64,000 bases of DNA, from assembly GCA_947629205.1 (NCBI GenBank), contig CANRCV010000004.1, positions 441 through 64,440 of the forward strand. Reading direction: 5' to 3'. Within the stretch, counting starts at the first letter, position 1. Each line of letters opens with the position of its first letter. A program made the translations under genes and the position numbers. Source of the DNA: an uncultured Bacilli bacterium. Its GTDB lineage: Bacteria > Bacillota_I > Bacilli_A > RF39 > UBA660. Below are positions 1 to 64,000 of this stretch, one piece after another. Below the pieces are notes generated by a model that saw nothing but the letters and a program-made list of their open reading frames with translations, was not told where the DNA came from and did not search any database.

Positions 1-612
1 TTGATTATAATTAGCACTATTACAAATAAAAGAACCAGCTACCACTCGATCTAAATAAGGACGAACGAATATAATCGTCTCATCATTAATTCCACCATCC
101 ATACTAATTAAGAAATTTAATTTTTTATCTTTTCGTATTGTATAAAGTTCTTTTACTCTACTTGCCATCTCTTGTATAAATTTTTGACCTCCATAACCAG
201 GAATAACACCCATAACTAATACTAAATCGACTTTTTTTAAAAGAGAATGAATCTCTTCTAATTTGGTTAAAGGACTAATAGCAATTCCTACTTTACAATT
301 TTTTTCTTGAATGTATTTTATCATTTTTTCATGATTCGTCGTTGCTTCAAATTCATATATAATCATTTCTGGTTGAACATAAGAAAAAACATCAATAAAC
401 TTTTTTAAGTGTAAAGTCATAAGATGAATTTCTTTTGCTTTTTTAGCATTTTTTAAAATATCCATTTTTTCTTGATTAAAATTTGTACATTGATTAACAA
501 ATAATCCGTCCATAACATCGACATGTATAAAATCAGCTTGCGAAGAACAAATTTGTTCTATTGTTTTTTGATAAGTCGTAGGACTTTTTAAAAAAGATAC
601 TGATGTTTTCAT
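1..612 (-). CDS. rpe: Ribulose-phosphate 3-epimerase (C-terminus beyond window start)
   Basis: Minus-strand ORF starting ATG 612..610 with AAGGAGG RBS; translation MKTSVSFLKSP...HVDVMDGLFV...MGVIPGYGGQKF typical of Rpe; conserved position after rsgA. Confidence 0.85.
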   Translation of the reverse strand, partial: MKTSVSFLKSPTTYQKTIEQICSSQADFIHVDVMDGLFVNQCTNFNQEKMDILKNAKKAKEIHLMTLHLKKFIDVFSYVQPEMIIYEFEATTNHEKMIKYIQEKNCKVGIAISPLTKLEEIHSLLKKVDLVLVMGVIPGYGGQKFIQEMASRVKELYTIRKDKKLNFLISMDGGINDETIIFVRPYLDRVVAGSFICNSANYNQ

Positions 613-621
613 AGAACCTCC

Positions 622-1449
622 TTATATATTCTTTATAAATTCTAAATAATTTTGATAACGACTTTTTAATATTTTCTTTTCCTCTACTGCCCTTTTTACT
701 CCACAATCTTTTTCTTTATCATGCAAACAATTTTTAAAAGGACAAGGATAGTTTTGAAATTCCACAAAACTATCTCTAATTTCTTCTTTACTTTTGTTTT
801 GAATCTCTAAACTCGAAAAACCAGGAGTATCTGCAATATAAAAGTTTTTAATAGAAAAGAGTTCAACATGTCTAGTCGTATGTTTTCCTCTTCCTAAACT
901 TTGAGAAATTTCATCCGTTTTTAAATGTAAATTTTTATCCATTTTATTTATGAATGTACTTTTACCAGCTCCCGTTTGACCAGTAATAACTACTACTTTC
1001 TTTTTTAAGTATGGCATTAATTTTTTTAAGTGTTTATTATCTGTAACTATAAATCCTATTTTTTTATAGTAATGAATTATTTTTTTAAGTTCTTGTTTTT
1101 CCTCTTTTGTTGCTAAATCGAATTTGGTAAAACATAAAATAGGTGTAATTTTATTTAATAAAACAATACTAATCATTTTATCTAATAAAGATAAAGAAAG
1201 ATTGGGTTGTTTCACACTTGTCACAATTAAGGCAACATCTACATTGGCAATCATAGGACGAGCAAGTTCATTTTTTCGTGGTAATATTTCTAAAATATAA
1301 TGATTTTCAGGATCAATAAGACAATAATCTCCCACTAAAGGAACAATAGCTTCTTTACGAAATTTTCCCCGAGGAATACAATCATAAGTGCCTACACTTG
1401 TCTTTACTGTACATAAATTACTAATAATTTTAATGATTTTTCCTTGCAT
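622..1449 (-). CDS. rsgA: Ribosome small-subunit-dependent GTPase A
   Basis: 275 aa; circularly permuted GTPase with GQTGAGKST and C-terminal Zn-knuckle CPF.NCLH..E..C; prkC-rsgA-rpe synteny. Confidence 0.9.
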   Translation of the reverse strand: MQGKIIKIISNLCTVKTSVGTYDCIPRGKFRKEAIVPLVGDYCLIDPENHYILEILPRKNELARPMIANVDVALIVTSVKQPNLSLSLLDKMISIVLLNKITPILCFTKFDLATKEEKQELKKIIHYYKKIGFIVTDNKHLKKLMPYLKKKVVVITGQTGAGKSTFINKMDKNLHLKTDEISQSLGRGKHTTRHVELFSIKNFYIADTPGFSSLEIQNKSKEEIRDSFVEFQNYPCPFKNCLHDKEKDCGVKRAVEEKKILKSRYQNYLEFIKNI

Positions 1450-1452
1450 AGA

Positions 1453-3186
1453 CTAACATTGTCCTAATTCTTTAGCTAAATCATCACATTCTTCTTGTGG
1501 ACTAGCTCCAACAGCATATTCAATCGTTAAAGTTACTCCAGAACGAATTGTATCTCCTTTTTTACGACTTTGACTAAGAATCGTTCCTTCTTCGTATTCA
1601 TCAGTAACAACTTCTTTTTTATTTAAAGTTAAACCATTTTCCGTACAGAATTTTTCGATTTCTTCTAAAGTATAAGAACCATCTGTAAAGTCTGGATATT
1701 TATTAATATTCGGTGTATAGAAAGTAATTTCATCTCCAGAAGATAATTTTTCTCCTTCTTTTACGGATTGTTCAATAATTTCTCCTTCTACAGCATCTTC
1801 ATAATTTTCTACTTCTTTTTTCTCTATAAAGACTTTAATTCCTAAAGCTTCTAAATAGCCCTTAACCTCTAAATAATTTTTACCTACATAGTTTTCTATG
1901 GCTATTTGATCATCTCCAACTGAAACAAATAAAGTAATAGCCGTATTTCTTGTTCTTTTACTATTTGCAGCAGGATTGGTTTTAATTACTTTTCCTTCTT
2001 CAATCTCACTAGAAGGTTGTTCCATTTGTTCATCATTTACAATAAACCCAGCTTCTTGTAATTTTACAATAGCTTCTTGAATCGTTAAATTAGTAACATC
2101 AGGAACAGTTGCTTCTTTTTCCGTTGTAATTACTGGTATTAAAACAATTAAACAAGTAATAATTACGACAAGTCCAGTAAAAATAGATGCTAAAATAATT
2201 AATAACTTGTTTTGTTTTTTTAAATCATTTTTCGTAATTTGTTTTGCTATTTGTTCTTCACCTTCACTTTCTTTTTTTGTTTCTTTTAACATTTTTGTTA
2301 CTTTCGTATCTTCAAAATTATTTTCTGGATATTTAAACGTAATTTTTGCTTCTTTGGCTCTTTCATCATTCATACAAGTTTTTAAATCTTCATGCATTTC
2401 TCGAGCATCTGCATAACGATTTTTAGGATTTTTAGCGGTTGCTTTTAAAATAATATTACAAATACTATTTGGTAAGTTTGGCAATTCTTCTTTAATATCA
2501 GGCATTGGTTCTTTTAAATGTTTTAAGGCAATTTCTACAGCGTTATCTCCTCGAAAGGGAAGTTTTCCTGTTAAAAGTTCATACATCACAACTCCCATAG
2601 AATAAATATCACTTTGTAAGCTTGCTCCTTTACCATTTGCTTGTTCTGGTGGTAAATAATGAACACTTCCCATGACCGAATTGGTTTGGGTAAGTTGAGT
2701 GGCATTCATCGCCATAGCAATACCAAAATCTGTAATTTTTACTAACCCATTTTCTAAAATCATAATATTTTGGGGTTTAATATCACGGTGAATGATATAG
2801 GAGTCATGGGCAACACTCATTCCATCCGTAATTTGAAGCATGATATCCACAACTTCACTCGTTGTTAATTTTCCTCGTTTTTTTAATAAATCTTTTAGAT
2901 GTTTTCCTTCAATATATTCCATAACGATATAGTAATTTCCACTATCTTCTCCAACATCATAAACCTCAACAATATTAGGATGATTTAAACTACTTGCTGA
3001 TAAAGCTTCTCTTTGAAAACGACGGACAAACTTTTCATCACTAGCTAAATCTCCTCTTAATAATTTAATAGCAACATTGCGATCTAATATGGTATCATAG
3101 GCAAGATAAACATTTGCCATTCCACCTTCACCAATACTTTTGATAATTTGATAACGATCACTAATCTTTTGCCCCTTCATTATCAT
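1453..3186 (-). CDS. prkC: Ser/Thr protein kinase with extracellular PASTA repeats
   Basis: 577 aa; Hanks kinase motifs (HRDIKPQN, DFGIA), central TM, C-terminal PASTA-like repeats; ATGA overlap with prpC. Confidence 0.9.
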   Translation of the reverse strand: MIMKGQKISDRYQIIKSIGEGGMANVYLAYDTILDRNVAIKLLRGDLASDEKFVRRFQREALSASSLNHPNIVEVYDVGEDSGNYYIVMEYIEGKHLKDLLKKRGKLTTSEVVDIMLQITDGMSVAHDSYIIHRDIKPQNIMILENGLVKITDFGIAMAMNATQLTQTNSVMGSVHYLPPEQANGKGASLQSDIYSMGVVMYELLTGKLPFRGDNAVEIALKHLKEPMPDIKEELPNLPNSICNIILKATAKNPKNRYADAREMHEDLKTCMNDERAKEAKITFKYPENNFEDTKVTKMLKETKKESEGEEQIAKQITKNDLKKQNKLLIILASIFTGLVVIITCLIVLIPVITTEKEATVPDVTNLTIQEAIVKLQEAGFIVNDEQMEQPSSEIEEGKVIKTNPAANSKRTRNTAITLFVSVGDDQIAIENYVGKNYLEVKGYLEALGIKVFIEKKEVENYEDAVEGEIIEQSVKEGEKLSSGDEITFYTPNINKYPDFTDGSYTLEEIEKFCTENGLTLNKKEVVTDEYEEGTILSQSRKKGDTIRSGVTLTIEYAVGASPQEECDDLAKELGQC

Positions 3187-3932
3187 TCTTGTTCACCACT
3201 TTCTTTAATTTCTAAATAAGCTATAGAGACATTATCTTGTCCTCCACGAACATTACATTTACGAATTAATTTACTTAATTTTTCTTCAATCGTTAATTCT
3301 GGATCATTTAAAACACGTTCAATTTGTTCATCGCTAAGCATATTGGTAAGTCCATCACTACATAGTAAAATAGCATCAACAGATAAATCAACATCAAAAA
3401 TATCCAATTCTACTTTTTCCATAGCTCCTAAAGCTTTCATTAAAACATTTTTTTTAGGATGATACTTGGCTTCTTCTTCTGTTAATTGTCCTGTTTCTAC
3501 TAATAAATTAACTAAAGAGTGTGGTTTTGTTACTTGATGTAATTTATCATTTTTAAGTACATAACCTGTCGAATCTCCAATATTACCAAAAATTAAATAT
3601 TCTTTCGTTAATAAAGCTAATACAAGGGTTGTACCAAGTCCTGTTGCTTCTGGATTTTTTTTAGCATATTCAATAATTTCATTATTAACCTCACTCGCAT
3701 TATCATTCATCCAGTTTACAGCATCTAACTTGGAACCTACAGAAGGCATTTCATTAAATCTTTTACCAAAATGCGTAACAGCCATACTAGAAGCAACCTC
3801 TCCAGCACGATGTCCCCCCATTCCATCTGCAACCATTAAAAGATATTCTTGATTATTATTTTTTAATATGGTAACACTATCTTCATTGTGGCTTCTTACT
3901 CTTCCTGCATCTGTTAAATAAAATGATTTCAT
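3183..3932 (-). CDS. prpC: PP2C-family Ser/Thr phosphatase
   Basis: PP2C motifs (ADGMGGH, DGLTN); start trimmed to MKSFYLTD with AGAGGTGGAG RBS; ATGA overlap with rlmN TGA stop. Confidence 0.85.
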   Translation of the reverse strand: MKSFYLTDAGRVRSHNEDSVTILKNNNQEYLLMVADGMGGHRAGEVASSMAVTHFGKRFNEMPSVGSKLDAVNWMNDNASEVNNEIIEYAKKNPEATGLGTTLVLALLTKEYLIFGNIGDSTGYVLKNDKLHQVTKPHSLVNLLVETGQLTEEEAKYHPKKNVLMKALGAMEKVELDIFDVDLSVDAILLCSDGLTNMLSDEQIERVLNDPELTIEEKLSKLIRKCNVRGGQDNVSIAYLEIKESGEQE

Positions 3933-4972
3933 TTCTCCACCTCTTTGCTTCTTAACTGCCCACAAGCAGCAGAAATTTTGCTTCCAAATTCTTTTCGTAT
4001 TGTTACATTAATTTTATTTTCTTTTAATATACTACAAAAATGTTGAATTGTTTTTGCATCACTTTTATATAAATCAATATGATTGGTTTCATTATAGGGA
4101 ATTAAATTTACATAAATATTCATGCCTTTTAATAAATGAGCCAGCTCTTTTGCACAAGAGTCACTATCATTTATCCCTTTAAGCATAACATATTCTATGG
4201 TCACTCGTCTATTAGTATGATGAATATAGTCCTGAATTGCTTGTATAAGTTGACTAATATTATACACTTGATTGACTTTCATAATTTGGTTTCTTATTGT
4301 ATCATTTGGAGCATGTAGAGAAACAGCTAAGTTAATTTGGATATTTTCCTTCATTAAATCATAAATTTTAGGAACAATTCCACTTGTGGATAAAGTAATA
4401 TGACGAATACCTAATGCCAGTCCTTTTGGATCATTTATAATACGAATAAAATCCATTACATGATCATAATTATCTAAAGGTTCTCCAATACCCATAATGA
4501 CAACACTTGCTATACGATCTTTTATTTCTTTTTCAATTTCAATAATTTGTCCAACCATTTCATAAGTTTCTAAATTTCTTACCTTTTTAAGTCGGCCACT
4601 TTCACAAAAAGCACATCCCATATTACAACCAACTTGACTAGATACACATAAACTAATACCATAATCATGATACATGACAACAGCTTCAATATGATTATGA
4701 TCTTCTAATTCAAATAAATACTTTCTTGTTAAAGTATCTCTTTCTTGTTTGATAATTTTAGGTGTTTGAACGACAAAATCTTCTTTTAATTCTTCTCTTA
4801 CTTCTTTTTTTAAATTACTCCATAAATCTATATTCTCTATTTTATGAATATATAACCATTCAAAAACTTGTAAAGCTTTAAATTTTTTTTCTCCTTTACT
4901 TAAAAAATACTCTTCTAATTTTTTTCTTGTATATCCATAAATTGAATTCAATGTCTTTTCACCTAAATTCAT
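3929..4972 (-). CDS. rlmN: 23S rRNA/tRNA m2A methyltransferase RlmN (radical SAM)
   Basis: 347 aa; CNMGCAFC radical-SAM motif; ends in TGA (shows TGA=stop in this genome). Confidence 0.9.
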   Translation of the reverse strand: MNLGEKTLNSIYGYTRKKLEEYFLSKGEKKFKALQVFEWLYIHKIENIDLWSNLKKEVREELKEDFVVQTPKIIKQERDTLTRKYLFELEDHNHIEAVVMYHDYGISLCVSSQVGCNMGCAFCESGRLKKVRNLETYEMVGQIIEIEKEIKDRIASVVIMGIGEPLDNYDHVMDFIRIINDPKGLALGIRHITLSTSGIVPKIYDLMKENIQINLAVSLHAPNDTIRNQIMKVNQVYNISQLIQAIQDYIHHTNRRVTIEYVMLKGINDSDSCAKELAHLLKGMNIYVNLIPYNETNHIDLYKSDAKTIQHFCSILKENKINVTIRKEFGSKISAACGQLRSKEVEK

Positions 4973-5015
4973 TATAGCACAATTTAAAAAAAAGAAAAAA
5001 TAGTCATAAACAAGA

Positions 5016-5615
5016 TTAATAGGTATAATCTAGTTCATAAGTTTTACTTTCTTCTTGAATCAAAATTCTTTTTATTTTATTTTCTTTGGTTACATAAACC
5101 GTGATTTTTTTATCTTCTAACGTATAAATATAAGAAATATCTGTACTTTCAATCACATCATAGTCCTCTTCCGGTATATTTTTTATAAGAGCATATAAAG
5201 AAGAAGGTTGAAAATAAATATCATTTTCATATAAAGTTTCTAAAGGATATCTTTCTCCCATCACGAGTTCATAACATTGATTATTTTCAATTTCGTATTT
5301 TAAAATACCATCTTTATTTTCACGATAACCACTTGTTTTTCCATTTTCATAATTTCCTGTATATTCTACTTTTTCTTCTCCACTCGTAATTGTATATAAA
5401 AAATGATAGTTTGCTTCTAATAAATTTTGCCATATGGCATCATAACTTATTTCTTTTACTTGTTTTTCTATAGGAAGCGTTTTAGGAGGTAGAAATTGAT
5501 TACATAAAAAGACAATTCCTGTAAGTAACGTTAAAGAAATAATCCAAAGAATTAAAACCATTAAAGCATGCCATCTAGGATGTTTCCAACATTTTTTTAA
5601 AAATTCTATATTCAT
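5016..5615 (-). CDS. Hypothetical membrane-anchored protein
   Basis: 199 aa ORF with N-terminal TM segment; sits where rsmB is usually found in Firmicutes. Confidence 0.5.
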   Translation of the reverse strand: MNIEFLKKCWKHPRWHALMVLILWIISLTLLTGIVFLCNQFLPPKTLPIEKQVKEISYDAIWQNLLEANYHFLYTITSGEEKVEYTGNYENGKTSGYRENKDGILKYEIENNQCYELVMGERYPLETLYENDIYFQPSSLYALIKNIPEEDYDVIESTDISYIYTLEDKKITVYVTKENKIKRILIQEESKTYELDYTY

Positions 5616-6545
5616 TTAACTCACCTTTTTTTTCTTTAATTCTTCTTGATTACAACCATTTAAATAAGAGACAATATCCATTTTATTTTTACCAAAAGGT
5701 TTAATACTTTCTAAATAAAGTATTCCATCTTTACACCCGATTCCCATTTCTTTTTTAGAAATATACAATTGATAAGGTTTAGCCATGTGATCCTCTTTAA
5801 AATGGGCTTCAAAAACTTTTATTTCTACCGTATCTAGTAAAAAGTTCGCAACTGGCCAAGGATTTAAACCACGTATTTGATTTAGTATTTGCTCACCAGT
5901 TTTTTGAAAATCTATTTTTTCGTCTTCTCTTTTTATGTTATAAGCATATGTAACTTTATTGATATCTTGTTTTATTCTTTTATTTGTACCAGCTATAATA
6001 CTTGGTAGCGTTTTTATTAATAATTGAGCTCCCATAAGAGATAATTTTTCATGTAACGTACCGACATTATCAACTGATGTTATTGTGTATTCTTCTTGTT
6101 CAATAATATCTCCACTGTCCATTGCCTCATCCATATACATAATGGTAATACCCGTTTTTTCATCTCCATTAATTAAACAATGATGAATAGGAGCTCCACC
6201 TCTATATTTAGGAAGCAAGGATGCATGAACATTAATACAACCATATTTTGGATAATCTAAAATACTTTTAGGAATGATTTGTCCATAAGCACAAGTAATA
6301 ATGATATCGGGATGTACATCCAGAATTTTTTGATAATCTTCTTTTATTTTGGTTGGTTGAAAAACAGAAATAGCATTTTTTTCGGCTTCTACTTTGACAG
6401 GAGTTTTGGTTACTATTTGCTTTCTTCCCACACATTTATCTGGTTGCGTTACGACTAAAACCACTGTTGTATTTTTAATTAATTCTTGTAAAACGGGAAC
6501 AGCAAAATCAGGAGTACCCATAAACACAACTCTTACATCTTTCAT
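5616..6545 (-). CDS. fmt: Methionyl-tRNA formyltransferase
   Basis: 309 aa; formyltransferase N- and C-domains (HASLLPKYRG); priA...fmt synteny. Confidence 0.9.
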   Translation of the reverse strand: MKDVRVVFMGTPDFAVPVLQELIKNTTVVLVVTQPDKCVGRKQIVTKTPVKVEAEKNAISVFQPTKIKEDYQKILDVHPDIIITCAYGQIIPKSILDYPKYGCINVHASLLPKYRGGAPIHHCLINGDEKTGITIMYMDEAMDSGDIIEQEEYTITSVDNVGTLHEKLSLMGAQLLIKTLPSIIAGTNKRIKQDINKVTYAYNIKREDEKIDFQKTGEQILNQIRGLNPWPVANFLLDTVEIKVFEAHFKEDHMAKPYQLYISKKEMGIGCKDGILYLESIKPFGKNKMDIVSYLNGCNQEELKKKKVS

Positions 6546-6607
6546 TTGTAATCACCTACTTATCATTATACAAGAAAAAAAATAAATTTACACTAATTCG
6601 TGCAAAT

Positions 6608-6934
6608 TTATTTCGTTAAAGTTTTTGTATATTCTTCTGTATCTTCTTGTACTTCCATTTCATATAATTGGTCTTCTAATTTATGTAATCTATGACTAGC
6701 ATCAAGACTATGATAATGTAAAGCTATTAGTGCACCTAGCATAAAAATAGAATAAACATATGAAAATTTATCATTATGATTTTGAATGGCCATATCTAAC
6801 ATGGCTAGCATACTTGGTACTCCTAGACAAACGGTTAATCGACCAATCATTAAGTCAAATTTCAAGCTTTTTATTTTCTTTTGAAGTTCTTCCTTATTTT
6901 TGGCATCTTTAACCTCTTTAATTTTCATATTCAA
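6608..6934 (-). CDS. Hypothetical small membrane protein
   Basis: 108 aa ORF, 2 predicted TM; no recognisable family. Confidence 0.4.
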   Translation of the reverse strand: MNMKIKEVKDAKNKEELQKKIKSLKFDLMIGRLTVCLGVPSMLAMLDMAIQNHNDKFSYVYSIFMLGALIALHYHSLDASHRLHKLEDQLYEMEVQEDTEEYTKTLTK

Positions 6935-6994
6935 ATTTCCCCCTTTATTGGAATGGTTCCTATCCTACCACAAGGATAAGTAAATGGCAAATTT

Positions 6995-7426
6995 TTATAA
7001 TTCTTTTTTTAAAGTAAGTTGTTCTTCATATACTTTTTTTGTTACATGAAACATTTTAGAAGAAAGAATGATCTCTTTATATATTTCTTCTAAAAAAATC
7101 ATATAAAGGAGCCATAAACCATTTTCAATGAAAAATACAATGGGATGATTAGCAGAATGTTTAAACCATAACCAATAGTCTTCTAATAAAAAGAGACTAG
7201 CAAATACTCCAAAACTAGTAGTTATTCCAGCAGATATCTTTTCACTTTTTAGTTTTCTTTGCCATTTTTCTAATCCTTCTTTTAATTCTTCTAAAGAATA
7301 CTTTCTTTGTTCAATAGACTGAAAAATACTAGTTTTACTATCGTAAATATTCTTGATTTTCATCTTTTTACTACACATTTTTACATCTTGTTCTAAATTT
7401 TTTTCTATATTTTCTTCATTTTGCAT
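6995..7426 (-). CDS. Hypothetical small membrane protein
   Basis: 143 aa ORF with hydrophobic core; sits where def is usually found. Confidence 0.4.
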   Translation of the reverse strand: MQNEENIEKNLEQDVKMCSKKMKIKNIYDSKTSIFQSIEQRKYSLEELKEGLEKWQRKLKSEKISAGITTSFGVFASLFLLEDYWLWFKHSANHPIVFFIENGLWLLYMIFLEEIYKEIILSSKMFHVTKKVYEEQLTLKKEL

Positions 7427-7482
7427 TATTTAGTTCCCCTCTATTTGAATGGTTTTTACTTTAACATACCGATTTTAAAATG

Positions 7483-9669
7483 TCAAACACTCGTTGGATT
7501 GATATCAATTTCTAAATGAATTTTATGATTAAGAATAAACAAAGAATCTAATTCTTTTAAAGTTTGCATTAATTTTGTATCAAAACGATATTTTATTAAA
7601 ATTTGAAAACGATATATATTATTCACTTTAAAAACATTTGCTGTTGTAGGACCTAAGATAATGGTATTTTCATCTACATTTTTCTTTAAATATTGCACTA
7701 CTTTTACAGCTTCTTTACTACATAGATCATAATCCATTCCTGTTACTTTAATCCCTACTAAATAGTAAAAAGGTGGATATTTTAATTTTTTACGTAGATT
7801 CATTTCATATTGATAAAATTTTTCATAGTTTTGTTCTTTTACACATTTTAAAATAAAATTATTGGGCATGTAAGTTTGAATCACAACCGTCCCAACTGTA
7901 TCTTTTCTCCCAGCTCGACCAGCAGCTTGGGATAAAAGAGAAAAGGTACGTTCATTACTACGAAAATCAGCAATATTTAAAGAAGCATCGGCATTAATAA
8001 TCCCTACGACACTAACCTTTGGAAAATCAAGTCCTTTACTAATCATTTGTGTTCCTAGTAAAATATCATATTCTTGATTTTTAAATTTTTCAATCATTGT
8101 TTCATAACTATTTTTAACTCTTGTTGTATCAGCATCCATTCTTAATACTTTTGTATCAGGAAATTCTTTTAAAATCAATTGTTCTAATTTTTCCGTACCA
8201 TAACCATAAAAGTTTAGGCTTTCTTTACAATTAGGACAAAAATCTTTTTTATACGTTGTATAACCACAATAATGACATCTTAAGTTATTTTTTGTTTTAT
8301 GATACGTTAATGTAATATCACAATGAGGACATTTATAAGTAAAACCACAATTACTACAGGTAATGGTTGTAGAAAATCCTCTACGATTTAGTAGTAAAAT
8401 AACTTGTTCTTGACGACTTAATGCTCCTTCTATTTCATTTTTTAATGCATCACTTAATATTAAATTTCCTTTTTTCGCTTCTTCTTTCATATCAACAATC
8501 GTACAAATAGGTAAAGCTTGATGATTAATTCTATTTTTAAGTTCTAAACGCGTATATAAATTTTTAGTGGATTTGGCCATACGTTCTAAAGTAGGAGTTG
8601 CACTACCTAAAACAATAGGAATTTGATTTAACTCGGCACGATACTCCAAAACATCAATAGCATTATATCTTGGGGTATTTTCTTGTTTATAACTTTCAGC
8701 GTGTTCTTCATCAACAATAATAATTCCTAAATGACTTAAAGGAGCAAAAGCAGCACTACGAACACCAATAACAATTTTTACCTCTCCTCTTTTAATTTTA
8801 CGCCATTCATCATATCGTTCTCCATTTGATAAATGACTATGTAAAACCGCAACAGAATTTGAAAATCTTTGACGAAACGTATAAACAAATTGAGGAGTTA
8901 AACTAATTTCTGGAACAACCACTAAAGCTGTTTTTCCTTGTTTTATGACCTCTTCTATCACTTGCATATAAACCTCAGTTTTTCCAGAACCTGTTATACC
9001 ATACAATAAAAATTTATGAAAAGTATTTAACTTTTTTAAAATCGCATCATAAGCATTTTTTTGTTCGGTATTTAATATTTTTTTCTCATCACTTACATAG
9101 ACTTTATCTTCTAAACGATAAACCTCTTCTTGTTCTTCTCGAATGATATTTTTTTTAAGTAAAGTACTAACACTCGATAAAGAAATTTGTTGGGCTTCTT
9201 TTTTAGTAAGTTTAGAAGAAGCCTCAATACAATCAATAATCTCTTTTTGACTCTTCGTTTTAGCTTGGTTTAAAGCATCATCATAAGGCATATTTAGTAT
9301 TAAAAACTTTTCATATTTTTTATTTATTTTTTTACTTTTTAATGAAGCTTTTAAAGCTTTAGGAAGCATAGTTGCATAAGCAGTCGATAAACTACATAAA
9401 TAAGTATTTTTTAAAAATTGTCCTAATTTTATAAGTTCTTCATTTAAAATACTTTCTTCATCTAAAACCGCTAGAATTTCTCGAATGGTAAAATCGCCTT
9501 CAACCTTTTTTTTCACATTCAAAATAAATCCTTCCAACTCTCGATGTTGAAAAGGAACTTTAACGCGTTTTCCAATTTCTATTTTTTTTAATAAAGAAGT
9601 AGGAACTTTATAAGTATAGGTTTGATCGGTTTGTTTATTTTTTAATTCTAGTAAAACATCTACAAACAA
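7483..9669 (-). CDS. priA: Primosomal protein N' (replication restart helicase)
   Basis: 728 aa; Walker A GITGSGKTEVY, DEAH box, Cys-rich zinc-binding region CSNCGF..CPHCD..C..CG. Confidence 0.9.
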   Translation of the reverse strand: MFVDVLLELKNKQTDQTYTYKVPTSLLKKIEIGKRVKVPFQHRELEGFILNVKKKVEGDFTIREILAVLDEESILNEELIKLGQFLKNTYLCSLSTAYATMLPKALKASLKSKKINKKYEKFLILNMPYDDALNQAKTKSQKEIIDCIEASSKLTKKEAQQISLSSVSTLLKKNIIREEQEEVYRLEDKVYVSDEKKILNTEQKNAYDAILKKLNTFHKFLLYGITGSGKTEVYMQVIEEVIKQGKTALVVVPEISLTPQFVYTFRQRFSNSVAVLHSHLSNGERYDEWRKIKRGEVKIVIGVRSAAFAPLSHLGIIIVDEEHAESYKQENTPRYNAIDVLEYRAELNQIPIVLGSATPTLERMAKSTKNLYTRLELKNRINHQALPICTIVDMKEEAKKGNLILSDALKNEIEGALSRQEQVILLLNRRGFSTTITCSNCGFTYKCPHCDITLTYHKTKNNLRCHYCGYTTYKKDFCPNCKESLNFYGYGTEKLEQLILKEFPDTKVLRMDADTTRVKNSYETMIEKFKNQEYDILLGTQMISKGLDFPKVSVVGIINADASLNIADFRSNERTFSLLSQAAGRAGRKDTVGTVVIQTYMPNNFILKCVKEQNYEKFYQYEMNLRKKLKYPPFYYLVGIKVTGMDYDLCSKEAVKVVQYLKKNVDENTIILGPTTANVFKVNNIYRFQILIKYRFDTKLMQTLKELDSLFILNHKIHLEIDINPTSV

Positions 9670-9694
9670 TATTGTCCCCTCATTTCATCATGTT

Positions 9695-10831
9695 CTAGCG
9701 AAATAACATAATCGATAAGAATGCTATATAAATAACTAAAACAATATAACCATTCATCTCATCGGTTTTAGAAGATTTACCAGGAATTCCTAAGGCCATA
9801 GTTGCTAAATATCCTCCAATTAAACCACCTATATGAGCAGCATTATCAATATTACTAAGCATAAAGCCCATAAATAAATTTAATAAAATGATAGGAATAA
9901 TTTGCGTTTTTAAAGTCGTTCCTAAGTACAAACGATAATGGTATCCAAAGTATAAAATACTTCCTAATAAACCAAATATAGCACCACTGGCTCCAACCGA
10001 TAAAGGATTAAACAAACTAGACATTAAACTACCACTAATAGCACTTGTGATATAGATTAAGAAAAATTTTCTTTTTCCTAAAAAATTTTCCAGTTGCATT
10101 CCAATAACACATAAAGAATAAATATTAACGAGTAAATGAATTAAATTCGCATGTAAAAAAGTTCCTGTCAGTAATCGCCATAATTGACCAGATTGAATTG
10201 CTGTACTAGCTACAGCACCAAGTCGAAATAAACTATAAGTATCCATATTTCCTTTGCTATAAATAAAACTAATAAAGAAATAAATAACACATAAAGCCAT
10301 TAATAAATATGTAACAATAATTTTTTTCGGTTTAAAAGTAGCTTCATAGATTTGATTGGTTTTCGCATTCTTTTTATTAATATCTTCTGTAACATTTAAA
10401 ATTAAATCAAACCCTTCACTATCTTTTAATAGTTTATTTTCAATTCCGGGAAAATACTTTTCTATTTTACTCGTTTCTTTTTTACTTACATCTTTTAAAA
10501 TAATCGATTTAATATGTTTTTCATCTTCTATTTTTACATTTTCATTTACATCTAAAAAAATATTTAATGTATTCATAGTAAAAGAAACTGTTTTTCTTTT
10601 AATTTGACGCATGACATTATAAATTTTAAATAAATCTGTACGAAATTGTTCTTCATTATGAATATAATTTGAATTAATTCTTACAATTTTATATTTTGCA
10701 TCACTATTTTCTAACCATATTTCATCTTTTACTCCATTAACAATAATAGGAGCATAGTTTTCTTCTGTAATAAAATAATGAACCAAACGCATCACAATTT
10801 CATCTTTACGAGTAATAGTAATTGTATTCAT
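9695..10831 (-). CDS. Rhomboid-family intramembrane serine protease with N-terminal cytoplasmic domain
   Basis: 378 aa; GASGAIFGLLG catalytic Ser motif and downstream His (AHIGG); GluP/YqgP-like architecture. Confidence 0.8.
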   Translation of the reverse strand: MNTITITRKDEIVMRLVHYFITEENYAPIIVNGVKDEIWLENSDAKYKIVRINSNYIHNEEQFRTDLFKIYNVMRQIKRKTVSFTMNTLNIFLDVNENVKIEDEKHIKSIILKDVSKKETSKIEKYFPGIENKLLKDSEGFDLILNVTEDINKKNAKTNQIYEATFKPKKIIVTYLLMALCVIYFFISFIYSKGNMDTYSLFRLGAVASTAIQSGQLWRLLTGTFLHANLIHLLVNIYSLCVIGMQLENFLGKRKFFLIYITSAISGSLMSSLFNPLSVGASGAIFGLLGSILYFGYHYRLYLGTTLKTQIIPIILLNLFMGFMLSNIDNAAHIGGLIGGYLATMALGIPGKSSKTDEMNGYIVLVIYIAFLSIMLFR

Positions 10832-10897
10832 CTAGAATCCTCCTTAGTCAGTACTATTATTTTAGTACATTTCATAAATTTAGTAAAGAGGTGATTT

Positions 10898-11230
10898 ATG
10901 TTAAATTTTGGATTAACCCTTGCCTTTATCTTTACACACCTACTTTTTATTTTTCCTATAAAAAAAATCATACAACAAGAAAAAATGGACAATGATTTTT
11001 TATTTATATATTTAAGTAATTTACTTTTATTATTTGCTTTCTTTTACTACTATTTATTCCTTCCTCATTTGTTTTTAGCTTTTTTTACTGCTTTATTTTT
11101 AATGATTTTTTCTTACTTACTTTTTTATCATACCAAAAACTTATTAGGTCGTTATCAAGTATTAAGTTTTCCCTACTTTTTCTTATGTGTTTTTAATTTT
11201 GCTAATATTTTTGTTTTATATCTCTTCTAA
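10898..11230 (+). CDS. Hypothetical small hydrophobic protein
   Basis: 110 aa ORF with GAGGTGA RBS 6 nt upstream; fills otherwise empty 385 bp gap; very Phe/Leu rich. Confidence 0.35.
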   Translation: MLNFGLTLAFIFTHLLFIFPIKKIIQQEKMDNDFLFIYLSNLLLLFAFFYYYLFLPHLFLAFFTALFLMIFSYLLFYHTKNLLGRYQVLSFPYFFLCVFNFANIFVLYLF

Positions 11231-12115
11231 AGTATTTAAATATTCTTGAAAATAATCAGGTAAAGGACAAGAAAAAGACATTTCTTTTTTAGTAGTAGGA
11301 TGGACAAAAGTAATGGATGCAGAATGTAAAAATTGTCCAACCTCTTTTATTTTTTGTTGTCCATAAACCGGATCATTAAATATAGGATACCCAATATATT
11401 TCATATGTACTCTTATTTGATGTGTTCTTCCTGTTTCTAAATTTAATTTTACTAAGGTATATTCCTTATATCTTTTTAATACTTTTAAATACGTTATAGC
11501 TGGTTTACTATTTAGACTTGTCACCGTCATTTTCTTACGCATGAGTTTATCTCTTCCAATAGGAGCATCAATTTTGGCTTCATTATGAGGAAATACCCCT
11601 TTTAAAAGAGCAATATATTCTTTTTTAACTTGATGCTTTTGAAAATCTAGAGCTAACTTTTCATGAGCTTCATTCGTTTTAGCCACTAACAAAATACCAG
11701 AGGTATCTTTATCAATTCGATGCACAATTCCTGGTCGTAGGGAACCATTTTTATCACTTAAACTTTGGGTGTAATACAAAAGTCCATTTGCAAGCGTATG
11801 ATCGGGATTCCCATTTCCCGGATGAACTACTAACCCAGTTGGTTTATTAATCACTAAAAGATCTTGATCTTCATATAAAATATCTAAATCCATTTTAGTA
11901 GGAATTAAATTTGTTTCTTCCTCATACTCTTTTATTATTTGAATATGATCCGTATCCGTAGGAACATAGCTTGGTTTTACAATATTCCCATTTACTTTAA
12001 TACAGCCATCTTTTAACATTTTGGTAACTTTACTACGAGAATAAGATAATTGATCACTTAACACTTTATCAATACGTTCTTTATTTTCTTTTAGAATCAA
12101 TTCTTTCATGTTCAT
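11216..12115 (-). CDS. rluD: RluA-family 23S rRNA pseudouridine synthase (RluD-like)
   Basis: 299 aa; S4 domain plus HRIDKDTSGILLVAK catalytic motif. Confidence 0.85.
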   Translation of the reverse strand: MNMKELILKENKERIDKVLSDQLSYSRSKVTKMLKDGCIKVNGNIVKPSYVPTDTDHIQIIKEYEEETNLIPTKMDLDILYEDQDLLVINKPTGLVVHPGNGNPDHTLANGLLYYTQSLSDKNGSLRPGIVHRIDKDTSGILLVAKTNEAHEKLALDFQKHQVKKEYIALLKGVFPHNEAKIDAPIGRDKLMRKKMTVTSLNSKPAITYLKVLKRYKEYTLVKLNLETGRTHQIRVHMKYIGYPIFNDPVYGQQKIKEVGQFLHSASITFVHPTTKKEMSFSCPLPDYFQEYLNTLEEI

Positions 12116-12560
12116 CTTCTCCTTTCACAATGGCAATAATTAAAAGTAGTACTCCAATCACGATAAAGGTATCTGCAAAATTAAAAATAGGATATTGGTA
12201 ATTCCAAAATCGAAAAGATAAAAAATCTCTTACGTACCCTAAAAAGACACGATCCATTAAATTTCCTACAATTCCACCTAAAATGAGTCCAAAAGCTAAA
12301 GTATTTCTTTTATTTAATTTAAAATGATACATAAAACGATAAATAATAAAAATAGCCAGTAAAGAAGCAAGAATTAAAAAATCTACTTTACTTGCAAGTA
12401 TACTCCATGCTGCTCCATTATTTTCAATAAAATGAAGAGAAAAAAAGTGGGGAATCACTACCCATTTTTCATCCAATGCAAAAAAAAGACCAATCAAAAT
12501 TTTTGTAGCTTGATCCACAACTAAAGCTAAAATAGAAATTAAAAATATTTTTCGATTCAT
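12081..12560 (-). CDS. lspA: Lipoprotein signal peptidase II
   Basis: 159 aa, 4 TM; NxGAAW and FNFAD motifs. Confidence 0.85.
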   Translation of the reverse strand: MNRKIFLISILALVVDQATKILIGLFFALDEKWVVIPHFFSLHFIENNGAAWSILASKVDFLILASLLAIFIIYRFMYHFKLNKRNTLAFGLILGGIVGNLMDRVFLGYVRDFLSFRFWNYQYPIFNFADTFIVIGVLLLIIAIVKGEDEHERIDSKRK

Positions 12561-12598
12561 ACTATCCTCTTCTATTGGTATTATAGCAAGAAAAAGTT

Positions 12599-12817
12599 TT
12601 AAATTTCAACCAATATTACATCTTCTCCTATTTTTTTTATCTGTTTCATACTAATATTAACCTCTCCATTTTTCCAAAAACGAAACCATTTTCTTGGTTC
12701 TACTACAAAATAATTTATACTACCCGTTGCATCAATTTCAATATCTACAATTCTTCCTAACTTTCGTCCATCAACTAAACTAACGACATCTTTGGCTTGT
12801 AAATCCGAAACACGCAA
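12599..12817 (-). CDS. ylmC: PRC-barrel protein YlmC/YmxH family
   Basis: Track ORF trimmed to TTG start preceded by AAGGTGG; VSDLQAKDVVSLVDGRKLGRIVDIEID matches YlmC/YmxH. Confidence 0.6.
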   Translation of the reverse strand: MRVSDLQAKDVVSLVDGRKLGRIVDIEIDATGSINYFVVEPRKWFRFWKNGEVNISMKQIKKIGEDVILVEI

Positions 12818-12866
12818 TATAACCACCTTTTTACAATGTATGAAAAAGAATAAAAAAAAGAACAAA

Positions 12867-13313
12867 TTATTTTGTTCCTGTTGAACCAAATCCACCTTCT
12901 CCTCTTTCGGTATTTTCTAACTCTTCCACTAATTGAAATTCAGCTTTTAAATAAGGAGCAATGATAAATTGAGCTATTCTTTCATTTGGTTCAATACTTT
13001 GCAACTCTTCACTATGATTATGTAGGGCAACCATAACCTCTCCACGATAATCTGAGTCAACAACTCCTACTTTATTAGCAGGTGCTAAATGTCTTTTACT
13101 AGCAAGTCCACTTCTAGCATAAATAAATCCAGCATATCCAGATGGGATTTCAAAAGAAAGTCCAGTTGGTACTAACTTTGTTTCATGGGGATTAAAACTT
13201 AAAGTTTCCTCTATACAAGCATAAAGATCTGCTCCTGCTGCAAATTCAGTTCCATAGGTTGGAATTTTGGCATTTTCTTTCAATTTTTTGACATTTACTT
13301 TTTCACAATTCAT
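12867..13313 (-). CDS. dut: dUTP diphosphatase
   Basis: 148 aa; trimeric dUTPase motifs AAGADL, RSGLA, SDYRGEV, GERIAQ, C-terminal GGFGSTG. Confidence 0.9.
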   Translation of the reverse strand: MNCEKVNVKKLKENAKIPTYGTEFAAGADLYACIEETLSFNPHETKLVPTGLSFEIPSGYAGFIYARSGLASKRHLAPANKVGVVDSDYRGEVMVALHNHSEELQSIEPNERIAQFIIAPYLKAEFQLVEELENTERGEGGFGSTGTK

Positions 13314-13353
13314 TTTTCTTACCTCGTCTCTTTATTCATTATAACAAAAAAAT

Positions 13354-14130
13354 TTATTTTATTAAACGTTTTACGTTACTAATTGCATTTTTTTCGATAC
13401 GAGAGACTTGAGCTTGCGAAATTCCTAAAGATTCTGCTATTTCCATTTGGGTTTTGCCAATAATAAAACGAGAGATTAAAACATTTCTTTCTCTTTCTTT
13501 AATTTTACTAATAGCTCTTCTTAAAGAAATTAACATATCGGTATCTTTATTTAATTGCTTCTTGTCTGCAATTTGATCTAGTAAATAAATAGTATCTCCT
13601 CCATCATTATAGATCGGTTCAAAAATACTCATAGGTTCTTTTAAAGAATCCAAAGCATAATTAATTTGATATTCATCAATAGAAAGTACTTTAGCAATTT
13701 CTTGATTAGTTGGTTCTATTCCTTTTTCTTTTAAATACTCTTCTTTGTATTTAATAATTTGATAAGCTAAATCTTTAATACTACGACTTACACGAATGGG
13801 CGTATTGTCTCTTATGTATCTTTTGATTTCTCCAACAATTAAAGGACAAGCATAGGTGGATAGTTTTAAATCATACGATAAATCAAAATTATCAATGGCT
13901 TTGGTAAGACCAATGACTCCTACTTGAAATAAATCATCCATATTATACTTTTCTTTGTTAAAACGTTTTAAAATACTTAAAACTAATTTTAAATTTCCTA
14001 AAATTAATTCTTCTTTGGCACTTTTATCCCCTGCTTGATACTTTTTAAATAATTCATTCATTTCACTTTGTTTTAAAACTTTAATCGTATTCGTATTTAA
14101 ATTGGTAATATCTACTTTGTATTTACTCAT
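13354..14130 (-). CDS. sigG: Sporulation sigma factor, SigG-like (forespore late)
   Basis: 258 aa; MSKYKVDI...ILGNLKLVLSILKRFNK...DDLFQVGVIGLTKAIDNFDL...FEPIYNDGGD...GKTQMEIAESLGISQAQVSRIEK aligns closely with B. subtilis SigG. Confidence 0.75.
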   Translation of the reverse strand: MSKYKVDITNLNTNTIKVLKQSEMNELFKKYQAGDKSAKEELILGNLKLVLSILKRFNKEKYNMDDLFQVGVIGLTKAIDNFDLSYDLKLSTYACPLIVGEIKRYIRDNTPIRVSRSIKDLAYQIIKYKEEYLKEKGIEPTNQEIAKVLSIDEYQINYALDSLKEPMSIFEPIYNDGGDTIYLLDQIADKKQLNKDTDMLISLRRAISKIKERERNVLISRFIIGKTQMEIAESLGISQAQVSRIEKNAISNVKRLIK

Positions 14131-14190
14131 ATAAAAACTCCTTTCATAGTTGTTTTGCTAAAAAAAGAGTTTTTTTATTCATAGCAAAAT

Positions 14191-14212
14191 AAAAAGACCA
14201 AAAGGTCCTTTT
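14191..14212 (-). terminator. Probable intrinsic terminator after deoD
   Basis: Imperfect hairpin GACC-AAAA-GGTC with A/T extension, followed on minus strand by a U-rich run; overlaps deoD stop. Confidence 0.4.
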
Positions 14213-14963
14213 ATTTGATGATTGATTCTAAGGCTAAAGTGATGGATGCATTTAATGATTTTTCTCGGTCTTCGGGACTCATAAAAACATCACTAAATTT
14301 ACTATCCACAACCGTTAAGATACAAGAGGCTTGTTTATCGAAAGAAGAAGCAATATGGAATAATGCAAATGCTTCCATTTCTTCAGCAATAACACGAATA
14401 TTTTTAGGAACTCTAGAAAGGACATGTTCATTATCGCTGTAAAAACCAAATTGTTCGGTTGTCATAACGGTTCCTGTTTGCACCGTATAATTAAGTTCTT
14501 GAGCTGTTTTTAAAATAGTATTTTTTAATTCTATACTAGGATAAGCTACATGAGTAGGATCCCCATTGTAAGAATAAGCAAAGTTTCCTTCCGTATAACT
14601 ACTTGTAACAACAACCAAATCAGGGACATTTAATTCTTTTACTAATCCACCACAAGTTCCTACACGAACGATTTTTTCTACTCCAAAAAAGTAGAAAAGT
14701 TCAAACGCATAAATACTCATACTAGGCATTCCCATTCCTGAACCCATAACAGTTACTCTTACATTCTTATACATTCCTGTAAAAATAAACATGTTTCTTG
14801 TATCACTTACTAGTTTCGCATCACTTAGGAAGTTTTCAGCAATATATTTTGCTCTTAATGGATCTCCTGGCATCACAACAATTGGTGCAATTTCTTCTTT
14901 TGAACATTCAATATGAGCAGGTTTAATATGCTCCAAAACTTTTGGTGCCTTCACAATAATCAC
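14211..14963 (-). CDS. deoD: Purine nucleoside phosphorylase, DeoD type
   Basis: 250 aa; MPGDPLRAKYIAE, GMGMPSMSIYAFEL, VRVGTCGG, EMEAFAL motifs of PNP family 1. Confidence 0.85.
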   Translation of the reverse strand: MIIVKAPKVLEHIKPAHIECSKEEIAPIVVMPGDPLRAKYIAENFLSDAKLVSDTRNMFIFTGMYKNVRVTVMGSGMGMPSMSIYAFELFYFFGVEKIVRVGTCGGLVKELNVPDLVVVTSSYTEGNFAYSYNGDPTHVAYPSIELKNTILKTAQELNYTVQTGTVMTTEQFGFYSDNEHVLSRVPKNIRVIAEEMEAFALFHIASSFDKQASCILTVVDSKFSDVFMSPEDREKSLNASITLALESIIK

Positions 14964-15083
14964 TCCTTATTATTCCATTTTTAATATAACAAAAAAAAGT
15001 AAAGTTATGAATAATTTTACTTTATTTTTACTCTTCTTTACTTAAATTTTACATTCTATTATTTTACATAATATTGACTTTTC

Positions 15084-16268
15084 TTATTCATCAATATGTT
15101 TGTCATACTCTATATCTGCTATTTCATAGTGTTGATTATTACCAATAAAACTTAAAATCTTGGTAGCAATCCATCCTACTAAAGCTAGAGCAAAGAAATA
15201 CACAAAACCAAAAATAGTAAATGTTGGAGCAGAATCGGTGATAAGTCCAATAATGGATGCTCCAGCACTCATACTAGTAACAATGGTTAGGCTATCAATA
15301 GATTTATTGGTAACATCACTTTTTAAACTAGAAAATAATTTTTGAGCAGATGACACGTACGTTTGCGTCATATCCCATAAATATTTAATATAATCTAAAG
15401 TATCACGTAATGTTTCAAAACGATATCCAGAAATAGCTAAAAATTCTGTTAATTCTTTATCACTCTTAGCAATTCTTTCACGAGTAGAAATATACGTACC
15501 CATTTGATTAATTCTTCCATCGATTAAGTTAATTGTTTTGGCATATCCTTCTAGTTTACTATTAAACTTAACGATATCTGCCCCCTTAACATGAGCATTT
15601 TCTTTAACTTTATCAATTTTTTCCCAAATAATACGATGAAGATTTAAATAGCGATGCATTTGGCCTTTAAATTCACGTATAAAAATTTGTTCTTCAATAT
15701 ATTTTTCGATTTTATCTAAAGAAGACTTTTTATTATTAATAAAATAATATTTATCTCCTCTTACAACATCATAGCGATCATTATTAAATTCAAAATATTT
15801 TTGTTTTTCAGTTCTCGAAAGTAAATCCGCAATATTTTCTTTCGTTGCTTTATCAATCACAATAAAATAGGGATAAACAGTTTCAATATGAGCAAGTTCT
15901 TTAGGAACTGGAGCTCCTAAACTAAATAGATAATTAAAAGCTGGAGATAGTTTATTTTCATAATAATCAGTAACTTTTTCTAAATCTGCAAATAAAGTAT
16001 TTTCACTAACATGATGATTATTCAAACAAATTAAACCATCTTCATAAATTTTAACGGATATATCATAAGCAGTCGTAAACTCAATAAATTCTTCTCCATC
16101 TACTCCATAATCAATTTTACCAATCGCTAATTCTTTACGATAATTTAATAATTTATCATGATCCAAATCTAATTTTGTTCTAGCTTCTCTTAAAAAATCA
16201 TAGATTTCTGTTAATTGTAACATGGTTCTTTGAAACCAACCACCTATATATACATTTGATATTTTCAT
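15084..16268 (-). CDS. Hypothetical protein with C-terminal pair of TM helices
   Basis: 394 aa; large soluble N-domain then two TM segments; immediately downstream of GNAT gene, probably co-transcribed. Confidence 0.5.
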   Translation of the reverse strand: MKISNVYIGGWFQRTMLQLTEIYDFLREARTKLDLDHDKLLNYRKELAIGKIDYGVDGEEFIEFTTAYDISVKIYEDGLICLNNHHVSENTLFADLEKVTDYYENKLSPAFNYLFSLGAPVPKELAHIETVYPYFIVIDKATKENIADLLSRTEKQKYFEFNNDRYDVVRGDKYYFINNKKSSLDKIEKYIEEQIFIREFKGQMHRYLNLHRIIWEKIDKVKENAHVKGADIVKFNSKLEGYAKTINLIDGRINQMGTYISTRERIAKSDKELTEFLAISGYRFETLRDTLDYIKYLWDMTQTYVSSAQKLFSSLKSDVTNKSIDSLTIVTSMSAGASIIGLITDSAPTFTIFGFVYFFALALVGWIATKILSFIGNNQHYEIADIEYDKHIDE

Positions 16269-16284
16269 ACATCTAATCTCCTTT

Positions 16285-16719
16285 TTAAATATCTATACTA
16301 AAGAATGTAGAATCATCAGGAACAAATCCAAATTTTTTATAACAGGTATGAGCAGGAATACGAAAATTTCTACTCCATAGTTTCATAGCAGTACAATTAT
16401 GATTCTTACATATATTTTGTACGACTTCTAACATTTTGGTTGCAATGTGATGCTTACGATACTCCGGTTTTACACAAACATGATTTAAGATAGCATAGGT
16501 ATTCATATCTTCAAAAATTGTCGGTATAATAGCAATTCTTGTATGAGCAATAATTTTATCATCTAATTTTCCTACTACATATATTTGATTACGATCTTTG
16601 TATTCTTGAAAAAGTTCTATTGCTTCTTCATACTTTGTTTCTTCTTCAAAACATTCATTACATAAATCTACAATTCCTCGTATATCAGCAACTGTTGCAA
16701 TTTGAAATTCGACATTCAT
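16285..16719 (-). CDS. GNAT-family N-acetyltransferase
   Basis: 144 aa; acetyl-CoA binding-like segment (HHIATKMLEVV); RBS GAGGTG 9 nt upstream. Confidence 0.7.
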   Translation of the reverse strand: MNVEFQIATVADIRGIVDLCNECFEEETKYEEAIELFQEYKDRNQIYVVGKLDDKIIAHTRIAIIPTIFEDMNTYAILNHVCVKPEYRKHHIATKMLEVVQNICKNHNCTAMKLWSRNFRIPAHTCYKKFGFVPDDSTFFSIDI

Positions 16720-16740
16720 TTTGAATCACACCTCTACTAT

Positions 16741-16772
16741 TTTAAGTTTATAACCCCCCCCCCGTGTGTCAA
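16741..16772 (-). promoter_or_regulatory. Putative sigmaA promoter of GNAT gene with poly(G) in the spacer
   Basis: Minus strand TTGACA(16772..16767)-CAC-G10-T-TATAAA(16752..16747); spacer 14 nt in the sequenced state, 17 nt if the tract were G13. Confidence 0.45.
16754..16763 (-). repeat. Homopolymeric G10 tract (C10 on + strand) in promoter spacer
   Basis: Ten consecutive C on + strand in an otherwise ~28% GC region. Confidence 0.9.
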
Positions 16773-16804
16773 TTAAAGATAAACTATATTTGTAAAATAA
16801 TGTA

Positions 16805-16836
16805 AAATAAAAAAATTCAATTTTATATATTGAATT
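16805..16836 (-). terminator. Intrinsic terminator downstream of endA-like gene
   Basis: aaaaattcaat-tttatat-attgaattttt perfect 11-bp stem flanked by A/T runs. Confidence 0.55.
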
Positions 16837-16856
16837 TTTTAATAGTTATACTTATT

Positions 16857-17564
16857 TTATTCTTTTATCTTGCTCTCTCCAGTTTTATAATCAATTTCTA
16901 CTCCATCTTCTACATTATAAATAAAAACATATATGGATAAAGAAGAACCCCTATCTTCTAAAGAAGATGCTTCTAATAAAACACCATTAGCTAGAAGGTT
17001 ATCATTTTCATAAACGGGTGTAACACGATACAAAACATGATTTTTAGTAGCTTTTATATACTCAGCCACTTGATTTTCAAAAGGAAGCATTCCTTTTGTA
17101 TTCATCTGTCTTGTACAAGTAATTAAGTTTTTGATATTGGCATTTTCTCCTGTTAGTTGATAACCTATTAAGTGACAACGATTATATAAATATTTACCAT
17201 CTACAAAATCATACTTAATTGTATGCCATCCACTAGGTTTAATTGAACCAATACTTTCTCGATCTTTGGTAGGCATTAAATCAAGACCAATATTGGCCAT
17301 TGCCCTTTGAGCTCTATTTAAAGAATCTAGTTCACTATACATTTCAAAAGATGTTGTATTTTGATAGTCTTCTTCTGTAAAATTTGGTTGATTATCATTT
17401 ATAACAACATAGTTTTCTTCCTTATAAGCAGGAATCTCTTCTAATGCATAAGAAGGAGTAACCTTCTTTTGTTGATTGTAATACTCTACTCCTACAAGTA
17501 AGAGAAGAACAATCAAACTAGCAATCAAACTTTTTCTTTTTCTTTTACTCATTTTACACCTCAC
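16857..17564 (-). CDS. endA: Membrane-anchored DNA-entry nuclease (EndA-like DNA/RNA non-specific endonuclease)
   Basis: 235 aa; N-terminal TM anchor; PSGWH, NRCHLIGYQLTG, VLYRVTPVYEN, IDYKTGE align with S. pneumoniae EndA (PPGWH, DRGHLLGYALIG, LDYRTGE). Confidence 0.75.
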   Translation of the reverse strand: MRCKMSKRKRKSLIASLIVLLLLVGVEYYNQQKKVTPSYALEEIPAYKEENYVVINDNQPNFTEEDYQNTTSFEMYSELDSLNRAQRAMANIGLDLMPTKDRESIGSIKPSGWHTIKYDFVDGKYLYNRCHLIGYQLTGENANIKNLITCTRQMNTKGMLPFENQVAEYIKATKNHVLYRVTPVYENDNLLANGVLLEASSLEDRGSSLSIYVFIYNVEDGVEIDYKTGESKIKE

Positions 17565-18277
17565 AAATATTGAAATACATTTCCTAAAGAATCATGAATA
17601 ACAATGTCAGCAAGTGTATCAAAAGATGTACTATCTTTATTAATTAACACTAAATTTTTACCTCTAAAATAATTTATTAACCCACTTGCTGGATATACAC
17701 GTAAACTCGTTCCTGCAACAATTAAGACCTCGGCTTTTTGAATACTTTCTATGGCTTTTGTTAGTATTTCATTATCTAAACTTTCTTCGTATAAAACAAC
17801 ATCTGGTTTTATAATACCTCCACAACTACATCTAGGAATATCTAATGCATCAAATACACTTTCGGCAGGATAAAATTTTTTACAATTCATACAATAATTT
17901 CTTAAAATACTGCCATGTAATTCTAAAACGTTTTGAGCCCCAGCCGTACTATGTAAACCATCAATATTTTGAGTAATAATGGCTTTTAATTTACCAAGAC
18001 GTTCTAATTCTGCTAATTTAATATGCGTAATATTTGGTTGAACACCTAAAGAATTCATTTTATCTTTATAAAATTTATAAAACTCTTTTGGATTGTTCAT
18101 AAAAAAAGTATGACTTAAAATTTCTTCTGGTGGAAACTTATAGTTTTGGTTATACAAACCATCTTTGCTACGAAAATCAGGAATTCCTGATTCTGTTGAA
18201 ACCCCTGCTCCTCCAAAAAAGACAATGTTTTCACATTCTTTTATAATTTCTTTTAATTTTTGAACCTCTTCTGTCAA
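17561..18277 (-). CDS. cobB: NAD-dependent protein deacylase, Sir2 family
   Basis: 238 aa; GAGVSTESGIPDFRS, Zn-ribbon CxxC...CxxC, QNIDGLH. Confidence 0.85.
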   Translation of the reverse strand: MTEEVQKLKEIIKECENIVFFGGAGVSTESGIPDFRSKDGLYNQNYKFPPEEILSHTFFMNNPKEFYKFYKDKMNSLGVQPNITHIKLAELERLGKLKAIITQNIDGLHSTAGAQNVLELHGSILRNYCMNCKKFYPAESVFDALDIPRCSCGGIIKPDVVLYEESLDNEILTKAIESIQKAEVLIVAGTSLRVYPASGLINYFRGKNLVLINKDSTSFDTLADIVIHDSLGNVFQYL

Positions 18278-18289
18278 TGAAAAAACCTC

Positions 18290-18727
18290 CTATTTTTTGA
18301 ATACTTGATTTTCAAAATAAACCTCTTCTAAAAAAACAGGTTCTTGATACATAGTACCTAAAACAGCTAATAAGTAAGCATTAAATTCAAAATCACTTAT
18401 TTCTTGATAACCATTTTTTAAAAGAAAATCTAGTAAATTCTCTTGATAAGAAAACTGAGAAAAGGTTAAATCGACTAAGTAATACGTATTATTATTTGGT
18501 ATTAAAATAAAATGATGTTCATAAGAAAAACCTAAATCCAAAGTATTTATTACTTTACATGGAATATGTTGTTTTAATAATTCTTGATACAAAAAACTAC
18601 TATATATTTTACAAGTTCTTTCTTCTGTTAAATGGTTTAAATCTTCTTTTACTTTCTTTATAGAAGTTATTATTTCTTCTTCTAAATTAATCCCTGTAAT
18701 ATTGGTCATTTTTGAAAATAAATCCAT
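18290..18727 (-). CDS. Hypothetical protein
   Basis: Track ORF trimmed to internal Met with AAGGAG RBS to remove 43-nt overlap with upstream gene; no family recognised. Confidence 0.45.
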   Translation of the reverse strand: MDLFSKMTNITGINLEEEIITSIKKVKEDLNHLTEERTCKIYSSFLYQELLKQHIPCKVINTLDLGFSYEHHFILIPNNNTYYLVDLTFSQFSYQENLLDFLLKNGYQEISDFEFNAYLLAVLGTMYQEPVFLEEVYFENQVFKK

Positions 18728-18744
18728 ATTGTTTAACTCCTTTA

Positions 18745-20151
18745 TTATAGTATACCAAAAAGTAAATCCTTCTGCATACGTAAACAAATTCTTTCTCGAT
18801 AATTTTTATGAAGAATTTTTTGAATTTCTAAAACTTGATTCGTAATAAGATGATCTACTCCATAAGAAGCCATTTCTAATGCTATATCTTCTTGATCCAC
18901 TGTCCAAGCAAATATTTCTTTATTTTCTTTATGTACTTTTTTTACTACACTTTCATCAATTCCTTGATAATGAATACTAAAGGCATCTACCTCTTTATAG
19001 TTTTCAAAATCTAGGGGAAGTTCATTTGTTGTATAACCTATTTTTAAATTAGGATAAAGTTCTTTTACAGTCATTAAATAACTATAGTTAAAAGAGGTAA
19101 TAATGGCTTTATTTTCTAAATGGTATTGGTAGACTAAAGATCCAATTTCTTGTTCAAATGAGGTTCCTTCTTTTTTTGTTTTTAATTCAATATTGACTTT
19201 TAAATGATTCTTTTTGACAAAATTTAAAACCTCTTCTAGTAAGGGTATATGTTCTTCCATATTTTTATAAACTCCTACATTTATGGTTTTTAATTCTTCA
19301 TAAGTAAGATCCCAAAGCGTTTGATTAAGAAGGGCTGTTCGATTTAAATTTCCATCATGAGAAACAACAAGTTGATTGTCCTTAGTTTGCCATACATCTA
19401 GTTCTATAAAATCTGCTCCCGCTTCTTTAGCTTTTTGAAAAGAGGTTAAGGTATTTTCAGGAGCAATAGAGGAATACCCACGATGTCCTTCAATAAAGGG
19501 AATTTTATAATTTTTATTCCAATTCATTTTGGAAAAACTAAAAATATCAAGGAATAAAAACACAAGGAAAAAAGCAATTGTTTTTCTCTTATCAATCAAA
19601 AAGAAGATTTTTTCCTCTTTATTTATTTGCTTGTTGTATAAAGGAACAAATAAGAAAAGAAGAATTTGTAAAAAAATACACCAATAACATATTCCACATA
19701 AAAAATTAAAAAGAAAAAGCAAAAGAAAAAAGGAAATTTGAGCAATTCTTTCTTCTTTATCAAAAGAATTTTTAATAAAAGTGATTAAATAAAATAGAAA
19801 ATAAAGAAAAACAATATACTTAAATACATTTAAAAAGCGATTTAAAAAATCTGGAGCTGTAAAAGTAAGAAACGAATGAAAAAATAAAACAGAAACACAA
19901 GTTGGAAAAGAAAAATAAAATTCCTTTTCTAAAAGATAGGACCAACTCTTTTTTTCTTCTTTTTTATCTAAAGCAAAAAGAAAATGGGTGTAGAATAAAA
20001 AAGGAAAAAATAACAAAAACGTATAAATTCCTCCCACATATACATTGCGAATATAAAATAAAAGAGAATAGAAAAAAGTATAAACTAAACCAAAACCAAA
20101 AGTTATGATTAGTTCTTTTAAAAAATAGTTTACAAATTTATTATCTTTCAT
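18745..20151 (-). CDS. Membrane protein with C-terminal glycerophosphodiester phosphodiesterase domain
   Basis: 468 aa; ~6 TM N-terminal region then GDPD motifs EGHRGYSSIAPENT...ELDVWQTKDNQLVVSHD. Confidence 0.8.
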   Translation of the reverse strand: MKDNKFVNYFLKELIITFGFGLVYTFFYSLLFYIRNVYVGGIYTFLLFFPFLFYTHFLFALDKKEEKKSWSYLLEKEFYFSFPTCVSVLFFHSFLTFTAPDFLNRFLNVFKYIVFLYFLFYLITFIKNSFDKEERIAQISFFLLLFLFNFLCGICYWCIFLQILLFLFVPLYNKQINKEEKIFFLIDKRKTIAFFLVFLFLDIFSFSKMNWNKNYKIPFIEGHRGYSSIAPENTLTSFQKAKEAGADFIELDVWQTKDNQLVVSHDGNLNRTALLNQTLWDLTYEELKTINVGVYKNMEEHIPLLEEVLNFVKKNHLKVNIELKTKKEGTSFEQEIGSLVYQYHLENKAIITSFNYSYLMTVKELYPNLKIGYTTNELPLDFENYKEVDAFSIHYQGIDESVVKKVHKENKEIFAWTVDQEDIALEMASYGVDHLITNQVLEIQKILHKNYRERICLRMQKDLLFGIL

Positions 20152-20290
20152 ACTGCCACCTTTTATTTCATTATAAAAAAAATTTTTAATTTACACAATC
20201 TAAAATTAGTATGTAAAAAAGAAAAAAACATATACAAACGCCCAGCACCTTCAAAAAAGTAGGAATAGATTATAAAAGTAAGGAGCGATT

Positions 20291-21094
20291 GTGATGTTCG
20301 AATCTCTATTAAATTTACACCCTATTTTACAAGCGGGGTTTGCAACTCTTTTTACTTGGAGTATCACGGCTATTGGTGCTGCCTTAGTTTTCTTTTTTAA
20401 AAAAATTAATAAAAATATTATGGATGGCATGCTTGGTTTTGCTGGTGGTGTTATGATAGCTGCCTCTTTCTTTTCCTTAATTGCTCCAGCAATTACGATG
20501 GCAGAGAATTTACATTTAATTACTTGGCTTGTTGTTTTTATTGGTTTTTTCTTAGGAGGAGTGCTTCTTTTTATTGGAGACAAAATCTATGATGTTTTTG
20601 AATCCCATCATAAAACAATGCGTAAAAGTAGTTTTAAACGTTGCTTTATGTTAATTACCTCTATAACATTACATAATATTCCAGAAGGCATGGCCGTTGG
20701 AGTTGCTTTTGGTTCAGTAGTATATGGACTAGATGGAGCAACAATTGCTGCAGCATGGACACTGGCTTTAGGAATAGGACTACAAAATTTTCCTGAAGGA
20801 AGTGCTGTTAGTATGCCTCTTCGTCGTGAAGGAATGAGTCGTAAAAAAGCTTTCTTCTTAGGTCAACTTAGTGGAATTGTAGAACCTATTGCTGGTATTC
20901 TAGGAGCAATACTTGTTATAAAGGTACGTATTTTACTTCCCTATTTACTTGCTTTTGCTGCTGGGGCTATGATTTATGTTGTTGTAGAAGAATTAATCCC
21001 TGAAAGTCAAACGAATAAGAAAAAAGATGTTATGGCTTTATTTACTTTAATTGGATTTTCCGTTATGATGATACTCGATGTTGCTTTAGGTTAA
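20291..21094 (+). CDS. zupT: ZIP-family zinc transporter
   Basis: 267 aa, 8 TM; HNIPEGMAVG and PEGSAVS motifs; AAGGAG RBS. Confidence 0.85.
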   Translation: MMFESLLNLHPILQAGFATLFTWSITAIGAALVFFFKKINKNIMDGMLGFAGGVMIAASFFSLIAPAITMAENLHLITWLVVFIGFFLGGVLLFIGDKIYDVFESHHKTMRKSSFKRCFMLITSITLHNIPEGMAVGVAFGSVVYGLDGATIAAAWTLALGIGLQNFPEGSAVSMPLRREGMSRKKAFFLGQLSGIVEPIAGILGAILVIKVRILLPYLLAFAAGAMIYVVVEELIPESQTNKKKDVMALFTLIGFSVMMILDVALG

Positions 21095-21097
21095 AAA

Positions 21098-21132
21098 ATA
21101 ATTCTTGCCCAAAAACAAGAATTATTTTTTTA
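21098..21132. terminator. Bidirectional intrinsic terminator
   Basis: ataattcttg-cccaaaaa-caagaattat perfect 10-bp stem with A-run upstream and T-run downstream. Confidence 0.7.
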
Positions 21133-21262
21133 TCATTTTTATTCCAATCATAATCCATAAGAGACCTAAAACTACATATATAATTTCTTTTTTGAGTACA
21201 CTACTTACTAAAAAACAAATTCCTGCTAGGATTGGCAGTACGGCTGCTATTTTTCTATTCAT
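21122..21262 (-). CDS. Putative 46-aa membrane peptide
   Basis: MNRKIAAVLPILAGICFLVSSVLKKEIIYVVLGLLWIMIGIKMIKK; AGGAG RBS 7 nt upstream; 3' end overlaps terminator stem. Confidence 0.3.
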   Translation of the reverse strand: MNRKIAAVLPILAGICFLVSSVLKKEIIYVVLGLLWIMIGIKMIKK

Positions 21263-21271
21263 ACACGACTC

Positions 21272-22036
21272 CTATCTTTTTATATCGAATAATTCATTGT
21301 TTTTTTCAAAGTCTCTAATAATTTCATCACGAAATACAAAATATACTTCTGGATTAAACTCTTCAATTTTATATAAATATTTATCTATATCATCTTGTAA
21401 TGTTTGATTTGAAATTTTAGTTAAAGGCTTAAAATGACGAAGAGCGTAGTAACCATCTTTATTGATAATGGCGTTTAATGTCCCATCAATAACGACCTCT
21501 TCTCCATCTAATGTTGTTTCTACAATACTATGTAAAAATCTAGATTTATCACTATAACCATAACAATATCCAGTCACAATTGTATTATCTCGTCCTAAAT
21601 GAGTTGCTGTTGTTAGGGCTTTTGTAAAACAAGTACCCACTCTTGTATCATCTTCTAAATCTGGACAAGTTTCTAAAGAAATAGGTAGACGTTTTGATAA
21701 AGGCATTACCGTAACAGAAAAATCCTCTTTGTTTACAATAAATCGAAAAAAATTTTTATCTTTTACCTTCTCTATTTTTACTTCTTTTGTACCATTTTGT
21801 CTGCTAATTCTTTCTATTAAACTTTGAAAAAATTTTTCATCTGTATCCTTTTTCGTAAAAGCAGAAATTGTATACAAAATTTCATAATTCTCTTTATCAT
21901 ACCAAGTAGCACCAATTTCTTTTAAATACTCAAGTCCCTCTTTTAGGCCTTTTTTATTACAAAGGTCAGCAAATGTTTCATCAATATTTTGAGAATTATG
22001 AAATTCTTCTTGAAATAAAAGATTATAATTTTTCAT
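21272..22036 (-). CDS. Hypothetical protein
   Basis: 254 aa, soluble; no recognisable motif beyond a Cys/His-containing core (GTCFTKALTTATHLG). Confidence 0.5.
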   Translation of the reverse strand: MKNYNLLFQEEFHNSQNIDETFADLCNKKGLKEGLEYLKEIGATWYDKENYEILYTISAFTKKDTDEKFFQSLIERISRQNGTKEVKIEKVKDKNFFRFIVNKEDFSVTVMPLSKRLPISLETCPDLEDDTRVGTCFTKALTTATHLGRDNTIVTGYCYGYSDKSRFLHSIVETTLDGEEVVIDGTLNAIINKDGYYALRHFKPLTKISNQTLQDDIDKYLYKIEEFNPEVYFVFRDEIIRDFEKNNELFDIKR

Positions 22037-22080
22037 ATGATCATCACCTATTTCTTATTAAAATATTAATACTGCATTCC

Positions 22081-22118
22081 CTTTTGAACTGAAATTTTAT
22101 CATTTTTCAGTTCAAAAG
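22081..22118. repeat. Perfect palindromic element (14-bp stem, 10-nt loop), copy 1; coordinates +/-1
   Basis: cttttgaactgaaa-ttttatcatt-tttcagttcaaaag; shares core aactgaaa-tttYatcatt-tttcagtt with element at 38182..38229. Confidence 0.7.
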
Positions 22119-22189
22119 TGAATAGTTTTTTTTAAAATTTATTAAGTATTAAGCTTTTGTATCACTAGTGGTGACACAATTTCATCACT

Positions 22190-23404
22190 CTATACATTTT
22201 TTTCTAACACAACCATACTTTCTAAATGATATGTATAACTAAACATATCAAATAGTATAACTTTTTTTATTTCATAAACATGTTGTAATTCTTTTAAATC
22301 TCTAGCAAGCGTAAAAGGGTCACAAGAAATATAAAGAATTTTTTGAGCTTTACTTTGTAGTAATAGTTCTAAAGAATTTTTATCCAGTCCTTTTCTTGGA
22401 GGATCAATTAGAATGGTATCAAAATCTTCTTTTATTTTCGGTAGTGTTGTTTTAGCATCTCCAAGTACTGGATAGATATTAGTTCGTTTATTTAACTTAC
22501 AGTTTTCGATATTATCTAAAACAGCATTTTTGATAATTTCAATACTAATTACTTTTTTGGCTTTTTTAGAAGCAACAATTCCAAGAACACCAACACCAGA
22601 ATATAAATCAAGTATGGTATTGGACATACTTATATTTTTTTCGACTTCTTCAAATAAGTGACTTGCAACAAATGGATTGACTTGGAAAAACGCATCATAA
22701 CTAATTTTAAATAACAAGTGATGGATTCGTTCATAAAAATAAGATTGTCCATAAATACATTTGTCATTTAACACAATTCCTACTATTTTCACATTTGCAA
22801 AGTTTTCTTCCTTTACGACTAGAGAATCTTTTGTGTTTATAGAAATTAAAACCTCATCATTGGTATTAGAACGCAAAATGGCTTCTCCATTTTGAATAGA
22901 AAATGTTTTTAAAACATTTATCGCATTATTTAAAACAGGACGTGCTAATAAACACTTTTCAATTGGAATTAACGTATGACTATTTTCTTCATAAAACCCT
23001 ATTGCTCCCTTTATAACTTTTAAAGAAAGTTTATTACGATAAAAGTAATAGTTTTCATTTTCTACCACTTGTATTTCTGAATATTTAATTTGTTCTTTTT
23101 CTAAAATATGTTTTAATTTTTCTTTTTTAAATTCAATGGTATCTGGGTAGTCTAAATGTTCTAAAGTACAACCACCACAAATCGAAAAATAAGGACACTT
23201 AGCTTCTATCCTTTTTTTACTCTTCGTTTTATACTCGATTACTTCTCCAACATTGTATTTTTTTGTTCTTTTGGTAATCTTACAAACGACTCTTTCTTCT
23301 GGCAAAGCATTTTTTATAAAAGTAATCTTGTTGTCAATAAAAGCTATTCCTCTACCTTGATCATCTAAACGTTTTATTTCTACTTCATACATCATAAACA
23401 CCAT
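22190..23404 (-). CDS. rlmD: 23S rRNA (uracil-5)-methyltransferase RumA/RlmD family with TRAM domain
   Basis: 404 aa; N-terminal TRAM, 4Fe-4S Cys cluster CPYFSICGGC, C-terminal SAM MTase (DLYSGVGVLG, DPPRKG). Confidence 0.85.
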   Translation of the reverse strand: MVFMMYEVEIKRLDDQGRGIAFIDNKITFIKNALPEERVVCKITKRTKKYNVGEVIEYKTKSKKRIEAKCPYFSICGGCTLEHLDYPDTIEFKKEKLKHILEKEQIKYSEIQVVENENYYFYRNKLSLKVIKGAIGFYEENSHTLIPIEKCLLARPVLNNAINVLKTFSIQNGEAILRSNTNDEVLISINTKDSLVVKEENFANVKIVGIVLNDKCIYGQSYFYERIHHLLFKISYDAFFQVNPFVASHLFEEVEKNISMSNTILDLYSGVGVLGIVASKKAKKVISIEIIKNAVLDNIENCKLNKRTNIYPVLGDAKTTLPKIKEDFDTILIDPPRKGLDKNSLELLLQSKAQKILYISCDPFTLARDLKELQHVYEIKKVILFDMFSYTYHLESMVVLEKNV

Positions 23405-23426
23405 CTTTATTATACACGAACTTTAG

Positions 23427-23455
23427 GTATATAGGGTATTTTTTCGTTCATACTA
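23427..23455 (+). promoter_or_regulatory. Putative forespore (sigmaG/F-type) promoter of gerA-like operon
   Basis: GTATA-17nt-CATACTA fits sigmaG consensus gHATR-N17/18-CATxHTA; 17 nt before gerAA ATG. Confidence 0.4.
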
Positions 23456-23472
23456 AAAATGGTGATGCAACG

Positions 23473-24909
23473 ATGCAAGAAGAACTTTTAAAACGTTTAA
23501 AACAAGAATTTTCTAAAAATACCGATTTTATTGTTAAAAAAATTAAAACCAAACATTTTAAAACGATTTATGTTGTCTATTTAGAAACCGTTACCGGTAG
23601 TGATAAAGTAAATGATTATATTTTAAAAGGATTAACCAAAATTAATAACTTAAAAAGTGTTAAGAAAAAGGATATTGCTAGTATTATTCCCGGGCCAAAT
23701 ACAGTAGAAGTAACAAAACCTGACCAAATGGAATACTATTTAACCAATGGATTTACTTTAGTTTTAACGAGTGAAGAAATTCTTGCTTTTGAAACCAAAG
23801 CCGATATCAATCGAAGCGTTAGTGTACCAGAGGTGCAAAAATCGATTTATGGACCAAGTGATGCTTTTACCGAAAACATTCAAATAAACTTAGGTCTTTT
23901 AAAACGTCGTATTAAATCCAGTCATTTAAAAAGTGATGATTTGAATATGGGAAGAAAAACCAATACCAAGGTCCAAATTTTATACTTTGATGATATAACA
24001 GACATGCAGATTGTGAATAGTATAAAAGATAAACTTTCTAAAATTGATGTGGATGGAATCATTGATGCTGGAAATATTGCCAATATTTTATGTGAAGATG
24101 AAGCAACACCCTTTCCTACAATTTCGCAAAGTGAAAGACCTGATGTAGTGGCTACAGCTCTTCTAGAAGGAAAAGTATGTATAATGGTGGATACTTCTCC
24201 TTTTGTTTTAATCTTGCCGGCTTTTTTTGCTGATTTTATAAATCCGGTAGTAGATAACTACAATCGAAATGTCAATGTAAATTTTTTAAAAGTTTTACGT
24301 TTTGCATCTTTCTTTCTAACCATGATGATTCCCGGTGTTTATATTGCTTTAGTCAACTACAATATGGAAACGATTCCAACAAGCTTGCTTGTCAATTTTG
24401 CGATGCAAAATGCTGAGGTCCCCTTCCCGACCATTATCGAAGCCATTGTTATGATTATCGTTTGTGAAATATTAAGAGAAAGTGATTTACGTTTTCCCAG
24501 TAATTATGGAAGTGCAATATCGATACTTGGAGCTTTAGTTTTAGGAGAAGCCGCTGTTGCAGCAGGAATCGTAAGTCCCATTATGATTATCATTATTGCC
24601 TTTACATTTATAACCAGTTTAATATTTACGGAACTCGAAGTCATCAACGCCATTCGGTATTTTCGTTTTATTTTTTTAATCCTGGCCGCTTTATATGGTC
24701 TTTATGGAATTGCTCTTGGGCTTATCTACTTTAGCATTCATATTACGAGTGTTTCCACAGCTGGAAAACCATACTACTATCCAATTGTTCCTTTTGATTT
24801 TACTTATATTAAAAAAACTCTATTTAAAGTAAAATACGTAAACGATACCAAACGTAGTAAATTACTCGCTCGTAAAAATCTAATAAAGAAAAAGGTGAAG
24901 CAACAATGA
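23473..24909 (+). CDS. gerAA: Spore germinant receptor A subunit (GerAA/GerKA family)
   Basis: 478 aa; soluble N-domain plus C-terminal 5-6 TM region typical of GerA family. Confidence 0.8.
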   Translation: MQEELLKRLKQEFSKNTDFIVKKIKTKHFKTIYVVYLETVTGSDKVNDYILKGLTKINNLKSVKKKDIASIIPGPNTVEVTKPDQMEYYLTNGFTLVLTSEEILAFETKADINRSVSVPEVQKSIYGPSDAFTENIQINLGLLKRRIKSSHLKSDDLNMGRKTNTKVQILYFDDITDMQIVNSIKDKLSKIDVDGIIDAGNIANILCEDEATPFPTISQSERPDVVATALLEGKVCIMVDTSPFVLILPAFFADFINPVVDNYNRNVNVNFLKVLRFASFFLTMMIPGVYIALVNYNMETIPTSLLVNFAMQNAEVPFPTIIEAIVMIIVCEILRESDLRFPSNYGSAISILGALVLGEAAVAAGIVSPIMIIIIAFTFITSLIFTELEVINAIRYFRFIFLILAALYGLYGIALGLIYFSIHITSVSTAGKPYYYPIVPFDFTYIKKTLFKVKYVNDTKRSKLLARKNLIKKKVKQQ

Positions 24910-25988
24910 AAAGAAAATGGATTATCCTTAGTTTCTTAATATTATTTTGTAGTGGTTGCTATGATTATACGGAAATAAATGATATGTCAATTGTTTCTGG
25001 TATTTCGATTGATTATGAAAAAGATAAGTATAACGTAGCTTTTGAAATTTTAAATACCCAAAATAAAGAAAACCAAGAAACAGATGAAAAAGTCTATGCG
25101 GCTTTTGGTAGTGGTTCTTCTCTATCGGAAGCCTTCTCCAATACTTCATTAGAACTTGCAAACTTTCCTTATATGGCGCATTTAAAAACCATCATCATTA
25201 GTGAAGAAGTGGCAAGATACCACGTAGAAGATATCATTGATTTTTTAATACGAGATAATCATATTCGTAATATTTTTTATTTAACCGTTGCAAAAGGAGG
25301 AAGTGCTTATGATATTCTAAGTAAAACTGATAAAAACAATCCGGTTGTCAGTACTGCTATTGCTAACTTAATTGATAGTGATATATATGCCAATCATATT
25401 GCATCGAATTTAAACTTTGAACAATTTGTAATGAACATTATTGATCCAAGAAAAGATACCTATGTTTCTTCGATTGAAATAAAAGATGATATTTTAAAAC
25501 TAGGACCTCTTGCTATTTTTAAATCCTATCAAATGCAAGAGTATTTAACAGAAGAAGAATCTGCAACCTTTAATGTAATGATTGGAGAATCAAAAGAAGT
25601 CCATTTTAAAGTCAGTTGTCCAAATGATGCAAGTAAATTTATTTCTTTAACGACTTTTAACAAACCAAAATCAAACGTTCAAATTGATGATAACAACGTT
25701 ACCTTAAAAACAGAGGTTGAAACACGTATTGTAGAAAACCATTGTACTATGAACTTTAAAGATAGCAACACCTATGAACAAATTGAAAAACAAATTAAAA
25801 ACCAACTCGAAAAAAACATGCAAAAAGTAATGGAAACGAGTTTAAAAAATGATAGTGATATTTTTCGCATAGAACAAATTTATTATCAAAAATACAAACA
25901 AGATACGGATTTTAAGAAACTACATTACAATTATCAAGCAAGTGCCATCATTAATAGAAATGGATTAATATTTGAGGTGAAATCATGA
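24906..25988 (+). CDS. gerAC: Spore germinant receptor C subunit lipoprotein (GerAC family)
   Basis: 360 aa; lipobox LILFCSGC; 4-nt overlap with A subunit; A-C-B order as in gerK operons. Confidence 0.75.
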   Translation: MKRKWIILSFLILFCSGCYDYTEINDMSIVSGISIDYEKDKYNVAFEILNTQNKENQETDEKVYAAFGSGSSLSEAFSNTSLELANFPYMAHLKTIIISEEVARYHVEDIIDFLIRDNHIRNIFYLTVAKGGSAYDILSKTDKNNPVVSTAIANLIDSDIYANHIASNLNFEQFVMNIIDPRKDTYVSSIEIKDDILKLGPLAIFKSYQMQEYLTEEESATFNVMIGESKEVHFKVSCPNDASKFISLTTFNKPKSNVQIDDNNVTLKTEVETRIVENHCTMNFKDSNTYEQIEKQIKNQLEKNMQKVMETSLKNDSDIFRIEQIYYQKYKQDTDFKKLHYNYQASAIINRNGLIFEVKS

Positions 25989-27022
25989 AATTAGAAAATT
26001 TTTCCGTTCATTATTTTTTAACAAGGTCCTTATTTTTAGGAATTGGATTTTCGTTAATTATTGGGGTTACCAAACAAGATAGTATTCTAGCCTTTATTAT
26101 TGGTACTTTACTCGGTTTAATCTTTATTCATCTCATGAATAAAATTCAACAAGAGAAGGGTTCGAAAACCTTAAATGAACTATTAACAGAAATGAAAGGT
26201 TTAGGTATTTTTTTACGAATTGTTTTTATTTCCTATGGTGTCATTTTGTTATGTGAAGGTTTAACGTTTATTCAATTATTTGCTAGTTCTTTTTTCTTAA
26301 TTCATACCCCTATTTGGTTTATTTCTTTACCACTCGTTCTATTATTACTTCGTATTTGTAAAAATGGTAAAACCACCACTTTTCGTGTTGCCACTTGTTT
26401 GTTTCCTATCTCTCTTTTCTTAACCATTATTTCTTTAGGAACTTTACTTGGTTATGCCAAACTGGATAATGTAAATCCCTTACTCGTAACACTACCAATC
26501 CATTTTTTAAAATCGGTATTTTATTATACAACCTTATCCGTATCTCCCTCTATTTTAATGCTTCTAACAGAAAATAATAAAAGCAATACGTTTTCTTACT
26601 TACTTGGAAGTCTTACTTTAATTTTAAAAATGTTTTTAATCATTGCCATATTAGGTCCAATACTTGCTACCATCTATCGCTTCCCAGAATACATTATTTT
26701 AAAAGAAATTAAAATTTTAGATTTTATTGAAAAAATCGAAAACGTTGTTGCTTTATCTTGGATTTTTGATGAATTTATTTATTTATCAATGGCTTCTTTA
26801 TTAGTAAAAGAATTAATTCCTAAAAAATTTAATTTTCTTCATACTTTACTTGTTATAGCTTCTTTCTTTATTGCTTTCCTATTTATAGGAAAATATTATC
26901 AAAATGAACTCAGTATTTATTATTTATTTCCTATTATTACAACTATCATTGTTCTTCTTATTCTTTTTACTTTCTTTTTCTACTTTTTTAAACAAAAGAA
27001 AAAACAAAAAATAGCAAATTAG
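25985..27022 (+). CDS. gerAB: Spore germinant receptor B subunit (GerAB, APC-superfamily permease)
   Basis: 345 aa, ~10 TM; translationally coupled to C subunit. Confidence 0.75.
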   Translation: MKLENFSVHYFLTRSLFLGIGFSLIIGVTKQDSILAFIIGTLLGLIFIHLMNKIQQEKGSKTLNELLTEMKGLGIFLRIVFISYGVILLCEGLTFIQLFASSFFLIHTPIWFISLPLVLLLLRICKNGKTTTFRVATCLFPISLFLTIISLGTLLGYAKLDNVNPLLVTLPIHFLKSVFYYTTLSVSPSILMLLTENNKSNTFSYLLGSLTLILKMFLIIAILGPILATIYRFPEYIILKEIKILDFIEKIENVVALSWIFDEFIYLSMASLLVKELIPKKFNFLHTLLVIASFFIAFLFIGKYYQNELSIYYLFPIITTIIVLLILFTFFFYFFKQKKKQKIAN

Positions 27023-27035
27023 TTATTTTTTGTTT

Positions 27036-28943
27036 TTATTTGTTTGGAGAAAGGACAATACGGAAGCCATTGTTGTTATGTGCTTCACCACCCATGTTAA
27101 CAAAGGCAAAGACACCAGCACCTGCACCATTTTCAACGGCACCGCCACGAACGAACCAAGGATAGGCACAAATAAACCAGGATTCATCTGCATACCAAAA
27201 GTTAATATTTCTTGGTTGAACTTTATCACTATAAATTTTTTGAACAAATGGTCCTAATTCTCCAGTTGCATCTCCTAGTATTCTTCGATTATATTGATTT
27301 CGATTTGTTCCATAATCATAAATATCATAATATTTAAAATAATCTGTTTCTTCACTAGTTTTAAATGGAATATCTTCTAAAGTAAAGCCACTTTCATAAA
27401 ATGTAAAACCACTATCATCTGTATTTTTCATTGCTCCCATTACATATTCCCAGGCACCTCCACTCATGTCATATACTCCAGTATAATTTTTAGTAGTACT
27501 TGCAACACTACTATCTGGATTTGTATAATTTATTGTATTATTTCCGTCTTGTAATGGTAGTTTATTCTCATAGTTATTGTAAGCATTAAATCCAACAATT
27601 GATTCTTCTGTTGCTGCATATCCTGTTACAAATCCAAGATTATTATTGTTTCTTACCTCTTTACATACTCCATTTTCACAAGTTCCATATTTAGAATGTG
27701 ATAAATATGCAACTGCTCCCCATTCTGTATTTTTCATTAAATGACTATCTAATTCTCTTTGATAATTATAACTCGTATTAAAAGCATTTTTAATATTTAT
27801 ATATCTCCAACTATATACATTTGGCTTTATTACTACTTTTGTTTTATCCACTACATTTGTTTTTTCTTTATTACTACTATTAAATGTAGAAGCATCTGCA
27901 CCTTTATATCCAGTTTCAAACTTTCCTACCCAAAATCCATTTGTATCAAATGCAGTAAATGCTGATGGTGTCATCCATTTATCTACTGCACATTCTCCAT
28001 TCTCTCCACTTGGTGGTGTTATACATTCTATTGTATTATCTACTGTATCATAGATTCCAAATTCTATTTCTATTTCTTGCGATTTTTCTTCATATTCATC
28101 TTGTGAAAGGCTATTATATTCTCCCATATTAAAGATTTTGTATTTATATTTTGGTATCCATACAAAATAACTTTCTATATTCTCTTCTTTTATAGTTCCA
28201 TCTTCTTCTATTATTCCATCATCTTTTAATATGACTGCATTCGCCCACTCTTTCTTAGAATAATCATACCATTCTTCTTCTATATTTGCTTTGGTTACTG
28301 TTCCATCATCTTCATTTATTTTTACTGGTATTAAATTATCTTTTATTACTGGATCTGCTCCATTTAATGTATCATCTGTATATACTTTTGCTAGTGTGTT
28401 TAATGTAGCATTGACTACTACCTTACTTTCAAAGATTTTATTCATGGATTCTTCATCTTCTACTGTTACATGTTCATCCATCCATAGTTTTAAACTATAT
28501 TCTTTACTTTCTTTTCCATTTAGTATTCCTGTTGCTAGTTCATATCCTTTTTTATATTTTTCTAATGTTGTTTCTTTTAAACTATTTAATATTCTTTTGG
28601 TATTACTATTTAATTGTACTGCTATATATTGACTATCTAAAGTTGTATTATTTGTTATACCTAAGTTTACTGTATAGTTAATACTTGTATCACATGTATT
28701 TTCTACTTTAAAAGTAAATGGTGTTAATTCTTTTGCTTCTTCATCTGTTATTGGGTATGCTTTTTCTAAATGAATAGCATCACTTTCATTTTCAAGAATC
28801 AAACTTAAACAATCACTTTGAATTTGATTCATACCTTGTTGTTCTGCAGTAGACGTCCACCATGCAAAACTAGAACCTATCATTACAATTACTGTAAAGA
28901 GCATTCCTACTACTAAATATTTTTTCTTTTTACTTTTTTCCAT
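27036..28943 (-). CDS. Secreted TasA/camelysin-like N-terminal module fused to C-terminal FGE-sulfatase (SUMF1-like) domain
   Basis: 635 aa; signal anchor then SSFAWWTSTAEQ (SipW-type motif, cf. TasA GGTWAAFND); N-domain paralogous to 53369..54088; C-terminal YDMSGGAWEYV...RGGAV...NNNGFRIVL matches FGE-sulfatase domain ends (YDMSGNVWEW...RGGSW...NIGFRCV). Confidence 0.7.
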   Translation of the reverse strand: MEKSKKKKYLVVGMLFTVIVMIGSSFAWWTSTAEQQGMNQIQSDCLSLILENESDAIHLEKAYPITDEEAKELTPFTFKVENTCDTSINYTVNLGITNNTTLDSQYIAVQLNSNTKRILNSLKETTLEKYKKGYELATGILNGKESKEYSLKLWMDEHVTVEDEESMNKIFESKVVVNATLNTLAKVYTDDTLNGADPVIKDNLIPVKINEDDGTVTKANIEEEWYDYSKKEWANAVILKDDGIIEEDGTIKEENIESYFVWIPKYKYKIFNMGEYNSLSQDEYEEKSQEIEIEFGIYDTVDNTIECITPPSGENGECAVDKWMTPSAFTAFDTNGFWVGKFETGYKGADASTFNSSNKEKTNVVDKTKVVIKPNVYSWRYINIKNAFNTSYNYQRELDSHLMKNTEWGAVAYLSHSKYGTCENGVCKEVRNNNNLGFVTGYAATEESIVGFNAYNNYENKLPLQDGNNTINYTNPDSSVASTTKNYTGVYDMSGGAWEYVMGAMKNTDDSGFTFYESGFTLEDIPFKTSEETDYFKYYDIYDYGTNRNQYNRRILGDATGELGPFVQKIYSDKVQPRNINFWYADESWFICAYPWFVRGGAVENGAGAGVFAFVNMGGEAHNNNGFRIVLSPNK

Positions 28944-29000
28944 ATTATCAATTCTCCTATAATTCTAATTTTATTCTAAAAAATAGGGTTTGAATTGTCT

Positions 29001-29041
29001 ATGACATAGATGACATACAATTTAAAAGTTAAATATGACAT
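29001..29041. promoter_or_regulatory. Three ATGACAT direct repeats in divergent intergenic region (candidate operator)
   Basis: ATGACAT at 29001, 29010 and 29035 between divergent TasA-FGE gene and XRE ORF. Confidence 0.3.
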
Positions 29042-29065
29042 CATTGTTTTTAGAGGGAAAACAAA

Positions 29066-29269
29066 ATGTTAAAAGAATATAGAATTAAAAGAGGATATAG
29101 TTTAGAAAAATTAGCAGAATTATGTGAAATATCTTGAAGAAATTTACAAAGAATTGAAAATGGAAAAGCAAATGTGGCTAAATTTGAAACCATAAAAAAA
29201 TTACTTTTTGTTTTAAAAGTAGAAGATAAAGATATTTTAAAATTTATAAAAGAAATAGAAAAAGAATGA
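29066..29269 (+). pseudogene. XRE-family HTH regulator interrupted by in-frame TGA at codon 24
   Basis: GAGGG RBS; MLKEYRIKRGYSLEKLAELCEIS-TGA-RNLQRIENGKANVAKFETIKKLLFVLKVEDKDILKFIKEIEKE-TGA; helix-turn-helix continues through the stop. Confidence 0.55.
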
Positions 29270-29290
29270 ATTATTCAAATCCATTCTTTT

Positions 29291-32200
29291 TTAAAATAAA
29301 CTTAATTGACTTGTTTCTGGCATTCCATTAAAGATACCTAAAGTACGCATTTTTTCAATAGTTGATTGATTTACTTTTCCTCGATTACTAAAATCTTCTA
29401 CACTATAGAAAGGTTTTTCTTTTCTTTCTTCCATGATTTTAGTTGCAACAGCATCTCCAAGACCATCTAAACTACTAAATGGTAAGATTAATGCATTTTC
29501 ATCTTTTACCATAACAAAATCTTTTCCTTGACTCTTTTCAATATCAATCATTTTAAAAGATATACCACGAGCTGTTGCTTCTAAAGCTAGTTTTAAAGTT
29601 TCTAATAAAGATTCATCTTTCTTGGTAGTATCAAATCCTTTGGATTGAATTTCAAGTATCTTAGCTTTAATAGCATCATAGCCTTTTACCATACATTCGG
29701 CATCGAAATCAGTAAATCTTGTAGAAAAATACGTACAATAATAGACTAAAGGATTATGAACTTTATACCAAGCAATACGAAAAGCACTAGTTACATACGC
29801 TGCTGCATGGGCTTTTGGGAACATGTATTTTATTTTTTGACAAGAAGAAATATACCAATCGGGAATATTGTATTCTTTTAAGGTTTTTACATGTTCTGCC
29901 CATGTATCTGGCTCTTTACTGGCTTTTCCTTTACGAACAAATTCCATAATTTTAAAAGCTTTTAAAGCTGGAACTCCCTTGTTCATTAACTCAACCATAA
30001 TATCATCACGACATCCAATAACATCTTTAAATGGACAAATATTTTTTTGTATAAGTTCTTGAGCATTACCAAGCCATACATTTTCTCCATGAGCAAGACC
30101 AGATATTTTAACAAGTTCAGCAAATGTGGTTGGTTTGGCATCTTTAACCAATTGAATGGTAAATGGTGTACCAAATTCTGGAACCCCTAAAGTTCCCGTA
30201 TCACACATAATTTGTTCTTTACTAACTCCTAGTGATTTTGTTCCTTTAAATAAATCCATCGTTGCTTTATCATCCAGTGGAACTTTTGTTACATCATCTC
30301 CTGTTAAATCTTGAATCATTCTTAACTGAGTTGGATCGGTATGTCCTAAAATATCTAGTTTTAATACATCAGCATCAATGGCATGATAATCAAAATGCGT
30401 TGTTCTCCAATTGCTCGTTGGATCTTCTGCTGGAAATTGATAAGGTGTAAAATCTAAGACATCCATATAATCAGGGATAACAACAATTCCTCCTGGATGT
30501 TGTCCAGTCGTTCTTTTACATCCCGTACATCCTTTTGCTAATCGTTCAATTTCAATATTTCTTAAAATAATTCCCTTATTTTCACAATACCCTTTTACAT
30601 ATCCAAATGCTGTTTTTTCAGCAACAGTTCCTATAGTTCCAGCACGATACACATTATCGACTCCAAATAAAACTTTGGTATATTCATGAGCACTTGCTTG
30701 GTTTAAATCAGAGAAATTTAAATCAATATCTGGTACTTTATCGGCGTTAAATCCAAGGAAAGTAGCAAAGGGAATATCATGTCCATCTTTGGCCATAATA
30801 CTACCACAATTTGGGCATTTTTTATCTGGTAAATCAAATCCACAAGAATAGTTAACCCCAAAAGGATTTCCTTCTTCATCATTAAAAATACTTAATTTAC
30901 AGTTTGGACAACGATAATGAGCTGGCAAACTATTAACCTCCGTAATTCCCATCATATTGGCAACAAAAGAAGAACCAACACTACCACGAGATCCAACTAA
31001 GAATCCTTCATCATTAGAGTGTTTTACTAGCTTTTGCGCAATCAAATAAATAACATCATAATTGGCTCCAATAATACCTCCTAGTTTTTTTAAAGCTAGT
31101 TTATCTAACTCTTCATCGGTTGCTTTTTCTTCTAAATGTTTTTTAACCATATCCTTAACGGCATCTTTTCCTTTTAATATGGTTTCATGTATAAGAGCAT
31201 AAGCTTTTGCTTCTTCTTTTTCTTCCATTTTACAAGCATCTATTAAAGCATCACCATATAATTCTTTAGCCAAACGTTCTTCTATATTGATAGGAAGAGG
31301 GCTTCCATATAACAAATCTGCTTTATGATACACTAATTCGGTCATTGTTTCGACTGAATTTGGGATTCTAGGAGCAAAAGGTTTTTCGGTATTAATAATA
31401 ACCTCTATTTCTTCACATAAATCTTTTATTTTATTAGGATTATCTACAATAATTTCTTTTCGTGTTTCTTCATCTAAAAAGGCAAAATCTTCCATCATTT
31501 CTTCTGTTGTTTTTAAATATTGATTAGGAATTTCAATTCCTTTTCGATTTAAAGGATGTAGTTTTCCATTAAACTTTTGATTAATAATAATTTCACGATA
31601 AATTTTATCTTCTTTTTTTAAGTTATGAACATCCCCAGTAACAACAACCGGTTTACCAGCTTCTTTGGCTACTCTTATAATTCTTTTTAAATATTCTTGG
31701 GCTTCTAAAAGAGAAGAAAATTTTTCTCCTGGACCAATTAAATGAGAAAAAGCACTAATGGGTTGAACCTCAATATAATCATAGAAATTCATCATATTTA
31801 CTAATTCTTCATCTTCTTTTCCTGCTGCTTTATCAAATATTTCTCCATTAATACAACCAGATCCTATTAACAAACCTTCTCTTGCTTCAATAATATCTTT
31901 TCTAGGTATTTTTGGTTGTTCATTTTTATATAAATATTTGGTATTCGCAAGAGATACAATTTTAAATAAATTTTTAAGTCCTTCTCTATTTTTAGCAATC
32001 ATGGTAGCATGAAAAGGATAAGCAAATCGTACTAAATTTTCTTGATCGATATTCGAAAATAAATCATCGGTTGTTGTAATATTTTGATCATATAAAACTT
32101 TACACATTTTATAAAAAGCTAGAGCTGTTCCTTCTGCATCATAATCTGCTCGATGGTGTTTATCTTCATCCCATGGAACATCTAATCGTTTGGTTAGGGT

Positions 32201-33778
32201 TTGGAGTTTATGATTTGGCCATTCTGGATGTAACATACGGGCCATACTCATCGTATCTAAAACCGTTGGATTAAATTCTTTTAAATTGTATTTATTACAA
32301 GCTGCTCTCATAAAAGAAATATCAAATTTGGCATTATGCGCTACCATTGGTAAATCTTTGGCCCAATCTAAGAAACGACGCGTAACACTTTCTTCATCCT
32401 CTTTTCCTTTTAACATTTCATCTGTTATAAAGGTAAGTTCTGTTATTTTTTTAGGAATGGGTCTTTTTGGATCGATGAGTTCATCAAAACGATCTAAAAT
32501 CTTTCCATTTTGGATCTTAACCGCACCAATTTCGATCATTTGATCACTTCCAGCATAGAACCCAGTTGTTTCTGTATCAAATACAACAAAAGCATCTTCT
32601 AATAAATTAAAGGTACGATTATTAAAAATAATATCTACATCATCATTTACAACATTCATTTCTGCTCCATACAAAACTTTAAAGTGTTCACTTTCTTCTA
32701 ATCCTTTATTGACATCACAAACAACATGATATAGATCTGGAAAAGATTGAACACAGTTATGATCTGTTACCGCAATCGCTTTTTGACCAATTTTCATTGC
32801 ATGTTTTACTAAAGCTTTAGCATCAATAACTCCATCCATGGCACTCATCATGGTATGCGCATGTAATTCAACTCTAGGCCTATTTGTTTGTTCTTTTATA
32901 ATTTCTTCTTTTGAATCTATTTTTTCATAACGATTAAAAGTTAATACTAAATCTTTACTATATGTATCAAACTCGACTTTTCCTTGAAAACGATACCAAT
33001 TTCCTTCTTTAAACTCCTTTAAAGTTTTTTGATATTCTGCTTTATCCTTTTTAAAAATCTTAGCCAGTAAACTATTGGTTTGATCACTAATTTTTAACGT
33101 AATAATATTTACTTTTTCATGTTCTTTGGTATCAATTCCAAATACATAGGCTTCGACAATCACCTTTTTCATATCCCCCATAATATTTTGAATAGAGGTA
33201 ACTTCTCCTTCTATTTTGGGAAGAGTTGATTGTGTTTCTTTTAAAATAGGTATTTCACTGGTTCTTTCTTTTTCTAAATCTTGTTTTATTTCCCAGTTTA
33301 ATTCTTCATTTATTCGACTTGTTAATTCATATCCTAAAAAACCATATTGATATAAACTATTTAAAATGTTTTTCGCTTCTTTTTTAATTTCATTTTCTTC
33401 TACTTTTGATGCGGCTTCAATCGTTATAATTTCATCAACAATGGTAATGGGTGCTTCTTTTAAATTCACTAAAGAAGGTCTTTTTGTTGCTATTTCATTT
33501 ACAATTTCTTTTACATAGTACTCTACATCCTCTTTTTTAATTTCATCATAATGGATAAAAATAGAACACTCTTTTTCGCCTTTAATTTTATTATTTGCAG
33601 CCATTAAAAGTTTTTTAGCAATCGAAAAAGGCAAGATTTGCTTTAACTTTAAATAAACCTCAAATACATCTTTTTGTTTTTTATAAACGACTTTAGCAAT
33701 CGATGCACCTTCAAAAACACTTTCATCGACATCAAATTGTATACTCGTAAAAAATCTTTTTAATTCATCACTCATCAA
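29291..33778 (-). CDS. polC: DNA polymerase III alpha subunit, PolC type (with proofreading exonuclease)
   Basis: 1495 aa; OB fold, PHP, DnaQ-like exo (FVVFDTETTG...HNAKFDISF), Zn-finger CPNC...CPNCG, pol III alpha core. Confidence 0.95.
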   Translation of the reverse strand: MMSDELKRFFTSIQFDVDESVFEGASIAKVVYKKQKDVFEVYLKLKQILPFSIAKKLLMAANNKIKGEKECSIFIHYDEIKKEDVEYYVKEIVNEIATKRPSLVNLKEAPITIVDEIITIEAASKVEENEIKKEAKNILNSLYQYGFLGYELTSRINEELNWEIKQDLEKERTSEIPILKETQSTLPKIEGEVTSIQNIMGDMKKVIVEAYVFGIDTKEHEKVNIITLKISDQTNSLLAKIFKKDKAEYQKTLKEFKEGNWYRFQGKVEFDTYSKDLVLTFNRYEKIDSKEEIIKEQTNRPRVELHAHTMMSAMDGVIDAKALVKHAMKIGQKAIAVTDHNCVQSFPDLYHVVCDVNKGLEESEHFKVLYGAEMNVVNDDVDIIFNNRTFNLLEDAFVVFDTETTGFYAGSDQMIEIGAVKIQNGKILDRFDELIDPKRPIPKKITELTFITDEMLKGKEDEESVTRRFLDWAKDLPMVAHNAKFDISFMRAACNKYNLKEFNPTVLDTMSMARMLHPEWPNHKLQTLTKRLDVPWDEDKHHRADYDAEGTALAFYKMCKVLYDQNITTTDDLFSNIDQENLVRFAYPFHATMIAKNREGLKNLFKIVSLANTKYLYKNEQPKIPRKDIIEAREGLLIGSGCINGEIFDKAAGKEDEELVNMMNFYDYIEVQPISAFSHLIGPGEKFSSLLEAQEYLKRIIRVAKEAGKPVVVTGDVHNLKKEDKIYREIIINQKFNGKLHPLNRKGIEIPNQYLKTTEEMMEDFAFLDEETRKEIIVDNPNKIKDLCEEIEVIINTEKPFAPRIPNSVETMTELVYHKADLLYGSPLPINIEERLAKELYGDALIDACKMEEKEEAKAYALIHETILKGKDAVKDMVKKHLEEKATDEELDKLALKKLGGIIGANYDVIYLIAQKLVKHSNDEGFLVGSRGSVGSSFVANMMGITEVNSLPAHYRCPNCKLSIFNDEEGNPFGVNYSCGFDLPDKKCPNCGSIMAKDGHDIPFATFLGFNADKVPDIDLNFSDLNQASAHEYTKVLFGVDNVYRAGTIGTVAEKTAFGYVKGYCENKGIILRNIEIERLAKGCTGCKRTTGQHPGGIVVIPDYMDVLDFTPYQFPAEDPTSNWRTTHFDYHAIDADVLKLDILGHTDPTQLRMIQDLTGDDVTKVPLDDKATMDLFKGTKSLGVSKEQIMCDTGTLGVPEFGTPFTIQLVKDAKPTTFAELVKISGLAHGENVWLGNAQELIQKNICPFKDVIGCRDDIMVELMNKGVPALKAFKIMEFVRKGKASKEPDTWAEHVKTLKEYNIPDWYISSCQKIKYMFPKAHAAAYVTSAFRIAWYKVHNPLVYYCTYFSTRFTDFDAECMVKGYDAIKAKILEIQSKGFDTTKKDESLLETLKLALEATARGISFKMIDIEKSQGKDFVMVKDENALILPFSSLDGLGDAVATKIMEERKEKPFYSVEDFSNRGKVNQSTIEKMRTLGIFNGMPETSQLSLF

Positions 33779-33789
33779 GAATTCCTCCT

Positions 33790-36690
33790 TTATTTTTTAA
33801 TGATATTGTTTACATTTACTTGATACTTATCAAATCGTTTCGTAACTCTTCCTTGAATTTCTGCAATATCTTTCACTTTTAAATTTTCCAATAACCCAAT
33901 TTGTTTATGAAAAACAACAAAGGTAGAAGCATTGGTTTCATCACTTGCTTCCACAAATGCCATCTCTTCATTATTTTTTGTTTTGAGTCTCTTTATACTC
34001 TCTATTAATACCACGCATCTTACTTGTTTGTCAAAATAATTTTTTATATTTTTTAATTTCATAATGTTTGAATCATTATAAATACTTGTTGGATGATTGG
34101 TAATATAAAACCCATAGCTTTCTAATTCTTTTTGATTTACATTTTCTTCCATAGGATATTGTTCTAATACGGGTTTTAAAAGGAGTGGAGAATCTACACT
34201 ACTTACTAATTCTGCATAATTAAAAACTGCAGGTATATTTTTAAGTAGAGTTGTCATATTTCCAAATTCTTCTAAAATCCCAGCATAGATTAAAGATTCC
34301 ACCATTTTTGTCGTTATAGAATAAGGTTTCATTCTACTAACAAAATCTATAAAATCGGTAAAAAGCCCTTTTTCTCGTTCTTTTAATAAATCTTCTATAA
34401 AATGAGAACTTAAACCCTTTACAATAGAAAAAGGTAGTATCAATTGGCTTTCGATAATCTTATATTCTTTTTCACTTTTATTAATAGAAGGATGGACAAT
34501 TTCTAAATCTAATTTTTTAGCTTCTCTTAAATATTCTTTGGTTTTAATTTCACTCCCAATCGATAGATTTAATAAATTCGTCATAAAATACATAGGAAAT
34601 TTTACTTTTAAATAGGCCATTTGATACCCAATTAGAGCATAAGAAACAGAATGGGATTTATTAAAACCATATCCAGCAAATTTTAATATTAAATCGTATA
34701 ATTCTTCAATCTTTTGTTTTGGATAGCCTTTTTGTAAAGCTCCATTTATAAACTTAACTCGTTCTTGCTCTATAATTTCTTTTTTCTTTTTACTCATAGC
34801 TCTTCTTATAATATCTGCCTCTGAAAAACGATATCCACCAATTTCTACTAATATTTGCATAACTTGTTCTTGATACACAATAATACCTTGTGTTTCTTTT
34901 AAAATGGGTTCTAATTCTGGCAAAAGATAAGTTACTTTCTCTTTTTTTTCTTTTCTTCTTACAAAAGTAGATAAATTATCCATAGGTCCAGGACGATATA
35001 AGGCGATAACAGCCACTAAATCACTAAATTTTGTTGGTTTTACTTTTTGTAAAAAAGAACGCATTCCCATACTTTCAAATTGAAATATTCCAGTTGTATT
35101 GGCATCACTAAAGAGTTTTAAAACCTCGGCATCTTCTAAATTAATTTTATTAATATTTAAATGTTTCCCCGTATCTTTTAAAATTAAATCTAAAGTACTT
35201 GATAAAATATATAAATTTTTAATCGCTAATAAATCCATTTTTAAAAGGCCTAATTCTTCTAAGTATTCCATCGTAATTCCGGTTGATATAGAATTACCTA
35301 CTTTTAATATAGGAATAACATCATCTAAATTAACTCTTGATATAACTATACCTGCTGCATGTGTTGAAATATTTTTCTTAAATCCTTCTATTTTCATCGC
35401 CAGTTTATAAACCTTTTGTAAAGAAGAATTATTTTTTAACATATTTTTTACTTTTTCTTTTTCTAAATTCTCTTTTAAATTTTTATTTGGTTCTATTTCT
35501 TTTAAAAGTTGTTCAAAATGTCCATCTTCTATTTCTACTATTCTTGCTATTTCCCTTAATGCCAGTTTACTTTTTAAAGTAGCAAACGTCATAATTGAAG
35601 CTACTTTCTTTTCACCATAACGTTGTTTAATATATTCAATAACCTCTCCTCTTCGTAAGTTATCAAAATCAATATCAATATCGGGCATGGTTACTCTTTC
35701 TGGATTTAAAAATCTTTCAAAAAGCAAATGATATTTTAAAGGATCTATATCCGTAATCCCTAGAGTATAACAAACAAGGGAACCCACAGCACTCCCTCTT
35801 CCAGGACCTACATAAATATGATTCTTTTTAGCAAATAAAACATAATCATATACAATTAAAATATAATCCACAAATCCCATTTTATTAATAACACTTAATT
35901 CATACTCTAATCGTTTTTCATATTCATCTGTCACTTGATTATTTAATCTTTTCTTTAATCCTTTTTCCGTTAAATTTTTTAAATAAGCATAACGATCTTT
36001 TATTTCAGCATTATAAGAAGGAATATAATTTTCATTTTTAGGAATACAAATCGTAATTAAATCACTAAACTCTTTCGTTGTTTTTTGATCACTTTCATTG
36101 TCGTTTTCATGATAATAATTATTTTCATACTCTTTTAATTGATAATCTTTTGCTTTTGTATCCGTACGAATCATATTTAAATAATCTAAATAAAGTGTAT
36201 CTTCTTTTTTTAAAGAATGAATGTCATTTAAATAAACTATATTTTTACTTTGTAATAAAGCATGGGTTTTTTCTAATTCATTTTGGTATGCCAAATAAAC
36301 GATTTCATAAATAGAAGAAAGTTCTTTATAGTAAGAATAAGTTGCATAAGGAAGAACACATAGTATATTTTTTTTATAAAGTTCTAATTCTACAATACTA
36401 ATTTCTTTTTCCATCACAAGAGTATGAATTTTTAATAAATTTTGATATCCTACATAATCTTTAGAATATAAATAAATTGGTAGATGATTTAAGGTGATTT
36501 CTAAACCAATAATTGGTTTTATATTATTTTCTATACACTTATTATAAAATTCCATAACACCATATAAATTCTCATCTACAATAGCACAAGTTGAAATATT
36601 TTTTTCTTTTAAAAAATCTATTAAAGAATCAATGGTAATTGTACTTTTTAATAAGGAATAATCTGTTGTAATTTTAAGTGGTATAAGCAT
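33790..36690 (-). CDS. dnaE: DNA polymerase III alpha subunit, DnaE type
   Basis: ~967 aa from the third Met (RBS GGGGGAGGAA 8 nt upstream); PHP domain, GFNKSHSVSYA pol core motif, OB fold; directly downstream of polC. Confidence 0.9.
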   Translation of the reverse strand: MLIPLKITTDYSLLKSTITIDSLIDFLKEKNISTCAIVDENLYGVMEFYNKCIENNIKPIIGLEITLNHLPIYLYSKDYVGYQNLLKIHTLVMEKEISIVELELYKKNILCVLPYATYSYYKELSSIYEIVYLAYQNELEKTHALLQSKNIVYLNDIHSLKKEDTLYLDYLNMIRTDTKAKDYQLKEYENNYYHENDNESDQKTTKEFSDLITICIPKNENYIPSYNAEIKDRYAYLKNLTEKGLKKRLNNQVTDEYEKRLEYELSVINKMGFVDYILIVYDYVLFAKKNHIYVGPGRGSAVGSLVCYTLGITDIDPLKYHLLFERFLNPERVTMPDIDIDFDNLRRGEVIEYIKQRYGEKKVASIMTFATLKSKLALREIARIVEIEDGHFEQLLKEIEPNKNLKENLEKEKVKNMLKNNSSLQKVYKLAMKIEGFKKNISTHAAGIVISRVNLDDVIPILKVGNSISTGITMEYLEELGLLKMDLLAIKNLYILSSTLDLILKDTGKHLNINKINLEDAEVLKLFSDANTTGIFQFESMGMRSFLQKVKPTKFSDLVAVIALYRPGPMDNLSTFVRRKEKKEKVTYLLPELEPILKETQGIIVYQEQVMQILVEIGGYRFSEADIIRRAMSKKKKEIIEQERVKFINGALQKGYPKQKIEELYDLILKFAGYGFNKSHSVSYALIGYQMAYLKVKFPMYFMTNLLNLSIGSEIKTKEYLREAKKLDLEIVHPSINKSEKEYKIIESQLILPFSIVKGLSSHFIEDLLKEREKGLFTDFIDFVSRMKPYSITTKMVESLIYAGILEEFGNMTTLLKNIPAVFNYAELVSSVDSPLLLKPVLEQYPMEENVNQKELESYGFYITNHPTSIYNDSNIMKLKNIKNYFDKQVRCVVLIESIKRLKTKNNEEMAFVEASDETNASTFVVFHKQIGLLENLKVKDIAEIQGRVTKRFDKYQVNVNNIIKK

Positions 36691-36786
36691 AAGACATTCC
36701 TCCCCCATCATGGTATATTTTTATTATAACATGAACAAATGTTTAAGGGTATAGGTAAGTTTCAAAAAATGAAAAAAAGGAAAAAT

Positions 36787-37917
36787 TTATTTTCCTAAAT
36801 ATGTAATTCTTGCATATCCATTTCCAGAATTTCCAACCATTGTATTTTGTGTTCCATCATGTTTGGGCATAACCTCTTTCCCGGATTTCATTTCCGTATT
36901 TGTAAAAACAAGTCCGGAATAATGAATAGAATCTCCAGTATGTTGAATGTTATTTTCAACAGATTCTTGTTTTATGGCATTACATCCCTCATATCCAGAA
37001 ATAAAGGATGAACCACCTGAGGCTGAGGTTGCATTTGTAATTCCTTCACTACGACCACCATAATAGCCTCCTCCAGCACCAGCAACACCACAATCGCCAT
37101 TACCAACACTACCTGATCCAGCACATTGGCCATCTCCAACCCCACTTTGTCCTTTACCAAAAGCATAACCAGTTGTTTGATTGATTGCTGATTTTGTTCC
37201 AACTAAATCAGCAGATAAGCCACCTCCTGCTCCTGGAGCGTAACTCCAGCTAGCTCCTCCACCACCTGCTGCAACCATAATTCTAGATTTTAAACTAGCA
37301 AAAGAGTCCCACAAACCATTTACAAGACGAATGTCGGTGGCTCCTCCTCCACCACCACTACTTTCATCATCTGCTTTATCAGGAACACCATTACCACCAC
37401 CATTATATCCACCAAGAGATTCTACTCTTTTACTAGCATTTGCACCAGCACCACCTACATAAAGATATAATGTTTGCTCTTTTTGTAAGCTTATTTCACC
37501 TTTGGTATATGCACCATTTCCTCCATCATTATAAGACACACCTTGATAAAGAGATTTTCCACCTTCAGCTCCCCATAATTCTATTTTATATTTTCCTTGT
37601 AATGGTACTGTAAATGATTGTTCACTTCCTGTATAATCAAATGTCCATTCTGTTCCTTCTTTTATAATAAAATTAATGCTACATGTCGTTGGACTCTTTT
37701 TTAGACTTGATACAAATAATCCCCATCTCTCTGTATCCCATTCTCCAATGGCATCATTATCACATTCTACAATTATATCTCCATAGTTTCCTTTTTGTGG
37801 AACGGTATTTGTTGTTTCTCCATTTATTTTCAAAGCAATGATATTTACATCGTTTTTTAAACTAAAATCAGGTACAACGCCTTTTATAACATCAAAACTT
37901 TTTTCTGTTTTATACAT
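36787..37917 (-). CDS. Phase-variable surface protein with ALK/LTK-like glycine-rich domain; annotated ORF is the out-of-frame body of a longer gene
   Basis: 376 aa ORF; no RBS before its Met; reading frame open upstream through the G10 tract; Gly-rich region GGGYYGGRSEGITNATSASGGSSFISG resembles ALK GRD GGGGYIGGNAASNND...DGVSFIS (Pfam Gly_rich). Confidence 0.7.
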   Translation of the reverse strand: MYKTEKSFDVIKGVVPDFSLKNDVNIIALKINGETTNTVPQKGNYGDIIVECDNDAIGEWDTERWGLFVSSLKKSPTTCSINFIIKEGTEWTFDYTGSEQSFTVPLQGKYKIELWGAEGGKSLYQGVSYNDGGNGAYTKGEISLQKEQTLYLYVGGAGANASKRVESLGGYNGGGNGVPDKADDESSGGGGGATDIRLVNGLWDSFASLKSRIMVAAGGGGASWSYAPGAGGGLSADLVGTKSAINQTTGYAFGKGQSGVGDGQCAGSGSVGNGDCGVAGAGGGYYGGRSEGITNATSASGGSSFISGYEGCNAIKQESVENNIQHTGDSIHYSGLVFTNTEMKSGKEVMPKHDGTQNTMVGNSGNGYARITYLGK

Positions 37918-38035
37918 AGCAAAAGTATGGTATAGTGTTATACCACCAATTAATAAAATAATTCCTATAATTGTACTAATTAAAATTTGTTTTTGTTTTT
38001 TATTTTTGATAAATCTTTCTAATCTAGGTTTGTGT

Positions 38036-38098
38036 TTATCTAATATACCCCCCCCCCAGACTAGACTCTAGAGTTGGGAGGTTTTTATTTTTCTTCAT
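38036..38098 (-). other. Leader ORF ending just after the G10 tract (OFF-state product of the phase-variable gene)
   Basis: GGAGGAAG RBS + ATG 38098; encodes MKKNKNLPTLESSLGGGYIR-stop; a 9-G allele would fuse it in frame to ...ILDKHKPRLERFIKNKKQKQILISTIIGIILLIGGITLYHTFA-MYKTEKSF (TM anchor). Confidence 0.7.
38048..38057 (-). repeat. Homopolymeric G10 tract (C10 on + strand) inside 5' coding region
   Basis: Ten consecutive C at 38048..38057; frame analysis shows G9 (or G12) gives an in-frame full-length protein. Confidence 0.9.
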
Positions 38099-38123
38099 TT
38101 TTTCTTCCTCCTACTATACTTTT

Positions 38124-38152
38124 ATTATAAACGAATTTCTTATTCTTGAAAA
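38124..38152 (-). promoter_or_regulatory. SigmaA-type promoter of phase-variable gene copy A
   Basis: Minus strand TTTTCA(38152..38147)-17 nt-TATAAT(38129..38124); identical in copy B. Confidence 0.5.
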
Positions 38153-38181
38153 GTTTTTTTCATAGTAATCCCTATTCTTCC

Positions 38182-38229
38182 TTTGACAATTAAACTGAAA
38201 TTTCATCATTTTTCAGTTTAATTGTCAAA
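38182..38229. repeat. Perfect palindromic element (19-bp stem, 10-nt loop), copy 2; likely terminator of upstream paralog
   Basis: tttgacaattaaactgaaa-tttcatcatt-tttcagtttaattgtcaaa; core and loop shared with 22081..22118. Confidence 0.75.
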
Positions 38230-38234
38230 TACTT

Positions 38235-39371
38235 TTACTGATTTTCATTTATAAATATTCTATAAGGATTTTGTTGAGTTCCATTACCACTTTGAAATAA
38301 TACTTTTGATTTAAGATAGAAAGACGGATAAATTTTAGTATTACTATAATATCCAGCATGAAAGTTCCATAATTGGCCTGTTTCATCCATGTACCATGCA
38401 TCTGGATTCCCAGAGATCGTTGTTGTCAAAAACCATTGTTTGTTCTTGCTAAATATCCAATTATTTATTACACATGAGCTATTATCACTCTCATTATTCC
38501 ATAGTTTTAAAGATTGTTGCATACATTGTGTTCTAGTTTTTAAAGCTGATCCGCTTGTTGCATATCCATAATCACTTGCATATATTAATCCAATTTTTGT
38601 ATTAGTTGATTTAGAATAACCATCACGAACACTATTTCCACGTTCTGCTTTATAAAATTCAGTTACGGTACTTAAATTGGTTTCCCCTAAATACCATTTT
38701 GCAATATCAATATACGTTTGATATGATTTTATACTACCCCAAAATTCTTCATTTAAAATATTTGTATTTAATTCGCTACTAATCCAATTATTTTGTTGTA
38801 ATTCTGGATGTCCATACCAAGAAGCTTCACTGTAGTTAACATATTTAATTAATTTTACTCTATCTTCATAAATTCCATTCTCACTTGATTGAGTAGGTAT
38901 TATACCTATAATTCGATATAAATTGTTTTCACTACATTCTCCATTTTCTTCTAAACATACATAGTTATTAGGATTAGCACCTATATATCGATAGTCCGTT
39001 TTAGCACTTTCACCAGTTTGATCAGTAGCTTCGTGTGTTTGCACTATTAATCCACTTGCTCCATCTGCAACATTTGTTACTTTTGATTTTAAATAAGTAG
39101 AAAATATTGGAGCATTAAAATCAATGGTACATTTAATTCTACTTTGATTATTGCTGTTTTTTAATTTTAAAGACCATGTTGTATCATCCCAATCTGCTTC
39201 TACTCCACCATCACATTTTATATCTTTCTTAGTAAATCCTTCATTTTGATTAGGAAAAGAAACATCACTTGTTTTTACACCATTTATACTAAAAGCAAGT
39301 GTTACATCTCCACTACTAAAATCAGGCACAACACCTTTTATAACATTAAAAGACTTTTCCATTTTATACAT
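38235..39371 (-). CDS. Phase-variable surface protein paralog (divergent C-terminal domain); annotated ORF is out-of-frame body
   Basis: 378 aa; first ~85 aa homologous to 36787..37917 product (MYK.EKSF.VIKGVVPDFS...EWD..W); C-terminal Trp/Tyr-rich domain ending GNGTQQNPYRI; same upstream architecture. Confidence 0.7.
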   Translation of the reverse strand: MYKMEKSFNVIKGVVPDFSSGDVTLAFSINGVKTSDVSFPNQNEGFTKKDIKCDGGVEADWDDTTWSLKLKNSNNQSRIKCTIDFNAPIFSTYLKSKVTNVADGASGLIVQTHEATDQTGESAKTDYRYIGANPNNYVCLEENGECSENNLYRIIGIIPTQSSENGIYEDRVKLIKYVNYSEASWYGHPELQQNNWISSELNTNILNEEFWGSIKSYQTYIDIAKWYLGETNLSTVTEFYKAERGNSVRDGYSKSTNTKIGLIYASDYGYATSGSALKTRTQCMQQSLKLWNNESDNSSCVINNWIFSKNKQWFLTTTISGNPDAWYMDETGQLWNFHAGYYSNTKIYPSFYLKSKVLFQSGNGTQQNPYRIFINENQ

Positions 39372-39486
39372 AGCAAAAGTGCGGTATAAAGTTATACCAC
39401 CAATTAGTACTATGATTCCTACTATTGTACTAATTAAAATTTGTTTTTGTTTTTTATTTTTAATAAATCTTTCTAATCTAGGTTTA

Positions 39487-39549
39487 TTATTTAATATACC
39501 CCCCCCCCAGACTAGATTTGCTGGTTGGGAGGTTTTTATTTTTCTTCAT
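39487..39549 (-). other. Leader ORF ending after G10 tract, copy B
   Basis: ATG 39549; MKKNKNLPTSKSSLGGGYIK-stop; G9 allele fuses to ...ILNNKPRLERFIKNKKQKQILISTIVGIIVLIGGITLYRTFA-MYKMEKSF. Confidence 0.7.
39499..39508 (-). repeat. Homopolymeric G10 tract (C10 on + strand) inside 5' coding region, copy B
   Basis: Ten consecutive C at 39499..39508; same -1 requirement for in-frame fusion as copy A. Confidence 0.9.
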
Positions 39550-39574
39550 TTTTTCTTCCTCCTACTATATTTTT

Positions 39575-39603
39575 ATTATAAACGAATTTCTTATTCTTGA
39601 AAA
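39575..39603 (-). promoter_or_regulatory. SigmaA-type promoter of phase-variable gene copy B
   Basis: TTTTCA(39603..39598)-17 nt-TATAAT(39580..39575), within a block nearly identical to copy A. Confidence 0.5.
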
Positions 39604-39655
39604 GTATCTTTTTTCATATTAATCCCTTTTAAGATATCATCGAATATCAAAATAA

Positions 39656-40738
39656 TTAATTGCTACAATTATTGTAGCATTTTTTCATATAATCATCTGT
39701 CATACCTGCAATAAAGTCAATGACTTTACGTGCTATTGTTGTACTACTTATATACTCTTCTGTCATATCTTTTAAGAATTTTTTATAAATCTCTGATTTG
39801 GTATTATGTATTTCAATATCATTTTTATATTTATCAAATAAAGTTCTAAACATCTTCTCATACATTTTAATCTCTTGTTTCGTATTGGCTTTTAAATAAA
39901 TATTTTCCATATTAAAGGCTTTTAAATCCACTAAAGCTTTAAAAATGGGTTTACTCATTTTAATATAAGGTTTTCCTTTACTATTTTTGATGATATCACT
40001 TACAAAAGTATTGACGATATTTTTATTTTCTTCTCCAATTAACTTGGTAATATTTTTGGGTAAGTTTTCTTTTTTGATGACACCTAAACGGATGGCATCT
40101 TCAATATCTTTTCCAATGTATGCAATAATATCACTAATTCTTACAACACAACCTTCTAACGTCATAGGTCTTAATTTTTTAATCATTCTCTTATCCACAT
40201 AGCATTGTTTATATTCCTCTAAAAACTCTTCTTTTGTTTTTTTAACAGGACGATATTCATTTAAAGGAAGTTCTCCGTTATGACACATAATAGCATCCAA
40301 AACTTGAACCGTTATGTTTCTACCACGGCCATTTTGTTCTAGATTCATTAAAACACGAACGCTTTCTATATTATGATTGAAATAGCCTTCTCCATTTTCT
40401 AAACTAATTTCATTTAAAATACTTTCTCCCACATGACCAAAAGGAACGTGTCCTAAATCATGACCAAGAGCTGCTGCTTCAATTAAGTCTTCATTTAATT
40501 TTAAGTTTCTGCCAATAGTTCTAGCTATTTTACTTACCAATTGAACGTGGATCATACGTTTTGTAATATGATCATCTTCATTGTAACTAAACACTTGGGT
40601 TTTATCTGCATATCTCGTATAACTCAAGGAATAAATAATACGATCAATATCACGAAAAAAATCCGTTCTATACGGGTCTTTTTCTTCTTTTTTTAAACGA
40701 ATAGCTTCTTCATTTACACAAGCATAGCGACTCAACAT
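39656..40738 (-). CDS. dgt: dGTPase-like HD-domain deoxynucleoside triphosphate triphosphohydrolase
   Basis: 360 aa; HD motif AALGHDLGHVPFGH and downstream His/Asp. Confidence 0.75.
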   Translation of the reverse strand: MLSRYACVNEEAIRLKKEEKDPYRTDFFRDIDRIIYSLSYTRYADKTQVFSYNEDDHITKRMIHVQLVSKIARTIGRNLKLNEDLIEAAALGHDLGHVPFGHVGESILNEISLENGEGYFNHNIESVRVLMNLEQNGRGRNITVQVLDAIMCHNGELPLNEYRPVKKTKEEFLEEYKQCYVDKRMIKKLRPMTLEGCVVRISDIIAYIGKDIEDAIRLGVIKKENLPKNITKLIGEENKNIVNTFVSDIIKNSKGKPYIKMSKPIFKALVDLKAFNMENIYLKANTKQEIKMYEKMFRTLFDKYKNDIEIHNTKSEIYKKFLKDMTEEYISSTTIARKVIDFIAGMTDDYMKKCYNNCSN

Positions 40739-40754
40739 AAGTCTTCACTTCTTT

Positions 40755-43028
40755 CTACTCCTCCGGTTCTTCCTCTTTCAGTTTCACTAAAACCTCTCTT
40801 GGTTTTGAACCATTTTGTGGTCCTATTATACCTCTTTCTTCTAATAAATCAACTATTCTGGCAGCACGATTATAACCAAGTCTAAATCTTCTTTGTAAAA
40901 GAGATGCACTGACCTTACCAGTTTCTAAAGCAAATTTAACCACTTCATCGTAAATTGGATCATCTGTATCATCATTAAATGGAGCAACACCACTTATAGA
41001 ATCGGTAGATTCACTACCCACATTCATTAAAGATTCATCATAACTGGCTTCTTGTTGTTTACTAACAAATTTAATAATACGTTCAATTTCATCATCAGAA
41101 ATATAGCAACCTTGAATACGAGTTGGGAATGGTGCTCCCATTGGTTGATAAAGCATATCTCCTTTCCCAAGTAGTTTTTCTGCACCCGGTGCATCTAGTA
41201 TGGTACGAGAATCAATGTAACTGGCAACCGAAAATGCTATACGTGATGGAATATTCGTTTTAATAACACCCGTAATAATATCGGTAGATGGTCTTTGGGT
41301 TGCTACAATTAAATGAATTCCAGCTGCACGAGCAAGTTGAGTAATACGCATGATCGAATCTTCTACTTCTTTTCTGGCAACAATCATTAAATCCGCCATT
41401 TCATCCACAATGACAACTAAATAATTCATTTTGGCTTGCGGATTATTGGGATGGCGTTCATTTTCACTTTCTATTTTTTTGTTGTAATCGGCAATATTTT
41501 TAACCCCTTTTTCTGCTAATACTTTATAACGACGATCCATTTCCCCTACTACTTTTTGTAAAACAAGACTGGCGCGTTTTGGATCGGTTACAACTGGAGC
41601 TAGTAAATGCGGTATACCATTGTAATTCGATAGTTCTACTTGTTTTGGATCTACTAAAACCAGTTTTACCTCATCAGGTCTATAATGCATTAAAAGAGAA
41701 ATAATAATACTATTAATACAAACAGACTTACCACTACCCGTAGAACCTGCAACTAGTAAATGTGGCATCGTCGTTAAATCGGCATTAATCGTACGTCCTG
41801 CTATATCTTTTCCTAAAGTAACCAGTAAACCTTTTTTAATTTTATCAGGATTGGCATCTCCAATTACTTCTTTTATTTTAACACTACTAACCTCTTTATT
41901 GGGTATTTCAACTCCTATGGTACTTTTACCAGGAATTGGAGCTTCAATACGAACATCTTTAGCAGCAAGAGCAAGAGCAATTTCTTTGTTAATGCTACTT
42001 ACTCGACTCAACTTAGTACCTGTTGGTACAACCACCTCGTATTGCGTAACAGCAGGACCTACATGTATTTCTACAACTTTTCCTTGAATTTGAAAATCAT
42101 TTAAAACACGTTCTAAACATTCTTTATTACTACGAATAAACTCTGTAGAATTTACTTTTTTATTACGAGTTACCTCATCTAAAAGCGTAAGTGGTGGCAA
42201 TTTATACGTTGAATTTACGAATTCATTATGTATTTCACTTTCCTCAATTAATTTTGGTTCATTTTTAGTTGGATGTGGTTTTAATTCTTCTACACTCGTA
42301 ATTACAATTTTATCATCAGGTTCTGTTACCCCTGTAATTGGTAAATCCAGATTTTTCTCTTTCTTGGCTTTTTTATGAAATATTTTTCCAAAAACTGTTC
42401 CTATATTGATATTAAATACCATAATTAAACCAAATAAAGTTAAAATAGAAATCACAATATAGGTTCCCGTTAAACCAAATAAAACGGATACTAAAAAAGA
42501 TAATGTAGCTCCTAAAATTCCTCCTCCAATGACAATAGAGGTTTGTCCCGTACTGGTTAGAATCTCTGCTTTATTAATGGAATCCATTCGATCCATATAA
42601 CTACTAATCGTTTCTTGAAATATTTCTACTGGTTTTGCACAATTCTTAACAAAACTAATATGAGATAAAATTAAAATAACAGCAATTAAAATATAAATAC
42701 CAATTAATTTTGAAGATACAAAATTAGGTAATTTACGTTTTATCAGCATATGAATTCCTAAAACGAATACTAAAATTAAAGCACAAAACCACCATTCACC
42801 AAGTAAAAACATGGCAAATTCTTTAATAATAGCTCCCACAGGTCCAAAGCCAAAACCAATAAGTCCTATTAAAATTAAAATAAGACCTGTAAGTTCTACA
42901 CTATATTCAAATTTATTTTTACTTTCCTCTTTTGATTTTTTTTTCTTTGCCATATGCTTCACCATACTCATTATAGCAAGTTGCTTATTTTTTTGCAAAA
43001 AAAAGTGCCTACTTGACACTGAAATCAT
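40755..43028 (-). CDS. ftsK: DNA translocase FtsK/SpoIIIE
   Basis: 757 aa; N-terminal 4-5 TM, linker, motor domain with Walker A GSTGSGKS, C-terminal winged-helix gamma domain. Confidence 0.9.
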   Translation of the reverse strand: MISVSSRHFFLQKNKQLAIMSMVKHMAKKKKSKEESKNKFEYSVELTGLILILIGLIGFGFGPVGAIIKEFAMFLLGEWWFCALILVFVLGIHMLIKRKLPNFVSSKLIGIYILIAVILILSHISFVKNCAKPVEIFQETISSYMDRMDSINKAEILTSTGQTSIVIGGGILGATLSFLVSVLFGLTGTYIVISILTLFGLIMVFNINIGTVFGKIFHKKAKKEKNLDLPITGVTEPDDKIVITSVEELKPHPTKNEPKLIEESEIHNEFVNSTYKLPPLTLLDEVTRNKKVNSTEFIRSNKECLERVLNDFQIQGKVVEIHVGPAVTQYEVVVPTGTKLSRVSSINKEIALALAAKDVRIEAPIPGKSTIGVEIPNKEVSSVKIKEVIGDANPDKIKKGLLVTLGKDIAGRTINADLTTMPHLLVAGSTGSGKSVCINSIIISLLMHYRPDEVKLVLVDPKQVELSNYNGIPHLLAPVVTDPKRASLVLQKVVGEMDRRYKVLAEKGVKNIADYNKKIESENERHPNNPQAKMNYLVVIVDEMADLMIVARKEVEDSIMRITQLARAAGIHLIVATQRPSTDIITGVIKTNIPSRIAFSVASYIDSRTILDAPGAEKLLGKGDMLYQPMGAPFPTRIQGCYISDDEIERIIKFVSKQQEASYDESLMNVGSESTDSISGVAPFNDDTDDPIYDEVVKFALETGKVSASLLQRRFRLGYNRAARIVDLLEERGIIGPQNGSKPREVLVKLKEEEPEE

Positions 43029-43057
43029 TCTTTTACTGAGACAAAAAAAGAGCTTTT

Positions 43058-43618
43058 TTATGCTCTACTTGAATATTTTCCGTCTTTGGTTGAAATAATA
43101 ATTTTTTCTCCACTTTCAATAAATAGGGGTACTTTTACCGTATAACCCGTTTCTAATGTAGCATCTTTCATTGCATTATTCGTTGTATTTCCCTTTACAG
43201 CTGGTTCTGTATCTGTAACTGTAAATTCAATTTTTTCTGGTAAAGTAATACCAATAATTTCTCCTTCATAAAAATCCATTAAAATTTCTAAATTTTCTTT
43301 TAAGAATTTCTTATCTTCCCCTAAAACAGTGTCGGGAATTTCAATTTGTTCATAAGTATTTGTATCCATAAAAACAAAATTAGAACCATTGGCATATAAA
43401 TATTGCATTGGAGATTTTGTAATATGAGCACGATCAACTTTTGTACCGGAATTAAAAGATACTTCTGTAATAGAACCCGTTTTTAAATTTTTAAGTTTCA
43501 TTTTTACAAACGCAGCTCCTTTTCCAGGTTTTACATGATAGAAATCTTGTACGACACAAGGGGATCCATCTACCATAATTGTCATTCCATTTTTTATTTC
43601 ATTAACACTAATATTCAT
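43058..43618 (-). CDS. efp: Elongation factor P
   Basis: 186 aa; KNGMTIMVDG...VKPGKGAAFVKMKLKNLKTG canonical EF-P with conserved Lys. Confidence 0.95.
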   Translation of the reverse strand: MNISVNEIKNGMTIMVDGSPCVVQDFYHVKPGKGAAFVKMKLKNLKTGSITEVSFNSGTKVDRAHITKSPMQYLYANGSNFVFMDTNTYEQIEIPDTVLGEDKKFLKENLEILMDFYEGEIIGITLPEKIEFTVTDTEPAVKGNTTNNAMKDATLETGYTVKVPLFIESGEKIIISTKDGKYSSRA

Positions 43619-43630
43619 TTTTTAAACCTC

Positions 43631-43804
43631 CTATTTTCCTAATTTTGTTTCAACAAATGTTGTTGTTTTATTACATTTAGGACAAAATTTTTTCACTTCT
43701 AATTTATCAGGTGTATTTTTTTTATTTTTAATACTCGGTCTTCTTTGATATCCACATTCTGTACATTTAAGACCAAAAAATACTCGATTTAGATTTTTTG
43801 CCAT
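43631..43804 (-). CDS. rpmG: 50S ribosomal protein L33
   Basis: 57 aa not in ORF track: MAKNLNRVFFGLKCTECGYQRRPSIKNKKNTPDKLEVKKFCPKCNKTTTFVETKLGK; CxxC...CxxC zinc ribbon. Confidence 0.8.
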   Translation of the reverse strand: MAKNLNRVFFGLKCTECGYQRRPSIKNKKNTPDKLEVKKFCPKCNKTTTFVETKLGK

Positions 43805-43873
43805 GTAAGATACCTCTCTTTCTTTTTAAAACTATATGTATTATAAAATAAATTGTGTACTATTGCAACTTTT

Positions 43874-45871
43874 TTAAAAGTTTTTAAAAACATAATCACT
43901 AGCGGATTTACTAATATAACGATTAATATAAGCAAAATAATTGGTTGTTCCATTATAATGACTTACATTAGGACTTACCACTACCATACTGTATTTAGGA
44001 GATTCTACGGGAGCATAAAAAGCAAAGGTATTATTAATGGTTTCTACATCCCCCACTCCATCTTGATTACTATCATAAATGGTTTCACTCGTTCCTGTTT
44101 TTCCTGCTGCTTTTAAGTTTACATCTACATATCCAGAACCGGTTCCACCATTTAATACTTGATAAAATCCAGTATGAATACGATCAAAATACGTTTGTTC
44201 TAAAGCAAACGTACTTAAAATGGTTTTTTCTTGTTTTAAAACAACATTTCCATCTGTATCTAAAATTTTATCCATTAAAGAAAGTTTATAACGAACCCCA
44301 CTTGTTGCAATTGTATTAATATATTGTAATAATTCTAAAGGTGTATACGTATCATACTGTCCTATAGCTAAATTTAAAAGTAAATCGGGGGCAATGGTTT
44401 TTCCTTTCATTCCCGTCTGTTCATAAGGTAGATCAATACCCGTTTTTACTCCTAAACCAAATAAAGAAAAAGCATCCCGATAAATAGAAAATTCTTTTTC
44501 ACTTACTTGCATTTTTAAATTAGGTTTATATGTATATCCAGCTAGTTTAATAGCTAATAAAAATTGATAATAATTAGAACTGGTTTTTAAAGCTGTTATA
44601 TCATCAATCATACCAAGTGATTTATAAGAACATTTTTCTGGAACTAAATAAAGTTTTACACAAGAATCCTTTATTTTTTTTCCTACCTCTACTAACTTAT
44701 TTTGATAAGCCATAGCCATACTAGCTCCTTTTACAATACTTCCTACTGTAAAAGATTTAGTTAAAACATCACTTTCGACATTTTTAAATACATCATTTCC
44801 TAAATATTGTAATCCTACAATGGCTTTTAGTTGCCCATCTAAAGGAGTACCTACAAGTACATAACTACCATGATAATATTCCGTATTTTTTAACTTTTTT
44901 CCTTCTTTAATTTGTTCTTTTACAATTTGTTCAAGACCAAGTTGCATATGAATATCAATCGATAAAACCAAATCATGTCCTCTTTTTCCTTCTTTTACAA
45001 GGGTTAATGTTCCATCATTTTCCACTTTATAAACATCCTTTTCTCCTTTTAAAAAAGGTTCATATTGTTCTTCTAAATAACTAATACCAATTTGATCATT
45101 AAGAGAATACCCTAAATTTAAATATTTTTCTTTTTCTTCTTCAAAAATAGGTCCAACAGTACCAAAAAGACCTCTTAAGGTAGAACCATAAGGATACTCT
45201 CTTTTAAAATACATTTCACTGGTAATTCCACTTAACTTTTTTTCTAAAATTTGAGCATTTTCCGATTCACTTACCTCTAATTTAATTAATTTGGCTTCAT
45301 AGTAGTAGCCTTCGTTCATTAAGTGGTATAAAAGAGCTACTTTCTTTTCAATTGCACTAAAAGTATTTAACATATCTTCTGTAATACGATCTAGTTTTAA
45401 AAGATATAAATCTTGACTATTTAATTTTCTTTGTTCATACAAATCATATTCTTCCTGCGTAATTAAAGCATCAGCATCTTTTTGATGGGTCACAATCCAA
45501 TAATTTTTTAAATCGAGTAAACTGGGGTTTTGATCCATGGTTAAAACCATTGCAAGTTCTTTGGCAATTTCTAATTCTTTTTCTGTATCAATATAATTAT
45601 TTTTACGATAAACAATCGCTTTTATGCCAATATTATCTACTAATACATTTCCCTTACAATCTAAAATTCTTCCTCTCGGTCTTGATAGGGATTGAACATA
45701 GCGATTGGTTTTTTCTTCATACATTTGTTGATAATATTCTTGCTTTTGAAAAATTGTTTGATATAAAAAAATACTTGTTAGTAAAAATAAACTAAAAATA
45801 AAACCATAATAAAACTTTTTCATTTCAAAACACCTATTCTTAGTATTCAAAAAAAATCTTTTTTCATACAA
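43874..45871 (-). CDS. Class B penicillin-binding protein (PBP2/SpoVD/FtsI-like transpeptidase)
   Basis: 665 aa; N-terminal TM, dimerisation domain, transpeptidase with KTG(T) box (AGKTGTSE). Confidence 0.85.
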   Translation of the reverse strand: MYEKRFFLNTKNRCFEMKKFYYGFIFSLFLLTSIFLYQTIFQKQEYYQQMYEEKTNRYVQSLSRPRGRILDCKGNVLVDNIGIKAIVYRKNNYIDTEKELEIAKELAMVLTMDQNPSLLDLKNYWIVTHQKDADALITQEEYDLYEQRKLNSQDLYLLKLDRITEDMLNTFSAIEKKVALLYHLMNEGYYYEAKLIKLEVSESENAQILEKKLSGITSEMYFKREYPYGSTLRGLFGTVGPIFEEEKEKYLNLGYSLNDQIGISYLEEQYEPFLKGEKDVYKVENDGTLTLVKEGKRGHDLVLSIDIHMQLGLEQIVKEQIKEGKKLKNTEYYHGSYVLVGTPLDGQLKAIVGLQYLGNDVFKNVESDVLTKSFTVGSIVKGASMAMAYQNKLVEVGKKIKDSCVKLYLVPEKCSYKSLGMIDDITALKTSSNYYQFLLAIKLAGYTYKPNLKMQVSEKEFSIYRDAFSLFGLGVKTGIDLPYEQTGMKGKTIAPDLLLNLAIGQYDTYTPLELLQYINTIATSGVRYKLSLMDKILDTDGNVVLKQEKTILSTFALEQTYFDRIHTGFYQVLNGGTGSGYVDVNLKAAGKTGTSETIYDSNQDGVGDVETINNTFAFYAPVESPKYSMVVVSPNVSHYNGTTNYFAYINRYISKSASDYVFKNF

Positions 45872-45887
45872 TATACTAGGTGATTAT

Positions 45888-46148
45888 ATGTATAATATTA
45901 TAGAAAGGTATATGGATAAATTAACCAAAGAAGATGTCAATCGTTTCGCCCAAAACAATAATGTTTTTTTAAGTGAAGAAGAACTGGATTTTACGTATCT
46001 ATTTGTGAAAAAAAATTGGTCAACCGTAATTGCCAATCCTAATACACTTAATTTAGATCGTTACAAAGATAAATTCAGTGAAGAAAATTTACTTAAAATT
46101 AAAAAATTATTTAAAGAATACTCTATACGTTATAAAAACTTTTTATAG
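45888..46148 (+). CDS. Small protein, DUF2624/YlbG-like
   Basis: 86 aa; AGGTGA RBS; weak similarity to YlbG-type proteins; convergent overlap with nfo 3' end. Confidence 0.5.
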   Translation: MYNIIERYMDKLTKEDVNRFAQNNNVFLSEEELDFTYLFVKKNWSTVIANPNTLNLDRYKDKFSEENLLKIKKLFKEYSIRYKNFL

Positions 46149-47029
46149 TCATTTTTGACATCTTCTACTAAATTGGGATTAAATTTTCCTTGTTGTAATG
46201 AAAGTATTTCCAATTTATAGGGAGGATACGCACGTTCAATATAAGGTGTTTCTAATATTTTAGGAACATCTTTTAATTTAGGACAAGTTAACACTTGATA
46301 AAGGGATTGAAAACCAATAGAACCAAGTCCAATATTTTCATGACGATCTTTATGTGCTCCAAGAGGGTTTTTACTATCATTTAAATGAACACAATGAATG
46401 TTTTCTATACCAATCAATTGATCAAATTTTTCTAAAAAAGCATCAAAATCACTTATATTATAACCAGCGTCATTTAAATGACAAGTATCTATACATACCC
46501 CAATATTTTTAGAATGTACTTGATTTACTATTTGTTTTAGTTCTTCTAAAGTACAACCACATTCACTCCCTTTTCCCGCCATTGTCTCTAAAAGAATCAT
46601 AGGAGAATCTGGTTCAATAATAAAATTTAGAGCATCACTTATATTTTGTAAAGCTACATTTTTTTCTAACCCTACAGCGCTTCCTGGATGAACAACAATA
46701 TATTCTACATTTAACTCTTTACAACGTTTTAATTCTTGTTTTAAAAATTGAATACTAAATTGCCACTTTTCTAAATCTTTGTTATTCGCAAGATTAATGA
46801 TATAAGGAGCATGACAAATCACATGTTTTGTAGATATTTTATTTTCTTTCATCAACTGCATAGCTTCTTCTGTTAAATGTGAATCTAATGGTTTACGAAT
46901 GGTATTTTGAGGAGCTCCTGTATAAAACATAAATGCATTCGCTCCATAAGAAAGAGCTTGTTTTACACTCCCTAATAATTGTTCATTTGTAAAATTGACA
47001 TGACAACCTAAAATCATTTTCATCACCAA
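46130..47029 (-). CDS. nfo: Endonuclease IV (AP endonuclease, TIM-barrel)
   Basis: 299 aa; HAPYIINLA, VHPGS, HLNDSK metal-binding motifs. Confidence 0.9.
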   Translation of the reverse strand: MVMKMILGCHVNFTNEQLLGSVKQALSYGANAFMFYTGAPQNTIRKPLDSHLTEEAMQLMKENKISTKHVICHAPYIINLANNKDLEKWQFSIQFLKQELKRCKELNVEYIVVHPGSAVGLEKNVALQNISDALNFIIEPDSPMILLETMAGKGSECGCTLEELKQIVNQVHSKNIGVCIDTCHLNDAGYNISDFDAFLEKFDQLIGIENIHCVHLNDSKNPLGAHKDRHENIGLGSIGFQSLYQVLTCPKLKDVPKILETPYIERAYPPYKLEILSLQQGKFNPNLVEDVKNDYKKFL

Positions 47030-47046
47030 ACCTATTATCTCATAAA

Positions 47047-47066
47047 TAGCAAAAAAAAAGAAGAAA
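47047..47066 (-). terminator. Intrinsic terminator downstream of pilin gene
   Basis: aagaagaa-ttcttctt hairpin preceded on + strand by A9 (U-run on minus transcript). Confidence 0.55.
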
Positions 47067-47097
47067 TTCTTCTTAACTATTAAAACTCCCCACTAAA

Positions 47098-47568
47098 TTA
47101 ACTAGAGCTACTATTAAACATATTACCGCTATTTACACTACTTTCACCATTACAGTTTTCAGAAGCCGTTGTTCCTTCTACTGCACTATCTCCATTTGCT
47201 CCTTTTTCTCCAGATATAGTATATTTTCCATTACTAATCCAGAATGTATAAGTAGGATTTTTACCATTGTTAGGGTTTGATACTAAAACACTTCCGGTAT
47301 AGTCATCCTTTTTTCCTTTTGTATACAATCCTTCATTATATAAATATTCTACAGAAAAACAAGCATTTCCTGTTATCATATGCAATTGATAAGCAGCCAT
47401 TGCAGACTCGATTAATTCATTACCTTCTGTTGCTAAAACATCTCTTTTTCCTTTTTCCAAAAAAGAAAAGACATTTTTAGAAGCCATTAAAAGAATAACG
47501 GCTAAAATAACGATTACTGCTAATAATTCAATTAAAGTAAAACCATTTTTATTCTTAACTATCTTCAT
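47098..47568 (-). CDS. comGC: Type IV (pseudo)pilin, ComGC-like major pseudopilin
   Basis: Start set to MKIVKNKNG|FTLIELLAVIVILAVI (class III prepilin signal, Glu at +5) with AAGGA RBS; 156 aa. Confidence 0.75.
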   Translation of the reverse strand: MKIVKNKNGFTLIELLAVIVILAVILLMASKNVFSFLEKGKRDVLATEGNELIESAMAAYQLHMITGNACFSVEYLYNEGLYTKGKKDDYTGSVLVSNPNNGKNPTYTFWISNGKYTISGEKGANGDSAVEGTTASENCNGESSVNSGNMFNSSSS

Positions 47569-47637
47569 ACAAGTTACCATCCTTGTCTATTATCAATTTC
47601 ATTATACAATAGATAAAAGAAGGTAGTCAATCAAAAA

Positions 47638-47859
47638 CTATTTTAAATTTTCCAAAATACCAGTAATAATATCCATATTATCTATGGCATCACTAATTTT
47701 ATCTGTTACTTTTAAATGATATTTATCTTTCATTGCTTTTACAAAATTTTTATAATTATCACTATCCCGATTTAATTCTTTATACCAATAAGAATTTTCT
47801 TTTAATAAAGCAGCCATTTTGGCATCTTCTTCTAATTTTTGTTGTAATAGAAATTCCAT
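47638..47859 (-). CDS. ylbE: YlbE-like small protein (DUF1811)
   Basis: 73 aa; NSYWYKELNRD resembles B. subtilis YlbE NPYWYRKLSRN. Confidence 0.5.
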   Translation of the reverse strand: MEFLLQQKLEEDAKMAALLKENSYWYKELNRDSDNYKNFVKAMKDKYHLKVTDKISDAIDNMDIITGILENLK

Positions 47860-47861
47860 TA

Positions 47862-48221
47862 TTAATCCTCAAATATTTTATTAATTGGTCTAGGATTTAC
47901 TGTATCTACTGTTTTTGCAACCCCACTCGATGATCCTTTACTCGTTAATTCTTCGACAATTCCTAAAGCTTTTTGAGCAGTAGCGATATGTTCTTGAATA
48001 CTGGATAGATCAATATTTTTTATTTTATCCGTTATACTTTTAAAATTATAATCTGTTTTTGTCTTATTGGTTTTTAAATAATCTTGCCAAGCACTTTCAT
48101 TTTCACCATAAATATCATAAATTTCATATAGTTTTTGCCATGTCGTTTCTCCATTTTTAATATAATGAACAAGTTCTGGATGTGCTTTAGCAAATGTTTT
48201 AAATTGGTCTTTTAAAGCCAT
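47862..48221 (-). CDS. ylbD: YlbD-like putative spore coat protein
   Basis: 119 aa; FAKAHPELVHYIKNGETTWQKLYE...VNPRPINK parallels YlbD FVKEHPKLIKEVRSGKATWQELYE...KRPNHP. Confidence 0.55.
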   Translation of the reverse strand: MALKDQFKTFAKAHPELVHYIKNGETTWQKLYEIYDIYGENESAWQDYLKTNKTKTDYNFKSITDKIKNIDLSSIQEHIATAQKALGIVEELTSKGSSSGVAKTVDTVNPRPINKIFED

Positions 48222-48267
48222 AAAAAATCACCTATTACATAGTATGCAATTTGGTGATTTTTATGGA

Positions 48268-48843
48268 CTATCTCTTACTATTTGAATGATTTTTTATAGA
48301 TTCTATTTCTTCTAATCTTTGCGCTAAGTGTTCCACAATTGTTTCTTTTTGTTTTAAAATCCAATCATTATCTAATTGATGAAGATGTTTAGAATCTAAT
48401 TCTTTATATTGTTTTATAATCGAGATAATTTGTTCATCATCCATTTCTAATTGATTTTTTAAATTTTGATAAACTTCTGTTAAATCAGGATTCGATAAAA
48501 GTTGAATAATTTGCATCACTTTTGGAGTTACTTTTAAATCTTCAGCAAGAACCACCCCTTTATGATCTTGCATCATTTCAGTTAATAAAGTAAGAATAGT
48601 CATTTTGGATTTATACCAAGTACTTACAGAGGTACTCCTTGCTGTTAACTCTTTAGCATCTAATAAATCAAATTGTTTATACAAAGAAATATTTTGCATT
48701 ACTTCTTCATTTGTTAAAGCACAAACCTCATGTAAAGATTCAATTGCCTTTTTTGTATCGGGGAATCCCACTAAATATGTCGTTAAATAAATATAACGAT
48801 TATCTTGCTTCATTTTATCTCTCTCCTTTTTTCTATTATACAA
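48268..48843 (-). CDS. Hypothetical protein
   Basis: 191 aa soluble ORF, no family recognised. Confidence 0.5.
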   Translation of the reverse strand: MYNRKKERDKMKQDNRYIYLTTYLVGFPDTKKAIESLHEVCALTNEEVMQNISLYKQFDLLDAKELTARSTSVSTWYKSKMTILTLLTEMMQDHKGVVLAEDLKVTPKVMQIIQLLSNPDLTEVYQNLKNQLEMDDEQIISIIKQYKELDSKHLHQLDNDWILKQKETIVEHLAQRLEEIESIKNHSNSKR

Positions 48844-48846
48844 CTT

Positions 48847-51363
48847 TTATAATTTAAAATCATCTAAGAAATCGGCCATGGTAAATTCTTTAATTTTGAC
48901 TGTTGATTCGGTTTCTTCTTTGGTCTCTTGTTTTTTCTCATTTGTAATAAAACTCATAAACTCACTTTTTTTAGCTATGAAATCAATTTTATGTTTCGTT
49001 AAAGTAGAACCTGTACTCACCAAATCCATAATTGGAATTTCACTATTTTTAATTTCTTTAATCTCACTATCAGATTTGATTAGAATACTATCTTTGGTAT
49101 TGGTTAAAATTCCATTTATCAGTTCATAATGAACGGTTTTTACTTTTTTAAGTAATGCATTTCCTCGTTTAGCTCTTCCTGTTTCTTCTAATTCTTCTAT
49201 TTTAATTCTTTTAGCTGTTTTTTGATTTGTAAAAATATCTAAGTATTCTTTATGGGTATAAGAATGCCCTGCAACAAGATAGCCTTCTTTTAAATTCATT
49301 CCTTTTACACCACCCGATTTTACACCTGTTAATGGAATTTCACTTGATTTAAATAAAACATAATAACCGGTATTACTGATTAATACAGTATTTTCTTTTT
49401 CTAAAAAGACATCCACAACACTATCGTTTTCTTTTAATTTAATAGCAGACATAACTTTAGAATATCTGGATACCTCATAATCTTTACTACTACTTTTTTT
49501 CACCATACCCTCTTTGGTAACGGTGATAATATTTTGTGGATTCTTTGGTAAAACAAGACTAGATACAACCATTTCTTCTAAATTCATAGAAACAATATTG
49601 TTTATATGTTTTCCTAAATCTTTCCATTTTGCTTCTGGTATTTTATGAACTGGAATATATAAATAATTGCCTAAAGTCGTAAAAACTAATAAAGTATCTA
49701 AAGTTGTTAGTTCATAAAGTCCTGTTACAAAATCTCCTGGTTTTAAAGTGGTTTGTTCTTCTCCACGTGCCGCATAGGATTTAGAACTTACCCGTTTAAT
49801 ATAGCCTTCATGGGTTAAAACAACAACTACATTTTCTTTAGGAATCATATCGGTCATATCCAACTTAATATCGGTAATTTCATCTTTAATAATGGTACGT
49901 CTAGGATTTCCATATTCCTTTTTTAATAGTTTTAATTCTGTTTTCATAACATGTTTTAAAGCTTCTTCATTGGTTAAAATTTGTTCCCAAATCTTTATAT
50001 TTTTAGCTAGTTTAGCCATTTCTTCTTCTAATGCAACAACATCAGTATTGGTTAAACGATAAAGTTGTAATTCCACAATCGCTTTGGCTTGTTCATGACT
50101 AAAAGCATATTCTTTTACTAAATTGTCTATTGCATCTGCTTTATTTTTACTAGCACGAATAATACGAATAACCTCATCTAATATACTAATGGCTTTAATT
50201 AAACCTTCTAAAATATGATAAGAAGATTTTGCTTGATTTAAATCAAATTCTGTTCTTCTAGTAACAACCTCTTTTTGATGAGCAATAAAAGCATCTAAAA
50301 TGTCTAAAATACCAACAAGACGAGGTCGACGATTTACTATTGCTACCATATTAAAATTATAATTCACTTGTAAATCCGTATTTTTAAGTAAATAATTTAA
50401 AATCAGTTCGGCATTCGCATTACTTTTTAAATCAATGACAATACGTGCCATATGATTATGATCAGATTCATCAATCACATCATTAATTCCTTCTATTTTT
50501 TTATCAATTTTTATTTCTGTTATTTTTTTAATTAATTGTTCTTTGATCACCTCATAAGGAATAGAATGCACAATAATTTGTTTCTTACTACCATTTGTTA
50601 CAATTTCACAATCCGCTTTTAAAACTACTTTCCCTTTTCCTTTGGTATAAGCATCTATTAAGCCCATTTTTCCTTCAATGACTCCACCAGTTGGAAAATC
50701 AGGTCCAGGTAGTATTTCCATAATCGATTCTAAACGACAATTAGGAGATTCAATTCTTTTAATCGTTACATCAATGACCTCCCCTAAGTTATGAGTTGGA
50801 ATATTAGTTGCATACCCTGCACTAATTCCTGTTGAACCATTTACAAGTAAATTTGGAAAAGAGGCAGGCAAAACGGTTGGTTCTAGTTCTTCATCATCAA
50901 AATTATAGGTCATTTCAACCGTATTTTTATTAATCGAATTTAACATTTCCTCAGCTATTTTGGATAATCTTGATTCCGTGTAACGCATGGCAGCAGGTCC
51001 ATCACCATCAATAGATCCATTATTTCCATGGATATCAATAAAACACTCACGCATTTTCCAATCTTGACTCATACGAATCATTGCATCATAAATAGAAGAA
51101 TCACCATGAGGGTGAAATTTACCCATGATTTCTCCAACGGCTCTAGCACTTTTACGATGAGGTTTATCATGTTTAAAACCAGAAATATACATACAATACA
51201 AAATTCTTCTTTGTACTGGTTTTAAACCATCTCTTACATCTGGTAGAGCACGTTCTTGAATAATTTCTTTCGAATATCTTCCAAAACCCGTTTCTAATAA
51301 TTCTTCTAAACTATAATCATAAATTTTTTCTATAATCGCTTGGGTTTCACTTTTTTTAGGCAT
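48847..51363 (-). CDS. parC: Type IIA topoisomerase A subunit, probably topoisomerase IV ParC
   Basis: 838 aa; active-site region RYTE; CTD lacks a clear GyrA box (QRRGGKG), favouring ParC; follows parE as in Bacillus. Confidence 0.7.
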   Translation of the reverse strand: MPKKSETQAIIEKIYDYSLEELLETGFGRYSKEIIQERALPDVRDGLKPVQRRILYCMYISGFKHDKPHRKSARAVGEIMGKFHPHGDSSIYDAMIRMSQDWKMRECFIDIHGNNGSIDGDGPAAMRYTESRLSKIAEEMLNSINKNTVEMTYNFDDEELEPTVLPASFPNLLVNGSTGISAGYATNIPTHNLGEVIDVTIKRIESPNCRLESIMEILPGPDFPTGGVIEGKMGLIDAYTKGKGKVVLKADCEIVTNGSKKQIIVHSIPYEVIKEQLIKKITEIKIDKKIEGINDVIDESDHNHMARIVIDLKSNANAELILNYLLKNTDLQVNYNFNMVAIVNRRPRLVGILDILDAFIAHQKEVVTRRTEFDLNQAKSSYHILEGLIKAISILDEVIRIIRASKNKADAIDNLVKEYAFSHEQAKAIVELQLYRLTNTDVVALEEEMAKLAKNIKIWEQILTNEEALKHVMKTELKLLKKEYGNPRRTIIKDEITDIKLDMTDMIPKENVVVVLTHEGYIKRVSSKSYAARGEEQTTLKPGDFVTGLYELTTLDTLLVFTTLGNYLYIPVHKIPEAKWKDLGKHINNIVSMNLEEMVVSSLVLPKNPQNIITVTKEGMVKKSSSKDYEVSRYSKVMSAIKLKENDSVVDVFLEKENTVLISNTGYYVLFKSSEIPLTGVKSGGVKGMNLKEGYLVAGHSYTHKEYLDIFTNQKTAKRIKIEELEETGRAKRGNALLKKVKTVHYELINGILTNTKDSILIKSDSEIKEIKNSEIPIMDLVSTGSTLTKHKIDFIAKKSEFMSFITNEKKQETKEETESTVKIKEFTMADFLDDFKL

Positions 51364-51376
51364 CCACTACACCTCC

Positions 51377-53284
51377 TTACTTTCTAAAATCATCTTCTAA
51401 AGTAAAATCAACATTTTCATTAATCCATTCTTTTCTTGGTTCTACTTGATCTCCCATTAAAAGATGAATTCTTTTTTCTGCAACAGCAGCATCGGTTAGA
51501 TTAACACGAAAAAGACGTCTGTTTTTTGGATCCATGGTGGTTTCATATAACTCATCTGCATCCATTTCTCCTAAACCTTTAAAACGTTGTACTTTATAAT
51601 TACCTTTAATTGTTTTCTTTCTTTCTTCTAATTCTTCATCCGTAGCAATATATTCCTTATCTTTACTACCAATTTCTATAGAATACAAAGGAGGCGTTGC
51701 AATATAAAGCATTCCTTCTTCAATTAAAGGACGCATAAAACGATAAAAGAACGTAATTAATAAAATTTGAATATGTGATCCATCAACATCGGCATCGGTC
51801 ATAATAATGATTTTTCCATAATTCGATTCTTTTGGATCAAAATCTGCTCCCAGTCCTGCTCCAATAGCATATTCAATTTGTTTTAATTCAGCATTGGAAG
51901 CAATATCACTGGCACTCGCTTTTTCACAGTTTAATACTTTTCCTCGTAAAGGTAAAATAGCTTGGGTTTCACGATTACGGAAGGCTTTAGCAGAACCTCC
52001 AGCACTATCTCCTTCGACTAAAAAAAGTTCATTTTTAGAAGCATCTTTACCTGTTGCTTTAGCTAGTTTTTCACTTAACAAACGCTCTTTAGCATTTTTT
52101 CCTGTTCCTTTTCTCGCTGCTTCTCTTGCTTTTCTTGCTGCTTCTCTTGCTACACGACTTTTCATGGCTTTATCCAAAATAGATAAAGCAATCTCTTTAT
52201 TTTCTTCTAAGAAAAATTTTAAATTTTCATACGTAATACTTTCTGTTACACTTTTAGCTTCTGGAGTTCCTAATTTACCTTTGGTTTGTCCTTCAAATTG
52301 TAAAAGTTTTTCTGGTATTTTTAAACTGATAACAACACTTAAACCTTCTCTTACGTCACTACCTTCTAAATTAGCTTCTTTTCCTTTAATTATGTTATTT
52401 GCTCGAGCATAATCATTAAAAGCTTTGGTAATTCCTGTTTTAAAACCTACCTCATGAGATCCACCATCACTTGTTTTAACATTATTAACAAAACTTAAAA
52501 TATTTTCATTGTAAGAATCATTATATTGCATAGCAATATTGACCTCAATTTCATTTTTAATACCACTAAAATGAATAACTTTATGTAAAACATTCTTGCC
52601 TTCATTAATATATTCAACAAAACTAACTAATCCATTTTCATAATGAAACTCTGCTCTTTTATCATCTATTTCATCAACAATTTCTACTTTTAAATTAGGA
52701 AGTAAAAAAGCACTTTCTTGCATTCTTTCTACAATTGTTGTATAAGAAAAAGAAGCATTTTTAAACATTTCATAATCTGGTAAAAAGGTAACCGTTGTTC
52801 CTGTTTTTTTGGTTTCTCCAATCGTTTTTAATGGACTTTCTACTTTTCCACCATCACAAAACCTAATATTACTAATTAATCCATCGGTATAGATTGTAAC
52901 ATCCATTCTTTTGGATAAGGCATTTACAACACTTGCCCCTACTCCATGTAGTCCTCCACTGACTTTATATCCATCACTTTCAAATTTTCCTCCAGCATGT
53001 AAAACCGTATAAATAACCTCTGGAGTGCTCCTACCACTTTCATGCATTCCAATAGGTACCCCTCTACCATTATCACTTATTGTTATACTTTCATCTTTAT
53101 TTAAAGTAATTTTAATGGTATCTCCATACCCATTAATAATTTCATCGATGGCATTATCTACAATTTCCCAAACTAAATGATGAAGCCCTCTTTTATCCGT
53201 TGAACCAATATACATACCTGGTCTTTTACGAACGGCCTCTAAACCTTCTAATATTTTAATTGACGATGCATCATATTTTGCCAT
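51377..53284 (-). CDS. parE: Type IIA topoisomerase B subunit, probably topoisomerase IV ParE
   Basis: 635 aa; GHKL ATPase, TOPRIM (EGDSAGGSAK), PLRGKVLN; adjacent to parC. Confidence 0.7.
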   Translation of the reverse strand: MAKYDASSIKILEGLEAVRKRPGMYIGSTDKRGLHHLVWEIVDNAIDEIINGYGDTIKITLNKDESITISDNGRGVPIGMHESGRSTPEVIYTVLHAGGKFESDGYKVSGGLHGVGASVVNALSKRMDVTIYTDGLISNIRFCDGGKVESPLKTIGETKKTGTTVTFLPDYEMFKNASFSYTTIVERMQESAFLLPNLKVEIVDEIDDKRAEFHYENGLVSFVEYINEGKNVLHKVIHFSGIKNEIEVNIAMQYNDSYNENILSFVNNVKTSDGGSHEVGFKTGITKAFNDYARANNIIKGKEANLEGSDVREGLSVVISLKIPEKLLQFEGQTKGKLGTPEAKSVTESITYENLKFFLEENKEIALSILDKAMKSRVAREAARKAREAARKGTGKNAKERLLSEKLAKATGKDASKNELFLVEGDSAGGSAKAFRNRETQAILPLRGKVLNCEKASASDIASNAELKQIEYAIGAGLGADFDPKESNYGKIIIMTDADVDGSHIQILLITFFYRFMRPLIEEGMLYIATPPLYSIEIGSKDKEYIATDEELEERKKTIKGNYKVQRFKGLGEMDADELYETTMDPKNRRLFRVNLTDAAVAEKRIHLLMGDQVEPRKEWINENVDFTLEDDFRK

Positions 53285-53368
53285 GTTACCACCTTAAATT
53301 AGTATAACATAAAAAAAAAGACGGTGCAAAACACACTGTCAAGAAAATGTCCTATTTTAAAAGAAAAA

Positions 53369-54088
53369 TTAACTTGCTGCTGTAGGAGTTGTATCCTTTG
53401 AAACATTGACTTTATTTTCATCTGTACTAGTAGCATTTATATTAGTACCTTCTTCAATTTGAGTAGCGACTGCTACAACTGCAATACTTGCATTAAATGA
53501 TTTTCCATTAATGGCTGTTGTTGCAGCTGAATCAATCCAAAGTCTTAGTTCATAAGTAACAGATTCTCCAGCTTTTACACTACTTGTTGTTTCATCTTTT
53601 TTACCTTTTAACTTTCCAGTATCTAATTGATAAGATTGTTTAATTTGGTTTTTATTTTGAAAATCATCTAAATTAGTATTTTTTTTACCATTCGTTTTTA
53701 AATTTTGTTTTGATTTAACAGCACTATCTACTTTATTAATAGAGTAATCAATATATTGTTCATCTAAATAGTTATTACTTGAATTATTTAATTGATTTAA
53801 ATAAAGGGTATAACTTGCATCAATATTACAATTATTGGTAAGGGTAAATGTATAGGGGATTTTATTTAAGCCTTTATTGTCTTCTACTGGATACGTATTA
53901 TCCAAATTAATATTAGGACTTATACCTTCAAAAGCCACAGAAAAGCAACCAGAGGTAATTACATTATCTGTTGTTTGTTCTGCCGTTGCCTTCCAAAGTG
54001 CATAACTACTTCCTAAAAACATCGTCATAACCATAAGTATAGCTATTACTGCTAAAGATAAACGATATCCAAAACGCATATATATCAC
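53369..54088 (-). CDS. TasA/camelysin (peptidase M73)-family secreted protein with SipW-type signal
   Basis: 239 aa; ...LGSSYALWKATAEQ...NVITSGCFSV...YTFTLTNNC...GKSFNASIAVVAVATQ parallels CalY/TasA (GGTFAYFSD...NTFAAGTLDL...GNSIKLQFSFEATQ); paralog of N-domain of 27036..28943. Confidence 0.65.
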   Translation of the reverse strand: MIYMRFGYRLSLAVIAILMVMTMFLGSSYALWKATAEQTTDNVITSGCFSVAFEGISPNINLDNTYPVEDNKGLNKIPYTFTLTNNCNIDASYTLYLNQLNNSSNNYLDEQYIDYSINKVDSAVKSKQNLKTNGKKNTNLDDFQNKNQIKQSYQLDTGKLKGKKDETTSSVKAGESVTYELRLWIDSAATTAINGKSFNASIAVVAVATQIEEGTNINATSTDENKVNVSKDTTPTAAS

Positions 54089-54145
54089 CCTATTTTTCTA
54101 TTATCTATTTCTTATTATAGCCGATAAATCGTCATTTGAAAAGTC

Positions 54146-55156
54146 CTAATTTAAATTTTCTAATGCATTTACAGCATCTTGTAAGGTAGAAACAGCAATA
54201 ATTTCTAAATTTAAATGCTTTTTTTCTTTAATTTCCATAGCTTCTTCATAGTTTTCTTCTGGACATAAAAATACATCCGCTTTGTTTTTTTCTGCTCCTA
54301 ATAATTTATATTTAATACCACCAATTTCTCCAACGGTACCATATTCATCAATCGTTCCTGTTCCAACAATCAATTTTCCTTTCGTGATATCTTCCTTTGT
54401 AATAGCGTTATAGATAGCAAGTGAGGTCATTAATCCTCCACTTGAACCACTTTCACTTTCTTTGGTTTCAATACTTACTTTGGGATTGGTTTCATATTCA
54501 AATTTATTCACCATAGCAATTCCTACTTTTAAAGAATCTTCTAGTTCATAAATAGTAGCATAACACTTTCTTTCTTCTTCCCCTCTTTTGACTTTAAAAT
54601 GTACTGTATCTCCTACTTTTAAGGAATTAACATACGTTTTTAAATCATCTAAATCTCTAAATTCTTGATTATCCATACTTAAAATAACATCACCCATTTC
54701 TAAATCGGTATTTGCTTGTTTATCAATATAGATAACGGTATGATAAATATTTTCTATATGAATTTCTTTATTAGCCAGACGAAAAGCACTTAATGTAGCA
54801 TTATCTAATCCCTCTTCTAAGTACAAACGATCACGATATAAACTTTCATCTAAACTTTCATCATCTAATGTAATACTATCGGTTTTTATTAAATCCCAAT
54901 TAGGAAGCAAAAAGGATAAAAGCACAAATGGAATATTGCCATTCATAGCAGAAACATAAGATAAAGCAAGAGTTCCTTTTTGTTCATACGCATCTTCTAC
55001 TTTTACTCTTGTTTCTAAATCAACGATATCTCCTGGACGATAAACGACATAAGGAAGCTTATAAAAAACCAAAAACAAATAAAGAACAATCCCTATTAAA
55101 AATTTATAATTTTCTTTTAAAAGTTTTTTTCCTTTTTCATATACTTTAGTAATCAT
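54146..55156 (-). CDS. ylbL: YlbL/SepM-family PDZ domain protein with Lon-like (S16) protease domain
   Basis: 336 aa; N-terminal TM, PDZ, C-terminal Lon protease-like segment (SGSSGGLMTSLAIY...KLLGA). Confidence 0.75.
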   Translation of the reverse strand: MITKVYEKGKKLLKENYKFLIGIVLYLFLVFYKLPYVVYRPGDIVDLETRVKVEDAYEQKGTLALSYVSAMNGNIPFVLLSFLLPNWDLIKTDSITLDDESLDESLYRDRLYLEEGLDNATLSAFRLANKEIHIENIYHTVIYIDKQANTDLEMGDVILSMDNQEFRDLDDLKTYVNSLKVGDTVHFKVKRGEEERKCYATIYELEDSLKVGIAMVNKFEYETNPKVSIETKESESGSSGGLMTSLAIYNAITKEDITKGKLIVGTGTIDEYGTVGEIGGIKYKLLGAEKNKADVFLCPEENYEEAMEIKEKKHLNLEIIAVSTLQDAVNALENLN

Positions 55157-55195
55157 GCTATCACCAATTTAATTATAGCAAAGGAAGAAGCGTTT

Positions 55196-56104
55196 ATGAA
55201 AAAAAGTTTAAAAGAACAAGAAATTATTTTTATTATTTTACTTTTTATTGTCCTTTTATTTAAAAAGAATATGGTATTTAAAACTTGTATTTTACAAGGT
55301 TGTTTTATTTTTTTTGAAAACGTTTTTCCTTTTTTATTTCCTATGTTTTTAATAAATGATTTATTAATGAATTATCATTTTGATGTTTTTATTACCTATA
55401 CAATTCATCCCTTATTAAAAAAACTATTTCATTTTTCTCCTATTGTATCTTCTATATTTATTTTATCACTATTTTCAGGAACTCCTACCAATGCCTATCT
55501 TATTACCAATTTAGTAAAACAAAAAGCCCTTAGTAAGAAAGATGCATGTATCACATTAAGTTATTCTTTCTTTCTAAATCCTTTATTTTTATATAGTACT
55601 TTTTTAATGTTATTTCAAAGTACTTGGATCAGTATAAAATTAATTGGTATTACTTATGGTCTTAATTTTTTATTTGCTTTTTTCTTTCGTTTTTACCCTT
55701 ATGAACAAACAACCATTCAAAAAAGAGAAAGTCAAAAATTTTCTCTTTGTTTAACCAACAGTTTAAAAAAAACAAGTAATACTTTACTACTCGTTTTAGG
55801 TACTATACTCTTTTATCTTTTCGTATGTGAAGCCTTTTCCATTCTTTTCAAAAATTCAATTGTTAATTGTATAGGAAATGGAATTTTAGAAGCAACGGGT
55901 GGTTTATTCAAATTAAAAACTTTAAACTTTTCGATGAAAGGAAAAGAAATTCTTGCTTTATTTTTTGTTTCTTTTGGAGGATTTAGTATTCATAGTCAAA
56001 TTAAAAATATTATTGATGAAGAAGAAATTTCATATCGTCCTTTTTTAATCGTTCGATGTCTTCATGCTTTTTTAGCCGCACTGATTGGCTTGATAATCCC
56101 CTAA
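55196..56104 (+). CDS. Integral membrane protein, possibly YlbJ-like (nucleoside-recognition/Gate domain)
   Basis: 302 aa, ~8 TM; neighbours ylbL as ylbJ does in Bacillus; weak call. Confidence 0.4.
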   Translation: MKKSLKEQEIIFIILLFIVLLFKKNMVFKTCILQGCFIFFENVFPFLFPMFLINDLLMNYHFDVFITYTIHPLLKKLFHFSPIVSSIFILSLFSGTPTNAYLITNLVKQKALSKKDACITLSYSFFLNPLFLYSTFLMLFQSTWISIKLIGITYGLNFLFAFFFRFYPYEQTTIQKRESQKFSLCLTNSLKKTSNTLLLVLGTILFYLFVCEAFSILFKNSIVNCIGNGILEATGGLFKLKTLNFSMKGKEILALFFVSFGGFSIHSQIKNIIDEEEISYRPFLIVRCLHAFLAALIGLIIP

Positions 56105-56662
56105 AAATTGTTTTTCTAAAAAAGGATTTTCTCCTTGTAAATCTTTTTTCTCTCCTAGATAGAAAAATTCTAAGTCATCAATTGTATTTTTCGATTTACT
56201 ACTTACAATAACGGGAATTGTAAACTTGACATAGTAAAAATCTGCTGTATCTTCTACTGTATTTGAATACGTATAAGAAACACATTGGATACCAAATTTA
56301 GTCTTCGCTGTTTGTTTTTCCAAATTCCATTTTTCTGTTCCATTTTTATTTTGATACGTTAAAGTGGATTCTGTTACTAAAAGAGTAGCTGTTTCATTAT
56401 TTTGATAGGTAAATGTTAATTGTAATTGATTTTGATTACTTCCCGTATCTTGGATACCAATTAATTTTTTTTCTAAGAAATCTTGTTCAATATTTTTTAA
56501 AATAACCGCTCTTGTTTGTTGATTATTGCGATTATAATCAATATTATTTTCACTATTACGAATATCTACCAATAAACGAAATAAAAACATAACAATAATG
56601 GTAATTAAAGCAATACTAATAATTAATTCAGTTAGTGTAAATCCTTTTTGATTCAAATTCAT
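56072..56662 (-). CDS. Type IV pseudopilin (minor, ComGD/GspH-like)
   Basis: 196 aa; MNLNQKG|FTLTELIISIALITIIV class III signal; 33-nt convergent overlap with + gene. Confidence 0.65.
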   Translation of the reverse strand: MNLNQKGFTLTELIISIALITIIVMFLFRLLVDIRNSENNIDYNRNNQQTRAVILKNIEQDFLEKKLIGIQDTGSNQNQLQLTFTYQNNETATLLVTESTLTYQNKNGTEKWNLEKQTAKTKFGIQCVSYTYSNTVEDTADFYYVKFTIPVIVSSKSKNTIDDLEFFYLGEKKDLQGENPFLEKQFLGDYQANQCG

Positions 56663-57273
56663 GTTAATTCCCCCAAACTAAGTGTTGTATAAAAGTACAA
56701 ACAATCGTTATTTTCATCTGTACAAGCTTCTCCTTTTTTCGTTTCCGCAAATTCTGCAATGATACGATATCCCTCTTGCCCATTTCCCCCAATGGTTTTT
56801 AAATATTCTGCAGCTTGGGAATTCACTTGTACTAAAGCTTCACATAAACCTTTTTGATCCGTACAATCTTGTAATTCACTTAAATCATTATAAGTAAAAT
56901 ATAAATTATGAATATGTAATTCTTGATATAAATTCTCACAAAAACCTAAATTATCCTCTTCATTTAAAAATATATCTCCTCGACAACCAAAACTCGTAAT
57001 CATGGATTTAGGTTTTGTATCCTCTTCTTTATTTAAACTAGCCATTAATAAATCAACACGAAAATTTTTAAAAAATTTTTCTAAATAATAAGTACGATAT
57101 AAATAAACCGAATCATTGTATTTCAATCTTGTTTTTTCTTTTTGAATAATACCACTATAACTCGAATAAAGCATAAGTAAAGAAGCCGTCAAAACAGCAA
57201 CTACAATTAAAGTTTCTACAAATACAAATCCCTTTTTTTTCTTCATATTTTGAACGCTCCTTATTGTATTCAT
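56659..57273 (-). CDS. Type IV pseudopilin-like protein
   Basis: 204 aa; ...KKKKG|FVFVETLIVVAVL prepilin-type signal with Glu +5; 4-nt overlap with downstream pseudopilin. Confidence 0.6.
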   Translation of the reverse strand: MNTIRSVQNMKKKKGFVFVETLIVVAVLTASLLMLYSSYSGIIQKEKTRLKYNDSVYLYRTYYLEKFFKNFRVDLLMASLNKEEDTKPKSMITSFGCRGDIFLNEEDNLGFCENLYQELHIHNLYFTYNDLSELQDCTDQKGLCEALVQVNSQAAEYLKTIGGNGQEGYRIIAEFAETKKGEACTDENNDCLYFYTTLSLGELT

Positions 57274-57347
57274 TATAGTAAATTCTAAAAATTTTGTAAA
57301 TCTTTTTAAGTAAAAAAAAGAAGAAAGTAACTTTTTCTTCTATTTCA

Positions 57348-58595
57348 TTAAGCTTTAACAATTTCAATCGCTTTATGCATTTTCATATCGTATTTAATAA
57401 CCTCTAAACTACCATAAGCTTTTAATAACTCTTCTTTGGTAATTCCATAATTGTTTGCCATTTCATCTGCTTGTTTTTCTGCTTCTTTATCACTAATTTC
57501 AATTTTTTCTGTTTCAGCTACTTTTTCTAATAAATAACGATATTTAATTCTTTTTGTAGCTTCTGGTTCCATTTGTTCATGCATTTTTTCATGAGTCATA
57601 CCACTAAATTGATAATATTGTTCTAAAGTTAATCCTTGCATTTGTAATTGTTGTTCAAATTGATGAATCATACGATGAATTTCATCATCCAATATTTCTT
57701 CATTAATATCCATTTTCATATTGGAACTTGCTTTAGCAAGACAATCTTCTATATATTGATCTTCAATCTCTGCTTCTTTTCTTGTTTTGATTGTTTCTTC
57801 AGCTTTCTTTTCTAAATCTTCTTTCGTTTTAACATCATCATAACCTAAATCTTTATAAAATTCTTCATTTAATTCTGGTAAAATTCTTTCTTTAATTTCA
57901 TTTACCTTAACCTCAAATTTTACTTCTTTATTTTTTAATTCTTCTGTATAATTTTCGGGAAATTTTAATTGAAGTTCTTTTTCTTCTCCAACTTTTAAAC
58001 CAACTAAACCTTCTTCAAATCCGGGAATAAAAGTATGAGAACCAATTTCTAATGGATAATTTTCTCCTATTCCACCTTCTAATACTTTATTATCAACATA
58101 TCCAGTAAAATTAATAATAGCGGTATCACCCATACAAACACTTGCATTTTCTTCTTTTACTTTAATTTCTGCAAATTTATTTCTTAAAGCTTCAATTTCA
58201 CTATTAATTTCTTCTTTGGTTACTTTAGCTGCTGGTTTTTTAATTTTTAAATTTTTATATTCTCCTAAAATAACCTCTGGAGCTGTAATAAAGGTAAATT
58301 CTAAAACACATTCTTTTTCATTAATACTTTTTACATCTAATTTTGGTTCACAAACAGGAACAATCGTTTTATCTTCCATTAATTTTTTATAAGAAGCATC
58401 TACTGCCATATCTACAGCATCCATATACAAAGATTCTATTTTAAATTTTTTAAGATAAACCTCTTTAGGTGCTGCTCCTTTACGAAAACCATCAATTTTA
58501 ATATCTTTATTTTTTTTCTTAAAAGCAGAATCCAAATATTTTTCCCATTCTTTATTCTCTACTTTTATCTCTTTTACAATAACATTTTTTTTCAT
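57348..58595 (-). CDS. tig: Trigger factor
   Basis: 415 aa; ribosome-binding N-domain GFRKGAAP, FKBP-like PPIase middle, C-terminal arms. Confidence 0.9.
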   Translation of the reverse strand: MKKNVIVKEIKVENKEWEKYLDSAFKKKNKDIKIDGFRKGAAPKEVYLKKFKIESLYMDAVDMAVDASYKKLMEDKTIVPVCEPKLDVKSINEKECVLEFTFITAPEVILGEYKNLKIKKPAAKVTKEEINSEIEALRNKFAEIKVKEENASVCMGDTAIINFTGYVDNKVLEGGIGENYPLEIGSHTFIPGFEEGLVGLKVGEEKELQLKFPENYTEELKNKEVKFEVKVNEIKERILPELNEEFYKDLGYDDVKTKEDLEKKAEETIKTRKEAEIEDQYIEDCLAKASSNMKMDINEEILDDEIHRMIHQFEQQLQMQGLTLEQYYQFSGMTHEKMHEQMEPEATKRIKYRYLLEKVAETEKIEISDKEAEKQADEMANNYGITKEELLKAYGSLEVIKYDMKMHKAIEIVKA

Positions 58596-58659
58596 TCTTC
58601 GTCCTCTTTCTAACTAGCCTTATTATACATAAGTCCATAAAAAAAAGCAATTGCTTTCT

Positions 58660-59130
58660 TTATTTAATTTCTTGAATGATGACATTGAAATTTCCATTTG
58701 GAGAAGAAACCTCAACACTTTCACCTTTTTTGTGTCCAAGAATTGCTTTTCCTATTGGACTTTCATTTGATATTTTATTATCAAAAGGATCAGCTTCTAA
58801 AGAACCAACAATGGTATATTCTTCTGTTTCCTTATCTTCTTCATATAAAATGGTCACTTTACTTCCTACATGAACAACTCCATTTTCACTTGTATCTGCT
58901 ATAGTACAATGTTCCAGTTTATATTCTAATTCTTTAATTCTAGCTTCTAATTGCGCTTGTTCATTTCTTGCTGCATCATAATCACTATTTTCAGATAAAT
59001 CTCCTAAAGCTCTAGCTTCTTTTAAAGCTTTAATTACCTCAGGTCTTTTTTCTGTTTTAAGAGCATTTAACTCTTGTTCTAAAGCTAAATAGCCATCTTT
59101 TGTTAACATTATATTTTCTACTTGTTTCAT
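58660..59130 (-). CDS. greA: Transcription elongation factor GreA
   Basis: 156 aa; N-terminal coiled coil, C-terminal FKBP-like (GESVEV..PNG). Confidence 0.9.
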   Translation of the reverse strand: MKQVENIMLTKDGYLALEQELNALKTEKRPEVIKALKEARALGDLSENSDYDAARNEQAQLEARIKELEYKLEHCTIADTSENGVVHVGSKVTILYEEDKETEEYTIVGSLEADPFDNKISNESPIGKAILGHKKGESVEVSSPNGNFNVIIQEIK

Positions 59131-59168
59131 ATTTATTCACCTTCTAAAATTTTACAGAATTAAGAATA

Positions 59169-60368
59169 CTATAAATAATCCTGTTTGTCAAATATTTTTA
59201 TACGCATCATATCATAGGGATGTAATTCTTGTTTCACTTTTAATTTAAGAATCATTTTAGGATGATTAGCAATTTCTATTTTTTCTCCTTGTTCATCATA
59301 TATTTCTTTTACTTGATACGTAAATGTTTTGATATTGGGTCCAAAAAACTCAACAACATCTCCCACTTTAAAATAATTTCTTTCTTCTAAAGTAACTAAA
59401 TGGGTTTTTTCATCATATTCTAATACCAATCCTAAAAAATCTTGATTGGAAACCTCATCTCTTCCTAAAAAATATTGTTCTTTTCTAGTTGGTAAACCAT
59501 TTAAAAATTGAGGAGTTGATTCCCGATTAGCACAACGATTTAAGATATCTAAGTAATAGGCACTTTCTTGTTTCGTTAAAGCATGTTTCATAATCTTATC
59601 TATAATTCTTCTATAAACTAAAATGACGGTTGCTATATAATAAATACCACGCATTCTTCCTTCTACTTTAAAAGAATTAACACCTGCCTCTATCATATCA
59701 TTAATATATTCTATTAAATTTAAATCTTTTGGTGTCATACTAAAAATTGGTTCTTCTTTTGAGGTCGAAAATGTCCAACGACAAATTTGGGCACATCCTC
59801 CTCGATTCGCATCTCTTCCCGTACAAAAATTAGATAAAACACACCTTCCACTAAAGCTTGTACACATAGCTCCATGAATAAAACATTCTAATTCTAAATG
59901 GGTTTGTTTTTTTATGGCTTTTATATCTTCTAAAGAGGCTTCTCTTGCTAAAACCAAACGATGGACTCCCAAATTTTTATAATAAGTAGCTGCTTTACTA
60001 TTTAAAATACTTGTTTGTGTCGAAACATGAATCTCGTACTTTACCTTCAACTCTTTAGCTAATTTAAGAACTAAGATATCACTAGCAATAATACCATCAA
60101 TTCCAATAGTATCTAACTCTAGTAAATAGTTTTTTAAACCAATGGTTTCCTTTTCATGAAATAAAATATTGACTGTTACATAGATATTTTTTTGATTTTG
60201 ATGTACAAACTCTGTAGCTTCTTTTAATTCTTCTAAAGTAAAATTATTTGCATTTGCTCGAAGACCATATTGTTTTCCAGCACAATAAACAGCATCTGCT
60301 CCATATAAAATGGCTATTTTTAATTTTTCCATATCTCCTGCAGGAGCAAGTAATTCGACTTTTTTCAT
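59169..60368 (-). CDS. trhP: Peptidase U32-family protein (TrhP/YrrO-like, tRNA ho5U synthesis)
   Basis: 399 aa; U32 core with conserved Cys cluster; yrrM-yrrN-yrrO order as in B. subtilis. Confidence 0.75.
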   Translation of the reverse strand: MKKVELLAPAGDMEKLKIAILYGADAVYCAGKQYGLRANANNFTLEELKEATEFVHQNQKNIYVTVNILFHEKETIGLKNYLLELDTIGIDGIIASDILVLKLAKELKVKYEIHVSTQTSILNSKAATYYKNLGVHRLVLAREASLEDIKAIKKQTHLELECFIHGAMCTSFSGRCVLSNFCTGRDANRGGCAQICRWTFSTSKEEPIFSMTPKDLNLIEYINDMIEAGVNSFKVEGRMRGIYYIATVILVYRRIIDKIMKHALTKQESAYYLDILNRCANRESTPQFLNGLPTRKEQYFLGRDEVSNQDFLGLVLEYDEKTHLVTLEERNYFKVGDVVEFFGPNIKTFTYQVKEIYDEQGEKIEIANHPKMILKLKVKQELHPYDMMRIKIFDKQDYL

Positions 60369-61153
60369 CTTTCTTCCTCCTTCAAACGATAATACGTTTC
60401 TTTTTCTAAAAAACCACTATTACTGATATCTTTTAAATCTTTTCCCATTAAGATATCTTCTACACATTCTTTAGATAAACCAATGGGATTTAAAAAACGA
60501 TATTTAGCATTTTTATGTTTTATAAAACGATAATCAACAAATTTCTTAGCATAAAGTACTGTACCATACGCATTTTCAATTGCTAAAAAATCTTGATTGG
60601 AAATGGGTTCGTGTAATAAGACTTCTTGTTGTTTTAAAAGATCAAATTCTTCTTGAAAATTTTTAAGTAAAGTTCTTCTAGAATACATTGCATCTACAAG
60701 TATAAAGTATGGAACAACTAATGGTTTATGAACTTTATCTAAAATACACATCATTTCTTCTTTGGTAATATCTGTACTTAAAAAAACACTATCTACATCT
60801 TCTAAATAGGCATTAATCGAACTAGCATTCGTAGTATTATGGTTTTGCATATAGATTTTTAAACCAGAATAATGCATTTCTTTTAAAATTTCTAATACAC
60901 CTAAATCAGTAAAAATAATACCTTTTATTTTTTTACTAATTTGTTTTAATTGTTCTTGTAAAGATAAGATACTTTTTTCATCTAATATACGATTAATAAG
61001 TAAAAAAGCATTTTCACTCGTAATTTCTTCCATTTTATATGTTAAAGGATACCCGACACTATACTCTTCCAATGGAAAAAGAAAGTTAATATCTTTAACT
61101 TTCAAATCAAATAAATCTTTACTAGTAGCTACAATGAAATAAGTCTCTTTCAT
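60365..61153 (-). CDS. Peptidase U32-family protein (YrrN-like)
   Basis: 262 aa; second U32 paralog, translationally coupled. Confidence 0.65.
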   Translation of the reverse strand: MKETYFIVATSKDLFDLKVKDINFLFPLEEYSVGYPLTYKMEEITSENAFLLINRILDEKSILSLQEQLKQISKKIKGIIFTDLGVLEILKEMHYSGLKIYMQNHNTTNASSINAYLEDVDSVFLSTDITKEEMMCILDKVHKPLVVPYFILVDAMYSRRTLLKNFQEEFDLLKQQEVLLHEPISNQDFLAIENAYGTVLYAKKFVDYRFIKHKNAKYRFLNPIGLSKECVEDILMGKDLKDISNSGFLEKETYYRLKEEER

Positions 61154-61743
61154 TTTCTTTTACTCACACTTAATCCATCTCCAATATCGATGAATTCCGT
61201 TTCAAACTCTTCATTATTTTTTAAAAAATCAATATACCCTTCAATTTTATCAACAATGCCTCTTAAATTTTTACTATCAATTGTTTCTTTTTTTCCAACA
61301 TAACCATGAAATTTTAAATTATCCGTGATAATAACTCCATTAGGAGCCAAAAAGTATTTAAACTTTTCAAAAAATTTTTTATATTGTCCTTTAGCAGCAT
61401 CTATAAAGATTAAGTCATAAGAGACTCCTGTTAAATTTACCTCTAATGCATCTTGAAAAACAACATTAACCTCTTTATCAAAACCACATTTTTTAACATT
61501 TTTTAAGCATTCCATATATCGAGCTTCATCTCGTTCAATTGTTGTTACTTTTACCTCTTTACTAGAAGAAGCCATTAAAATTGCAGAATACCCAATAGCA
61601 CTACCTATTTCTAAAATATTTTTAATATTATTTGTTTTAATATATTTCATAATAAAGGCAATAGAATCTTTTTCTATAATGGGTACATTTTTTTCTTTTG
61701 CATATTCTTCCATTTCTAAAATTGTTTCTTTCATTTTTCTCAA
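61150..61743 (-). CDS. trmR: SAM-dependent O-methyltransferase (TrmR/YrrM, tRNA mo5U34)
   Basis: 197 aa; class I MTase motif EIGSAIGYS...IFIDAAK. Confidence 0.75.
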   Translation of the reverse strand: MRKMKETILEMEEYAKEKNVPIIEKDSIAFIMKYIKTNNIKNILEIGSAIGYSAILMASSSKEVKVTTIERDEARYMECLKNVKKCGFDKEVNVVFQDALEVNLTGVSYDLIFIDAAKGQYKKFFEKFKYFLAPNGVIITDNLKFHGYVGKKETIDSKNLRGIVDKIEGYIDFLKNNEEFETEFIDIGDGLSVSKRK

Positions 61744-62789
61744 CCTACTTCTCTTTGAATTGCAATAAATTCCTCATATGTATTTGCAAAGAATACCTCA
61801 TGAGTTTTTACATTTGCATAAAAAAATATATAATCTGTATCACTTGGATTTAACACTGCTTCTATAGACATTTTTGAAGGATTACAAATAGGTCCTACTG
61901 GTAATTTACCAGCCATAGAGCCATTCGATTCACTAGTATTATACGGATTAATTGTTTGTAAATCACTCATAGTAAGTGTATCTTTTAAACTTTTTTTCAC
62001 CGCATAGTAAGTGGTTACATCCATTCCTAGTCCTTTTTTCATTTCTAATCTTTTGTAAATAACTTGAGCAACACGAGCACGATCACTTTGATTAACAGCT
62101 TCTAATTCAACAATGGAAGCCATTGTTAAAATCTCATGAATACTATACTTGCTACTTTTTAAGTCTAAACTAGCTAATTTCACTTTCGTATTATCTAATA
62201 TCTTGATTAATATCTCTTTGATACTTGCATTCTCATCAAAAACATATGTATCCGGAAATAAATAACCTTCCAGTGCATAATAAATATTACCATTTAAAAT
62301 TTCATCTGTCAAAAAATCATACTTTTCAATCAATTCTTGCATCAATTCTTTTGATGCTAATACCTCTTTTATTTCATTTTCCGTATAATGGAAATTTTCA
62401 GCAATTAAGTTTATAAAATCCGTCATATTCTTACCTTCTACAAAGGTAATCGTTACATTTTTTAAAGCTACATCGCCATTTTCTATGGTTTTTAAAATTG
62501 AAATAGCAGACATATTACGATCCAATTCATATTCTCCAGCTTGTAAATTCATATCACTATGAAAGAATAAATAGGCTAAAACTGTATAAGAATTACGAAT
62601 TAAACCAGATTCTTTTAAATTTTTAACCACTTGTTTTTTACTAACTCCTTTATCAAGAACAAACGTTACTTTTTCACTTGTTTTACTTACAGGAGTGAAA
62701 CTAAACCCAATAAATCCTATACCAAAACAGACAATAATTACAACAAGAAAAACAATTAAAGCACTTTTTTTTATTTTAATTTTCTTCAT
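61740..62789 (-). CDS. mltG: Endolytic murein transglycosylase MltG (YceG-like)
   Basis: 349 aa; N-terminal TM then YceG domain (GEYEL, LFPDTY, PGPICNP). Confidence 0.85.
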   Translation of the reverse strand: MKKIKIKKSALIVFLVVIIVCFGIGFIGFSFTPVSKTSEKVTFVLDKGVSKKQVVKNLKESGLIRNSYTVLAYLFFHSDMNLQAGEYELDRNMSAISILKTIENGDVALKNVTITFVEGKNMTDFINLIAENFHYTENEIKEVLASKELMQELIEKYDFLTDEILNGNIYYALEGYLFPDTYVFDENASIKEILIKILDNTKVKLASLDLKSSKYSIHEILTMASIVELEAVNQSDRARVAQVIYKRLEMKKGLGMDVTTYYAVKKSLKDTLTMSDLQTINPYNTSESNGSMAGKLPVGPICNPSKMSIEAVLNPSDTDYIFFYANVKTHEVFFANTYEEFIAIQREVG

Positions 62790-63051
62790 GAATTTCCGCC
62801 TCTAACTTGCTTAAAAATGTTTCAATTGTATTCCATTCTTCTTCTGTTTCAATAGGAGAAAGTTCTTTACTTCGGCCTGTTTTATCATAAACATTGGCAT
62901 AAACTTTCATTTTTCCTTTTTCCATTTTATGATCGGTATAAACAACATAACTTTTTTTGGTTTCTTCTGAGTCAAATTTAAAAATAATTTCATATTCACA
63001 TGTATTGCCATCTTTATCTTTGGCAGTAAAATAACTATTTTTTGTATCCAC
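62776..63051 (-). CDS. DUF1292 protein (YrzB-like)
   Basis: 91 aa; position between ruvX and mltG as yrzB in Bacillus. Confidence 0.65.
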   Translation of the reverse strand: MDTKNSYFTAKDKDGNTCEYEIIFKFDSEETKKSYVVYTDHKMEKGKMKVYANVYDKTGRSKELSPIETEEEWNTIETFLSKLEAEIHEEN

Positions 63052-63060
63052 TTTTCTTCC

Positions 63061-63468
63061 CTACTTTCGTTTTAAATATGTATCTAAAATAATAGCAGCT
63101 GCATAACTATCAATCACTTTTTTTCTTTTTTTTCGACTTGTGTCCATTGAAATCAATAAATTTTCGGCTTCACTTGTTGACAAACGTTCATCCATCAGTA
63201 TAATTGGTAAATCAAAATTTTTTTCTAACTCCTCTTTAAAACATAATGTTCTTTCCACTGCTGGACCACTCGAATTATTCATATTTTTAGGATAACCTAA
63301 AATAAGAGTCCCAATCTCTTTTTCTTCAATAATTCCTTTTAATTTTTCTATTAATTCTTGATAGGATGTATATCGAAGAGTTAAGAAGGGAGAGGAAATT
63401 GTATTCGTTTTATCACTAATGGCAAGTCCTAGAGTTTTTGTACCTAAATCTAAACCTAAAATTCTCAT
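63061..63468 (-). CDS. ruvX: Putative pre-16S rRNA nuclease / Holliday junction resolvase-like YqgF
   Basis: 135 aa; MRILGLDLGTKTLGLAISD RNase H-fold N-terminus. Confidence 0.9.
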   Translation of the reverse strand: MRILGLDLGTKTLGLAISDKTNTISSPFLTLRYTSYQELIEKLKGIIEEKEIGTLILGYPKNMNNSSGPAVERTLCFKEELEKNFDLPIILMDERLSTSEAENLLISMDTSRKKRKKVIDSYAAAIILDTYLKRK

Positions 63469-63707
63469 TTTAAATATTGTTCAAGTAAATAAGCTACAAT
63501 CAGTTCTCGATCAATTTCTTGAATCTTTTGTCGAGCATCTTTATAACTTGATATATAACCAGGATCTCCAGAAATTAAATATCCAACAATTTGATTAATT
63601 GGATCATATCCTCTTTCCATTAATGCTTGATAGACTTCTTTAATTGTTAACTCAATTTGAGCTTGTTTAAATAATGTAATATCAAATAGAGTTGTTTTAT
63701 CGTCCAT
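63465..63707 (-). CDS. DUF965/IreB-family protein (YrzL-like)
   Basis: 80 aa; conserved partner upstream of ruvX. Confidence 0.7.
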   Translation of the reverse strand: MDDKTTLFDITLFKQAQIELTIKEVYQALMERGYDPINQIVGYLISGDPGYISSYKDARQKIQEIDRELIVAYLLEQYLK

Positions 63708-63801
63708 ACTTCCACCTCTTATACTATCAATATTTTATCAAAAGATAACGTATAATGCAAATAGTAGTCATTTAAAAAAAAGAAATTAATTTGCACAAAA
63801 A

Positions 63802-64000
63802 TTAATTTCCTTTTTGTAATGCTTGAATTTCATCTAGAGATAAATCTGTACATTTTGTAATAATTGAAATAGCAATATTTTCATCAAGCATCTTCTTAGC
63901 TGTAGAAATAGCTTTATTATATTCGCCTTTTTGAATACCTTCTTGGATGCCTTCTTGAATACCTTCATCATAGCCAGTTTCTTTTGCATCTTCTATTTGT
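63802..64000 (-). CDS. C-terminal fragment of Rpn-family recombination-promoting nuclease / putative transposase (YhgA-like), N-terminus beyond window
   Basis: Minus-strand translation ...EGIQEGIQEGIQKGEYNKAISTAKKMLDENIAISIITKCTDLSLDEIQALQKGN-stop; EGIQ repeats and terminal HTH-like tail typical of Rpn/YhgA C-termini. Confidence 0.5.
   Translation of the reverse strand, partial: QIEDAKETGYDEGIQEGIQEGIQKGEYNKAISTAKKMLDENIAISIITKCTDLSLDEIQALQKGN

What the first reader, a model, noticed from the sequence alone, without database searches (positions are those of the whole stretch)
39371..39603. Second copy of the same G10 frameshift switch on the adjacent paralog (copy B)
Copy B carries the same promoter (TTTTCA-17-TATAAT) and RBS. 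Its leader is MKKNKNLPTSKSSLGGGYIK-stop, and its G10 tract lies at 39508..39499. Deleting one G fuses the leader to ...ILNNKPRLERFIKNKKQKQ-ILISTIVGIIVLIGGITLY-RTFAMYKMEKSF, with no intervening stop (I checked). Both copies sit in the same -1-from-ON phase. Two independent contingency loci with the same leader design argue that this is a designed switch, not a chance pseudogene. It would allow combinatorial expression: A on, B on, both, or neither.
Basis: seen in the sequence. Interest (0 to 1): 0.85.

Follow-up and report, generated by a model that had tools for sequence, protein, structure and literature searches.

The report
Poly-G on/off switch, surface-protein gene
A run of ten G's just after the start codon keeps this surface-protein gene of an uncultured low-GC gut-type bacterium out of frame. 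Losing one G restores it, which is ordinary phase variation, here built on a leader cassette that relatives reuse on dozens of genes.

Summary
On the minus strand there is a promoter match (TTTTCA-17-TATAAT), an AGGAGG ribosome-binding site and an ATG at 39549. A 20-codon leader follows, containing a G10 tract at 39508..39499. G9 or G12 fuses the leader to a 437/438-aa protein; G8, G10 and G11 stop after 18-20 codons.

The interpretation, a slipped-strand contingency switch, is well supported. G/C runs this long are about 1000-fold over-represented. The same leader plus G-tract sits on about 55 loci in other genomes, about 45 of them in one rabbit-gut MAG. There the tracts are G8-G11, mostly G10 and out of frame, yet all ORFs are intact (dN/dS 0.34-0.49). 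In-frame alleles exist, including a 68%-identical homologue of copy A. At two related loci, near-identical strains from different samples differ only in tract length (G8 vs G10), and this flips ON/OFF.

Two corrections. Copies A and B share only the first ~145 residues. Switching at this exact locus was not observed, because only one assembly exists.

Copy B is predicted to be membrane-anchored, with an Ig-like stalk and an enlarged C-type-lectin-like head. The mechanism is textbook; the lineage and the cassette-based family are new. Interest is moderate.

The parts
39575..39603 (-). Sigma-70-type promoter match for copy B: -35 TTTTCA (39603..39598), 17-nt spacer, -10 TATAAT (39580..39575).
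   Evidence: Consensus scan, 10/12 match. The element is identical upstream of copy A. Leader loci in other genomes each carry their own TTGAAA/TTGTCA-17-TAGAAT element.
39558..39563 (-). Shine-Dalgarno sequence AGGAGG, 8 nt upstream of the leader ATG.
   Evidence: Read directly from the sequence. GGAGG is present at the same place in the leader loci of other genomes.
39487..39549 (-). Leader ORF as it stands at G10: MKKNKNLPTSKSSLGGGYIK plus TAA stop (the OFF product).
   Evidence: Translation.
39524..39534 (-). Conserved leader 11-mer AACCTCCCAAC (encodes N-L-P-T). It is complementary to the SD and, with one G-U pair, to the G-tract. Its role is unknown.
   Evidence: Present in both window copies. 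It was used as the search anchor that found 57 leaders, so its invariance there is by ascertainment. One variant, AGCCTCCCAAC, was seen in L062. RNA folds pair it with the poly-G or with the SD, z about -2.
39499..39508 (-). G10 homopolymeric tract, the switch. G9 or G12 is ON; G8, G10 and G11 are OFF.
   Evidence: Tract-length census in homologous loci. Polymorphism between samples at related loci.
39372..39455 (-). Predicted transmembrane helix or signal anchor (residues 32-59 of the G9 protein). It is encoded only when the leader is in frame.
   Evidence: AlphaFold model, helix 32-59. The only in-frame ATG downstream of the tract (39371) lies after this helix.
38235..39371 (-). ORF as a gene caller sees it at G10 (378 aa, starting MYKMEKSF). 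It lacks the membrane helix. It encodes the Ig-like domain (about 39320..39114) and the C-type-lectin-like domain (about 39101..38238).
38182..38229 (-). 19-bp perfect stem-loop immediately after the copy B stop codon. It is a probable transcript end separating copy B from copy A's promoter. It has no U-tail.
   Evidence: RNA fold -21.3 kcal/mol, z -6.2.
36787..38152 (-). Copy A, the neighbouring unit of the same design: promoter 38152..38124, ATG 38098, G10 at 38057..38048, body down to 36787. Its C-terminus is a PF12810 glycine-rich domain.

Best explanation
Copy B is a translational phase-variable (contingency) gene.

A constitutive-looking promoter and a strong ribosome-binding site drive translation from the ATG at 39549. 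Fourteen codons later the ribosome enters a G-tract. During DNA replication this homopolymer gains or loses G's by slipped-strand mispairing at high frequency.

At G9 (or G12) the leader is in frame. The cell then makes a 437-aa protein with a short basic cytoplasmic N-terminus, one membrane helix (or a long signal peptide), an Ig-like stalk and an enlarged C-type-lectin-like head exposed on the surface. The head is presumably a ligand- or glycan-binding adhesin-type domain.

At G10, as assembled here, or at G8 or G11, translation stops after 18-20 codons. No alternative start precedes the membrane helix, so no surface protein is made.

Copy A carries the same cassette and switches independently. 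A population is therefore expected to be a mixture of A/B expression states.

Shown here: the anatomy, the frame logic, the non-random tract, the conserved cassette, purifying selection on out-of-frame copies, ON alleles in relatives, and tract-only differences between near-identical strains at related loci.

Inferred: replication slippage at this particular locus, the switching rate, surface exposure, and the binding function.
For: 1. Anatomy and frame logic.
2. G10 runs are about 1000-fold over expectation (3 observed against about 0.001). They are absent from about 115 kb of related DNA without the leader. GGG is a rare Gly codon, 8%.
3. The same leader plus G-tract is found at 57 places in other genomes, about 45 of them in one MAG (GCA_947631035.1). 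Among the 46 loci with a downstream ORF of at least 150 codons, including the two in this window, tract lengths are G8 x2, G9 x2, G10 x39, G11 x3. In all of them G9 is the in-frame length. All have open bodies of 239-689 codons, whichever phase they are in.
4. dN/dS of bodies downstream of out-of-frame tracts is 0.34-0.49. These are genes, not decaying pseudogenes.
5. ON alleles occur in public proteins. P0055 is 68% identical to copy A with the leader in frame. P0126, P0128, P0124, P0140 and P0221 are also in frame. P0151 has GGGG, P0131 has GG, and P0157 has an interrupted LGRG.
6. There is direct polymorphism at two related loci. L073 (G8) and L074 (G10) have 0/250 and 0/1000 flank mismatches. 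L077 (G10, ON) and L078/L079 (G8, OFF) have 0/96 and 1/1000 mismatches. The matching 90%-identity protein clusters hold both full-length and truncated calls of the same gene.
7. The closest copy-B homologues that lack a G-tract start with ATG exactly where copy B reads CCT-AGA (MKLQKF versus PRLERF). Copy B therefore depends on the upstream ATG.
8. Precedents exist. In C. jejuni, mutational bias sets a modal G9/G10 (PMC3401435). In Bifidobacterium breve, a G-tract separates the signal-peptide ORF from the pilin body (PMC9187656). In a metagenome-resolved mycoplasma, the consensus is OFF with minority ON variants (PMC5476646).
Against: 1. No second assembly or read set of the window's own genome was available, so length variation at 39499..39508 itself is unobserved.
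2. 39 of 46 loci sit at exactly G10. That is narrower than a freely drifting tract would suggest. It needs a mutational attractor, selection for OFF, concerted evolution of the cassette, or de Bruijn bulge-popping in assemblies of a repeated leader.
3. Promoter matches are not enriched in this AT-rich region (23 found against 17.7 expected), so promoter use rests on conservation only.
4. No expression data exist.
Confidence: 0.85

Rival explanations
1. Programmed recoding. G10 is the functional, conserved length. The full-length protein is made from G10 templates when RNA polymerase slips on the C10 template (producing G9 or G12 transcripts), or when the ribosome shifts +1 on GGG-GGG-GGG. Every family member would then be expressed at a low constant level, with no heritable ON/OFF states.
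For: - 39 of 46 loci, spread over at least six genomes, are exactly G10 and out of frame by the same amount.
- GGG is a rare codon, 8% of Gly, which could slow decoding.
- The leader contains an anti-SD-like CCUCCC that can pair with the tract.
- Some slippage on a 10-nt homopolymer is physically plausible and could make OFF leaky. This last point is general knowledge, not tested here.
Against: - G8, G9 and G11 alleles with intact bodies exist in the same genome.
- In one related locus G10 is the in-frame length and G8 the out-of-frame one.
- Near-identical strains differ in tract length at the DNA level.
- The distance from the tract to the 0-frame stop and the codons after the tract vary (YIK*, YIR*, SIRK*, LLFR*). 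No conserved shift-site context exists beyond the tract itself.
- G10 also occurs in non-coding DNA in this window (16754..16763) and inside a membrane-helix coding region in L063. That fits a mutational preferred length, not a recoding signal.
Confidence: 0.07
2. Pseudogene. Copy B is a dead gene inactivated by a 1-nt insertion in a chance G-run, and the upstream ATG is irrelevant.
For: As assembled, the gene is out of frame, and gene callers report only the anchorless 378-aa ORF. One family member elsewhere (L062) carries a real nonsense mutation.
Against: - A 419-codon body with no stop in a 28.5% GC genome.
- The identical design in the neighbouring gene and in about 55 other loci.
- dN/dS well below 1 in out-of-frame paralogues.
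- ON alleles in relatives.
Confidence: 0.03
3. Sequencing or assembly artefact. The true tract is G9 and the gene is simply intact. G10 comes from homopolymer miscalling, or from the assembler collapsing a repeated leader onto the commonest path.
For: - Contigs in the rabbit-gut assemblies often end at these leaders or inside a G-run.
- Illumina has documented trouble reading through G-tracts (PMC9187656).
- The leader is a multi-copy repeat, a setting in which bulge removal could homogenise tract length (inference).
Against: - G10 recurs in several independent MAG sets: the window's own assembly, three rabbit-gut MAGs and two third-party-assembly MAGs.
- G8, G9 and G11 are called in the same assemblies.
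- Control templates in PMC9187656 showed only about 0.5-5% miscalls, too few to flip a consensus.
- Even a true G9 would be a hypermutable tract with the same consequences.
Confidence: 0.05

Closest known systems
Campylobacter jejuni poly-G/C contingency genes (Bayliss et al. 2012, PMC3401435)
   Same: Intragenic G8-G11 tracts in a low-GC genome switch surface-structure genes ON/OFF by plus or minus 1 nt. A narrow modal length (G9/G10) is set by insertion bias in short tracts and deletion bias in long ones. Tens of loci occur per genome.
   Different: C. jejuni is a Gram-negative pathogen. Its tracts sit at varied positions in unrelated genes, each with its own ON length. Here one portable promoter-RBS-leader-tract cassette is reused on a family of anchored surface proteins. 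Rates and bias are unmeasured here.
Bifidobacterium breve UCC2003 sortase-pilus G-tract switch (PMC9187656)
   Same: A Gram-positive gut commensal. A G-tract separates a short ORF encoding the secretion signal from the body of a surface protein. The reference sequence is out of frame, and tract lengths are heterogeneous in the population.
   Different: A high-GC actinobacterium with G11/G12 tracts at two pilus operons rather than a large family. The products are LPXTG pilins, not N-terminally anchored lectin-like proteins.
Neisseria opa genes (CTCTT repeats in the signal-peptide coding region; from my own knowledge, not checked in a paper here)
   Same: A multigene family of surface adhesins. 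Each copy has its own promoter and a repeat in the leader-coding region, and each switches independently, giving combinatorial expression.
   Different: Pentanucleotide repeats, not a homopolymer. Outer-membrane beta-barrel proteins. About 11 copies.
Mollicute variable surface proteins with homopolymers or short repeats (for example BspA-like genes of Ca. Mycoplasma girerdii, PMC5476646; M. hominis Vaa poly-A, from my own knowledge)
   Same: A low-GC Bacilli-related lineage. Repeats sit in the 5' coding region of surface proteins. The metagenome consensus is often OFF, with ON minorities.
   Different: Those use poly-A or dinucleotide repeats and lipoprotein anchors. This organism encodes a penicillin-binding-protein-like gene and uses poly-G, which is conspicuous at 28.5% GC.
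Thomasclavelia ramosa IgA protease N-terminal domain (PDB 9qa6; PMC12237041)
   Different: Copy B has no M64 catalytic domain and no HExxH motif. The function of that domain is unknown even in the protease, where it is dispensable for catalysis.

Membership tests
SSR-mediated translational phase-variable (contingency) locus | Homopolymeric tract of at least 7-8 nt inside the reading frame, far longer than base composition predicts. | tested here: met
   G10 at 39508..39499. About 0.001 runs of this length are expected in the window; three are present.
SSR-mediated translational phase-variable (contingency) locus | A 1-nt change in tract length toggles between a full-length ORF and early termination, and no alternative start rescues the product. 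| tested here: met
   G9 and G12 give 437/438 aa; G8, G10 and G11 give 18-20 aa. The first downstream in-frame ATG lies after the membrane helix. G-tract-free homologues have their ATG where copy B has CCT-AGA.
SSR-mediated translational phase-variable (contingency) locus | Tract length is polymorphic among homologous or orthologous loci while the ORF stays intact in both phases. | tested here: met
   Paralogues and homologues show G8-G11 with intact bodies. Two orthologous pairs differ only in tract length. ON proteins imply G6, G9 and G12. This was met for the cassette family, not for this exact locus.
SSR-mediated translational phase-variable (contingency) locus | Length heterogeneity at this very locus within or between populations. 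| not testable with these tools
   Only one contig carries the window's proteins. The metagenome scan gave only chance hits. No reads were available.
SSR-mediated translational phase-variable (contingency) locus | High-frequency, reversible, heritable switching of the phenotype in a clonal lineage. | not testable with these tools
   This needs culture or single-cell or deep sequencing.
SSR-mediated translational phase-variable (contingency) locus | The product is a surface or host-interaction determinant (typical, not obligatory). | tested here: met
   By prediction only: a membrane helix, an Ig-like domain and a C-type-lectin-like domain.
Programmed frameshift or transcriptional-slippage recoding site | The same out-of-frame arrangement is fixed in all homologues, and in-frame alleles are absent. 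| tested here: not met
   In-frame G9 alleles exist (L017, L046, P0055 and others). In one locus G10 is the in-frame length.
Programmed frameshift or transcriptional-slippage recoding site | A conserved shift-site context or stimulator beyond the run itself (an adjacent stop or hungry codon, or a conserved structure with covariation). | tested here: inconclusive
   The 0-frame stop lies 3-5 codons after the tract and the sequence in between varies. CCUCCC/poly-G pairing is predicted at z about -2. Covariation cannot be assessed because the motif was the search anchor.
Pseudogene | Relaxed constraint: dN/dS near 1 and accumulation of stops or indels downstream of the lesion. | tested here: not met
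   Copy B has a 419-codon open body. dN/dS is 0.34-0.49 in ten pairs of family members, including copy B against L001 at 0.46.
C-type lectin-like domain, IgA-protease-NTD type (copy B ectodomain) | Fold similarity to the solved domain. | tested here: met
M64 IgA metallopeptidase | Catalytic domain with an HExxHxxxGxxD zinc motif. | tested here: not met
   No such motif occurs in the 437-aa sequence (read), and there is no Pfam peptidase hit.

The most novel reading that the evidence does not exclude
The near-uniform G10 (39 of 46 loci, always one base from ON in the common leader type) may not be just a mutational resting length. It could be a designed 'parking' state of a cassette-based antigenic-variation system. 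In that system a small-genome uncultured gut bacterium keeps about 45 differently headed surface proteins silent and lets each cell draw a few at random. Alternatively, or in addition, RNA-polymerase or ribosome slippage on G10 could give every copy a low basal expression. Either case would be a programmed, genome-wide surface-repertoire generator in a commensal Bacillota lineage, built from one mobile 5' module.
Probability: 0.12. Interest if true: 0.7.

Novelty: new member of a known kind. Interest (0 to 1): 0.45.

Why it matters
SSR phase variation is documented mostly in a handful of pathogens. Here it appears in uncultured, low-GC Bacilli known only from metagenome assemblies, at least some from rabbit gut. 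It takes an unusually modular form: one promoter-RBS-leader-G-tract cassette fused to many different surface-protein bodies. These include lectin-like and glycine-rich heads and at least three kinds of N-terminal anchor.

Three consequences follow.

1. Annotation pipelines systematically mis-call these genes as anchorless fragments, or from spurious GTG starts.
2. The family gives a ready list of candidate host- or phage-interaction proteins in an uncultured lineage.
3. Metagenomic read data could measure ON/OFF frequencies in vivo.

For this single locus the significance is modest. It is a clear, well-supported example of a known mechanism.

Tried and rejected
- **Metagenome scan.** The leader pattern found only four chance hits with G6, so it gave no population data.
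- **The window's own proteins.** Exact look-ups of copy B's ORF (P0001) and of P0055, the in-frame copy-A homologue from a related genome, found no contig on record. DNA of the closest relative could therefore not be read.
- **N-terminal protein search.** A word-indexed search with the 90-aa N-terminus returned only three short hits. It was effectively wasted.
- **Synteny route.** DnaE relatives (at most 69% identity) have a different neighbourhood with no A/B orthologues and no G-runs.
- **Taxon.** No source names were attached to any close hit.
- **Phage origin.** No viral-contig match to the leader and no PHROG for copy B. Only copy A's glycine-rich domain matches phage families of unknown function.
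- **Sortase motif.** The leader's LPTS is N-terminal and lacks the LPxTG form. Rejected by inspection.
- **RNA switch.** CCUCCC pairing with the SD or with poly-G is predicted at z about -2. It cannot be tested for covariation, so it is left as an unexplained conserved element.
- **Structure libraries.** afdb50 was unavailable. A PDB sequence-profile search found nothing.
Full report
**What is in the sequence**

All features lie on the minus strand, in the 106-bp gap after an HD-domain phosphohydrolase gene (39656..40738; Pfam HD and HD_assoc).
- A TTTTCA-17-TATAAT promoter match lies at 39603..39575.
- AGGAGG lies at 39563..39558.
- An ATG lies at 39549.

The reading frame from that ATG is MKKNKNLPTSKSSLGGGYIK-stop. 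The three glycines and the G of the preceding CTG form a G10 run at 39508..39499. Replacing G10 by G9 or G12 in silico gives an uninterrupted 437- or 438-codon ORF ending at 38235. G8, G10 and G11 terminate after 18-20 codons.

The ORF that a gene caller reports at G10 (38235..39371, 378 aa) is identical to database entry P0001, which is known from a single 64,447-nt contig. It begins at a methionine that lies after the predicted membrane helix.

Copy A, immediately downstream, has the same promoter, RBS, leader and G10 (38057..38048) in the same phase. A 19-bp perfect hairpin lies between the two units (38229..38182; -21.3 kcal/mol, z -6.2). Each therefore looks like its own transcription unit.

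**It is not chance**

The window is 28.5% GC. Base composition predicts about 0.001 C10 runs on the + strand, and there are three. The only other G/C run of six or more is a single C6. About 115 kb of DNA from related low-GC genomes that lacks this leader has no G/C run of seven or more. GGG accounts for 8% of glycine codons in the window's long ORFs. Coding need therefore does not explain three consecutive GGG codons flanked by further G's.

**What the comparative data show**

I scanned one genome per species for the leader pattern AACCTCCCAAC-N(8-20)-GTCTGGGGGG. It returned 51 stretches.
- About 45 are in a single rabbit-gut MAG, GCA_947631035.1 ('uncultured Bacilli bacterium').
- The rest are in two other rabbit MAGs and in two MAGs labelled Muribaculaceae.
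- The hits in Emergencia and in the JGI metagenomes are chance matches with G6.

Of the 46 loci with a downstream ORF of at least 150 codons, counting the two in this window, the tracts are G8 (2), G9 (2), G10 (39) and G11 (3).
- In every one of them G9 is the in-frame length.
- Every body is open for 239-689 codons, whatever the phase.
- Each locus has its own TTGAAA- or TTGTCA-17-TAGAAT promoter match and GGAGG.

The bodies are diverged paralogues, 36-85% identical within C-terminal families. Several unrelated C-terminal families and at least three types of N-terminal anchor occur. dN/dS over the region downstream of the tract is 0.34-0.49 in ten pairs, including copy B against L001 at 0.46. 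These are therefore working genes that are out of frame in the consensus, not decaying ones. One copy elsewhere (L062) does carry a genuine TGG-to-TAG mutation, so occasional decay occurs.

**In-frame alleles exist**

Several public proteins read straight through the leader.
- P0055 is 68% identical to copy A over its full length and begins MKKKNKNLPTSNSSLGGGILDNHKPRLEKF.
- P0126, P0128, P0124, P0140 and P0221 also read through the leader.
- P0151 has four glycines, P0131 has two, and P0157 has an interrupted LGRG.

Two loci in the big MAG are G9 and read through (L017, L046).

**Tract length is the only difference between near-identical strains**

Two 90%-identity protein clusters contain both full-length and N-terminally truncated calls of the same gene. 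Reading the DNA gave the following.

| Locus | Assembly | Tract | State | Flank mismatches |
|---|---|---|---|---|
| X | L073 (ERZ14231470) | G8 | OFF from the RBS-proximal ATG | 0/250 upstream, 0/1000 downstream, against L074 |
| X | L074 (ERZ14864030) | G10 | OFF | reference for X |
| Y | L077 (ERZ13410428) | G10 | ON (517 aa) | 0/96 upstream, 1/1000 downstream, against L078 |
| Y | L078 (ERZ14864030), L079 (ERZ14867586) | G8 | OFF | 0/250 and 0/1000 against each other |

In locus X the in-frame lengths are G9 and G12. At G8 the gene caller instead used an upstream ATG that overlaps the SD, which produced protein P0046. In locus Y the leader is one base shorter, so the in-frame lengths are G7 and G10.

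This is the signature of a hypermutable repeat. It also shows that G10 is not a fixed recoding signal.

**Dependence on the upstream ATG**

The closest homologues of copy B (P0002, 53% identical, and others) have no G-tract. They start MKLQKF with their own promoter and RBS, next to a divergent HTH_3 gene. Copy B reads PRLERF at that position and has no start codon there. The first in-frame ATG comes after the membrane helix. Without the leader the protein could not be inserted into the membrane or exported.

In an exhaustive profile search the N-terminal module (helix plus Ig-like domain) matched 489 clusters. Most start at the MKL position. A minority carry the leader.

**What the protein is**

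An AlphaFold model built on 40 homologues (pLDDT 86, pTM 0.80) shows four parts.
- A disordered, basic N-terminus.
- A helix at residues 32-59.
- A beta-sandwich at residues 77-145.
- A compact alpha/beta domain from about residue 150 to 437.

The paper on that structure describes the protease's N-terminal domain as an enlarged C-type-lectin-like domain. It is dispensable for catalysis, and its own closest match is the same Lcl domain (PMC12237041). I infer that this is the part that aligns with copy B.

Copy B has no metallopeptidase motif and no Pfam, NCBIfam, PHROG or PDB sequence hit. Copy A shares only the first ~145 residues with B (61% identity) and carries a PF12810 glycine-rich domain instead. 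'Paralog' is therefore true of the anchor and stalk module only.

**Mechanism and rivals**

The best explanation is classical slipped-strand phase variation of a surface protein, ON at G9 or G12 and OFF as assembled. I put it at about 0.85.

The one feature needing comment is the dominance of G10. Several explanations are possible.
- In C. jejuni, short tracts gain and long tracts lose G's. This gives a modal G9/G10 set by mutation rather than selection (PMC3401435).
- A metagenome consensus reports each locus's commonest state. In Ca. Mycoplasma girerdii the consensus was likewise often OFF, with ON minorities (PMC5476646).
- G10 also occurs in this window in non-coding DNA (16754..16763) and, in L063, inside a membrane-helix coding region. 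That fits a preferred length of G-tracts in these organisms.
- Concerted evolution of the cassette, and bulge-popping by assemblers on a multi-copy leader, could also narrow the distribution. I could not test these.

The rivals rank as follows.
- Programmed recoding (RNA-polymerase or ribosome slippage on a fixed G10), about 0.07. The DNA-level polymorphism, the in-frame alleles, the locus where G10 is ON, and the variable context after the tract all count against it. Some leaky slippage in the OFF state is not excluded.
- Assembly or sequencing artefact, about 0.05. G10 recurs across independent MAG sets, and other lengths are called in the same assemblies.
- Pseudogene, about 0.03. The family evidence excludes it.

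**Comparison with known systems and novelty**

Functionally this locus matches the poly-G contingency genes of Campylobacter. It is even closer to the Bifidobacterium breve pilus switch, where a G-tract separates the signal-peptide ORF from the body (PMC9187656). It also resembles Neisseria opa genes, which have a repeat in the leader-coding region of a multigene adhesin family (my own knowledge, not checked here).

It meets every sequence-testable criterion for an SSR contingency locus. Within-population heterogeneity at this exact site, and phenotypic switching, remain untested.

Full-text searches found no description of this leader cassette or of poly-G switching in these uncultured Bacilli. 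The mechanism is not new. The lineage, the reusable 5' cassette and the size of the family are. I rate it a new member of a known kind, interest 0.45. The interpretation itself was right.

Noticed in passing
window 16754..16763 (C10 on the + strand, G10 on the minus strand): A third 10-nt tract, this one intergenic. It lies 35 nt upstream of a GNAT acetyltransferase ORF (16285..16719, minus strand), between a perfect TTGACA and TATAAA. The spacer is 14 nt at G10 and would be 17 nt at G13. It may be a transcriptional phase-variation element or simply another hypermutable tract.
   Followed up: partly
L063 2424..2433 and L064 2424..2433 (GCA_947630615.1 CANRIH010000046.1 and ENA ERZ27249343): A family member with the ordinary MKLEKF start carries a G10 inside the membrane-helix coding region (...GMCLGGG then YNIK-stop). 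Hand translation shows G9 restores the frame. The flanks (GTCTG-G10-TATAAT) resemble the leader cassette. Both contigs also end inside another G-run.
   Followed up: partly
GCA_947631035.1 (loci L001-L052): About 45 loci in one MAG share the leader/G-tract cassette. It is fused to at least three N-terminal anchor types and several unrelated C-terminal families. Many contigs of that assembly begin or end at the cassette.
   Followed up: partly
L062 about 2101..2500 (ENA ERZ27249106 NODE_878): A leader variant (AGCCTCCCAAC) with G10 whose body has a TGG-to-TAG nonsense change. This copy is genuinely decayed. The 243-aa protein P0084 is the fragment called downstream of the stop.
   Followed up: no
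L073 about 1480..1570: At G8 an alternative ATG overlapping the Shine-Dalgarno sequence (ATGGAGGAAG...) is in frame with the body, and gene callers use it (P0046). Similar SD-overlapping ATGs occur in some rabbit-MAG leaders (MEEKQM...). Whether they are ever used is unknown.
   Followed up: no
window 39524..39534 and 38073..38083: The leader 11-mer AACCTCCCAAC contains CCUCC(C). This can pair either with the SD GGAGG or, with one G-U pair, with the G-tract. Predicted folds choose one or the other (z about -2). Its conservation could be for the peptide (NLPT), for RNA structure or for DNA slippage. This is unresolved.
   Followed up: partly
window 38182..38229: A 19-bp perfect inverted repeat directly after the copy B stop codon, with no U-tail (fold z -6.2).
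   Followed up: partly
L053, L054-L057 (about 80 nt upstream of the homologue's start): G-tract-free homologues of copy B (P0002, P0005) sit next to a divergently transcribed small HTH_3 regulator gene and share a conserved TTGACAAGCATACAAAATGTTGGTAT promoter region. This suggests a different, regulator-based control of the same protein family, sometimes in the same genome as G-tract copies.
   Followed up: no
window 36787..37917 (copy A body): Copy A's glycine-rich PF12810 domain matches several phage protein families of unknown function (PHROGs, E down to 1.6e-42). Copy B matches none.
   Followed up: no
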